A stretch of 39,133 nucleotides of DNA from a virus. Its lineage: Duplodnaviria > Caudoviricetes. The notes below the pieces were generated by a model. That model saw only the letters and a list, made by a program, of their open reading frames with translations. It did not search any database and was not told where the DNA came from. This document shows positions 1 to 39,133 of the stretch, one piece after another (the first letter of the stretch is position 1; each line of letters opens with the position of its first letter). The translations under genes and the position numbers were made by a program. The DNA lies in the IMG/VR virus record IMGVR_UViG_3300044738_000031, positions 1-39,133 of that record, one strand, 5' to 3'.

Positions 1-14
1 CTCGGCCGCTGCGG
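1..14. repeat. Terminal direct repeat, left copy (circular overlap)
   Basis: CTCGGCCGCTGCGG at 1-14 is identical to 39120-39133; an ORF crosses the join in frame. Confidence 0.9.
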
Positions 15-84
15 CCAAGTCCTGAAGGACGGCCTCGCGCTGAACGGCTGGCGGCAGGCTGGCGAGCACCACGGGATCGATCAT
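1..84 (-). CDS. 5' part of junction-spanning 86-aa protein, candidate SOS-induced antirepressor (continues at 39119-38943)
   Basis: ATG at 84-82, AGGAGG RBS at 96-91 (6-nt spacing); first 28 codons MIDPVVLASLPPAVQREAVLQDLAAAAE; absent from the linear ORF track. Confidence 0.7.
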   Translation of the reverse strand, partial: MIDPVVLASLPPAVQREAVLQDLAAAAE

Positions 85-100
85 CGAGGTCCTCCTGAAA

Positions 101-114
101 CGAACAGCTGTTCG
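101..114. promoter_or_regulatory. LexA (SOS) box
   Basis: CGAACAGCTGTTCG, perfect palindrome matching the Gram-positive/actinobacterial CGAAC-N4-GTTCG consensus, between a minus-strand -10 and the RBS. Confidence 0.85.
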
Positions 115-119
115 ACGGA

Positions 120-137
120 CGCAGGAAGATACCTGCG
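120..137 (-). promoter_or_regulatory. Putative -10 element (TATCTT, 131-126) flanked by inverted repeat CGCAGG/CCTGCG
   Basis: TANNNT hexamer just upstream of the SOS box; no clear -35. Confidence 0.5.
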
Positions 138-243
138 CGCTCGGACGGAAGCACAGGAACCCGATCACCCCAACGCTTAGCAGGTCAGGATCGTGTGCCG
201 ATTCTGTGCACAGATCGTGACGAGCTAGGGAGGCGGGAACGTA

Positions 244-909
244 ATGACCGGGCCAGAGTCCACCGGAAAGCCGAAGAAGAAGCTGAAGCGCTGGCACAAG
301 ATCGTGCTCGGCGTGGTGGGAGTGTTCATCGTCCTGGGCATCATCGGGGCGCTCGCCGGCGGCGGCGATGACGACGGCGACCAGGCCGGCAATGAGCCCA
401 GGCGGGAGCAGCCGGCCGGGAGCACGACCACCGAGCGGCAGCCCGCGCCGGCTGCCGAGAAGCCCGCTGCTGACGACGGCGACACTGGCCGGATGAGCCA
501 GACCGAGTGGGAGCAGGCCCGTGACGCCATCTTCGATGTCAACGGCGAGCTGCGCGACTACCGCCAGCAGGTCAGCGAGCGGTGCTCGCTCATGGTCCAG
601 GCCATGCAGGTGGCCGAGGCGCTCGACTGCATCGACGACGCCTACAGCGGGGTCGAGGACAAGATGGCGCTGGCGTACGCCGACCTCGATGACCTCCAGG
701 GTGACGTCGCCAAGAAGTGTCTGCGGGCGGTCGAGATCGCGACCAACGTCGTGAACACCCCGCTCTTCCAGGCGGCGGCCGCAAGCCACCGCGAGCTCGC
801 CTCGCTGGACGGCGACCGGATCACCGCCGGCCTGGCCGAGCTCAACACGCAGTCCGCTCGCTGGGGCACGGCCTCGGGCAACGTGCTGCAGCTCTGCGCC
901 CCGGAGTAG
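244..909 (+). CDS. Membrane-anchored protein with extracellular Cys-containing helical domain
   Basis: Lys-rich N-terminus, hydrophobic helix IVLGVVGVFIVLGIIGALA, low-complexity linker, four Cys. Confidence 0.8.
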   Translation: MTGPESTGKPKKKLKRWHKIVLGVVGVFIVLGIIGALAGGGDDDGDQAGNEPRREQPAGSTTTERQPAPAAEKPAADDGDTGRMSQTEWEQARDAIFDVNGELRDYRQQVSERCSLMVQAMQVAEALDCIDDAYSGVEDKMALAYADLDDLQGDVAKKCLRAVEIATNVVNTPLFQAAAASHRELASLDGDRITAGLAELNTQSARWGTASGNVLQLCAPE

Positions 910-916
910 CGCAGCA

Positions 917-1378
917 ATGACAATCCGTTCCCGCTGGCTCGCGCCGACAGCCGCACTGATCGCCGCCAGCGCCTTGGCGCTGGTGGGATGTGGCGGCGGC
1001 TCGCCGGCGCCGGCGGCGGCGCCGGCGCCGGCGGATGCTTCGACGGGACTCCTCGATGCGATCGGGCGAGCCGTCAGCGATCTGCCCACCCGCGCGGAGG
1101 GCCTCAGCCGGTCCGACGAGCAGCAGGCGGCCGTGCAGTGGCATCAGGCGGCCGACGTCATCGCGCGCGAGGGGCGCCAGGCCGACGCCCTCCCGTGCGC
1201 TGAGCAACTGGCACTGGACTTCGAGAGCTGGACGCGCTCGAGCGCCGCGGCGTTCGATGCCCTCGCGGCCGGCAACCGCGACTACGGGCTGGCGCTCCTG
1301 AGCGACGCCACCGCTGAGGCTGAGCGCATCCTCCCGACCGTCGCTCCGTGCCGCGCCCTGGTCGATCGCGCCGGATGA
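917..1378 (+). CDS. Lipoprotein
   Basis: Signal peptide ending in lipobox LVGC, followed by PAPA linker. Confidence 0.75.
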   Translation: MTIRSRWLAPTAALIAASALALVGCGGGSPAPAAAPAPADASTGLLDAIGRAVSDLPTRAEGLSRSDEQQAAVQWHQAADVIAREGRQADALPCAEQLALDFESWTRSSAAAFDALAAGNRDYGLALLSDATAEAERILPTVAPCRALVDRAG

Positions 1379-1404
1379 ACTAGACCACTGGTGTAACGTG
1401 GAGG

Positions 1405-1442
1405 TTGCAAACGCACGTCGTGTCCTGTAACCTCTAGGACAC
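1405..1442 (+). promoter_or_regulatory. hicAB promoter with overlapping operator
   Basis: TTGCAA (1405-1410), 17-nt spacer, TAACCT (1428-1433); inverted repeat GTGTCCT-N9-AGGACAC (1420-1442). Confidence 0.75.
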
Positions 1443-1443
1443 A

Positions 1444-1638
1444 ATGAAGGTCCGGGACGCCATCGACATCATCAGCCGCGACGGCTGGTACCAGGTGAAG
1501 CAGGTGGGCAGCCACCGCCAGTTCAAGCACCCGGTCAAGCCCGGCAAGGTGACGGTGGCGGGCAAGGCGAGCGCCGACCTGGCGCCGGGGACCCTGGCGA
1601 GCATCTTCCGCCAGGCACAGATCGAGAGGGAGGGGTGA
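1444..1638 (+). CDS. hicA: HicA family mRNA interferase toxin
   Basis: 64 aa; DGWYQVKQVGSHRQFKHP...GKVTV...DLAPGTLASIFRQA is the canonical HicA pattern. Confidence 0.95.
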   Translation: MKVRDAIDIISRDGWYQVKQVGSHRQFKHPVKPGKVTVAGKASADLAPGTLASIFRQAQIEREG

Positions 1639-1841
1639 TGCGGACGTTCGCGGTCGTGCTCGAGCAGACGGAGTCGGGCTACTCGGCCTACGTGCCGGAG
1701 CTGCCGGGCTGCGTCGCGGCCGGTGACACGCGTGACGAGACCCTGGAGCTCATGCGCGGCGCCATCGAGCTCCACCTCGAGGACGAGGACCCGGACGCGA
1801 CGGTGCCACCGCCGCCCGAGGTGCTCGCCCTGGTGGTCTAG
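1635..1841 (+). CDS. hicB: HicB family antitoxin, short form
   Basis: YSAYVPELPGCVAAGDTRDE motif; overlaps hicA stop. Confidence 0.93.
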   Translation: MMRTFAVVLEQTESGYSAYVPELPGCVAAGDTRDETLELMRGAIELHLEDEDPDATVPPPPEVLALVV

Positions 1842-1843
1842 CG

Positions 1844-2089
1844 GTGGGTCAGCCCGACCTGCGGTCTGTCGGCACCGCCGCGCGGCGCGCGGCCAAGCTG
1901 GCCGAGCGCGCCGAGGAGGCGATGCGCGAGCGCGACGAGCTGATCGTCGAGGCCATCCGCTCCGGCGCGACCACGCGCCAGATCGCCGAGGCGGCCGAGA
2001 TCAGCGCCGTGCAGGTGAGCCGGATCGGCCGGCGCGTCCTGCCGGCCCGGCCGCGGAGGGAACGCGTACAGGTGACTCCCAGTGGCTGA
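1844..2089 (+). CDS. Small HTH DNA-binding protein
   Basis: RDELIVEAIRSGATTRQIAEAAEISAVQVSRI helix-turn-helix pattern. Confidence 0.75.
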   Translation: MGQPDLRSVGTAARRAAKLAERAEEAMRERDELIVEAIRSGATTRQIAEAAEISAVQVSRIGRRVLPARPRRERVQVTPSG

Positions 2090-2504
2090 CAAGCCGAAGC
2101 CCACGAACCCCGGACTCATCGGCTACCTGACTGAGAACGCTGAGGGCATCGCCGAGGCCGGGGAGGCGCAGAAGGCCCGAACCCGAGAGGCTTTGGCACC
2201 GGCGCGCGCCCGCAGTGCGGGCTACAGGCCCGAGTACCGAGCGCCCGGTGCGCCGGCGCTGACGCCCACAGGCATGGAGTACCGGGTCGACGTGATGCGG
2301 TCATCGCTCGTCGGCGATCGCGTCGACGGAGCGGACCTCGAGGCGCTGCTGAACGCGCGGGCTCAGGAGGGCTGGATGCTGCGCCACATCGTCGAGACCG
2401 AGGTGAAGGGGCGTGTCGGGCCGGGGGGCACGATGGGCCTGCTCATCGTCTGGGAGCGCCGAGTTGCGACCGCGGAGCCGGACTCGGAGGCCACCTCGCC
2501 GTGA
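2082..2504 (+). CDS. DUF4177-like protein
   Basis: MEYRV...LEALLNARAQEGWML...LIVWER pattern; start uncertain. Confidence 0.7.
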   Translation: MADKPKPTNPGLIGYLTENAEGIAEAGEAQKARTREALAPARARSAGYRPEYRAPGAPALTPTGMEYRVDVMRSSLVGDRVDGADLEALLNARAQEGWMLRHIVETEVKGRVGPGGTMGLLIVWERRVATAEPDSEATSP

Positions 2505-2767
2505 ACCGCCCGACCGAGTTCGGGCCCGAGGCGCACATCGTTAAGGCATCGAGCGCGGCGGCCGCGCTGCGCTCCTCGGTGGCGCACTTCGGGCGGCGGA
2601 CCAACGCGGGCGGCTGGACCCCGATGTGCGGGGTCTACCCCGGCGAGTGGCGCCCGCTCGAGCCGGACGAGTTCCCGCACTACCGGACGTGCGAGCGGTG
2701 TCGCTACCAGGCGCCCGACGCCCCAGTGCTCGAGGGCGGCCAGGCTCCACAACGAGGAGGAGGGCCC

Positions 2768-3154
2768 ATGAGCCACCCGCTGCAGTGGAGCCGCGCCGAG
2801 ATCGGCTGGGCCCCTGACGGGGGCTACAGGATCACGATTCCGCACTGGCTCGAATCGCGCGCGACCTCCGAACTCGACGAGCGGCTAAAGAACGCTCTTC
2901 GCAAGGCGGGCGCCACCGGGTGGCACGTCGGCGAGCTCAAGCACGGCGAGATGACCAGGACCGGGGGCGGCGCCAACTTCGACCCCGGCTGGGTCGTCTT
3001 CGTCGGCGAGAGCTTGGCCGAGATCGACCCCGTCGCGCTCCGGGAGGCCGTCAACGCCGCCGCGCTCGAGGCCTCGCAGGTCGCGGCGAGGCTCGACGCC
3101 GATGCGCAGGCCCACGCGGACCGGATCTTCGACGTGTGGCGCGAGGCCGGGTGA
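2768..3154 (+). CDS. Hypothetical protein
   Basis: AGGAGG RBS before ATG 2768; frame is open from GTG 2501, so a longer form with CxxC is possible. Confidence 0.6.
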   Translation: MSHPLQWSRAEIGWAPDGGYRITIPHWLESRATSELDERLKNALRKAGATGWHVGELKHGEMTRTGGGANFDPGWVVFVGESLAEIDPVALREAVNAAALEASQVAARLDADAQAHADRIFDVWREAG

Positions 3155-3204
3155 CCACCGTGCACCCCACCCGGCGTCGGCCGGGAGCCCTACACTCGGG
3201 CGCG

Positions 3205-3816
3205 ATGGCCCTGGCCAGCGTCCCCGCCGGTGAGCCGCCCGAGGTACCGCCCCCCGGCGTCGGCGCGCGTCCGGCCGGGATGCCGCAGCCGGTGGCCGCG
3301 ACGAGCGGGCCCTATCCGGAGGCGTCCGACCTGGCGCACGCGCTCGACGTGATCCGGGCTCGCTTCGACGAGGAGTACCGGATCACCGAGCGCCTCGACG
3401 CCAAGCAGCGCCAGGCGGCGACCCAGGCCGGTGGCCTCTTCGCGATCGTGCAGACGATCGCGTTCGCGGTCTTCACCGACCCGGCCGCCCCGACGTTCTG
3501 GCGGGCGCTGCTGGTCGCCCTGATCGTCTGCGCCGCAGGCGCGCTGGCCATCATGGTCTTCCGCTTGCACGGAGCCGAGAGCCTCCGGCCCGAGACCACA
3601 ATCGACACCAGCCGGGTCTTCGACTGGTGCCAAGAGGCCAACGGACCCGAGTACGTGACGATGCGACTGATCACGAGCTTGGACGGAATCGTGAGAGCGC
3701 GGGGGGCGAGCAACGACGCCCGCGCCAAGCGGGCGCAGCAGGTCCAGCGCGCCGCCCTCTGGGCGCTCGCCTTCTCGAGCGCCGAGCTCGCACTGGCCAT
3801 CGCCCTGAGGATCTGA
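3205..3816 (+). CDS. Three-TM membrane protein resembling Pycsar-effector/DUF5706-like topology
   Basis: ERLDAK, two hydrophobic helices, soluble loop, NDARAK, C-terminal hydrophobic helix; TACACT -10 at 3191-3196 suggests a leaderless transcript. Confidence 0.7.
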   Translation: MALASVPAGEPPEVPPPGVGARPAGMPQPVAATSGPYPEASDLAHALDVIRARFDEEYRITERLDAKQRQAATQAGGLFAIVQTIAFAVFTDPAAPTFWRALLVALIVCAAGALAIMVFRLHGAESLRPETTIDTSRVFDWCQEANGPEYVTMRLITSLDGIVRARGASNDARAKRAQQVQRAALWALAFSSAELALAIALRI

Positions 3817-3818
3817 CC

Positions 3819-4820
3819 GTGAGCATTCAGAACGACCCCCCAGAGGACCCGCCTCCCGACGACGATGTCGAGGGCGAGCCCGCCGACGAGGAGCTCGGGT
3901 ACCAGTTCGTCGGGCGCCGGCAGTTCCCCGAGGACGATCCCCGCGCTCGTGTGCAGCGGCACTACCTCCAGGCCGGCGACCTCGCCGAGGCACCTCTGCT
4001 CGTGACCGTCGCCGGCGGCGACGTGGCGTCCGACTACGCGCCGGCGAACCTCATCGGCAAGGTCACCGGTCTGGTGAGCGGGCTGCTCCGGGGCCTGATG
4101 GGCGGGTATGAGCCCATGTTCTACGGAGCGATCGCTGGCGCTTCGATGCGCCTCATCTTCGGCGATCCCGTCCACGAGGGGCTCGAGCTGCAGTTCCCGG
4201 TCGACGCCACCGAGGAGAGCGCGGCGCGAGTCTCGCGGCTCTTCGAGCTCGACGGCGACGAGCTCCTCGCCGCCGCCATTCGACTCGGCGAGGTGGCGCC
4301 TCAGTACTCGGCCCTCGTCCAGCTCGTCGAAAGCGAGGACATCATCATGAGCTGGCGGCCCAGGAGCCAGCCCGAGCGAGTCCTGCGCCCGCTGCACGCG
4401 ACGACCCAGCGGCGCGTGCTGTCCCAGCCTCCGCCTTTCACCGAGCGCCAGCTCACGGTGAACGGGATCCTCTACCGGGTCATCACGCCCGACGACGATG
4501 CAGAAGACGCGCGCGGGGGCCTCGGGCTGCGCCTTTTCGGGTGGTCGGCGCGCCCGAGCGGCCACACCCGCAAGGGCTTGCTCGCCAGTTACGACTCCCC
4601 CGAGATCACCCGCCTAATCAACGAGCGCGGCCTGCTCGGCAAGCCCGTCGAGGCGGTGCTCCGGATCCGGACCCCGAAGCCGGGCGCCAGCGTCGACCCC
4701 AAGTGGGTGAGGCGGGATTACATCGAGCTTCGAGAGGGGCGGCCCGAGGACGAGCTGCTCGGGCGGCTCCCCTTCGACGTTGAGACCGAGGGCTACGACG
4801 ACGAGGAGCCGGAGCTCTAG
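3819..4820 (+). CDS. Soluble 333-aa protein, acidic termini, possible C-terminal OB-like beta domain
   Basis: GTG 2 nt after the upstream stop; globular composition. Confidence 0.75.
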   Translation: MSIQNDPPEDPPPDDDVEGEPADEELGYQFVGRRQFPEDDPRARVQRHYLQAGDLAEAPLLVTVAGGDVASDYAPANLIGKVTGLVSGLLRGLMGGYEPMFYGAIAGASMRLIFGDPVHEGLELQFPVDATEESAARVSRLFELDGDELLAAAIRLGEVAPQYSALVQLVESEDIIMSWRPRSQPERVLRPLHATTQRRVLSQPPPFTERQLTVNGILYRVITPDDDAEDARGGLGLRLFGWSARPSGHTRKGLLASYDSPEITRLINERGLLGKPVEAVLRIRTPKPGASVDPKWVRRDYIELREGRPEDELLGRLPFDVETEGYDDEEPEL

Positions 4821-5140
4821 CGCCCCGCGGGGTTGGCGCCGCCAGTGCGACGCTGCGCCAGGACTGCGCTGAGCTGCGCCACGACGTCGGGATCGTCGAC
4901 GCGCCGCACCTGCTCGAGGAGGTCCTCCCAGCTCACCGGCTGGTCGGCCTCGCCCTGGCGGGCCTCCCACTTCTGCCAGCCGACCAGGAAGCGATCGGCC
5001 AGCTTCAGGACGACGGCCGCGCCTGCGACGAGGCCCGCCGCCTGCGGTCCGCTGATCTCGGCGCCGACCGCCAGGCCGGCCACGCCGAGGCCGACGATGG
5101 AGCCGCCCAGCGCCACGATGCGGTTCGGCGTCCAGCTCAT
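4817..5140 (-). CDS. Putative holin
   Basis: Two N-terminal hydrophobic segments, charged tail, downstream of endolysin. Confidence 0.65.
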   Translation of the reverse strand: MSWTPNRIVALGGSIVGLGVAGLAVGAEISGPQAAGLVAGAAVVLKLADRFLVGWQKWEARQGEADQPVSWEDLLEQVRRVDDPDVVAQLSAVLAQRRTGGANPAGR

Positions 5141-5295
5141 GCCACACCCGCCTCTCGGGCGGCCGCCAGCGCGTCGGCGGCCGACACGTCGGCCGGCTCG
5201 GCCGGCGGCGCCTCGATCGCCGCGAAGTCCAGATCGGCGTCCGGCGGCTCCTCGATGGGCTCGACGTCGTCGCTGTGCTGGCGCGGGTCGCTCAT
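5137..5295 (-). CDS. Small acidic protein (52 aa)
   Basis: AGGAGG RBS, ATG 5295, ATGA overlap with holin. Confidence 0.6.
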   Translation of the reverse strand: MSDPRQHSDDVEPIEEPPDADLDFAAIEAPPAEPADVSAADALAAAREAGVA

Positions 5296-5305
5296 GGCGT
5301 CCTCC

Positions 5306-6097
5306 TCAGGTGGTCTTGCCGAGCGCCTCGGCCGCGCCCTGGGGGGCGCGCGGCATGCGCTCGGTTCGGTACGGGCGAAGCTGCCGGCCGAGCCGGCGCT
5401 CGAGCTTGGCCCGCACGGCGTCGCGGACGGCCCTGCCGCCGCCGCCGGCCCAGGGGCCGTAGTGGCGCGGCTCGCCGACCCGCAGCGCGAGGTCTCCGCC
5501 GCCGAGGGCAACGACCTTCGCGCGGGCTCGCGTCGCCGGCTCCAGACGGCTGAGGGCGTTGTCGGCGTAGGCCCGCCGCTTCCACCGGCCGATGACCTCG
5601 TAGCGGGCGGCGACGTCCTCCAGCCAGAACAGCGGCTGGGCGACGACCTCCGCGGCGATGTCCTCGAGCCCCGGCGGTCCGAAGACCACGGCGCCGGCGA
5701 GCGCGCGGGTGCGCCAGCGCACGCCGTCCTCGGTGTTCCCGCCGATGGTCCGCCAGACGCCTGCGCCCATCGGCGAGTGGAGGAGCTCCACGTGGGTGCC
5801 GCACCAGGCGATCGCCGCGCCTGGGCGCGGCGAGCACACCAGGCCCTCGCGCTCGGCGGTCTGGCACATGATCGCGACCGACGGCGAGGCGATCCGCTGC
5901 GCGAGCGCCCGCTCCAGGCCGGCGTGCTGCCAGGTCCAGCAGACGAAGGCGCCGCACCAGGCCCAGCCGGTGCCGGCCAGGTAGGTCGACGCCTGGTACT
6001 CGCCGACCTCCCGGCCGCGATTCGATCCGGGCGGGGCCTCGACGGTCCCGATCTCGGCCTCGGCGACGCGCAGGATGCGCTCGGCGAGCGTGCTCAT
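5306..6097 (-). CDS. Endolysin, CHAP-type peptidase domain
   Basis: AEAEIGTVEAPPGSN, AWCGAFVCW (catalytic Cys), HVEL (His), TIGGNT. Confidence 0.9.
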   Translation of the reverse strand: MSTLAERILRVAEAEIGTVEAPPGSNRGREVGEYQASTYLAGTGWAWCGAFVCWTWQHAGLERALAQRIASPSVAIMCQTAEREGLVCSPRPGAAIAWCGTHVELLHSPMGAGVWRTIGGNTEDGVRWRTRALAGAVVFGPPGLEDIAAEVVAQPLFWLEDVAARYEVIGRWKRRAYADNALSRLEPATRARAKVVALGGGDLALRVGEPRHYGPWAGGGGRAVRDAVRAKLERRLGRQLRPYRTERMPRAPQGAAEALGKTT

Positions 6098-6125
6098 CTC
6101 GGCCTCCCGTGATGTTTGGAAAACG

Positions 6126-6932
6126 TCATTGCGCCGCGGGCGGCGGCGGCGCGGTGGCCGCCTCGAGCGCGGCCACGCGGGCTTCCAGCGCGGCGATCCG
6201 GGCGCTGTCGCTAGCGGCCTGCGCCTCGAGGGCCGCCAGCCGCGCGTCCTGCGCGGCGTCGGCAGCTGCGCCGGCCGCCGCGAGCGCGTCGATCGCTCCC
6301 TGGAGCGGCGCCGGGTCGAAGGCCGGGCCGGCGGGCCCCTGCGGACCGGCGGGTCCGGTGACCGTCTGGCCGTCGGCGCCCGGCTCACCCTTCTCGCCAG
6401 GGTCGCCCTTGGCCCCAGGGTCGCCCTTGTCACCCTTGGGCCCCGGCGGCCCCTCGGGTCCCTCGCCGCCGGGAGGCCCGGCCGGCCCCACGCCGCCCAC
6501 TTGGCCGGCCGGCCCGGTCGCCCCGCGAAGGCCCTGGATCGGCATCGGCGCCGAGAGGCCCGTGTTCACGAGCCGCGCGCAGCGCGTCCCCGACAGGCGC
6601 GGGCTCCCCCCGAGCGAGCGCACCACGAGCGCCAGCGTGCGGGCGTTGGCGTTCTGATTGGCGCAGAGCGCGCCGAGCGCCTTGGCCTGCACGCGGTCGG
6701 CGCGCTTACTCGCCGCATCGGCCTTCACCGCCGCCATCGCCGCCGTCTCTGCGGCGCCCTTTGCATTCACACCAGCGTCGCGGGCGAGCCAGAGCGAGAG
6801 CGAGAGGCCCCCGTAGGAACCCACGAGCAGGAGCACCACGAGCCAGAGCGGCACGGTGGAGCGTCGCTCGCGCCGGTCCTGTTGGGTCGGCGTCTCGCGT
6901 CGCTCGGGGCCGTGGTATGGCGGCCGGCTCAT
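6126..6932 (-). CDS. Membrane-anchored collagen-like protein
   Basis: N-terminal TM, long Gly-X-Y run (GPKGDKGDPGAKGDPGEKGEPG), C-terminal heptads RIAALEARVAALE. Confidence 0.85.
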   Translation of the reverse strand: MSRPPYHGPERRETPTQQDRRERRSTVPLWLVVLLLVGSYGGLSLSLWLARDAGVNAKGAAETAAMAAVKADAASKRADRVQAKALGALCANQNANARTLALVVRSLGGSPRLSGTRCARLVNTGLSAPMPIQGLRGATGPAGQVGGVGPAGPPGGEGPEGPPGPKGDKGDPGAKGDPGEKGEPGADGQTVTGPAGPQGPAGPAFDPAPLQGAIDALAAAGAAADAAQDARLAALEAQAASDSARIAALEARVAALEAATAPPPPAAQ

Positions 6933-7066
6933 AGCCGCCCGGCCAGCACGACGAGCAGGAGCAGGCACAGCGCCACGGCCTCGGCCAGGCACACCCACAA
7001 GGCCAGGTCGCGGGCCCGCTTGGCCTGGGCCAGGGCAGCCAGAAGGCGGCGGTTCGGGCGGCTCAC
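6929..7066 (-). CDS. Small single-TM protein
   Basis: GTGA/ATGA overlaps at both ends; hydrophobic C-terminal half. Confidence 0.55.
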   Translation of the reverse strand: MSRPNRRLLAALAQAKRARDLALWVCLAEAVALCLLLLVVLAGRL

Positions 7067-7206
7067 CTGCTCTCCCGCCGCGAGAGGCCGACCGTGGCGA
7101 CGACCGTGAACATGCCCGAGAGGGCGGCGATAAGGCCGGGGTTTCGCAGCGACGGCACGATCGCGAAGGCCAGGAGCAGCGCCAGGCCGACCACGGCGAG
7201 GATCAC
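7063..7206 (-). CDS. Small two-TM protein, holin-like; start uncertain
   Basis: VILAVVGLALLLAFAIVPSLRNPGLIAALSGMFTVVATVGLSRRESR; not in ORF track. Confidence 0.55.
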   Translation of the reverse strand: MILAVVGLALLLAFAIVPSLRNPGLIAALSGMFTVVATVGLSRRESR

Positions 7207-7317
7207 CGGCCAGATCGTGTCGAAGGCCTCCCGTAGCGCACGGGCGCGCTCGGCCAGCGAGGGCCGGTGCGGCGAGGGCCCCGGATACGGGCTGGGGTGA
7301 CGGGGGCACAGGGTGAT

Positions 7318-7551
7318 CTACCCCGCTGCCGGCGGTGTGACGGAGGGCACGATCGTCGAACTCAGGGCGAGCGACGCCTGGGCGTGCGCCTCGGCCAGCG
7401 CGATCCGCTGCTGGTCCAGGGCCACGAGCGCGTCCAGCTTCTTGGCCGGCAGTGCGGCGAGCGCCACGTCGACGGCGCTCAGCAGCTCGTGCGCGCGCGC
7501 AGCGTGCGACGCCGCCCACTCCTGAAGAGTGGCGGGAGGGACCAGGGCCAT
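7318..7551 (-). CDS. Hypothetical helical protein
   Basis: GGAGG RBS and ATG 7551. Confidence 0.6.
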   Translation of the reverse strand: MALVPPATLQEWAASHAARAHELLSAVDVALAALPAKKLDALVALDQQRIALAEAHAQASLALSSTIVPSVTPPAAG

Positions 7552-7559
7552 GCGACCTC

Positions 7560-8156
7560 CTAGGTGAGGGTCCGGGGCCTGACGCGGATCTGGCGCCAGG
7601 CGTAGAACGTGGCGATGGAGCTTCCGTTTGGCGCCCGGAACCCGACGCCGATCACGGCGCCGGCCGCCAGGGCGATGCCGGCTTGCGCCGAGGACCAGCT
7701 GCCGACCACCGACTGGGCGCCGACGGCCAGGACGGGCTCGCGGGCCTGGCCCACCGCCACGGCGCCGACCATCGCGCACATCCCCGTGAACAGGACGGCG
7801 GTGTGGGCGTGGCGGTGGCGCGCCTCGATCCAGACGTCGTAGGTGCCGGCGCGCGGCACGGTGACCGTCGGGCCCTGCGGGCTGGCCGGGTAGGTGTTCA
7901 CGCTCGTGGTGATCTCGGCGTCGGTGTAGCCCGTCAGGTCCGAGCCGCCGACGAAGACCCAGGCGGAACCGCTCCACTGGACCTCCCAGACGCCCGTCGC
8001 GTGGGGCACCATGACGCGCGTGCCGACCGCCGGGTTGGTCGGGAGCGTCGTCGTCGGCGCCAGGCCGCGCCGGCGCTCCAGGGCCTCCAGCCGGCGGTCG
8101 TGGCCGCGCAGCGCGGCCGGCGCCGTGTCCTGCGGGCGGCGGACGAGGACCGGCAT
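7560..8156 (-). CDS. Minor tail protein
   Basis: N-terminal RRLEALERR coil, beta-rich C-terminus, TGATG overlap with upstream tail gene. Confidence 0.7.
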   Translation of the reverse strand: MPVLVRRPQDTAPAALRGHDRRLEALERRRGLAPTTTLPTNPAVGTRVMVPHATGVWEVQWSGSAWVFVGGSDLTGYTDAEITTSVNTYPASPQGPTVTVPRAGTYDVWIEARHRHAHTAVLFTGMCAMVGAVAVGQAREPVLAVGAQSVVGSWSSAQAGIALAAGAVIGVGFRAPNGSSIATFYAWRQIRVRPRTLT

Positions 8157-10285
8157 CAGGAGGTCGCCGGCAGGTCGAGCACCAGCGATGTCGTCCGCTC
8201 GGTGCCCTCGGCGTCGAGCCCCACCGTCACCTCGCGCACCATGCAGGTGCCGCTGATGGTCCGCCGGGCGCCGCGGATCAGGACCGGCACGCTGTCTCCC
8301 AGGTCGAAGTGATCGAACATGCGCGGCAGCGCGGCGCGCGCCTCGGGGTCCTGGGGCCAGGCCGGCGAGACGGTGATGGCGTCGACCGGGAACACGTGCC
8401 AGACGCCCCGGGCGAGCGCGTCCAGGCGCGCCGTGGTGTCCACGTCGGGGTAGCTGACCAGCGTGGGCCACAGGCCGTAGGTTGCGCCCGAGCTCTCGGA
8501 GTCGTTCTTCCAGCTGATCCCGCCGGCGCCGATCGCGATCACGGAGTTCACCGGGGGCACCCGGTCCACCGAGTAGCCCAGGACGTTGTTCACGGTGCCG
8601 GGCCCGTACTCGAGCGAGGGCCGCTGCGCGCCGGCCGCCAGCGGCGAGAGGTCCGAGGCGGCCACGGCGATCTTCATCGTCGCGAGGATGCCGCCCGTGA
8701 CGAAGGCCTCGCCGCGGACCGTCCAGTAGAACCCCTGCGAGCCGACGTCGCCCTCCTGCAGCGAGCGGAAGGCCTCGGTCATGGGCTGGTTGCGCGTGAA
8801 GGCCCACGTGCTCGACGGCCAGCCGGCGCCGACGGCCAGGACGCCCATCCCGTGGCCGTAGGTGGCGTCCAGGCCTGCCGGGTCCTCGGCGCTGATGTTG
8901 GCGTCGCCCACCAGGCCGGCCACGGCCACCGCGAGCGTGTTCGGGCCCCAGCTGCTGTCCCACGGCTGATAGCGCGCCAGGAAGGCGGCCGAGGGGTCGC
9001 GCGCCGTGACCTCGACCGTCTCCAGCCCGTCGGGGTCGCCGTCCTCTCGCAGCGCGTGAACGTGGCCGACGAACCGCACCGCCCGTACGCCGGTGAGGCT
9101 GTCGCCGCTGCGCCGCCAGACCCGGATCACGCTGCTGTAGACCTCCAGCGCGCCGGCGCCGCCGTCCGAGGCGAGCAGGGTGAGCGTCGCCTCCGAGGTC
9201 CCGTTGAGCCGCAGGGTCAGGCGCGCCGACAGCGGCTGCAGGGTGGCGAGCGTGACGCCCGCGCGGTCGGTCACCTCGAAGGCGTACTGCTGGACGTCGA
9301 CCAGGCCGACGGCCGGGATGGGCGGCGCGGCCTCGGTGGTGAAGGTCCAGACCGAGGGCGCCGCCAGGTGGTTCCCGGCCACGTCCGTCACGCCGGTCCC
9401 GAGCGTCGCGGTGTAGGTGGTCGAGTAGGCGAGCGAGCTCGTCGGGTTCAGCCGCACCAGCGTGTCGCCGGACTCCAGCGTCACGGCCCCGCCGGCAGCG
9501 GGCGAGAGGGACAGGCTGGAGCCGTCGACGCTGCCCGGGGCCAGCGCCTCGCTGAGGGTCGCCGTGACGTCGGCCGTGACCAGGACGCCGGTGGCGCCGG
9601 GGGCCGGCGTGCGGGCCGTGACGGTCGGCGGCGTGGTGTCGGCCGGGGGCGGCGGCTGGAGCGCCACGATCGCCTGCGCGTAGCTGGCCGAGACCGTGAA
9701 CGTGGGCGCCGCCGTGACCGCGGCGGCGAGCGCCTGGGCGCCCCGCATCCCGTGCAGGAAGGACGTGGCCGAGACGGCCGTGTCGATCGACTCGGTGAAG
9801 GTGACGCCGGTGCCGCCGGGCGTGCCCGTGATGGTGCCCGAGGCCGGCTTGGCCCCCGCGAAGGACGCCACGTAGGACCCGTCGCGCGTCGGCGTGATCC
9901 CGATCGTGGGAGTGGCGCTCGTCTCGCGGTCGAAGGCCGAGAGCACCGCGGCCATGTCCACGGTGCCCTGCGCCACGAACCAGCCGAGCAGGCAGCCGCC
10001 CCGGGACGTGCTGATGGGGAAGGTGAAGTTGGCCGCCTCGAGGGACCAGTCGGCCGAGGTCCCGAGGTAGACGTGCAGCGAGCTCTCGGCGCTGGTCGGC
10101 GCGACGAGCTCGCCCAGCAGCGTAAACGGGGCGGTCGGCGCCGAGGCCGTGGCGATCCCGGTGTGGTTCAGCGCCACCAGGATGGTGTCGCCGGCCGCCA
10201 GCGCGCCGAAGGTCGTCTTGGCGAGGGCGGGTGCGGCGGTGCTGCCGTCGTTCTCCGAACCGGCGTTCTTGGGGGTGACCGCCAC
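8156..10285 (-). CDS. Tail tip/baseplate hub (Tal-like) protein with N-terminal beta domain and Ig-like domain
   Basis: Follows Dit; DTTPPTVTARTPAPGATGV...LAYSTTYTATL...WTFTT is a Big_5/SbsA-type Ig pattern; C-terminal hub-like region. Confidence 0.75.
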   Translation of the reverse strand: MAVTPKNAGSENDGSTAAPALAKTTFGALAAGDTILVALNHTGIATASAPTAPFTLLGELVAPTSAESSLHVYLGTSADWSLEAANFTFPISTSRGGCLLGWFVAQGTVDMAAVLSAFDRETSATPTIGITPTRDGSYVASFAGAKPASGTITGTPGGTGVTFTESIDTAVSATSFLHGMRGAQALAAAVTAAPTFTVSASYAQAIVALQPPPPADTTPPTVTARTPAPGATGVLVTADVTATLSEALAPGSVDGSSLSLSPAAGGAVTLESGDTLVRLNPTSSLAYSTTYTATLGTGVTDVAGNHLAAPSVWTFTTEAAPPIPAVGLVDVQQYAFEVTDRAGVTLATLQPLSARLTLRLNGTSEATLTLLASDGGAGALEVYSSVIRVWRRSGDSLTGVRAVRFVGHVHALREDGDPDGLETVEVTARDPSAAFLARYQPWDSSWGPNTLAVAVAGLVGDANISAEDPAGLDATYGHGMGVLAVGAGWPSSTWAFTRNQPMTEAFRSLQEGDVGSQGFYWTVRGEAFVTGGILATMKIAVAASDLSPLAAGAQRPSLEYGPGTVNNVLGYSVDRVPPVNSVIAIGAGGISWKNDSESSGATYGLWPTLVSYPDVDTTARLDALARGVWHVFPVDAITVSPAWPQDPEARAALPRMFDHFDLGDSVPVLIRGARRTISGTCMVREVTVGLDAEGTERTTSLVLDLPATS

Positions 10286-10295
10286 GATCTAGCTT

Positions 10296-11099
10296 CTAGA
10301 TCCTCGCCGGCCGCCAGCGGGCGCGCACGACCGTGGAGGCCTGCAGCGCGGTCCCGGCGACCGTGATCGTGTTGGCCCCGAGCCCGAGCGCCCACCAGTT
10401 GGTCGAGGCCGGCACCACGTTCTCGGGGTGGTAGGCCAGGTGATGGAAGACCGTCCGGGCGTTCATGTCGACCGTCATCACGGCCGCCGCGGCCAGCGCC
10501 TGCACGTTGGTGAGGACCACGTCCTCGGCGGTCGTCGTGTTGGTGATCGTGAGCGTGCCCAGGTTGGTCGGCCCGACGACCTCGATGATCGGCGGCGTCT
10601 TGACCGTCCCGCCGGCCACGGTGGCCGTGAAGGCGCCGGCGCCGGTGCGCTGCGCCGAGACCTCGGGGTCCTCGTAGAGCCGCGGGTCGGGCGCGACGAA
10701 CTCGACGCCCCAGCGGATCACGGTCCCGCCCGGGGAGACGTCCACGATGCCGACGTCCCCGGCCACCCGCACGGTCATGCGCTCGTCGGCCGAGCGGCCG
10801 TGGCGGCGGATCACGGCCACGTGCGAGCTCTCGGGCGTGAGCCGCGCCTTCAGGGCGTCGAAGGCGGCCACCGCGGCGGCGGCGTCGGTCGAGGCCCCCG
10901 GCACCTGGCCGCACCAGCCCCGCAGCGGCATCACGCGCGGGCCGTAGAGGCTGGTCGAGTCGACGGCGCCGTGCCGGCGCGGGAGCGGGCTGCGCACCTG
11001 GCGCACGTCCGGCGCCCCGAGCCCGCCCCAGTCCTCCAGGAAGGTGCTGTTGGCGCGGTGGATCGAGTAGCCGTCGATGGTGGCCGTGTCGACGCTCAC
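10296..11099 (-). CDS. Distal tail protein (Dit)
   Basis: Directly after tape measure; FVAPDPRLY and LGLGANTI motifs. Confidence 0.8.
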   Translation of the reverse strand: MSVDTATIDGYSIHRANSTFLEDWGGLGAPDVRQVRSPLPRRHGAVDSTSLYGPRVMPLRGWCGQVPGASTDAAAAVAAFDALKARLTPESSHVAVIRRHGRSADERMTVRVAGDVGIVDVSPGGTVIRWGVEFVAPDPRLYEDPEVSAQRTGAGAFTATVAGGTVKTPPIIEVVGPTNLGTLTITNTTTAEDVVLTNVQALAAAAVMTVDMNARTVFHHLAYHPENVVPASTNWWALGLGANTITVAGTALQASTVVRARWRPARI

Positions 11100-14008
11100 T
11101 TGACCCCCTGGGTCGCGAGGTAGCGGGACAGCCGGGCCGCGACCAGCTGCGCGTCGTCCTGGTCGCGGACGACCAGGCGCTCGACGTTCACCAGCGGCCC
11201 GCTCGGGCCCGGCGCCGGCCCGGGCATGGCGGCGAGCGCCTGGCCGGCCAGCGCCCAAGAGCGCGGCGAGCCGTCGAGCGGGATCACGGCCTCGGGCACG
11301 CCGGCCTCGGCCAGCCAGCCCAGCGTGGGCGAGGTGAGGATGCCGCCCGAGGCGAGGGGCTTTCGCTGCATCCACGTCGCCAGCGCAGCTGCGGCCTTGT
11401 CGATGGCCTTCTGCTCGTCGGCCGTGACCTTCACGTCGCCCGGCGAGCCCTCGGTCTTGGCCGCGTTGCGCAGGCCGCCGAGCGTGTTCGCGAGCTCGCG
11501 CCGGTGCGCCTCCCACTCGCCCGCCTGGACCGCGCCCGGCGAGACCACCGTGGGCCGCAGCGGATCGGCCTTCGACTTGGGCCCGCCGGCGACCTCGTCC
11601 ACCTGCTGGCGCAGCGCCACGAGCGTGTCGCCGTAGGCCTCGCTGAACGCCGTGCCGAGCTCCTTGCCGGCCGCGGCCATGTCGGGCTTGGCGGCGAGCA
11701 GGATCGCGTTCAGCCGGCGCAGGAAGGCCTTCTGCTTGATCTCCCCGCGGGCGAACTGGTCGGCCAGGTCGGTGAGCCCCTGCTCCATCGTCGCCTTGCG
11801 GTCGGCGGCCGCGGTCTCGACGCCCGTGCGCTCGGCCGTGACGCGGCGCTCCTCGGCGGCGATGGCCTGGTCGGCCTCCCAGTTGGCCAGCGCCACGTGC
11901 GCGTCGGTGAGCGCCTTCTGGCGGGTGACGCGGTCCTCGTCGCGCTTGGTCGCCGCGTCGGCGCGCTCCTGGGCCGTGGTGGCCTTGGCGAGCGCGGCCC
12001 GGTACTCGGCGTCGACGGCGTTCAGGCCGGTCGCCGCGTCGGTGATGGCGCCCGTGAGGCCCACCTGCTCCTGCGCGCGCTGGCCCTCTGTCCGGGCCGC
12101 CACCATCGCGCGCAGGTTGGCGGTGGCCGCGCCGGTGTCCGGGTCATAGGGCGCCAACGCCTTGGCGGTTGCCACGTCCATCGCCTGCCCGAGCGCGCCG
12201 GCCAGGCTGGCCGCGAGCGCGGGCACGTTGCGCCGGGCGTCGGCGACCGCGGCGCGCACCGCCTCGGTGATGGCGAGCGCCAGGTGGGGGGCGCGCTCGT
12301 TGACGCCGTAGACGACGCCGGCGACGTAGTCCTTGCCCAGGTCCTCGCCGTCCTTGCTCGGGCTCTTGGCCCTGACCGCCTTCTTCGCGGCCTGGTGGCC
12401 CGAGGCCACGACCCCGCCGAAGGCCGCGTCCACCGCGCCGCGGTTCGCGTTCACGCCCGAGACCACGCCGGTGATCCACGCGGCGCCGACCTGGCTGCCG
12501 GCCGCGGCGGCGCCCTCCTTCTTGTTGGCCATCGCCGTGACCAGGTGGTCGGCCTGGCTCCCCCAGCGACGCACCACCTGGTCCCCGATGGTGTCGGCCT
12601 TCTTGCCGAAGGCGTCCACGACCGCCGATGTGCCGGCGACCGCCTCCTGCTGGACCTTGGCCGCCCTCACGTAGTCGGCGGCGGCGCCCTTAGCCGTGCC
12701 GGCCGTGCGGCGCGCCGAGGCCTGGATCTTCTGGTTCGCGGTCGCCACGTCCTTCGCGGTGGTGTCCGAGCCGCCGGCCAGGTCCTCGAAGAACTTCTTG
12801 ATGTCGCGGCCGACGCCGAGCACATTGCCGAGCGCGGTCGCGATCCCGCCGATGGTCTGGCTCAGGACCTCGAAGGCGGCGTTCACCGGCTTCACCGCGC
12901 TGGTCACCACGTTCCGGAAGGTCTCCGACTTCTTGTAGGCCAGGACCAGTCCGGTCGCCACGAGCGCGAGCGCCGTGATCACGATCCCGATGGTGTTCGC
13001 CTTCATGGCGGTGTTGAGCCCGGTCTGGGCCACCGCGGCGCCCTCGGTCGCGGCGGCCTGCGCGACGGTGCGGGTCACGAAGATCGAGCTCAGAGCGGCC
13101 GAGGCGGTCTGGTAGGCGGCGTACGCGCGCAGCGCCCCGTTGACGGCGATCACCGCCACCGCGAGGCCGCCGACCACGCCCACCAGGACCAACGTGGTCG
13201 TGCGGTTGCGGTCGACCACGCCGGCCACGTCGCGCAGCACCCCGACGACCGCCATGCCGGCCGGGAGCAGCACCCCGCCGAGCGAGGCGGCCAGGTCGGC
13301 GACCTCGGCCCGGAGGATGCGCTGCTGGTTCGCCAGGCCCCCCGAGGTTCGGGCGAAGTCGCCGTTGGCCGCGCCGGCGTCGCGGATGGCCAGGCTGTAG
13401 CGCGCCTGGATCTTCTGCGACTCGGTCAGCGTGGCGCCGGTCTCGGCGATGCCGGTGCGGTAGGCCTCCTGCTGGACCCGCACCTCCGAGAGGACGATGC
13501 CGAACCGCTTCAGCGGCTCGGACTCGCCCGAGAGGCCGGCGCGCAGCCGGTCGAGCATCTCGGTGGGGTCCTCGTTGTGCAGGCTCGCCAGGTCGGCCGC
13601 CAGCGTGGTCATGCGGCTGCTCATCTTGGCCGCCGCGTCCTGGCTGAGACCCATCGGAACGAGCATCGCCCCGATGCCCGCGGCCGCGTCGAGCGCCGCC
13701 GCGCGGCTCAGACCGAGGGAGTCGGCCACCGAGCTCGCGTAGCCGGGCATCGTCCGGGCGGCCTTGCCGAACACCTGCTGGCTCTTGTTGATCGACTCGC
13801 CGAGGTCCGACGCCGACTGGGTGGCCTTGTAGGCCGCCGCGCCGATCGCCAGGAGGGCGACGCCGGCGAACTTGGCGGCCTTGTCGGAGCCCTTGCGGAT
13901 GTCCTTCCACGCCTGGTCGGTGTCGCGCTTGGCGCCGGCCAGGTCGCTGCGCAGATGCTTGCGGTCGGCTCGGAGATCGAGGACCGCCTCGCCCAGGCGC
14001 TCGGCCAT
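11096..14008 (-). CDS. Tape measure protein
   Basis: 970 aa, Ala-rich helical, GLSGESEPLKRFGI and AYKKSETFRNVV motifs, hydrophobic segments. Confidence 0.95.
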   Translation of the reverse strand: MAERLGEAVLDLRADRKHLRSDLAGAKRDTDQAWKDIRKGSDKAAKFAGVALLAIGAAAYKATQSASDLGESINKSQQVFGKAARTMPGYASSVADSLGLSRAAALDAAAGIGAMLVPMGLSQDAAAKMSSRMTTLAADLASLHNEDPTEMLDRLRAGLSGESEPLKRFGIVLSEVRVQQEAYRTGIAETGATLTESQKIQARYSLAIRDAGAANGDFARTSGGLANQQRILRAEVADLAASLGGVLLPAGMAVVGVLRDVAGVVDRNRTTTLVLVGVVGGLAVAVIAVNGALRAYAAYQTASAALSSIFVTRTVAQAAATEGAAVAQTGLNTAMKANTIGIVITALALVATGLVLAYKKSETFRNVVTSAVKPVNAAFEVLSQTIGGIATALGNVLGVGRDIKKFFEDLAGGSDTTAKDVATANQKIQASARRTAGTAKGAAADYVRAAKVQQEAVAGTSAVVDAFGKKADTIGDQVVRRWGSQADHLVTAMANKKEGAAAAGSQVGAAWITGVVSGVNANRGAVDAAFGGVVASGHQAAKKAVRAKSPSKDGEDLGKDYVAGVVYGVNERAPHLALAITEAVRAAVADARRNVPALAASLAGALGQAMDVATAKALAPYDPDTGAATANLRAMVAARTEGQRAQEQVGLTGAITDAATGLNAVDAEYRAALAKATTAQERADAATKRDEDRVTRQKALTDAHVALANWEADQAIAAEERRVTAERTGVETAAADRKATMEQGLTDLADQFARGEIKQKAFLRRLNAILLAAKPDMAAAGKELGTAFSEAYGDTLVALRQQVDEVAGGPKSKADPLRPTVVSPGAVQAGEWEAHRRELANTLGGLRNAAKTEGSPGDVKVTADEQKAIDKAAAALATWMQRKPLASGGILTSPTLGWLAEAGVPEAVIPLDGSPRSWALAGQALAAMPGPAPGPSGPLVNVERLVVRDQDDAQLVAARLSRYLATQGVK

Positions 14009-14012
14009 CGGG

Positions 14013-14390
14013 CTAGCTCCTCACCAGGCCGACGCCGATGGCCGCCAGCTCGTCGGGCGTGCGCAGCCGGCGGGCGCGAGCCGCCCGCGCCGCGCCCGCC
14101 GCGCGGCGAAGGGCACCGATGATCTCGCGGTGGGCCTCAGGCTTCAGCCGGCCCGTGCCGGCGGCCGTCGTGGCGATGGCGGCCAGCTGCTCGGCCGCCT
14201 CGAGCCGGGGGAGCTCGAGCGCGTAGGCCTCGAACAGGGCCGGGTGCATGGTCAGCCAGCCCGCCGGGTCGCCGCCGTAGAACCGCTGGAGGCGCGGGAC
14301 CGTCTCGCCCCACGTGGCTCGCGCCCGTCCAGCATCTCCCTCACCCCGGCCACCGCCTGCAGGGCCCCTGCCGGGGTCGCTCCGAAAAAC
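14013..14390 (-). CDS. Tail assembly chaperone T segment, reached by -1 frameshift
   Basis: -1 frame is open from the slippery site through PRLQRFYGGDPAGWLTMHP to stop at 14013. Confidence 0.75.
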   Translation of the reverse strand, partial: VFRSDPGRGPAGGGRGEGDAGRARATWGETVPRLQRFYGGDPAGWLTMHPALFEAYALELPRLEAAEQLAAIATTAAGTGRLKPEAHREIIGALRRAAGAARAARARRLRTPDELAAIGVGLVRS

Positions 14391-14746
14391 AGCGCGAGCA
14401 CGCCGGCGCGCTCGGGGGCTGAGAGTTCGGCCAGCTGCTCCTCGGTGATCCCGGGCACGACCAGGCGCAGGAGCTCGGCCTCGGCCTCGACGACCGTCTC
14501 GGCCAGCTCCTCGAGGGTCCCTGGCCCGGAATCGTCGGGCATGAGGTCGAGCGCCGCGGCCTTCTGCTCGGCCTCGGCGCGCAGGCGCGCCACGCGCACC
14601 CGGTCGAGCGGGCCGAGCGCGGACTGGCGGCGCATGACCAGCCTGCCGACGCTGGTCAGCACCGGGCGGGTCGGACGGGCGAGCTCGCGCAGGTCGAGCG
14701 TCTCGCCGTCGTCAGGTGGTGTCAGGTCCCTCGTGTCCTCGGCCAT
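14252..14746 (-). CDS. Tail assembly chaperone G
   Basis: Position between major tail and tape measure; acidic, helical. Confidence 0.8.
   Translation of the reverse strand: MAEDTRDLTPPDDGETLDLRELARPTRPVLTSVGRLVMRRQSALGPLDRVRVARLRAEAEQKAAALDLMPDDSGPGTLEELAETVVEAEAELLRLVVPGITEEQLAELSAPERAGVLALFFGATPAGALQAVAGVREMLDGREPRGARRSRASSGSTAATRRAG
14384..14390 (-). other. Programmed -1 frameshift site G TTT TTC
   Basis: T5 run in a GC-rich gene, correctly phased, joins G frame to T frame. Confidence 0.7.
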
Positions 14747-14933
14747 GCCGCTCCTCTCGGGCTTCGCCGGTGGTCATCAGCCGTACGCCCCGCTCCGCGA
14801 GCTCGCGCCGGTACTCGGCAGCCCTCGCGGCCTGCGCCCGCGCCTGCCGGCGGTGATGGGCGGCGAGGCGGTGGTGGCGCCGTGACGCCTCCTGTGCCTC
14901 GTTGGCCAGCGCCAGCAGGCGGGGCTCGCCCAC
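14712..14933 (-). CDS. Small basic helical protein
   Basis: Start overlaps major tail stop; fills the gap before chaperone G. Confidence 0.5.
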   Translation of the reverse strand: MGEPRLLALANEAQEASRRHHRLAAHHRRQARAQAARAAEYRRELAERGVRLMTTGEAREERHGRGHEGPDTT

Positions 14934-15535
14934 TACGGGCCCGTCGCGGCCAGGTGCTGGGCGATCAGCCTGCCGAACCGCTCCTGCTCGGTGGCGGCGG
15001 CCAGGTCCTCGAGCGCCCGGAACTCACAGGCCAGGACAGCGGGCTGCCCCTTCGTGAACTGCGGCGCCGCGCTCGCGCTCTCGTAGACACGCGGGACCTC
15101 GAACTGGGCGGGGAAGGCCTCGTTGTACGGGGACGGTCCGCGCACGAGCATCGCGAACTCCTTGACCGTGAAGCCGCGGCTGAGGCCGATCTTCTTGGTG
15201 CCGATGGTGCTGACGCCGGGGGCGACCGTCGTAACCGTGGCCCCGTTGAGGACCATCGCGTAGGTCTCCAGGGTCAGGTCCATCAGGCTGAAGGCGATGG
15301 TCAGCTCCTCCTCGGAGCGGAGCGCCTTGATCGGCCCGGTCGAGCCCGCGGCCCGGACGTCGTTCACGGTCTGGCCGTGGGTGATCGTCACCCCGTCCTC
15401 GTCCTGAGAGCGGGTGCCATTGATTCCGAGCAGCGTCCAGGCGACGCCCGGCGCGACCCCGAGCACGGGGAAGGCCGTGCCGCTCGGGGCCACGTAGACG
15501 CTGAAGGGGGATCCGATGATCTCGTAGGGCTGCAT
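14933..15535 (-). CDS. Major tail protein
   Basis: 200 aa beta-rich; VYVAPSGTAFP...WTLLG...DEDGVTI pattern; synteny. Confidence 0.85.
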   Translation of the reverse strand: MQPYEIIGSPFSVYVAPSGTAFPVLGVAPGVAWTLLGINGTRSQDEDGVTITHGQTVNDVRAAGSTGPIKALRSEEELTIAFSLMDLTLETYAMVLNGATVTTVAPGVSTIGTKKIGLSRGFTVKEFAMLVRGPSPYNEAFPAQFEVPRVYESASAAPQFTKGQPAVLACEFRALEDLAAATEQERFGRLIAQHLAATGP

Positions 15536-15538
15536 GAG

Positions 15539-15748
15539 CTAGGCCTCCTCGGGCGCGGTGGGGTCCGGCGCGTTGGGATCCGGAGCGGGCTCGGGCGGCT
15601 CCGGGTCATCCCCGACGAACACGTCCGGGTTGGAGCGCAGGGCGGTCACCTTGCCCTGGGGCACCTCGATCGGCACGCCCCGGGTCATGGGGACGCCCTC
15701 GATCTCGACGTAGATGCCGGGGCCGGTGTAGGTCGCGTACCTGGTCAT
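15539..15748 (-). CDS. Small virion-associated protein
   Basis: GAGGAGG RBS, ATG 15748; Pro/Asp-rich tail. Confidence 0.6.
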   Translation of the reverse strand: MTRYATYTGPGIYVEIEGVPMTRGVPIEVPQGKVTALRSNPDVFVGDDPEPPEPAPDPNAPDPTAPEEA

Positions 15749-15815
15749 GCCAAGGCCTCCTCTGCTGATGGGAGCGATCGAGCGCGCCGGCGTCTGGTCC
15801 GCTCGGTGTGGTGGG

Positions 15816-16232
15816 TCATGCGGCCGGCACCTCGGCGGCGAGCACCTGGTAGCTGGCCAGGCAGACGGGCCAGTCGGTGACGGGGTCGCGAGCGAGCACA
15901 CCCTTGGAAGAGGGCTGCGCCCAGTGCAGCAGCACGCCGGCCGAGACCACGCGGCTCAGGTGCTTGAGGGCCTGGTAGACGGCCAGGTTGACCTCCCACG
16001 CCTGGCGCGCCACCGCGCCGTAGCACTCGACGTCGACGCGCACGTCGCCGACGTCCTGATAGGCGCGCCCGAGAAGGCCGCCGCCGGCCGGGCGCAGCAC
16101 GACGGCGGCGCGCGGCATGGCCGCCACCTGCTCGCGCGGCAGCTCCCCCCCGTAGGTCCGGCCGTCGACGAGCGCGACGAGCGTGCCGTCGAGGTTCAGC
16201 CAGGCGACCAGAGCGGCGATCGGGTCGACCAT
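15816..16232 (-). CDS. Tail terminator protein
   Basis: LVALVDGRTYGGELP...VDVECYG pattern; synteny. Confidence 0.75.
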   Translation of the reverse strand: MVDPIAALVAWLNLDGTLVALVDGRTYGGELPREQVAAMPRAAVVLRPAGGGLLGRAYQDVGDVRVDVECYGAVARQAWEVNLAVYQALKHLSRVVSAGVLLHWAQPSSKGVLARDPVTDWPVCLASYQVLAAEVPAA

Positions 16233-16558
16233 CAGAGCCTCGCCCGGATCCTGGCCGCCAGCCTCGGGAAGTTCCGGTCGGCGGCCGGGCGCAGGAAGGG
16301 CGTGCGGTGCTCGAGGATGAGCCCGTAGAAGCCCGGCCCCCTGGTGGAGCCGAAGCGTCCGACGACCACGTCGCCGTGGTGCTCGGCCGGCTCGCTGATG
16401 ATCTCGTCCTCGAGCTGGCCGCTGCGGGAGCGCCACCAGTGACTCGCCGCGGCGTCGCGGGCGGCCTCCTCGGTGATCTCGTCGATCGCCTCGGCGCTCG
16501 CCCGGGTCACGCGGGCGAGGATCTGCTCGCCGCGCCAGTTGGTGACGCCGGAGGCCAT
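16232..16558 (-). CDS. HK97 gp10-like neck protein
   Basis: RSGQLEDEI...YGLILE...PFLRPAAD. Confidence 0.8.
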   Translation of the reverse strand: MASGVTNWRGEQILARVTRASAEAIDEITEEAARDAAASHWWRSRSGQLEDEIISEPAEHHGDVVVGRFGSTRGPGFYGLILEHRTPFLRPAADRNFPRLAARIRARL

Positions 16559-16911
16559 CAGCGCACCCGCTCCACGACGAGCTCGAGGTGGTCGCGCCGG
16601 CGCAGGACGGCCTCGATACCCATCGGGCCGTCGAGGACCACGTCGCCGCGCTCGGTGACCTGCGCGACGCGGTCCCGCTCGGTGACGTCGGTATCGACCG
16701 GGACCATGATGCGCCGGTCGATGAGCGTCGCGGTTCGCTCGCGATCGACCGGCTCGCGGCCAGCCTCGACCCAGGCGCGGCACGGTACGTCTTCCACGTG
16801 AGGTTGCCAGTCGGGCGGGCCTGGCTGGCCCCAGCCGTCGTCGACCGCCGCCTGATCGCGCTCGATCGTGCACCGCTGTGTGAGGCCGACCCTGGAGGAG
16901 ACGACGCTCAT
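16558..16911 (-). CDS. Head-tail joining (stopper) protein
   Basis: DDGWGQP...VPCRAW...DVTERDRV pattern; synteny. Confidence 0.75.
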   Translation of the reverse strand: MSVVSSRVGLTQRCTIERDQAAVDDGWGQPGPPDWQPHVEDVPCRAWVEAGREPVDRERTATLIDRRIMVPVDTDVTERDRVAQVTERGDVVLDGPMGIEAVLRRRDHLELVVERVR

Positions 16912-17750
16912 CAGTGCAGCACCACGGTCCCGACCTGACGCCCGAAGGCGGTGCGCAGCTGCGCGCTCTCGCCCTCGGTGAGAAGCATCCCGCCCCGCGT
17001 GCGGTAGCCGCCGTAGCTGACCTGCCCGTTGCCGTACTGCTCCGACTCCACCGAGGCCGGATTCACCCAGGCACGGATGGCCGCCTCGAGGCAGATCGCC
17101 TTGGCGATCGCCGGCGGATCGGCGAAGCCGTGGGTGTAGACGACGCCGACCTCGAGGCCGCCCCAGCCATCGACGCGGACGAGCTCGTCGCCGACCAGCT
17201 CGTAGGCCGGCGCGCTGATCGGGCTGCCGCCGAGCGTCACCGAGGCGACCGAGACGACAGGGCGTTGTGGAAGGCGGATCCGATCCCCCCAGGAGCCCGG
17301 GAGCGTCACCGCGTCGTCGCGCACCAGGGCGAGCGCCTGGCCGGCGGCGTCCTGGATCAGCCCGGAGGCCAGGCGCAGCAGCACGTTGGCGCGCGTCACC
17401 TCCTCGGGCTTCAGCGTGATGTTCAGCCGAGCGGCCAGCTCGTCGGGCGTCGCGAACTGCGCTGGCGTGCGCACGGCGCCGTCGTCGAAGATCGGCGCCG
17501 TTGGCGGCGACTCACCGGCGGTCCCGTCGATCCAGGTCAGGCGGTAGAAGCCCGCGGCGAGCGTCGCGCTGAAGGTGAGGTCACGGGTCTGCGGGATCCG
17601 CGGGTCAGCGTCGAGAGCGAGCGCCGCCGTCTCGACCTCGGTCCAGGGGCCGTCGGTCGCGGGGGCCTCCTCGACGCGGACGCTCGCCCAGGGCACGCCA
17701 TCGAAGCGTGCGGGCGGCACCGCGCCGGTCAGGGTGTGGATGAAAGGCAC
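16911..17750 (-). CDS. Head-to-tail adaptor with extra N-terminal beta domain
   Basis: FATPDELAARL...LLRLASGLI...LPQRPVVSV...VVYTHGF...NPASVESE adaptor pattern starting about 95 aa in. Confidence 0.8.
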   Translation of the reverse strand: MPFIHTLTGAVPPARFDGVPWASVRVEEAPATDGPWTEVETAALALDADPRIPQTRDLTFSATLAAGFYRLTWIDGTAGESPPTAPIFDDGAVRTPAQFATPDELAARLNITLKPEEVTRANVLLRLASGLIQDAAGQALALVRDDAVTLPGSWGDRIRLPQRPVVSVASVTLGGSPISAPAYELVGDELVRVDGWGGLEVGVVYTHGFADPPAIAKAICLEAAIRAWVNPASVESEQYGNGQVSYGGYRTRGGMLLTEGESAQLRTAFGRQVGTVVLH

Positions 17751-17782
17751 TGGGGCTCCGGGGGATCGGGTGCGGCACGAGA

Positions 17783-17814
17783 AGGGCGCCGCCCTCCGAG
17801 GAGGACGGCGCCCT
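17783..17814 (-). terminator. Intrinsic terminator-like hairpin after the capsid genes
   Basis: AGGGCGCCGTCCTCC / GGAGGGCGGCGCCCT stem followed by a pyrimidine-rich run, intergenic. Confidence 0.65.
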
Positions 17815-17848
17815 CGTGGCGCCGCGGCATCGTTCGGTCCGGTCGGAC

Positions 17849-18199
17849 CTAGGCGGTGTCGACGCCGCCCTTCTGACCGGCCGCGTCACCGCGCTCCTCG
17901 GCGCGGCCGCGCTGAGCGACCAGGCGCGCGGTCGGCCCGCCGGGCTCCGGGTTGTCGATCGGCACTGACTGGTGGGGCTGGTAGTCCGAGGGCCCCACGC
18001 GGCCGGTGTAGTCGCCGCGCTTGGGGCCGGCGCCGAGGGCGTCCTCGGGGCCGACCGGCTCGTCGGGCGATCCCGGCAGCATCGGCACGCCGGCGTCGAG
18101 CAGATCGTCGCGGGTGGTGCTCCCGCCATCGCTGTGCTCGAGCTTGGCGTTCTCCTTCTCGGTGGCGACCGTGTCGGCCGCCTGCTTGCTGGTGCTCAT
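17849..18199 (-). CDS. Hypothetical head-region protein
   Basis: AGGAGG RBS, ATGA overlap. Confidence 0.7.
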   Translation of the reverse strand: MSTSKQAADTVATEKENAKLEHSDGGSTTRDDLLDAGVPMLPGSPDEPVGPEDALGAGPKRGDYTGRVGPSDYQPHQSVPIDNPEPGGPTARLVAQRGRAEERGDAAGQKGGVDTA

Positions 18200-18396
18200 C
18201 GGCTGGTTGGCCTCCTGCCCTTGGCGGGCTTCGATGTGGCCGGCTCGTCGTGCGGCTTGCGGCACTGCGCGCAGATGAGCCGGTAGCGGATCTCGCGAGG
18301 CGTGGTCATCAGGCGGGAGTCCTCGGCCGCGCGCGCCGCGGGCCGGATGAGGCGCTCCTCGCACCACCACTCCGACCCGCAGGCGTCACATTCCAT
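18196..18396 (-). CDS. Small zinc-ribbon protein
   Basis: CDAC and CAQC pairs; RBS before ATG 18396. Confidence 0.6.
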   Translation of the reverse strand: MECDACGSEWWCEERLIRPAARAAEDSRLMTTPREIRYRLICAQCRKPHDEPATSKPAKGRRPTSR

Positions 18397-18421
18397 GGCT
18401 CCGACTCCCCGCTCGCTGGAC

Positions 18422-19366
18422 CTAGGCGGCCAGGACGCCGCGCAGGCGGGCCGCGGCGCGGCCACCGAAGACGGCCAGGCCGCAGAAGAACTCGATGCGG
18501 GTCCGCCAGACCGGCTTCGCGTCGATCTCGCCGAGGTCCTTGACCTGGACCCCGCCGTTGGTGAGGCCGGAGACCGCCTGGTCGCTCTCGTCGCGGCCGA
18601 AACGCACCGCGTAGATCGAGGAGGCGGCGCTCGAGGTGCCCTGGGTCTCCGTCTGCGGGATGATCGCCGACCCGTCGGCCTTGCTGCCGATGTCGAGCAG
18701 CGGGATCCCGTTGTAGGTCGCCACGGTGCGGCCGAAGGCGTCGACCGTGGTGGTCGCCATGGTCAGCCGGCGCGCGGACGAGCGGATCCTCGCGAGGATC
18801 CCCGCGTTCATGTAGAGCGCGTCCGGGCCGCCGGCGACAGCCGCGATCAGCGCGTCCATCTGGTCGAAGAACGACTGACGCGCGGCGTCGTCGGCGCCGA
18901 GCACCGGCAGGCCGTTGGTGGCCGCGTCGATGACCTGGGCGCCGGTGAGGCGCTTCTTCAGGCCGTCGAAGCTGTTCGCGTCGACGGCGGTGTCCCCGTT
19001 GATGAAGGCGTCCTGGTACTTGTAGGAGGCCGCCTTCACCTTGCCCCGGGTCTGCAGGGCGCGCTGGTCGTTGAGGTTGCCTCGGGTCTGGACGATGAAG
19101 GTGTCCACATCGGCGTCGCCACCGAGGATGACCAGGGTCTCGCTCTTCTGGTTGACCGTACCGGTCGACTCGGCGTAGGCGGAGTTGACGGCCCGGAACT
19201 CCACGCCCGGAAGCGTCGCCTCCTCGTTGTAGGCGTAGGCGTTGCCCTCGATGGGCAGCAGCGGCAGCCGGTCGAGGACCGGCGACTCCTGCACGAACGT
19301 CTCGATGACGCCCCGCTGCAGGTCGTTCTGGGAGAGCTTGGCGCTCTCGGCGAGAGTCAGGGCCAT
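18422..19366 (-). CDS. Major capsid protein
   Basis: 314 aa after scaffold, strong RBS; SPVLDRLP, ILGGDADVD, FINGD, FDGL motifs. Confidence 0.93.
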   Translation of the reverse strand: MALTLAESAKLSQNDLQRGVIETFVQESPVLDRLPLLPIEGNAYAYNEEATLPGVEFRAVNSAYAESTGTVNQKSETLVILGGDADVDTFIVQTRGNLNDQRALQTRGKVKAASYKYQDAFINGDTAVDANSFDGLKKRLTGAQVIDAATNGLPVLGADDAARQSFFDQMDALIAAVAGGPDALYMNAGILARIRSSARRLTMATTTVDAFGRTVATYNGIPLLDIGSKADGSAIIPQTETQGTSSAASSIYAVRFGRDESDQAVSGLTNGGVQVKDLGEIDAKPVWRTRIEFFCGLAVFGGRAAARLRGVLAA

Positions 19367-19404
19367 CTAGGCCTCCTCCTCGTGTCGGCGATCCCGACGC
19401 AACG

Positions 19405-20124
19405 TCAGGACCTCGAGCCCTTGGAGTACGCGTGGGCCAGGCGGCCGAGGCCCGGGGTGGGCTCCGGCTCGGCACCGCCGTTGCGTGCTCCCTGATCCGC
19501 CCCACCGGGGCGTGGCTTGCCGACGTACTCCGGGTTCGCCGCGAGGAACGCCTTCACGGCGTCTTCGGCCCCGGTGACCTGGCCGTCGTCACCCACGGTC
19601 ACCTTGCTCGTGTCGATCAGCTTCGGCATGTGCTCCGGCTTGATGGCCTTCGCGCCGGTCGCGGCGGCGATGATGGCCGCCTCGATGAGCTGGCGGTGCG
19701 CCGACTCTCGGAGGGCCTTGCCCTCCTGCTCGGCCTTCTCCGCGCGCGCGATCGCCCGCTCCAGCTCGGTCTTGTTGGCGGCCTCGAGGTCATCGAGCTT
19801 GGCCGCCTTGGCCTTCAGGTCGTCGTAGTCGGCGTACTTCTGGCGATCGCGCGCCAGCCGGTCGCCGACGATCCGGTCGACCTCCTCCTGGCTGAAACTC
19901 CGTTGCTGGCCGTTCGACCCGTCGCCGGCCCCGCCCTTGCCGTCGCCGCCGGCGCCCGCGGGGGGCGCGGGGGCACCTGCGCCGCCGGCGCCCGGCCCGC
20001 CATCGCCACCAGGCCCGTTGTCGGCGCCGGCGAATACCGGCAGCAGCCGGCTGCCGATGCGCCACCACGGTCGGCCGGCGATGGTCACGCGGTACGGGTT
20101 CGGGTTGGAGGTGTTCTCCGTCAT
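19405..20124 (-). CDS. Capsid scaffolding protein
   Basis: FSQEEVDRIVGDRLARDRQKYADYDDLKAKA coiled-coil signature. Confidence 0.88.
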   Translation of the reverse strand: MTENTSNPNPYRVTIAGRPWWRIGSRLLPVFAGADNGPGGDGGPGAGGAGAPAPPAGAGGDGKGGAGDGSNGQQRSFSQEEVDRIVGDRLARDRQKYADYDDLKAKAAKLDDLEAANKTELERAIARAEKAEQEGKALRESAHRQLIEAAIIAAATGAKAIKPEHMPKLIDTSKVTVGDDGQVTGAEDAVKAFLAANPEYVGKPRPGGADQGARNGGAEPEPTPGLGRLAHAYSKGSRS

Positions 20125-20178
20125 GCGGTCAGGTCTCCTCGTGGTCGAGTAGCCGGCGCCGGACTGGCGCCGTCGGCG

Positions 20179-20865
20179 CTACGCCGCCCAGCTCTCCTCG
20201 AGCAGGCGTGGCCCGAGCTCCGGGTCCTTGGCGACGCGCACGCCGCCGTCGGCAGGGCTCGTGGGGTTGGCGCGCGGGTCAAAGACCGGCGACACCGTGC
20301 AGGAGCAGCGCTCGTGGATCGGCGCCAAGTCCTCGCGCTTGTAGGTCCGCGTCGACGCGGCGGTGCAGAGCGCGCAGCTGTGACCCGACCCGAGCACCCG
20401 CCGATAGCCGACGATGCGCTGGTCGTCGGCCATCCAGTCACGCGCCGCGTGGGTCTGTGCCAGCTGCAGGTCGGTCAGCGCCAGCCGGCGCACCGAGGCG
20501 TCGGCCGAGGCGATCGCGACCGAGACGTCGGCGCCGGCCTCGAGCTGGCCGCCGAGCGCGCCGAACGGCCGCTCGTAGACCTCGACCGCAGGTCGGCGGC
20601 GCAGCGTCGAGACGGTGTAGCGGGCGAGGTCCAGGCCCTTCGGCTGGCCGTCGCCGCGGCGCGCCTGGGCGAGCTTGGCCGCCATGTAGCCGTCGACGAG
20701 CGCCACGACCTGGGCCTGGCCCGCCTCGACGACGCGCACGGTCGCCTCGATCGCCTGCTCGCGCTCGTGGCGCAGCTGCAGCAGGGCGCCGGCGGCGGTG
20801 GCCGCCACCAGGCTCGCCAGCCGCAGGCGCTGGGAGACGTAGACCCCGTCGAGCTGATCCGCCAT
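20179..20865 (-). CDS. MuF-like minor head protein
   Basis: GYRRV, CALC, IHERCSCTVSP motif. Confidence 0.8.
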   Translation of the reverse strand: MADQLDGVYVSQRLRLASLVAATAAGALLQLRHEREQAIEATVRVVEAGQAQVVALVDGYMAAKLAQARRGDGQPKGLDLARYTVSTLRRRPAVEVYERPFGALGGQLEAGADVSVAIASADASVRRLALTDLQLAQTHAARDWMADDQRIVGYRRVLGSGHSCALCTAASTRTYKREDLAPIHERCSCTVSPVFDPRANPTSPADGGVRVAKDPELGPRLLEESWAA

Positions 20866-21293
20866 CAGCTCTTGCCCTTCGCCCAGGCGCGGTCGGGGAG
20901 CGGCAGGAACGTCGAGTCCTCCCCGGCGACCAGCGTTGTCAGGCCGTCCACCATGTGCTCGACGGCGAGCCGGAACCCGCTCACCCAGGTCTCGTGCGCC
21001 TGGTCGCCCAGATTCGTCCGCAGCGATTCTCCGAGGTGCTGGACGTCGGCCGCGTAGCAGTGCAGGAGCTCGTGAGCGAGGGTGCGCCGCTGCCTCCACG
21101 GCGGCATGTCGAGGAAGTCGTGGCAGACCCGCAGGTTCGCCTGCTTCTGGCCGAATGTCGGCTCGATCGTCGCGAAGTCCTCGGGGCGGATGTCGTCATC
21201 GTGGATGACGTCGATACGCCAGGAGGCCAGCCACATCTCGCGCTTCAGGACCTCGATGTAGGAGGCGAGCGCCTTGCGCTGCTTCTTGGTCAC
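20865..21293 (-). CDS. HEXXH zinc metallopeptidase-like protein
   Basis: RQRRTLAHELLH plus downstream Glu (VEHMV); overlapped at both ends with neighbours. Confidence 0.75.
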   Translation of the reverse strand: MTKKQRKALASYIEVLKREMWLASWRIDVIHDDDIRPEDFATIEPTFGQKQANLRVCHDFLDMPPWRQRRTLAHELLHCYAADVQHLGESLRTNLGDQAHETWVSGFRLAVEHMVDGLTTLVAGEDSTFLPLPDRAWAKGKS

Positions 21294-22705
21294 GCCGGCG
21301 CCCCCTCGGGCTGCTCGGCGACGGCCGGCGCGAGAAGCGCCTGCAGCAGGCCGTCGCGCGCCCGCATGCCGGTGAAGCGCCGGATCTGGGTCTGGCTGTA
21401 GCCGAGCTTCTCGAGCGCCGCCTCCCAGGGGATCAGGCCGGCCTGGAACTGCTTCACGACCGCGTCGGTGATCTCGCCCTCGGTGCGCGTCTGTGGATCC
21501 GCCCAGACGATCTCCGAGTCGACCGGGGTATCCGCCTCGCCCTTGAAGCGCCGGGCCAGGCGGATGGCCTCCTCGAGGCCCTCGCCGAACGGGCGCTGCT
21601 TGCGCTCGACCTTCTTCACCAGGCCGGACTCGGCCGAGCGAATGGCGTCGCCCGAGGGGCTCTGGCCCTGCTCGATCAAGTAGTGACGCGGCGTGCGGGT
21701 CGTGATCGCGATGTGCAGCACGTCTTGTTCGATCGCCGAGATGTAGCCACCGAGGTCCGTCTGGCTGAACTCGCCGAACTTCACCTCCTTGTCCTCGGTG
21801 TGCCACAGCCGGTCGATCGCCACGTCGAAGGGCTCGACCGGGTTGCCGGCGTCGTCCTCGTGGATCTTCAGGCCGACCGCCCAGCGCTGGCGGTGGGCGC
21901 CGAAGTAGCCGGCCAGGGCCCGAAGGAAGATCTGCCCGTTGATCCGGTCCTGGGTGTCGGTGACGTCGACGAGTTCCGACTCACCCTCGACCAGCAACCG
22001 CGGCCGGTTGCGCAGGGGGATGATCGGCACGACTCCGAGGGGGTTCGCCTCGTACTGCTCCTCGAGCTCGCGCCAGGCCCCGCCGGCGCCGAGGCCCGCG
22101 GCGAGCATCGATCCCTCGCCGGCGGCCAGCAGCGAGGACCCGTTCGCCACGTATTTGTGGATCCCGTCCGGCAGGTAGACGTTGGCCCGTCGCACCCCGT
22201 TGACGTCGTCGTCCCACACCTTCAGCGCGGCCGCGCGCTGGCGGAAGTTGGAGCCCGGCACGTAGCCGACGATCGTCTGGAGCGAGTCCTCGACGGCGAT
22301 GGCCGGGTGCTTCTCGCCCGCCCACACCGAGAGGTAGGAGACGCCCTTCACCAGCGCTTCGACGAAGGCTGTCGGCGTCTCGGCGTCCAGGTTGTTGGCC
22401 TGCCAGATCTCCCACGACTCCTGGTCGGCGACCGGATCGGTCTTGGCCGACAGGCGAAAGCCCTCGACGCGCAGACGCTCCTCGGAGGCGTCGATGACCA
22501 GGCGCATGAAGTTGGAGCGCGCGTCCTCGAGCAGGTTGCGGAACTCGTCGACCATCTTGGCGCCGTGCGACTTGGTGAGGAACGGCAGGGGGTGCCGGCC
22601 CGAGTAGTAGTCGTCGAGCTGGCGCATCGGGCCCTGGCGCTTGAGCAACTGGCGATGCAGACGCTCCAGCCACCAGGCGGGCGATCCGACGGCCAGCGGC
22701 GCCAT
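21290..22705 (-). CDS. Portal protein, SPP1 gp6-like
   Basis: YYSGRH, NFMRLVI, NPLGVVP, QDRIN, PSGDAIR motifs; follows terminase. Confidence 0.93.
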   Translation of the reverse strand: MAPLAVGSPAWWLERLHRQLLKRQGPMRQLDDYYSGRHPLPFLTKSHGAKMVDEFRNLLEDARSNFMRLVIDASEERLRVEGFRLSAKTDPVADQESWEIWQANNLDAETPTAFVEALVKGVSYLSVWAGEKHPAIAVEDSLQTIVGYVPGSNFRQRAAALKVWDDDVNGVRRANVYLPDGIHKYVANGSSLLAAGEGSMLAAGLGAGGAWRELEEQYEANPLGVVPIIPLRNRPRLLVEGESELVDVTDTQDRINGQIFLRALAGYFGAHRQRWAVGLKIHEDDAGNPVEPFDVAIDRLWHTEDKEVKFGEFSQTDLGGYISAIEQDVLHIAITTRTPRHYLIEQGQSPSGDAIRSAESGLVKKVERKQRPFGEGLEEAIRLARRFKGEADTPVDSEIVWADPQTRTEGEITDAVVKQFQAGLIPWEAALEKLGYSQTQIRRFTGMRARDGLLQALLAPAVAEQPEGAPA

Positions 22706-24267
22706 CAGCGCCACCCGATCGCGCGCATCGCCTTGCGCGGCTTGGCGCCGGCGGCGATCGCGTCGCCGCGCGCCTCCCAGCTGAGCACAGCGGCCATCGC
22801 GGCGTCGATCTTGCGCGGGGAGTCCGGCCGGTCCTTGGAGATCGTGTGCATCTGGCGGTGCTCGTCGTCGTAGACCTTCTGCTTGCGTCGGCGGGCGTTG
22901 GTCAGGTGGGCGACGAAGTCCGGGTCACCGTCGTGCGACCAGTCGCCGCCGGCCATCGCGTCGGTGAAGTTGCGCACCGCCCAGCAGGCCTGGCGCGGGC
23001 GGTTGGTCCACCAGGGCAAGACGCGGCGCTCGCCGTAGCGCCCCTGCCAGGTCTCCATCAGGTGGTCGATCCACTGCGGGTCGACGTAGACCCGCCAGAC
23101 GTCCAGCCGCTCGAGGGCGTCCGAGAGCGCGCCGTCGATCTCCTCGAAGGGGTGCTCGTAGTCGTCGCCGGCGTTCTCGGGCCGCTCCCAGATCCCGAGC
23201 GGCCACTGGTAGCCGGTGCCCACCTCGGTGGCCACGATCGCCAGCGCGTCGACGAAGCGCGCGCCGTCCACACCGATCACGACGAGCCCGCCGGCGTCCG
23301 GCACGTGCTCCGGGTCCGCGGCGGCCGCGATCCGCTTCGCCTCGAAGGCCGCGTCCTCGCCGGCGCGCTTGCGGTTGAGGAAGTACTGCTCGGCCTGGGC
23401 CGCCTCGCCGCGGGCCAGCAGCGCAACGATCTCCTCGTCGATCCGCTCGAGGTCGACCCACCAGGAGTCGCCGTAGACCCGACGCAGCATCCGCCGGCGC
23501 TCGGCCTTGTTGCGGATCGACCCGCTGCCCGGATCCACGTCGTCGAGCAGCACGCCGGGCTCGCCGGATTCGGCCGTGCGCTGGGCGACCGAATCGTCGC
23601 GCGGGTCCCAGGCGTTGCCGGTCGCCAGCCACCGGCCGCCCATACCGGCCAGGTTGCGCCGCTGCGTGTCGGCCAGCTTGTGCCCACCGTTGGCCGCGAC
23701 CCAGGACTGCGGCTCGTCCTCGCAGGCGAACGTGATCCGCTGGCCGAGGCGTGAGACCGCCGAGGCCGTCGTCGGCTCGATCAGCCCGCCGCCGGGCAGG
23801 TTGATCCGGGTGAGGCCGGTGTCCCAGATCGCCGCGCTCAGCGAGCCGCGCTGGATCATCGCCAGGAGCGCCCGCCAGACGTTGTCGGTCTGGTCCTCGG
23901 AGACCGCCGTCACCTGGATGTGCGGGGTTGCCCAGGGCCGGCCGACCGGCTCGCCGGCGGCGTCCCAGCCTGCGAAGAGCACGGGGCCGTCGGGGTGGGC
24001 CTCGACGCAGATGATCGCCGCGGCGAACGGGCCCTTGCCCCACTTCTGCGGGCGGACGAGCTGCCCGCCGCGGCCGTAGTGGAACCGGCCTGTCGCGGGG
24101 TCGATCCGGTAGAAGCGCAGGAGGAAGCGGAGCATCTCGTCGGTGAGCTCGAACGGCTCGCCCGCCAGGTCGCCGTCGGGGATCACGCACACCTGCTGGA
24201 TCAGCTCGGCCACCGCGTAGCCGAGGGTCGGGAACTCCCCGGGGAAGCGAGGGCCGCGCCAGGGCAT
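22705..24267 (-). CDS. terL: Terminase large subunit
   Basis: Walker A RPQKWGKGP, Walker B FACEDE, nuclease VIGVDG and KIDAAMA. Confidence 0.95.
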   Translation of the reverse strand: MPWRGPRFPGEFPTLGYAVAELIQQVCVIPDGDLAGEPFELTDEMLRFLLRFYRIDPATGRFHYGRGGQLVRPQKWGKGPFAAAIICVEAHPDGPVLFAGWDAAGEPVGRPWATPHIQVTAVSEDQTDNVWRALLAMIQRGSLSAAIWDTGLTRINLPGGGLIEPTTASAVSRLGQRITFACEDEPQSWVAANGGHKLADTQRRNLAGMGGRWLATGNAWDPRDDSVAQRTAESGEPGVLLDDVDPGSGSIRNKAERRRMLRRVYGDSWWVDLERIDEEIVALLARGEAAQAEQYFLNRKRAGEDAAFEAKRIAAAADPEHVPDAGGLVVIGVDGARFVDALAIVATEVGTGYQWPLGIWERPENAGDDYEHPFEEIDGALSDALERLDVWRVYVDPQWIDHLMETWQGRYGERRVLPWWTNRPRQACWAVRNFTDAMAGGDWSHDGDPDFVAHLTNARRRKQKVYDDEHRQMHTISKDRPDSPRKIDAAMAAVLSWEARGDAIAAGAKPRKAMRAIGWR

Positions 24268-24728
24268 CAGCCGGCCGCGTCGACCGCATGGAGCCGGCGA
24301 ACGTCGGCGAGCCTGGGCCGCTCCGGGGCCACCGGCGGCGAGCCATCGGACTCCGGCTCCGGAGCGCCAGCGCCGGCCTGGGCGACCTCCCACTGCAGGC
24401 GCCGGCGCGCCATCGGCGACAGGCCGAAGCGGTCCTCGAGCTGGCGCGCCTCGGCCAGGAGCGACGCGGTCGCCTGGCCGCGGCCGTCCGCCTCGACGAT
24501 CCGGGCCAGCCGGACCAGCACCGGGACGTCGGAGGGAAGCCAGGCCGCCGCCATCGGCGAGGACCAGATCGCGGTCCACCACTCGCGTGTCGCCTTCAGC
24601 CACGCGGGCCTCTTGAGCGGCAGCGCCGGCGCCCGGCGGGGGCCGCCGTCGGCAGGTAGATGACGCCACTTCGGCTGGTCGGTGTTGCGTCGCCGGCGCT
24701 GGCCGGGAGGCTTCGGTGTGGGGGCCAC
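24267..24728 (-). CDS. terS: Terminase small subunit
   Basis: WWTAIWSSPMA and FGLSPMARRRLQWEV motifs; GAGGAGG RBS before GTG 24728. Confidence 0.88.
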   Translation of the reverse strand: MAPTPKPPGQRRRRNTDQPKWRHLPADGGPRRAPALPLKRPAWLKATREWWTAIWSSPMAAAWLPSDVPVLVRLARIVEADGRGQATASLLAEARQLEDRFGLSPMARRRLQWEVAQAGAGAPEPESDGSPPVAPERPRLADVRRLHAVDAAG

Positions 24729-24783
24729 GGGCTCCTCCTCGCGGAGTGGTCCGCCCCGTCGGGGCGTGGGTGAAGCGTCGTCG

Positions 24784-25266
24784 TCATCGCAGGCCCGCCG
24801 ATCCGTACGCACCGCGAGCGCCTGACCCCAGCGGTCTTGGCGGCGTGGGGCTAGTGGTCCCCCCCCACCCCTCGGCGTCGCGATCGCGGGGCGCGCGCGC
24901 CGTCTCGCGGTTGTGGTCGCGCTCGCACAGCGGCCGCAGGTAGACGTCGGCGTCGGGGTCGACCACACCGGCCGCGACCAGCTCGCGCCGGGTGCGCGGC
25001 CAGTGGTCCGGCACGGTCGCGGGGCCGCCGCACAGGCAGCAGATCGGGTTGGCGGCGAGGAACTCGGCGCGGCGACGGCGCCACGCGGCGCCGTAGCCAC
25101 GCTCGGCCGCGGATGGGCGTCGGGCGTCGGCTGCGGCGCGGCCATCGGCGGCGTGCGCCGGGCAGCGGGAGCCGTCGACCACGAGCTCGGGACAGCCGGG
25201 AGTCGAGCAGGGGCGAGGCCCCGATCGGTGGCTTCGGATGCGGGATCGAGACCTGGTGACGGGCAT
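24784..25266 (-). CDS. Packaging-associated HNH endonuclease
   Basis: RGYGAAWRRRR, CLC, DH, LCERDHNRET; upstream of terS. Confidence 0.85.
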   Translation of the reverse strand: MPVTRSRSRIRSHRSGPRPCSTPGCPELVVDGSRCPAHAADGRAAADARRPSAAERGYGAAWRRRRAEFLAANPICCLCGGPATVPDHWPRTRRELVAAGVVDPDADVYLRPLCERDHNRETARAPRDRDAEGWGGTTSPTPPRPLGSGARGAYGSAGLR

Positions 25267-25267
25267 G

Positions 25268-25290
25268 AAAAAGCCGCCTCGTGGGCGGCT
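25268..25290 (-). terminator. Intrinsic terminator immediately before the HNH start
   Basis: AGCCGCC-CACGA-GGCGGCT followed by T run on the minus strand. Confidence 0.75.
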
Positions 25291-25296
25291 GAGAGT

Positions 25297-25422
25297 GCAC
25301 GGACCCCTACCCAGTAGCAGCGCGTCACCCTATGCCGGGTGGGATGCCCGACCGCTCCCCTGACGGGGGTCCCGGGCTGCTCGGAGTCCGGAGCGATCGG
25401 CGCGACGCGGGCTGAGCCGTGC
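25297..25422 (-). ncRNA. Candidate structured RNA (late leader or small RNA)
   Basis: Nested complementary segments 25417-22/25297-302, 25402-09/25321-28, 25390-400/25348-58. Confidence 0.5.
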
Positions 25423-25468
25423 TGAGCGGAGTGGTACACGACCGCCCGGACGGAGCGCAAGCCCACCC

Positions 25469-25678
25469 TCAGCCGACGGCGCGGTCGGGGCGGGTGCCCG
25501 GCACCTCGCCGGCGACGCCCTTGGCGATCGCCGGGATCGCTCGCAGGCGCTCCTCGTCGCCCTCGGCCGAGCGCGTCCCGCCGCCGGCGACAGGGCTGGC
25601 GCTCGCGACCTCGACCGCCGTCCGCAGCTGCTCGGCGATCTGCTGACGTCGGCGCACGAGGTTGAACGGGTGGGTCAT
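25469..25678 (-). CDS. Hypothetical protein
   Basis: ATGA overlap with upstream gene. Confidence 0.5.
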   Translation of the reverse strand: MTHPFNLVRRRQQIAEQLRTAVEVASASPVAGGGTRSAEGDEERLRAIPAIAKGVAGEVPGTRPDRAVG

Positions 25679-25899
25679 GAGCGCCCCCTGGTGGTGGTCC
25701 GACCGATCTTCTCCGCGGCGCTGATGAGCAGGTCGCGCGCGGTGCTGCGGCCGACGCCGAGGGCGGCCGCGACCGAGCGGTGCCCGTCCGGCTTCCCCTC
25801 GGCGGTGAGCTCGGCCCGGGCGCGCAGCGCCGCCAGCTCGGCCTGGGTGCAGACGCGCTCGGCGATCCGCATCAGCTCGGGGATCGTCAGCTCGCTCAC
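25675..25899 (-). CDS. Sigma-70 region-4-like HTH protein, probable late gene activator
   Basis: CTQAELAAL...HRSVAAALGVGRSTARDLL; last regulator before the packaging genes. Confidence 0.65.
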   Translation of the reverse strand: MSELTIPELMRIAERVCTQAELAALRARAELTAEGKPDGHRSVAAALGVGRSTARDLLISAAEKIGRTTTRGRS

Positions 25900-26090
25900 G
25901 CCGCGGCCTCCTGCGCCTGGCCGCGCCGGGGCGGCGCGTGAGCGACACGCTGCTCGTCGTCCTGCTCGACGCGCCAGCGCTCGAGGTGGCGCCGGCAGAG
26001 GACGACGGTCAGCTCGGCCGTGCTGGAGGCGAAGACGGCCCGCTGGCCGCAGCCCGAGACGCCGCAGGTCGCCGGCTCGCTCCGGCTCAC
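25896..26090 (-). CDS. Small Cys/His protein
   Basis: CGVSGC...LCRRH; coupled overlaps. Confidence 0.55.
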   Translation of the reverse strand: MSRSEPATCGVSGCGQRAVFASSTAELTVVLCRRHLERWRVEQDDEQRVAHAPPRRGQAQEAAA

Positions 26091-26455
26091 GCCGCGGGCT
26101 CCTCGCCCCGCGCCGGCCGGTAGGTCTCGTAGATCGGCTCCCAGGTGTTCTTCGACGGGTTGACCGGCCGCCAGCTGACGATTCGCCGGCGCTCCTCGGC
26201 AGGTTCAACCACCTCGGGGAGCGGCAGCAGCCGGCGCACCCGGGCCAGCAGGTGCCCAGGGTAGGGCGGCCAGGACTCGGACCACTCGGCGATGAGGTCG
26301 CTCACCGCCAGGTCCAGCACCTCGGGGGCGATGTCGTCGAAGGCCCGCGCCCACTCCTCGAGCAGCTGCCTGGGCCAGTCGCGCCCGCCGACCTGGGGGA
26401 AGACGGTGCGAAGGCGGCCGATCGCCCGCCGGCGGGCAGCGTCCTGCTCGGTCAT
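26087..26455 (-). CDS. Helicase loader/inhibitor (G39P-like)
   Basis: WARAFDDI...AVSDLIAE...WPPYPGHL; downstream of initiator. Confidence 0.65.
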   Translation of the reverse strand: MTEQDAARRRAIGRLRTVFPQVGGRDWPRQLLEEWARAFDDIAPEVLDLAVSDLIAEWSESWPPYPGHLLARVRRLLPLPEVVEPAEERRRIVSWRPVNPSKNTWEPIYETYRPARGEEPAA

Positions 26456-26667
26456 CGCCGCCACCCGATCGAGCAGGAGCCTGTCCCAACCCTCTTGCGG
26501 AGCGCGCGCGCGCCCTGGGTAGACGTTCCGTGAGTGGGGTTGGGGTAAAGCTTTGTCCTACCTCTCCCTCTACCTCTCGCGAGCGCGCGCGAGGTCCCCG
26601 TTTTGTCCCGGGGACATTCGACGGGACGACTTCGGGACTGGAGCGGGACCTCGGCCCGGGACGTCAC
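26452..26667 (-). CDS. Basic 71-aa peptide spanning the putative origin
   Basis: GTGA overlap with initiator stop and ATGA overlap with loader start. Confidence 0.45.
   Translation of the reverse strand: MTSRAEVPLQSRSRPVECPRDKTGTSRALARGRGRGRTKLYPNPTHGTSTQGARALRKRVGTGSCSIGWRR
26594..26662. repeat. Iteron-like array, putative replication origin
   Basis: GGGAC at 26611, 26623, 26634, 26645, 26658; inverted GTCCC at 26594, 26605. Confidence 0.65.
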
Positions 26668-27005
26668 GCCTGCGTCCTCTCTCGGTAGGCGCGCTTGCGC
26701 TCCCGTTCGTAGGCACGCTTGCGCTCCCGTTCGGCGCGCAGTTCGACCGCCGCCTCCTGGTGATCCGACCAGTCGTGGATCTCCGAGCCGTCGCCGTTCG
26801 GGTGCCAGAGCCCGGCCGTCTCGAGCTCGCGCACGACCTTCTGGGTCGCCCCGAGCACGCGGTAAGCGGTGGCCGGGATGTGGCCGCCCGTCTCGTGGCG
26901 CGCCGCGTAGCCCCAGGACGACGTCACCACGCGGTAGGCCTGGTGGCTGAGACCCTGGAGCTTGGGGTGCGTCCAGAAGTCAGCCGAGAGCTTCAGCCAA
27001 TCCAT
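26664..27005 (-). CDS. Replication initiator, N-terminal domain only
   Basis: WLKLSADFWTHPK...TGGHIP...LETAGLW...IHDWSDHQ pattern of actinophage initiators. Confidence 0.75.
   Translation of the reverse strand: MDWLKLSADFWTHPKLQGLSHQAYRVVTSSWGYAARHETGGHIPATAYRVLGATQKVVRELETAGLWHPNGDGSEIHDWSDHQEAAVELRAERERKRAYERERKRAYRERTQA
26685..26732. repeat. 24-bp tandem duplication encoding ERERKRAY twice
   Basis: GTAGGC(G/A)CGCTTGCGCTCCCGTTC x2, one mismatch. Confidence 0.9.
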
Positions 27006-27048
27006 CTGCCTCGCGTCCCCCCTCGTGGTTTCTCGTTATGGGCCTGGC

Positions 27049-27303
27049 TCACCCAGGCCCCTCGGTGATCGGTCCGCCGCACGCTCCGCACAGCGGCCGG
27101 GTGTTGGCCTCCTCGAGCAGCTCGGCCAGGCGCTCGGCGTCGCCCACCAGCTCGGTGACCGCTCCGCGCGCCGCCTCGACGAGCGCCGGCCCCTCGCCGG
27201 CCAGCAGCCCGAGCTCGGCGAGCAACTGCTCGAGGCCGTCGAGGCAGACGGCCGCGACCTGCTCGGCCGAGGCGCCGGCGGGCAGCTGCGAGAGCACGCT
27301 CAC
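27049..27303 (-). CDS. Hypothetical protein
   Basis: GTG 27303; helical with terminal CGAC. Confidence 0.55.
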   Translation of the reverse strand: MSVLSQLPAGASAEQVAAVCLDGLEQLLAELGLLAGEGPALVEAARGAVTELVGDAERLAELLEEANTRPLCGACGGPITEGPG

Positions 27304-27470
27304 GCGGCACGCGTCCCGCCGGGGCGCGGATGGCGTTGGCGCGCAATCGCGTGGGCCAGCCCGAGGTGCTCCTTGACGAGCGCCGCGGTACGCTGGCCCC
27401 GAGTCTCGGTCGCGTGGCGACGGCCCCTCGGTCCGCCGGAGGGCCGTCTGCATGTCGGGCGCCGGTTCAC
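27300..27470 (-). CDS. 56-aa peptide with sigma region 2.1-like motif
   Basis: GTGA overlaps at both ends; ALVKEHLGLAHAIARQ. Confidence 0.45.
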   Translation of the reverse strand: MNRRPTCRRPSGGPRGRRHATETRGQRTAALVKEHLGLAHAIARQRHPRPGGTRAA

Positions 27471-28033
27471 GAGGCGTCCGCCTCGCGCGCCGCTTGGACC
27501 GCGGCGAAGTCGCCGGCGTCGCCACCGTGGTCGGGGTGCGTCGCCATGATGGCTTGGCGCACGCCACCGTGCTGGCGGATGAGCTCGCGGCCGCGCTCGG
27601 CCGGGGCACTCCCGTTGCCCGCCTCGAGGGCGAGAAAACCTCTGTACTGCTCGCCGGTGCGCGTCAGCCCGTAGCGGTCGATCCGCCGCAGGTCACCGAG
27701 CCCGAGCGCGATCGCGCGCAGATTCGAGTGCCAGTGCTCGAAGCGGTCGACGGCCAGGCGCACCGGGCCCCAGCGGCAGGTGAACGACACCGCGACGCCG
27801 GGGGAGCCCGGACGGGCGTGGGTCCGCGGCAGGCCGTCGCGGCGGATCTCCTCCTCGCTGAGGGCCAGCTCGATCACGACCGCCCGGGCGTCGAGCATGG
27901 CGAGCTCGTGGCGCAACTGGGCGATCGTGTCCTGGTAGCCGGCCTGGAACGGGCCCTTGGTCCGCTCCCACGACGCTGTCCGTGGCCCGGGCCAGGTGCC
28001 GAGCGGGCGGAAGCTGACCACCGGACCGCTCAC
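27467..28033 (-). CDS. Protein with C-terminal minimal J-domain
   Basis: THPDHGGDAGDFAAVQAARE. Confidence 0.8.
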   Translation of the reverse strand: MSGPVVSFRPLGTWPGPRTASWERTKGPFQAGYQDTIAQLRHELAMLDARAVVIELALSEEEIRRDGLPRTHARPGSPGVAVSFTCRWGPVRLAVDRFEHWHSNLRAIALGLGDLRRIDRYGLTRTGEQYRGFLALEAGNGSAPAERGRELIRQHGGVRQAIMATHPDHGGDAGDFAAVQAAREADAS

Positions 28034-28470
28034 GCCGCCGTCCGGTCAGTGCGCCGCGGCCCCGGTCGGTTCCCGGTCAGGCGAAAGATGGGCGGGTCGA
28101 CCGACTCGTCGAGGACGACCTCGCCGGTGTAGCGCAGGTTGAGCAGGATCTGCTTGATCCGCTGGCGCTCGGTGGGCGTCTCGACCCCGAGGGCGGCGTA
28201 GACCTCACGCCGCGTCGCCGGCAGGACAGCCCGAACGCGTCCGGTGACCCCGCTGCGCGCCCGCTTGCCGGCGCTCGGCCCGAGGTCCGCCGCCCGGCGC
28301 AGCGCGGCGACCGCGACCTCGGTCTTGGCGATGCGCGTGGCGGTCTGGGCGGCGAGCTTGCGCAGCTGGTCGAGCTTCTCGACGGCCGCGAGGTAGTCCG
28401 CTTCGGCGGCGGTGATCGCAACGTGGCGCACGCCGCCGCCGCCGCTTCCGTTCGCGCCTGGTTCGATCAC
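28030..28470 (-). CDS. Coiled-coil plus winged-helix-like protein
   Basis: Heptad N-terminal half; TRREVYAALG...ILLNLRYTGEV. Confidence 0.55.
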   Translation of the reverse strand: MIEPGANGSGGGGVRHVAITAAEADYLAAVEKLDQLRKLAAQTATRIAKTEVAVAALRRAADLGPSAGKRARSGVTGRVRAVLPATRREVYAALGVETPTERQRIKQILLNLRYTGEVVLDESVDPPIFRLTGNRPGPRRTDRTAA

Positions 28471-28715
28471 GCCGGCCTCGAGTAGCCGTGGAGCACGAGG
28501 CCCTCGGCGGGCCAGGCGAAGGTCCCGAGGTAGCGCCCCGCCGGCTGGCGGTCGCCCGTACAGGCCAGCGTCACGACCCAGGGCGCGTTGCCGGTGACGT
28601 ACCAGCACGCGGGCCGCCCTTCGGCGTCCAGGCCGACGCTCAGGATCTGCGCGGCCCGGATGACCACCTCGCGGGGCTCGAGGGGCTGCTTGTGGATCAG
28701 GCCGGGCCGGATCAC
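28467..28715 (-). CDS. Conserved small phage protein
   Basis: AQILSVG...TGD...RYLGTF...LVLH pattern; coupled overlaps. Confidence 0.6.
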   Translation of the reverse strand: MIRPGLIHKQPLEPREVVIRAAQILSVGLDAEGRPACWYVTGNAPWVVTLACTGDRQPAGRYLGTFAWPAEGLVLHGYSRPA

Positions 28716-29251
28716 GTCGCAGCCGATCTGGGGCTGCCAGAAACGCGGGGGGATGCAGAGCTACCCCCGGGCTTTCGGAGTGGCCCCTGTGCCGCGCTGC
28801 GCGAATCCTGGGCCGATCGCCGGTACAGGTAGGGAGCGCCCCGGCGGCCCTCGCCGCTCAAGTCGACGACGTGGTCCATGACGAGCTCTCGCAGGAGGTC
28901 GCCGACGCGTCGGCGTGATGCCCCGGTCCGGGCGGCCACCCCGTCGGCCGGGATGGGCTGCTCCGCTGGCCCAGGGAGCGCGGCGAGCAGGCGCTCACTG
29001 AGATCGGCGGCCGCGCCCTCCTGCGCGCCGATCAGGGCGTAGCAGACCGCCACCGCTGCCTCGGCGCGCGCGGAGGCCTCGCAGGCGTGGTCGGCCACCG
29101 GGTGCTGGCCGGGCACGTGGGCGCCGCGGCCGAGCCCGGCGGCGCGCGCTTGGGCCCGCGCCTCGCGGAAGGCCCGCGCGCCGGCGGCACCGACCGCCGC
29201 CGAGCAGGTCGGACAGTCGGGATTGCCGGTGTGGGTGCGCCGGCGCCTCAC
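28712..29251 (-). CDS. Hypothetical protein with C-terminal winged HTH
   Basis: CPTC; VAARTGASRRRVGDLLREL...PYLY. Confidence 0.55.
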   Translation of the reverse strand: MRRRRTHTGNPDCPTCSAAVGAAGARAFREARAQARAAGLGRGAHVPGQHPVADHACEASARAEAAVAVCYALIGAQEGAAADLSERLLAALPGPAEQPIPADGVAARTGASRRRVGDLLRELVMDHVVDLSGEGRRGAPYLYRRSAQDSRSAAQGPLRKPGGSSASPRVSGSPRSAAT

Positions 29252-29490
29252 GCGGGCAGCCCCCAGCGGCCGTTGGCGTCGCGCACCGCGCCCAGCTCGA
29301 CCAGGTGGCGGTGGACGAGCGGGCCCCAGCCCTGGCGGGGGAAGTGGTTGCGCCCGGCGCGGTCGGTGACGCCGTGCCTCAGCTCGACGCCGCTGATGAG
29401 GACCATGAGGCTGGACGGGCCGGCGGCGAGTCGCTCGCGGATGGTCCGGCGCACTTCGCGCGGGTCCAGGTAGAGGTCGCCGATGCTCAC
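29248..29490 (-). CDS. Hypothetical protein
   Basis: GAGGAG RBS; GTGA overlaps. Confidence 0.55.
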   Translation of the reverse strand: MSIGDLYLDPREVRRTIRERLAAGPSSLMVLISGVELRHGVTDRAGRNHFPRQGWGPLVHRHLVELGAVRDANGRWGLPA

Positions 29491-29708
29491 GCGCCCTCCT
29501 CGCCCAGCTCGAGCTGCACAGGTCGGCGCGCGGCTGCGGCCTGGCGCTGGCGCTCGCGCTCCACCCGCCAGTAGGCCGCCGCGACGTGGCCGGCGCGCAA
29601 CTGCTCTTCGCCGGCGACGGTGTGCATCGCCTCTGAGCGCGTGAGGCCGCGGTCCATCGCCTCGAGCACGAGACCGTGGAGGCGCCGGCGGTGGCCCTCG
29701 GGGCTCAC
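29487..29708 (-). CDS. Hypothetical small protein
   Basis: GTGA overlaps. Confidence 0.55.
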   Translation of the reverse strand: MSPEGHRRRLHGLVLEAMDRGLTRSEAMHTVAGEEQLRAGHVAAAYWRVERERQRQAAAARRPVQLELGEEGA

Positions 29709-30214
29709 GCCTGCACCGCCTCGCGACGCGCCGCGGCCGCCTGGCGGTTGCGCTCGAGCACGCGCTGGCGGAACTCGGGGTCAGAGCGGTAGCGCCGGCG
29801 GAACCGCTCCCGGGCGTACGCGTTGCACGCCTCGCGGCAGGCATCGCAGCGGCACCCGCGGGCATAGGCCCCCCGCGTGCCGCACGGGGCCGCCGTCACG
29901 GCTCGGTGCTTGAGGTCGCAGTCGACGCACCGCTCCGGCGGACCGCCGGCCCCGCCCCAGGCGGTCGGCCTTCCGCAGTCGACGCAGGCGCCCCGGGCGC
30001 GCTCGTGCCGCGCGCGGTTCTCCCGCCCGGTCGGGTCGCGCAAGAGGTCGCCCACGTACGCCCGCGACACGCCAAGCGCCTCGGCGACCTCGCGTAGCAG
30101 GAGGCCATCGGCGCGCAGCGCATGGGCGCGCCGGGCCAGGCGCAGGCGAGCCGGCTCGTCCGGCGCCTCGGGGGGCAGGGGCGGAAGGGGGGCGGGAATG
30201 CCGCGCGGGCTCAT
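29705..30214 (-). CDS. HTH plus zinc-finger protein
   Basis: LREVAEALGVSRAYV; CVDC twice; YARGCRCDACRE. Confidence 0.7.
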   Translation of the reverse strand: MSPRGIPAPLPPLPPEAPDEPARLRLARRAHALRADGLLLREVAEALGVSRAYVGDLLRDPTGRENRARHERARGACVDCGRPTAWGGAGGPPERCVDCDLKHRAVTAAPCGTRGAYARGCRCDACREACNAYARERFRRRYRSDPEFRQRVLERNRQAAAARREAVQA

Positions 30215-30393
30215 GCCGCCTCCTCGAGCAGCTCCACGCCATGCCAGGGCCCCTGGCCCTCGGTCTCGCGTAGGCAGGGCCCGCACAGCAGGAGCCCGAG
30301 CAGCTCGTCACCGAACATCAGGCCGCCCTCGTTCTCGGGCTCGTCCCAGACGGCCACGACGGCATGCCCCCCCCCGCAGCGTTCGCACGTCAC
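30211..30393 (-). CDS. Small CxxC protein
   Basis: CERC...CGPC; coupled overlaps. Confidence 0.55.
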   Translation of the reverse strand: MTCERCGGGHAVVAVWDEPENEGGLMFGDELLGLLLCGPCLRETEGQGPWHGVELLEEAA

Positions 30394-30914
30394 GCCGCCA
30401 CCTCGCCGCGCCGGCACATCTCCCACACGGCCCGCGTGATGACCGCGGCGTCGCACGCGTCCTCGACCAGGTCGGGGTGCTCGACGATCGGCGCGGCGCC
30501 GAGCTCCTCGAGCGCGAACCTCGTCACCTCCTCCTTCGGGGCGCGGTAGGGGAGGCCGGCCTCCTTGCGCCACTCGGTCGGCCGCAGCGCCCACAGCTCG
30601 GCGTCGGGCCAGCGGCGCGAGGCGGCCTGGACCACCTGGCCGACGGCCATGCCGGCGATGATCCCGGTGAAGCCGCCCGGCCGCGTGAACGCCCACTCGA
30701 ACGCCACGACCGAGACGTCGTCGCCCGGGGCGATGGCGACCGCGTCAAGCGCCCGGCGGATCGTCTCCGGCTTGCCGACGTGCACCAGCCCGCGCGAGAT
30801 GCCGCCCGAGCGGATCCGCTCGCAGCCGCAGGCGAGGAGATGCCCCGTCTCGGTGCGGCTGACGGCCCACCCGAGACGCAGGGCAGAGGCGTCGATGCCG
30901 AGGATGAGGCTCAC
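30390..30914 (-). CDS. RuvC-like Holliday junction resolvase
   Basis: ILGIDAS...LGWAV, VAFE, PTEWRK, KEEV, DACDA. Confidence 0.85.
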   Translation of the reverse strand: MSLILGIDASALRLGWAVSRTETGHLLACGCERIRSGGISRGLVHVGKPETIRRALDAVAIAPGDDVSVVAFEWAFTRPGGFTGIIAGMAVGQVVQAASRRWPDAELWALRPTEWRKEAGLPYRAPKEEVTRFALEELGAAPIVEHPDLVEDACDAAVITRAVWEMCRRGEVAA

Positions 30915-31155
30915 CAGCCCATCCCCGTCCGCATGTGGTGAAGGCGCTCGGCCTCGCGACGCCGCGCCCACGCGACGCCGGAGGCCGAGCGGCGGATCAG
31001 GCCCGGCGGATGGTGGCGGGAAGCGCCGGCCTGCGCGGCGCTGAAAGGTCGGGCGCCATCTGTGCCCGCCCGCCCTCGGAAGCTCTCGCCGGTTACTCCC
31101 GCCCCGTCCATGGGGCGCGTGGCGGCTCCATCAGGCCCGGTCCGGGCCCTCGCGA

Positions 31156-31362
31156 CGGACACCACCACGACACCACGGTCTTGCGCGGAGGCCGCTTCCT
31201 CGCACAGGCTGAAGCCCATGCCGCTGCGGAAACCGCTCACTCATGGGGCCGGGGAGGGAGAATCCCAGTACTGCCCATCTCCCCGGCGGGGTCGTCGTTA
31301 GCAGGGCTTTCCTCCGTGGAGGGCCGATCGGCGGCCCACCCGGACACCACCAGGACACCACG
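31156..31362 (+). other. attP: core about 31261-31277 with flanking arm-type sites
   Basis: AATCCCAGTACTGCCCA resembles the T-loop-to-acceptor 3' end of a tRNA (Val-like); 22-bp direct repeats at 31156-31177 and 31341-31362. Confidence 0.75.
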
Positions 31363-32394
31363 CCGAAGCGCCGCCAGGCGCCAGGCGGGCTCGTCGAGCA
31401 GCACGTGCGAGTAGGTGTCGTGCGTGGTCGACTGCTTGGCGTGGCCCGAGATCTGGATCACCAGGGGCATCGGGATCCCGGCCAGCACCATCAGGCTGAT
31501 GTGCCGGTGGCGCAGCTCGTGCGGGCTGTAGTGGGCGACCCCGGCGTTGCGGCAGGCGATCGCCAGCGCGCGACGCACGCCTGAGTCGGTCAGCCCGCCG
31601 AGCACCCGCCGCCCGGGTGCGCGGTCCTCGAGCGGGCAGGTGTCGGCGATGCGCTCCGGCCAGTCCTCGACGAGCGGGATGAAGCGCCGCGCGGCGTTGG
31701 TCTTGCCGCCCCAGGGAACCCGCAGGCGCCGGCCGGCGAGGTCGACGTCGCCCCAGGTGAGCGCCACGGCCTCGGAGATCCGCATGCCGGTCCGCTCGAT
31801 CAGCTCGAGGGCGAAGCGGTACCTGGACGAGACCTCGCGCGCGATCGCCATGAAGTCGGCGTAGCTCGGCGGGGCGACCTCGGCGTCGTCGAGCTGCGGG
31901 AGCTTCACGGTGGGGTGGCGCGCCGGATTCGGCAGGGGGTAGGGCAGGTCGTCGAGCGCCTGGCGGACGACCGACACGTAGGACGCCACCGTCGCCGGCG
32001 CAAGCTCCTGGGCGATCGCCCTGACCCAGGCCTGGACGTGCGCCGGTCGGATCGTCAGCACGTCGCGCTCGCCCAGCTCGCCGAGGCGCTTGCGGGCCTT
32101 GCGGTACTGCCTGCGCGCGGAGTCGCCGACGTCGATGCGCCCGGTCTCCATCTCCTCGATCGCCACGGCCAGGGTCCGGACGTCCGCCGGCGCCTCGAGC
32201 GCGTGCAGGTCCGGCACGCGCATGGCCGCCAGCTCGCCGGCCACCCAGCGCCGGCGCGCCTCGGCCTCCCGCTTGGTCTCGAAGGTGCCGCCCGAGAGCG
32301 GGCGCGCCTCACGCCCGCCGAGCCGGTAGCGCACCTGCCAGTGGACCTCGCCGGCGGCCGTCGTGCGCTTCACGATGAAGACGCTCGGGCTCAC
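31237..32394 (-). CDS. int: Tyrosine integrase
   Basis: TGMRISEA, KT, HELRH, SGH, THDTY catalytic motifs. Confidence 0.95.
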   Translation of the reverse strand: MSPSVFIVKRTTAAGEVHWQVRYRLGGREARPLSGGTFETKREAEARRRWVAGELAAMRVPDLHALEAPADVRTLAVAIEEMETGRIDVGDSARRQYRKARKRLGELGERDVLTIRPAHVQAWVRAIAQELAPATVASYVSVVRQALDDLPYPLPNPARHPTVKLPQLDDAEVAPPSYADFMAIAREVSSRYRFALELIERTGMRISEAVALTWGDVDLAGRRLRVPWGGKTNAARRFIPLVEDWPERIADTCPLEDRAPGRRVLGGLTDSGVRRALAIACRNAGVAHYSPHELRHRHISLMVLAGIPMPLVIQISGHAKQSTTHDTYSHVLLDEPAWRLAALRRGVLVVSGWAADRPSTEESPANDDPAGEMGSTGILPPRPHE

Positions 32395-32588
32395 CTGCGC
32401 GCGTCCGGGTAGGGGTCGACGCGCGCGATCAGCGTGCCCTCGTCGTCGTACAGGTACTCGACCTCGCGCACTACGCCTGCCTGGTCACGGCCGTCGCCCT
32501 CGACCGCGATGACCCGCGTGATCGTCTCCCGCCAGCAGCGGCGCACGCGCGGCTGGCGCGCGATCTGCTCCTCGTGTGCACGGCTCAC
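32391..32588 (-). CDS. Hypothetical protein
   Basis: GTGA overlaps. Confidence 0.55.
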   Translation of the reverse strand: MSRAHEEQIARQPRVRRCWRETITRVIAVEGDGRDQAGVVREVEYLYDDEGTLIARVDPYPDARR

Positions 32589-32800
32589 GCGACGCTCCTC
32601 ACGCGCTGGCCGGGCTGGAAGGTGCGCGCCGCCAGGTACTCCTCGAGGTCCTGGCGGCGCACATACACCTTCCGGGACCCCTCGAGCGCCACGATCGGCA
32701 GGCGCTCGAAGACGCGGTCGATGTCGACGCGCGCCAGACCATAGTGCTCGCGTACGGCGGTGCGGTCGAGGTGGCGCGGGATGTCAGCCGGCTCGGACAC
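32585..32800 (-). CDS. Excisionase-like winged-helix protein
   Basis: 71 aa near int; LDRTAVREHYG...SRKVYVRRQDLEEYL. Confidence 0.65.
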   Translation of the reverse strand: MSEPADIPRHLDRTAVREHYGLARVDIDRVFERLPIVALEGSRKVYVRRQDLEEYLAARTFQPGQRVRSVA

Positions 32801-32802
32801 TG

Positions 32803-33138
32803 CTACTCGTCGCCCGCCTCGGGCCCGAGCGAGCGGTGGTTGATGGCGATGCGGTAGTCGCTGATCGCCTGCTCGGACTCCTCCTGCTTTCGCAGGCGGT
32901 GGCCGCGGCGGACGACGCGGGCGCCGAGGACCAGCACGTGGTCAACGCCGTCGACGGAGACCGTGACGGTGGCCTCGGCGCCGAGCTTCAGCGCCTCGAC
33001 CAGCTCGCGGTCGTCGGAGCCGACCAGGTCGATCTCGTAGGCGCCGACGAAGGCCAGGCGGGCGCGCGGGATCTTGTAGCCCTCGAAGTGCGGCAGGCGC
33101 ATCTGCGCCGAGGCGGCGGGTGAGGCGGCGGTGCTCAT
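32803..33138 (-). CDS. Hypothetical protein
   Basis: GGAGGAGG RBS, ATG 33138. Confidence 0.6.
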   Translation of the reverse strand: MSTAASPAASAQMRLPHFEGYKIPRARLAFVGAYEIDLVGSDDRELVEALKLGAEATVTVSVDGVDHVLVLGARVVRRGHRLRKQEESEQAISDYRIAINHRSLGPEAGDE

Positions 33139-33374
33139 GCGGCCTCCTCCCCCTCGACCCGGGTGAAGTCGAGGTAGTAGTCCGCGCCGGTCTCGAACTG
33201 CACGCTGGCGTCGGGGTTCGCGATGAACATCTGGAGCGTCCCGCTGGGCGTCGCCGCGGCCCACTCGGCGTTCACCCCACCGCCCTTCTCGTACACCGCG
33301 CCGAAGCTGACGGTCTCACCGTCCTCGCTCGTCCGGATCTTGCTGTAGCAGCGGAACTTGGCTCGCACGCTCAT
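33135..33374 (-). CDS. Conserved small phage protein
   Basis: VRAKFRC...NAEWAAATPSG...YYLDFT. Confidence 0.7.
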   Translation of the reverse strand: MSVRAKFRCYSKIRTSEDGETVSFGAVYEKGGGVNAEWAAATPSGTLQMFIANPDASVQFETGADYYLDFTRVEGEEAA

Positions 33375-33640
33375 GAGGCGTCTCCTGACGTCGTGGTGGC
33401 CGGCGCCTTCGGCCGGCGGTGGCGGTCGCGGTTCGGGCAGGTCGCGAAGTGGCTCACGTGCATGCCAGGCCCGGCCTCGTGGCGACCCAGCACGCTGGCG
33501 GTGATCTCGCCCCTGGCGTTGCGGCCGAGACGGACGTTCCCGTTGTCGACCGGCTGAGGGTCGATCGGGATCGGCTTGCCCGAGGCGGTGCTGATGGCCC
33601 AGAGGATCCCGGCGCCGCAGCTGCGACAGCGGGCGGCCAT
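33371..33640 (-). CDS. Small zinc-binding protein
   Basis: CRSCGAGILW...SHFATCP. Confidence 0.7.
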   Translation of the reverse strand: MAARCRSCGAGILWAISTASGKPIPIDPQPVDNGNVRLGRNARGEITASVLGRHEAGPGMHVSHFATCPNRDRHRRPKAPATTTSGDAS

Positions 33641-33909
33641 CAGCCCCGTCCCGCCGGCATCGGGGCGAACATGAGCTCCTTGCCGTTGGCCCGGAAGATG
33701 GCGCGCAGGTGGATGAACAGATCCGCGATCGCCTCGGAGTCGTCCTCGTAGCCGTGCATCTGGAGGCCACCGCGCTCCTCGTCCTGCAGGAAGACGATCG
33801 CCTTCTCGGAGCCGCGCTCCGGGTGCGCCTCGAGGGCGTCGGTCATCGCGGCGCAGAGGCGCGTCAGCCGGTCGTGCGGCTCGGTGCTGCGGATGGTCTC
33901 GTCGCTCAC
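33640..33909 (-). CDS. Hypothetical protein
   Basis: Coupled overlaps; globular composition. Confidence 0.6.
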   Translation of the reverse strand: MSDETIRSTEPHDRLTRLCAAMTDALEAHPERGSEKAIVFLQDEERGGLQMHGYEDDSEAIADLFIHLRAIFRANGKELMFAPMPAGRG

Positions 33910-34373
33910 GGGCGACACTGCCACTCGCGCCACCCGTCCCGGGCCACCACCCGCGCCGCGGCCAGCGCGTTGACGTAGGGCGAGTACGGGTCGAGGCCAG
34001 CCACGGCAAAGAACGGCGATCGCGCGCGGAAGCCGGCGCCGAGCTGGAAGAGCCCCAGGTGCTGACCGTTGCGCGCGATCGGCTGCCACCGGGCCTCGCA
34101 GTAGCTCACGGCGACGAGCTCCCGGCGCGACACCCCGTAGACGACGGAGGCGAGCGTCAGCGCCTCGGCGACCTGGTCGCGGCGGAGCGCGTGGCGCAGC
34201 CGACGGATCTCGCGCCGGTAGGTCGCGGCCTCACGGCCGTGGTCGGCGCGCTCGGAGGCCAGCTGAGCGCGCAGCTGCGTCGACGTCGGGCCGCCGTCCG
34301 GCGCCGCACCGGCGGCGATCGCCAGGACGCCGCAGACGCCGGCCAGGGCGAGCCAGGTGCGCGGTCGGCTCAC
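33906..34373 (-). CDS. Secreted lysozyme-fold lytic transglycosylase
   Basis: Signal peptide, coiled coil, CEARWQPIARN, GLFQ, NALAAA, GWREWQC. Confidence 0.8.
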   Translation of the reverse strand: MSRPRTWLALAGVCGVLAIAAGAAPDGGPTSTQLRAQLASERADHGREAATYRREIRRLRHALRRDQVAEALTLASVVYGVSRRELVAVSYCEARWQPIARNGQHLGLFQLGAGFRARSPFFAVAGLDPYSPYVNALAAARVVARDGWREWQCRP

Positions 34374-34729
34374 GCCCGCTCCCCCTCGCCGATCAGTGCG
34401 ACCAGGGCGGCGAGAGCCTCGGCGGGCGTCTCGCCCCTGCCCTCGGTCGGATCGGTTCGCCCGTCGGGGTCCGTGTCGTACGAGGCGAGCCAGGCTTGCC
34501 CGGTGTCCGCGTAGGCCGCGTCGTGGTCGACGTTCAGGGCGACGCGCTCCATGCCCTCCATCCGCGCCAGCAGCGCCAGCAAGGGATCCAGGGCCTCCAG
34601 CTCGGCCAGGCGGTCGGCGGCCTCCGCAAACCACCTGCCGGTCCATCCCAACCTGTTCGCCTTGGATTCGTCCGCGTGCGCACGGAGGAATGAGACCAGC
34701 GCCTCGGTCGTGGGCTCGGGGGCACTCAC
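34370..34729 (-). CDS. Hypothetical protein
   Basis: GTGA overlaps. Confidence 0.55.
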   Translation of the reverse strand: MSAPEPTTEALVSFLRAHADESKANRLGWTGRWFAEAADRLAELEALDPLLALLARMEGMERVALNVDHDAAYADTGQAWLASYDTDPDGRTDPTEGRGETPAEALAALVALIGEGERA

Positions 34730-35022
34730 CGGCGCTCCAGGTACGCGTCGACCACCGGACATCCGGCAGCGCGGTGCGGATTGTCGGCGTCGCTCGGGAT
34801 GGACTGGAGGGCGACCCGGAGCAGGTCCTCCACCCGCCGACGCTCGTCGAGGGCGTCGTTGTGCTCGTCGCAGATCGCCTGCGCGATCCGCTGGTCGTCG
34901 ACCATCCCGAGCACCACGTCCTCGAGCGCGGGCTCCGCGCCGATCTGGGCGTAGATCGTCCGGCCGAGCTTGCGCCCGACGCGCCAGCGCTTGCTGAGGA
35001 GCCAGCGGACGTCGACGCTCAC
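34726..35022 (-). CDS. Hypothetical protein
   Basis: WRVGRKLGRTIY; GTGA overlaps. Confidence 0.6.
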   Translation of the reverse strand: MSVDVRWLLSKRWRVGRKLGRTIYAQIGAEPALEDVVLGMVDDQRIAQAICDEHNDALDERRRVEDLLRVALQSIPSDADNPHRAAGCPVVDAYLERR

Positions 35023-35294
35023 GACGGGACCTCCGAGATCCCGAGCGCCCCATTCAGCGCGGCGCGCATCCCTTCGGCAACGCCGAGGGCGCGGGACACC
35101 TGGTCCCGGCCCTCGCCGGCGGTGGCGCCGCGCGCTTCGATGAGGAGGTTCGCGATCAGGTCGAGCCCCTCGCCAAGCCCGACCATCAGGTCGAACCGCT
35201 CGGCCGCGCATGCTTCGGCGGCCTCGGCGCGGCCATGCTCCTCGGCAAGAGCCTCGACCGCCCGGCCGGCGATCGAGAGTGGCACCCCGCTCAC
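35019..35294 (-). CDS. Hypothetical protein
   Basis: GTGA overlaps. Confidence 0.55.
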   Translation of the reverse strand: MSGVPLSIAGRAVEALAEEHGRAEAAEACAAERFDLMVGLGEGLDLIANLLIEARGATAGEGRDQVSRALGVAEGMRAALNGALGISEVPS

Positions 35295-35515
35295 GAGGCC
35301 ACCGCCGCGCCGGTCCCGCCGCACGCCTCGCAGACCACCGCCATGAGCCCGAGCGGGCCCGGCTCCCAGATTCGCCGCTGGCCCCAGCACGCGGGGCACG
35401 AGGGCGCCAGCGGCCGCGGAGCCGGCCTGAGCGCGGGCAGCACGTCGTGCTCGGCCACGTAGGCCGCGGAGAGACGCGTCACCGGGAACCGGAGGCGCTC
35501 GTGGGCGGCCATCAC
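35291..35515 (-). CDS. DnaJ-type zinc-finger small protein
   Basis: CPACWG and CEACGGTG. Confidence 0.6.
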   Translation of the reverse strand: MMAAHERLRFPVTRLSAAYVAEHDVLPALRPAPRPLAPSCPACWGQRRIWEPGPLGLMAVVCEACGGTGAAVAS

Positions 35516-35775
35516 ACGAGCCGCCAGCGCTCGGGGTCCTCGGAGTCCTGCTCGACCAGGCCCTTGCGCGCCAGCTGGCCGAGCGCCCGCGCGACGCCGG
35601 CGCCGATCGCCGCCTGACCGTTCTTGCGGGTGTTGCCGTAGCGCTGGCGGCAGAGCTCACCGAGCAGGCTCAGCCGAAGGCCCGCGGGCCGGGCTCTCAG
35701 CAGGATCAGCACCTGGTCGGTCATCGCGACGGTCGAGCCCTTCTCGGGCGCCATGAGCGCTTGCGTGCGCGCCAT
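35512..35775 (-). CDS. Winged-helix-like protein
   Basis: VARALGQLARKGLVE...WRLV. Confidence 0.55.
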   Translation of the reverse strand: MARTQALMAPEKGSTVAMTDQVLILLRARPAGLRLSLLGELCRQRYGNTRKNGQAAIGAGVARALGQLARKGLVEQDSEDPERWRLV

Positions 35776-35933
35776 CAGCCGACCCCGAGGCCGTAGAGCA
35801 CCTGGGCGACGCCGGCGCACACGGCGTCTATGGCGACGACCAGGCCGAGGAGGACGGCAGCCACCACGGCGGCGACCTTCACGGCCATGCCGTTCACCTG
35901 CAGGACGGTCGGCTGGCGCCGGGAGCGCATCAC
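35775..35933 (-). CDS. Small membrane protein
   Basis: Long hydrophobic stretch; overlaps at both ends. Confidence 0.55.
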   Translation of the reverse strand: MMRSRRQPTVLQVNGMAVKVAAVVAAVLLGLVVAIDAVCAGVAQVLYGLGVG

Positions 35934-36151
35934 CCTTCGGTCTCCTCGAGGAGGGTGCGGTGCAGCCGCCACCCCTGGACCTCGAGCTCCACGTCCGGCG
36001 GAACGCCGTCGAAGAAGCGTGACCAGGCCTTCGTCTCGGCCTCGGTGGCACTGGCCGCGTCGACCTCGATCCGGGCGATCATCGGGCTGCTCAGCTCGAC
36101 GACGTAGCGCTGGTTGATGCCCGCGCCGATCAGGCGGACGGGGACGGTCAT
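35930..36151 (-). CDS. Hypothetical protein
   Basis: GAGG RBS; ATGA overlap. Confidence 0.55.
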   Translation of the reverse strand: MTVPVRLIGAGINQRYVVELSSPMIARIEVDAASATEAETKAWSRFFDGVPPDVELEVQGWRLHRTLLEETEG

Positions 36152-36624
36152 CGCGGCACCTCGACGTGCTCTGGCGCGATCACCACCACCTGGTCCGGTC
36201 CCGGGTCGGCGCGGTGGATGAGGGCCTCGGGCGACAGGCCGACCCGTGCCAGCGCGGCGCGGGCGCCGGTGCTCGTCAGCTCGCCGACCTTCGGGTAGTC
36301 GACGACGACCCGCGTCTCCTCGCGCGGGCCCAGGCCGAGCGGCGCCAGGGCCTCGCGGTGCCGCTCGATCTCGTGTGGGATCACGCGGCCCGGCGGCGTG
36401 CGGGCCGGCTTCAGCGCCACGGCCCAACCATCAGCCGCCCACGGCGTCTCGCGCTCGAGCAGCTGCCCCAGGAGGCGGACGACCTCCGGTCGGCGCGCCA
36501 GCGCGCGCTCGAGGTCGACCAGCTCACGGGAGAGCTGGTCCACGAGGGCGGCCGCCTCGTCGGCGTCTCCGGCGAGGTACTCGCCGGTCTCGACGTCGAC
36601 GATCGGGAAGCGGTCTTCGCTCAT
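36148..36624 (-). CDS. Hypothetical protein downstream of recombinase
   Basis: GGAGG RBS; ATGA overlap. Confidence 0.65.
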   Translation of the reverse strand: MSEDRFPIVDVETGEYLAGDADEAAALVDQLSRELVDLERALARRPEVVRLLGQLLERETPWAADGWAVALKPARTPPGRVIPHEIERHREALAPLGLGPREETRVVVDYPKVGELTSTGARAALARVGLSPEALIHRADPGPDQVVVIAPEHVEVPR

Positions 36625-37601
36625 CCCGGGTCCTCGGGCCGGCGCTTGGTGTCCTCCCAGGCCTGGTCGATCACCTGCTGCTCGGGCTCGGCCGCCGGCT
36701 CGGCCTCGGCGACCTCGCCGGTCTTCGCGTCGACCACTTCGCCCTCGAGCGCCTCGCCCTCGGCGTGCTCCGGGCCACGCAGCTCAGCCATCACCGCGGC
36801 GTACTTGGCCTCGTCGTCGAAGCCGGACGGGCGCTCGATGCCGTGGTCGGCCTTGAGCCGGGCCGTCAGCACCTCGAGGTCGATGCCGGCGGTGGCCGCC
36901 GCGGCCCGGACCGCCTCCCAGCGCTCGCGCCACGGCTCCGCCGGCGGCGCGACCAGGCGGCCCTGGACCTCGATGATGTCCGAGGCGTCCATCTCCTCCT
37001 GGGTCACCAGGCCAGAGATCGAGAAGGCCCGGCGCAGCGCCATCGCCTCGGCGACCTTCACGATCATCGCCGAGGGGTACTTGGCCCACGGGCTCCAGCT
37101 CTGGTTCGCCGCCCGGCCGTACTCGGCCCAGGGCGCGAAGAAGAAGGCCGGCAGGTCGCGGTCGCGGCGGTAGACGAGCGCGTAGGCACCGATCAGCGTC
37201 CCCCGCTTGGCCCCGTAGGAGTGCTCGACGTCGAGGCCCTTGCGGGCGAACTGGTCGCCCTCGCGCACAACGTCGGACGTCATGCCGGAGTACGCCGGGT
37301 GACGGTTGGCGATCGCCAGGTAGCCGTCGCGGCTGGTCTGGATCATCGCCGGCTTGGGCTCACCCGACTTGTCGAGCTTGCGCGAGCCGTCGTCGTTCAG
37401 CTCGCAGATGCACCAGATCTCCTTGGCGAACGGGTCGAGCTGGTAGCGGTTGGCCAGCTCGAGGAACATCGCCAGCTCGACGTCGCTCGCGCCGCGGGCG
37501 ACCGTGTCCTTCACGACGCGCAGCTGCTCGGGGCTCATGCGCTCGATGGCGCTGACCGCGCCCTGGGTCTGCGGCCGGCGCTCGAGGGCGGTGGTGCTCA
37601 T
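36621..37601 (-). CDS. bet: Bet/RecT-family single-strand annealing recombinase
   Basis: FLELANRYQLDPFAKEIW, RDGYLAIANR, WAKYPSAMIVKVAEAMALRRAF, EEM. Confidence 0.9.
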   Translation of the reverse strand: MSTTALERRPQTQGAVSAIERMSPEQLRVVKDTVARGASDVELAMFLELANRYQLDPFAKEIWCICELNDDGSRKLDKSGEPKPAMIQTSRDGYLAIANRHPAYSGMTSDVVREGDQFARKGLDVEHSYGAKRGTLIGAYALVYRRDRDLPAFFFAPWAEYGRAANQSWSPWAKYPSAMIVKVAEAMALRRAFSISGLVTQEEMDASDIIEVQGRLVAPPAEPWRERWEAVRAAAATAGIDLEVLTARLKADHGIERPSGFDDEAKYAAVMAELRGPEHAEGEALEGEVVDAKTGEVAEAEPAAEPEQQVIDQAWEDTKRRPEDPG

Positions 37602-37846
37602 CGGTCCTCCGTGGTCGTGATGGTGGCTCCGCTCGCCGGCGGCGCCTCGAGGGGGAGCAACTCGATGCCGACCACGTCGGCGCACCGCCGGCAGCACGGG
37701 ACCTCGACGCCGCCCGGGCCCGCGCCGTAGCCCTCGGCCAGGCGGTCGCACGCCAGGAACCATCGGCAGAGGAGGCCGGCCGACATCCGGGCGCGCCGCT
37801 CGGCCACGTGGGCCGGCCAATTCTGGGCGCCGGCCACCGGCGTCAC
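37598..37846 (-). CDS. Small Cys-rich protein
   Basis: CRWFLAC...CCRRC. Confidence 0.55.
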   Translation of the reverse strand: MTPVAGAQNWPAHVAERRARMSAGLLCRWFLACDRLAEGYGAGPGGVEVPCCRRCADVVGIELLPLEAPPASGATITTTEDR

Positions 37847-38076
37847 GCTGCTTCCTCCACCCCGCCGGCGAGCAGCTGCTCGAGTTGGATCCAGGACCAC
37901 TCGGGTGCGCAGCCGGACGGGTCGGGCGGCGCGCTGATCTCGGCACCGCAGCGGCCACAGGTCCACTCGGCGTCGGGCAGCAGGACCGGCTTGCGCCATG
38001 CGGTCCAGTGGTGCTCGCCGGAGGGCGAGGCCGGGCAAGACGTCCGAAGCACGCCCACACGGGCTCGGGCGGGCAT
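37843..38076 (-). CDS. Small zinc-binding protein
   Basis: CP...HHW...CGRCG. Confidence 0.55.
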   Translation of the reverse strand: MPARARVGVLRTSCPASPSGEHHWTAWRKPVLLPDAEWTCGRCGAEISAPPDPSGCAPEWSWIQLEQLLAGGVEEAA

Positions 38077-38315
38077 CAGGCCGCCTGCCTGACACGACGC
38101 AGGGCCGGCTCGGCGCGAAGCGCTCTCAGCGCCACGTCCAGGCTGCCATGGGGAGCGATGAGCGCATAGGCCGCGCGCAGTAGGCGCGCCTGGACTCGCA
38201 GCTCCTGCTGCTGGCGGACGTTGGAATCGTAGGCCGAGAGCACGCCCTGCTCGGCCTCGGCGAGCGCCAATGCGGCGGCGTCGAGCAGGCCGTCGGCCCG
38301 CGAAGGGGTGGCCAT
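38076..38315 (-). CDS. Hypothetical helical protein
   Basis: RBS-like AGGA; TGATG overlap. Confidence 0.55.
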   Translation of the reverse strand: MATPSRADGLLDAAALALAEAEQGVLSAYDSNVRQQQELRVQARLLRAAYALIAPHGSLDVALRALRAEPALRRVRQAA

Positions 38316-38320
38316 CCTGG

Positions 38321-38638
38321 CTAACCTCCAAGTGTGGCCCCGACGGGGCGCGCTTCACCGGCCAAGGGAAGCGCCTCGTCGGGGCGATCTGTGTTTTCGG
38401 GAGCGCTCTCCGACGCTCCGCTACCGTCGCCCTCGTCATGGACGACGAACAGCGAGTCGAGCGAGACCTGGTAGAGGTCGGCGAGTGCGACGGCGTAGCG
38501 GAGCTGCGGCTCTCGGCCGCTCTCCCAGGCGTAGACGCTGCCCCGATGGACGCCGATTCGGTCGGCGACCGCCTCGGGCCGGAGGCCGGCCTCAAGGCGG
38601 AGGTTCAACGCGATCTGGCCACTCCACTGTCGCGACAT
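38321..38638 (-). CDS. Cro-like XRE HTH protein
   Basis: VADRIGVHRGSVYAWESGREP...ALADLYQVSLDSL; divergent from repressor. Confidence 0.85.
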   Translation of the reverse strand: MSRQWSGQIALNLRLEAGLRPEAVADRIGVHRGSVYAWESGREPQLRYAVALADLYQVSLDSLFVVHDEGDGSGASESAPENTDRPDEALPLAGEARPVGATLGG

Positions 38639-38700
38639 CGCAACAGAGTATTGTCGCGACCTCGCGACACGTCAAGGGCTACTGTCGCGAATATGCGAGA
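38628..38700. promoter_or_regulatory. Immunity switch: three operators and divergent promoters
   Basis: TGTCGCGA-N2-TCGCGACA consensus at 38628-45, 38652-69 (perfect), 38683-700; TACTGT (+, 38680-85); TACTCT (-, 38650-45); TTGACG (-, 38675-70). Confidence 0.85.
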
Positions 38701-39103
38701 GCGAGAGCGTCCGCCGGATGTGTTCTACGAGCGCTTCGGTGCCTTGCTCGAGCAGGCCCAGGAGCGGGGCGTGACCGTGGTCGAGATCGCCCGCGCAACC
38801 GGCATCGACCGCTCGCGCCTGTACCGCTGGAAGGACCGTGTGGACGGGCCATCGGGATCCAGCCTGGCCGGGATCGCCGATTACTTCGGCGTAACGATGG
38901 ACTACCTTTGGGGCCGCTCCGACGAGCCCGGCACCCGGTTCGCTACTGGACCACCTTCAGGAGGGGGGCCCGAGGAGGGCCCGAAGCGCTCATCCGAGCG
39001 AGCTTCGGCAGCGCTCGAAGATTTGGGCGAGGCGGCCCGGCGAGAGCGCGAAGCTCGGCCGCGGCGACGGCGAGGCCAGGGTGAAGAGGATCCGGCTCCG
39101 TGA
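38693..39103 (+). CDS. CI-like immunity repressor (XRE HTH, no peptidase domain)
   Basis: EIARATGIDRSRLYRWK...LAGIADYFGVTMDYLWGRSD, then a low-complexity tail. Confidence 0.88.
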   Translation: MRERERPPDVFYERFGALLEQAQERGVTVVEIARATGIDRSRLYRWKDRVDGPSGSSLAGIADYFGVTMDYLWGRSDEPGTRFATGPPSGGGPEEGPKRSSERASAALEDLGEAARREREARPRRRRGQGEEDPAP

Positions 39104-39119
39104 TGACGGCGAGCGCCCG
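38943..39119 (-). CDS. 3' part of junction-spanning 86-aa protein, antisense to repressor
   Basis: In frame with 84-1; RALAVITEPDPLHPGLAVAAAELRALAG...LLKVVQ, TAG at 38945-38943. Confidence 0.6.
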   Translation of the reverse strand, partial: RALAVITEPDPLHPGLAVAAAELRALAGPPRPNLRALPKLARMSASGPPRAPLLKVVQ

Positions 39120-39133
39120 CTCGGCCGCTGCGG
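39120..39133. repeat. Terminal direct repeat, right copy
   Basis: Identical to 1-14. Confidence 0.9.

What the first reader, a model, noticed from the sequence alone, without database searches (positions are those of the whole stretch)
1..137. LexA-controlled gene hidden across the genome join, running antisense into the repressor
Seen: after joining the ends at the 14-bp overlap, the minus strand reads -10 (TATCTT, 131-126), perfect SOS box CGAACAGCTGTTCG (114-101), AGGAGG (96-91), ATG (84), then an 86-aa ORF ending at 38943. It overlaps the last 161 nt of the repressor gene on the opposite strand. Known: phages with non-cleavable repressors can be induced through LexA-repressed antirepressors (coliphage 186 Tum, Salmonella Gifsy). 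Inference: this is an SOS induction module that could act both as a protein antirepressor of a family I do not recognise and as a convergent antisense transcript silencing the repressor mRNA.
Basis: partly seen in the sequence, partly recalled or inferred. Interest (0 to 1): 0.88.

Follow-up and report, generated by a model that had tools for sequence, protein, structure and literature searches.

The report
Damage-switch gene overlapping actinophage repressor
A soil phage has a conserved small gene, split by the assembly break, that runs backwards over the end of its repressor-type gene behind sequence matches to two host DNA-damage regulators; it likely makes a protein that disables the repressor and wakes the dormant phage, a known strategy carried out here by a protein family with no database match.

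Summary
Four independent proteins (89-97 aa) align with the joined 86-codon ORF across the join, sharing 15-17 of the 24 pre-join residues; of 33 overlaps tested, only 14 bp fits. Against a second phage the ORF frame is under purifying selection (dN/dS 0.42; repressor-tail frame 1.45), and the overlap keeps the same stop. The SOS box is the only perfect one in 39 kb but is absent upstream of the one homolog with DNA. Both phages share a match to the PafBC damage promoter (lead from an earlier scan note). The repressor is a 136-aa HTH protein with no peptidase domain. The layout is known: AimX-AimC of Bacillus phage phi106, where the protein acts and the antisense RNA does not. This scan reported similar layouts before (29 keyword hits), one in an actinophage with both motifs. 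Best reading (0.55): a damage-induced protein antirepressor of a new family; binding is untested. Antisense silencing as the main action is unlikely (0.12). New variant of a known kind; interest 0.48.

The parts
1..84 (-). 5' part (codons 1-28) of the small conserved gene; ATG at 84
   Evidence: 15-17 of the first 24 residues identical in four homologs, all starting MIDP
38943..39119 (-). 3' part of the same gene after the join; stop at 38945-38943; the last 161 nt overlap the repressor gene
   Evidence: dN/dS 0.42 against phage G001
1..14 (.). 14-bp terminal overlap, left copy
   Evidence: only this overlap length restores homology
39120..39133 (.). 14-bp terminal overlap, right copy
91..96 (-). 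AGGAGG ribosome-binding site, 6 nt before the ATG
   Evidence: sequence; the homolog in G001 also has AGGAGG before its GTG start
101..114 (.). Perfect Gram-positive-type SOS box CGAAC-N4-GTTCG between the -10 and the RBS (predicted LexA operator)
   Evidence: 1 found, 0.04 expected; fits the Streptomyces consensus tCGAAC-N4-GNNCGa; absent in G001
126..147 (-). Predicted PafBC-type promoter: cGTCcg (147-142), 10 nt, TATCTT -10 (131-126)
   Evidence: all five upper-case (>50% conserved) positions of tGTCgg(N10)tA(N3)T met here and upstream of the G001 homolog; chance 0.02-0.03 per 60-nt slot
38693..39103 (+). CI-type repressor candidate, 136 aa: HTH (about 15-80) plus a low-complexity tail; no S24 peptidase domain
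   Evidence: homologs P0004/P0005 73-74% identical
38626..38690 (.). Four TGTCGCGA-type operator-like repeats (about 38628, 38652, 38662, 38683) between cro and repressor, around a leftward promoter TTGACG-17-AATACT (38675-38647)
38321..38638 (-). Divergent cro-like HTH gene heading the early lytic arm, on the same strand as the small gene

Best explanation
The conserved small gene across the join is likely a DNA-damage-induced antirepressor: its promoter is predicted to be switched on by host PafBC and, in this phage, also held off by LexA, and its predicted helical-hairpin protein would bind and inactivate the repressor-type protein, which has no self-cleavage domain and whose gene it overlaps, so the cro arm would be released and the prophage induced. 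SHOWN: the gene, its family, selection on its reading frame, the overlap in two phages, the two motif matches, a repressor with no peptidase domain, and operator-like repeats over the cro promoter. INFERRED: that the host is an actinobacterium with PafBC and this LexA specificity, that the promoter fires on damage, that the protein binds the repressor, and that this is the induction route. Convergent transcription may help in cis but is probably secondary.
For: Real protein: four homologs span the join. pS 0.51 versus pN 0.29, Fisher P 0.002, one pair of phages. AlphaFold model of homolog P0008: residues 1-55 at pLDDT 93-96, a short helix plus a two-helix hairpin, then a disordered tail. Fixed slot: in G001 (terminase 67% identical) the homolog is again co-oriented with the lytic genes and divergent from an accessory gene. 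There the opposite-strand frame of the same phase is open for 47 codons to a TGA at the identical position, while the other two frames stop earlier. Damage signals: unique perfect SOS box. PafBC motif upstream in 2 of 2 phages, against 0 of 46 other RBS-led starts in the window and 2 of 51 in G001. Need for a trigger: no S24 domain on the repressor, and no ImmA-type protease or Bro/ANT/Rha antirepressor among the hits shown for 135 window frames. Precedent: phi106 AimX lies behind a LexA site, overlaps the end of non-cleavable aimC in antisense and forms a heterodimer with it. Terminase and portal relatives are almost all actinophages.
Against: The function rests on position and analogy alone. 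The SOS box is absent in G001. The PafBC motif is short. A plain shuffle test of the shared upstream stretch was not significant (P 0.07-0.11 in the proximal 80 nt, up to 0.5 over the whole gap), and I looked for the motif only after reading an earlier scan note. The G001 -10 has G at the first position. The host is unidentified, so PafBC and LexA specificity are assumed. G001 ends inside the gene, so its overlapping partner is not shown to be a repressor. The repressor-tail frame shows no purifying selection between these two phages (1.45; 18 of 47 residues identical), which fits poorly with a conserved tail as the target; against that, the last 26 residues are identical in two closer repressor homologs. 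An open frame of about this length in this phase arises in 28% of 166 control segments. A codon model scores the ORF below background (-16.6) and prefers the exact shadow frame in the non-overlapping part (+3.5 versus -6.2). Only 135 of the 234 listed frames were scanned for other triggers.
Confidence: 0.55

Rival explanations
1. A damage-induced pro-lytic or host-modulating protein whose target is not the overlapped repressor, for example host LexA/RecA, the repressor of a co-resident prophage, or cell division.
For: Selection acts on the small protein but not on the repressor tail. The family stays 46-76% identical, while G001 shares detectable protein similarity with the window only in the packaging genes. 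Small phage proteins that act on the SOS system exist (GIL01 gp7, Listeria AriS; search listings only), and antirepressors can act in trans on non-cognate repressors (PMC3121763 abstract).
Against: It leaves the phage without an identified induction route. It does not explain the fixed overlapping slot, which in the tested Bacillus systems marks the cognate antirepressor.
Confidence: 0.25
2. The main effect is in cis: damage-induced convergent transcription silences repressor mRNA or reads on into cro, and the protein is secondary.
For: The promoter points into the repressor gene. No minus-strand terminator-like site was found in 37500-39133 (this scan is weak for GC-rich hosts). The overlap is long (161 nt) and recurs in G001.
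Against: Purifying selection on the protein and a conserved start and RBS. In phi106 and phiW23, recoding the overlap did nothing and start-to-stop alleles that kept the transcript lost activity. The leader folds no better than shuffles (z -0.62).
Confidence: 0.12
3. An ordinary accessory or early gene that is not damage-regulated. The SOS box is recent, incidental or serves the plus-strand lysogenic transcript, and the PafBC match is chance.
For: Box absent in G001; upstream similarity not significant by shuffling; host unknown.
Against: The unique perfect box lies exactly between the -10 and the RBS. No plus-strand TANNNT lies in 85-243. The PafBC motif is retained at the same gene in two diverged phages.
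Confidence: 0.08

Closest known systems
AimX-AimC-AimL of Bacillus phage phi106 family (Kabel et al., bioRxiv 10.1101/2025.11.23.689978; parts 1 and 3 of 7 and passages read)
   Same: LexA site just upstream of a small ORF; ORF antisense to and overlapping the 3' end of a short (80-140 aa) non-cleavable HTH repressor; divergent cro-like gene; many relatives lack the LexA site; antirepressor predicted mostly helical.
   Different: No AimR/AimP hit here. The ORF is 86-97 aa (AimX 29-80 aa) and the overlap 161 nt (30 bp in phi106). The host type is actinobacterial, with a predicted PafBC promoter. The repressor tail is low-complexity and unselected between two phages, whereas AimC has a folded C-terminal oligomerisation domain. 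AimX sequences are in supplements I could not open, so homology was not tested directly.
GfoA/GfhA of Salmonella Gifsy-1/-3 (PMC3121763; abstract and outline read); Tum of coliphage 186 (recalled, not read)
   Same: LexA-repressed small protein that inactivates a non-cleavable repressor by binding.
   Different: [quoted passage not shown]
Sar-SroF of SPbeta-like phages (bioRxiv 10.1101/2025.11.27.690993; passages read)
   Same: Gram-positive SOS box upstream of a small antirepressor of a non-cleavable repressor.
   Different: SroF has an integrase-like fold and Sar acts partly as a DNA mimic; 'antisense' does not occur in the main text; there the SOS box is conserved in all relatives analysed.
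PafBC (sigma-adaptation) promoters of mycobacteria (PMC8635444; passages read)
   Same: GTC -26 element, 10-nt spacer, -10 hexamer, no -35.
   Different: Described for host DNA-repair genes; here on a phage gene, with 2 of 4 (window) and 1 of 4 (G001) of the weakly conserved positions matched.

Membership tests
LexA-controlled antirepressor module (Tum/GfoA/AimX/Sar type) | Repressor without an autocleavage domain | tested here: met
   136 aa, HTH hits only in Pfam, PHROGs and NCBIfam
LexA-controlled antirepressor module (Tum/GfoA/AimX/Sar type) | SOS box in the promoter/leader of a small gene | tested here: met
   101-114, unique in the window
LexA-controlled antirepressor module (Tum/GfoA/AimX/Sar type) | SOS box conserved among relatives | tested here: not met
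   0 of 1 homolog loci with upstream DNA
LexA-controlled antirepressor module (Tum/GfoA/AimX/Sar type) | Small gene encodes a real protein | tested here: met
   four homologs, dN/dS 0.42
LexA-controlled antirepressor module (Tum/GfoA/AimX/Sar type) | Protein binds the repressor and releases it from DNA | not testable with these tools
   needs a binding experiment with the cognate pair
LexA-controlled antirepressor module (Tum/GfoA/AimX/Sar type) | LexA binding and damage-induced expression | not testable with these tools
   needs EMSA or a reporter
Extended arbitrium (AimR-AimP-AimX-AimC-AimL) | aimR/aimP upstream of the small ORF | tested here: not met
   the neighbours are a Sie-like membrane protein (244-909), a 153-aa unknown and HicAB
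Extended arbitrium (AimR-AimP-AimX-AimC-AimL) | Small ORF antisense to and overlapping the repressor 3' end, with divergent cro | tested here: met
Extended arbitrium (AimR-AimP-AimX-AimC-AimL) | Antirepressor takes the place of the repressor's C-terminal oligomerisation domain | tested here: inconclusive
   a 12-16-residue likeness of helix 2 to the repressor tail: P 0.003-0.007 for the window's repressor but 0.08-0.18 for P0004; profile comparison probability 0.1%
Named antirepressor protein families (Tum, GfoA, Ant/KilA, Bro-N, Rha, Sar, AimX) | Sequence or fold homology | tested here: inconclusive
   no family hit in PHROGs, NCBIfam or PADLOC; in Pfam only a below-cutoff UBM hit on the 28-aa piece; fold searches cannot exclude families for a helical hairpin
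PafBC-dependent promoter | GTC-N13-A-N3-T (upper-case positions of tGTCgg-N10-tA-N3-T), no -35 | tested here: met
   2 of 2 phages
PafBC-dependent promoter | Host encodes PafBC and activation depends on it | not testable with these tools
   host genome not identified

The most novel reading that the evidence does not exclude
A new antirepressor family whose gene is overprinted on the tail of the repressor it inactivates, wired as an AND gate to both actinobacterial damage pathways (PafBC activation plus LexA release) in this phage and to PafBC alone in a relative. This would be RecA/LexA-independent prophage induction by a protein antirepressor, with the LexA operator gained or lost as a tuning module.
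Probability: 0.25. Interest if true: 0.75.

Novelty: new variant of a known kind. Interest (0 to 1): 0.48.

Why it matters
Antirepressors are small, diverse and hard to find, and how actinobacterial prophages with non-cleavable repressors sense DNA damage is poorly described. My searches (open-access library only) listed no paper on a PafBC-driven phage antirepressor or on this family. The locus gives a compact circuit (two short genes, one promoter, four operator-like repeats) that can be rebuilt in a laboratory actinobacterium. It suggests the damage input (LexA versus PafBC) can be swapped while the effector is kept. It also shows a class of regulatory genes that gene callers drop because of antisense overlap or contig breaks. 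The overall logic is already established in Bacillus and Salmonella phages, which caps the surprise.

Tried and rejected
Direct read support for the join was not obtained: in run X1 (possibly the source) one contig ends at 39118 and another starts at 21, and no listed contig bridges them; a hole proves nothing. No RNA holder listed.

Complex prediction of the window's repressor with homolog P0008, a non-cognate stand-in, gave 'no answer' (score 0.02, mark 0.32). It is evidence neither for nor against binding.

Fold searches gave no Foldseek hit at E <= 0.001 in PDB or BFVD; the best VIA Z was 6.5, generic helical hairpins. PDB sequence search gave one weak hit (E 0.42). The ESM Atlas gave no usable hit twice.

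First searches with the 62-residue piece found nothing; only the full HMMER scan did. No tblastn match among 50,697 cultured-phage records. No relative in genome contigs or metagenome contigs.

Dropped as false hits: P0009 (repeat protein), L206, L211 and L212. The SOS-RBS-ATG pattern scan (122 loci of about 230) showed no relative of this ORF by eye. The 80 generic HTH loci (33-48% identity over the HTH) were not analysed further.

Helix mimicry of the repressor tail was not supported across homologs.

The 14-bp overlap as an att core was rejected by inference: the integrase and an att-like stretch lie 8 kb away with phage genes on both sides, and the gene is intact across the join. Host identification failed: no kin are drawn for a virus record. 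Rfam and ARAGORN found no RNA gene in the window.

Full report
Setting. The window is a whole IMG/VR virus record of 39,133 nt, 73.5% GC, classed as linear and 52% complete. It encodes a siphovirus-type gene set on the minus strand: cro-like HTH, RecT, tyrosine integrase, replication initiator, terminase, portal, capsid, tail and endolysin. A short plus-strand block (Sie-like protein, HicAB, unknowns) lies at the left end and an HTH gene at the right end. Terminase and portal relatives among cultured phages are almost all actinophages, at about 36-41% identity for the best hits. The host is thus probably an actinobacterium (inference); it was not identified.

Observation. The repressor-type ORF starts at 38693. 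The box is the only perfect CGAAC-N4-GTTCG in the window (0.04 expected; 4 of 100 shuffles reach one). It fits the S. venezuelae LexA consensus tCGAAC-N4-GNNCGa (10.1101/2022.03.28.486056, passages); four other places in the window or its reverse fit that looser form besides the two readings of this box at three further sites (one search lists 20562, 30312 and 12447).

The join and the gene are real. A HMMER scan of 1.84 billion representatives with only the 62 post-join residues gave 2 hits: a repeat protein that I dropped, and P0008 (89 aa, E 6.7e-9). Its N-terminus matches the pre-join 28 residues at 19 positions without gaps from Met1. A profile search among 4,384 candidates added P0012, P0013 and P0014. 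All four start MIDP and share 15-17 of the first 24 residues. Of 33 trial overlap lengths only 14 nt restores the alignment (192 versus at most 77.5). A second phage, G001, encodes a frame identical to the first 81 residues of P0012, so it is not a fifth homolog. Against it the ORF frame shows pS 0.51, pN 0.29, dN/dS 0.42 (Fisher P 0.002), while the repressor-tail frame gives 1.45 and the exact shadow frame 1.36 (one pair only). Against the gene: a codon model trained on this phage scores the ORF below background and prefers the shadow frame in the non-overlapping part. That shadow frame has a stop in G001. The family has no hit in PHROGs, NCBIfam or PADLOC and only a below-cutoff Pfam hit on the 28-residue piece. 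AlphaFold on a six-row alignment gives a confident short helix plus two-helix hairpin for residues 1-55 (pLDDT 93-96) and a disordered tail, which carries two conserved LRxLP/PLLxxV motifs.

The overlap recurs. In G001 the gene sits in the same slot: co-oriented with the lytic genes and divergent from an accessory gene, here a PH/SHOCT protein. The contig ends inside the gene. On the opposite strand the same-phase frame is open for 47 codons to a TGA at the identical position and is 18 of 47 identical to the window's repressor tail; the other two frames stop earlier. An open frame of about this length is not rare in that phase (28% of 166 control segments), and the G001 partner is not shown to be a repressor. 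Two closer repressor homologs keep the last 26 residues unchanged while the linker diverges; whether they preserve the antisense protein was inconclusive (P 0.07).

Regulation. G001 has no SOS box upstream of the gene and no perfect box in its 36 kb. The published motif is tGTCgg(N10)tA(N3)T, with a -26 element replacing the -35 (PMC8635444, passages). The window reads cGTCcg-N10-TATCTT at 147-126, and G001 reads cGTCcg-N10-GATCGT just upstream of its RBS. Both meet all five upper-case positions. The chance per 60-nt slot is 0.02-0.03 in each genome. With one lower-case position also required, 0 of 46 other RBS-led starts in the window and 2 of 51 in G001 carry it. A motif-blind shuffle test of the shared stretch is not significant (P 0.07-0.11), so this is suggestive. 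It would explain the missing -35 and the missing box: PafBC as the shared damage input, LexA as an added brake in this phage.

Target. The 136-aa protein has only an HTH domain. It faces a cro-like gene across four TGTCGCGA-type repeats and a TTGACG-17-AATACT promoter, the anatomy of a CI-type repressor (inference). No self-cleavage domain, ImmA-type protease or named antirepressor domain appeared among the hits shown for 135 of the 234 listed frames (best five families per frame). A damage-induced small protein beside such a repressor is the usual solution. A likeness between helix 2 and the repressor tail, first seen by eye, scored P 0.003-0.007 for this repressor but 0.08-0.18 for P0004, and hhalign found nothing, so the binding mode is open.

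Comparison. The closest tested system is AimX-AimC of Bacillus phage phi106: LexA site, small ORF, antisense overlap with the end of a short non-cleavable repressor, and divergent cro-like aimL. AimX forms a heterodimer that blocks DNA binding. Recoding the overlap had no effect and start-to-stop alleles lost function, and many relatives lack the LexA site (10.1101/2025.11.23.689978, parts 1 and 3 of 7 and passages; supplements closed, so AimX sequences were not compared). Gifsy antirepressors (PMC3121763, abstract) and Sar (10.1101/2025.11.27.690993, passages) share the logic; no overlap is described in what I read. Tum of phage 186 is recalled, not read. The locus likely works like AimX-AimC but is not an arbitrium member: no AimR/AimP hit. 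A keyword look-up of this scan's earlier notes gave 29 findings, of which 8 were shown and describe the same or a similar layout in other genomes. One actinophage note has both PafBC and LexA motifs. None matched this protein by sequence. These notes are unchecked and are not counted as support.

Verdict. Observation confirmed; interpretation partly supported. Damage-induced protein antirepressor 0.55; damage-induced protein with another target 0.25; mainly antisense or read-through 0.12; not damage-regulated 0.08. New variant of a known kind: a new protein family, a long overprint and a probable PafBC input on a known design. Interest 0.48.

Noticed in passing
window 31260-31277: A stretch resembling a tRNA 3' end (resemblance recalled; ARAGORN and Rfam found no tRNA) lies inside the last codons of the integrase ORF (31237-32394, minus), with phage genes on both sides: likely attP in the middle of the lytic arm. 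G001 begins with a similar tRNA-like stretch (L208 about 45-95).
   Followed up: partly
window 3175-3196 (+): The best PafBC-motif match in the window (3 of 4 weak positions plus all strong ones) lies just after the plus-strand accessory block and points into the end of the late minus-strand arm.
   Followed up: no
window 244-3154 (+): Plus-strand block downstream of the repressor: Sie-like membrane protein, 153-aa unknown, HicA-HicB pair, small HTH-like and DUF4177 genes. No plus-strand -10 hexamer in 85-243, so it may be read through from the repressor promoter, head-on to the damage promoter.
   Followed up: partly
window 38321-38638 (-): The cro-like gene appears nearly leaderless (-10 ends at 38647, ATG at 38638). 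It has a 40-residue tail with low GC3 (0.66), and a terminator-like hairpin on the plus strand lies inside it (38372-38386).
   Followed up: no
window 114-123 and 144-153; 125-142; 203-214: A 10-nt direct repeat 30 nt apart flanks the promoter. The -10 hexamer lies between inverted CGCAGG/CCTGCG arms, and a 12-bp palindrome lies at 203-214. Roles unknown.
   Followed up: no
L205:5001-5245 (end of G001): The second phage's contig also ends inside this same gene, so two assemblies break at this locus; cause unknown.
   Followed up: no
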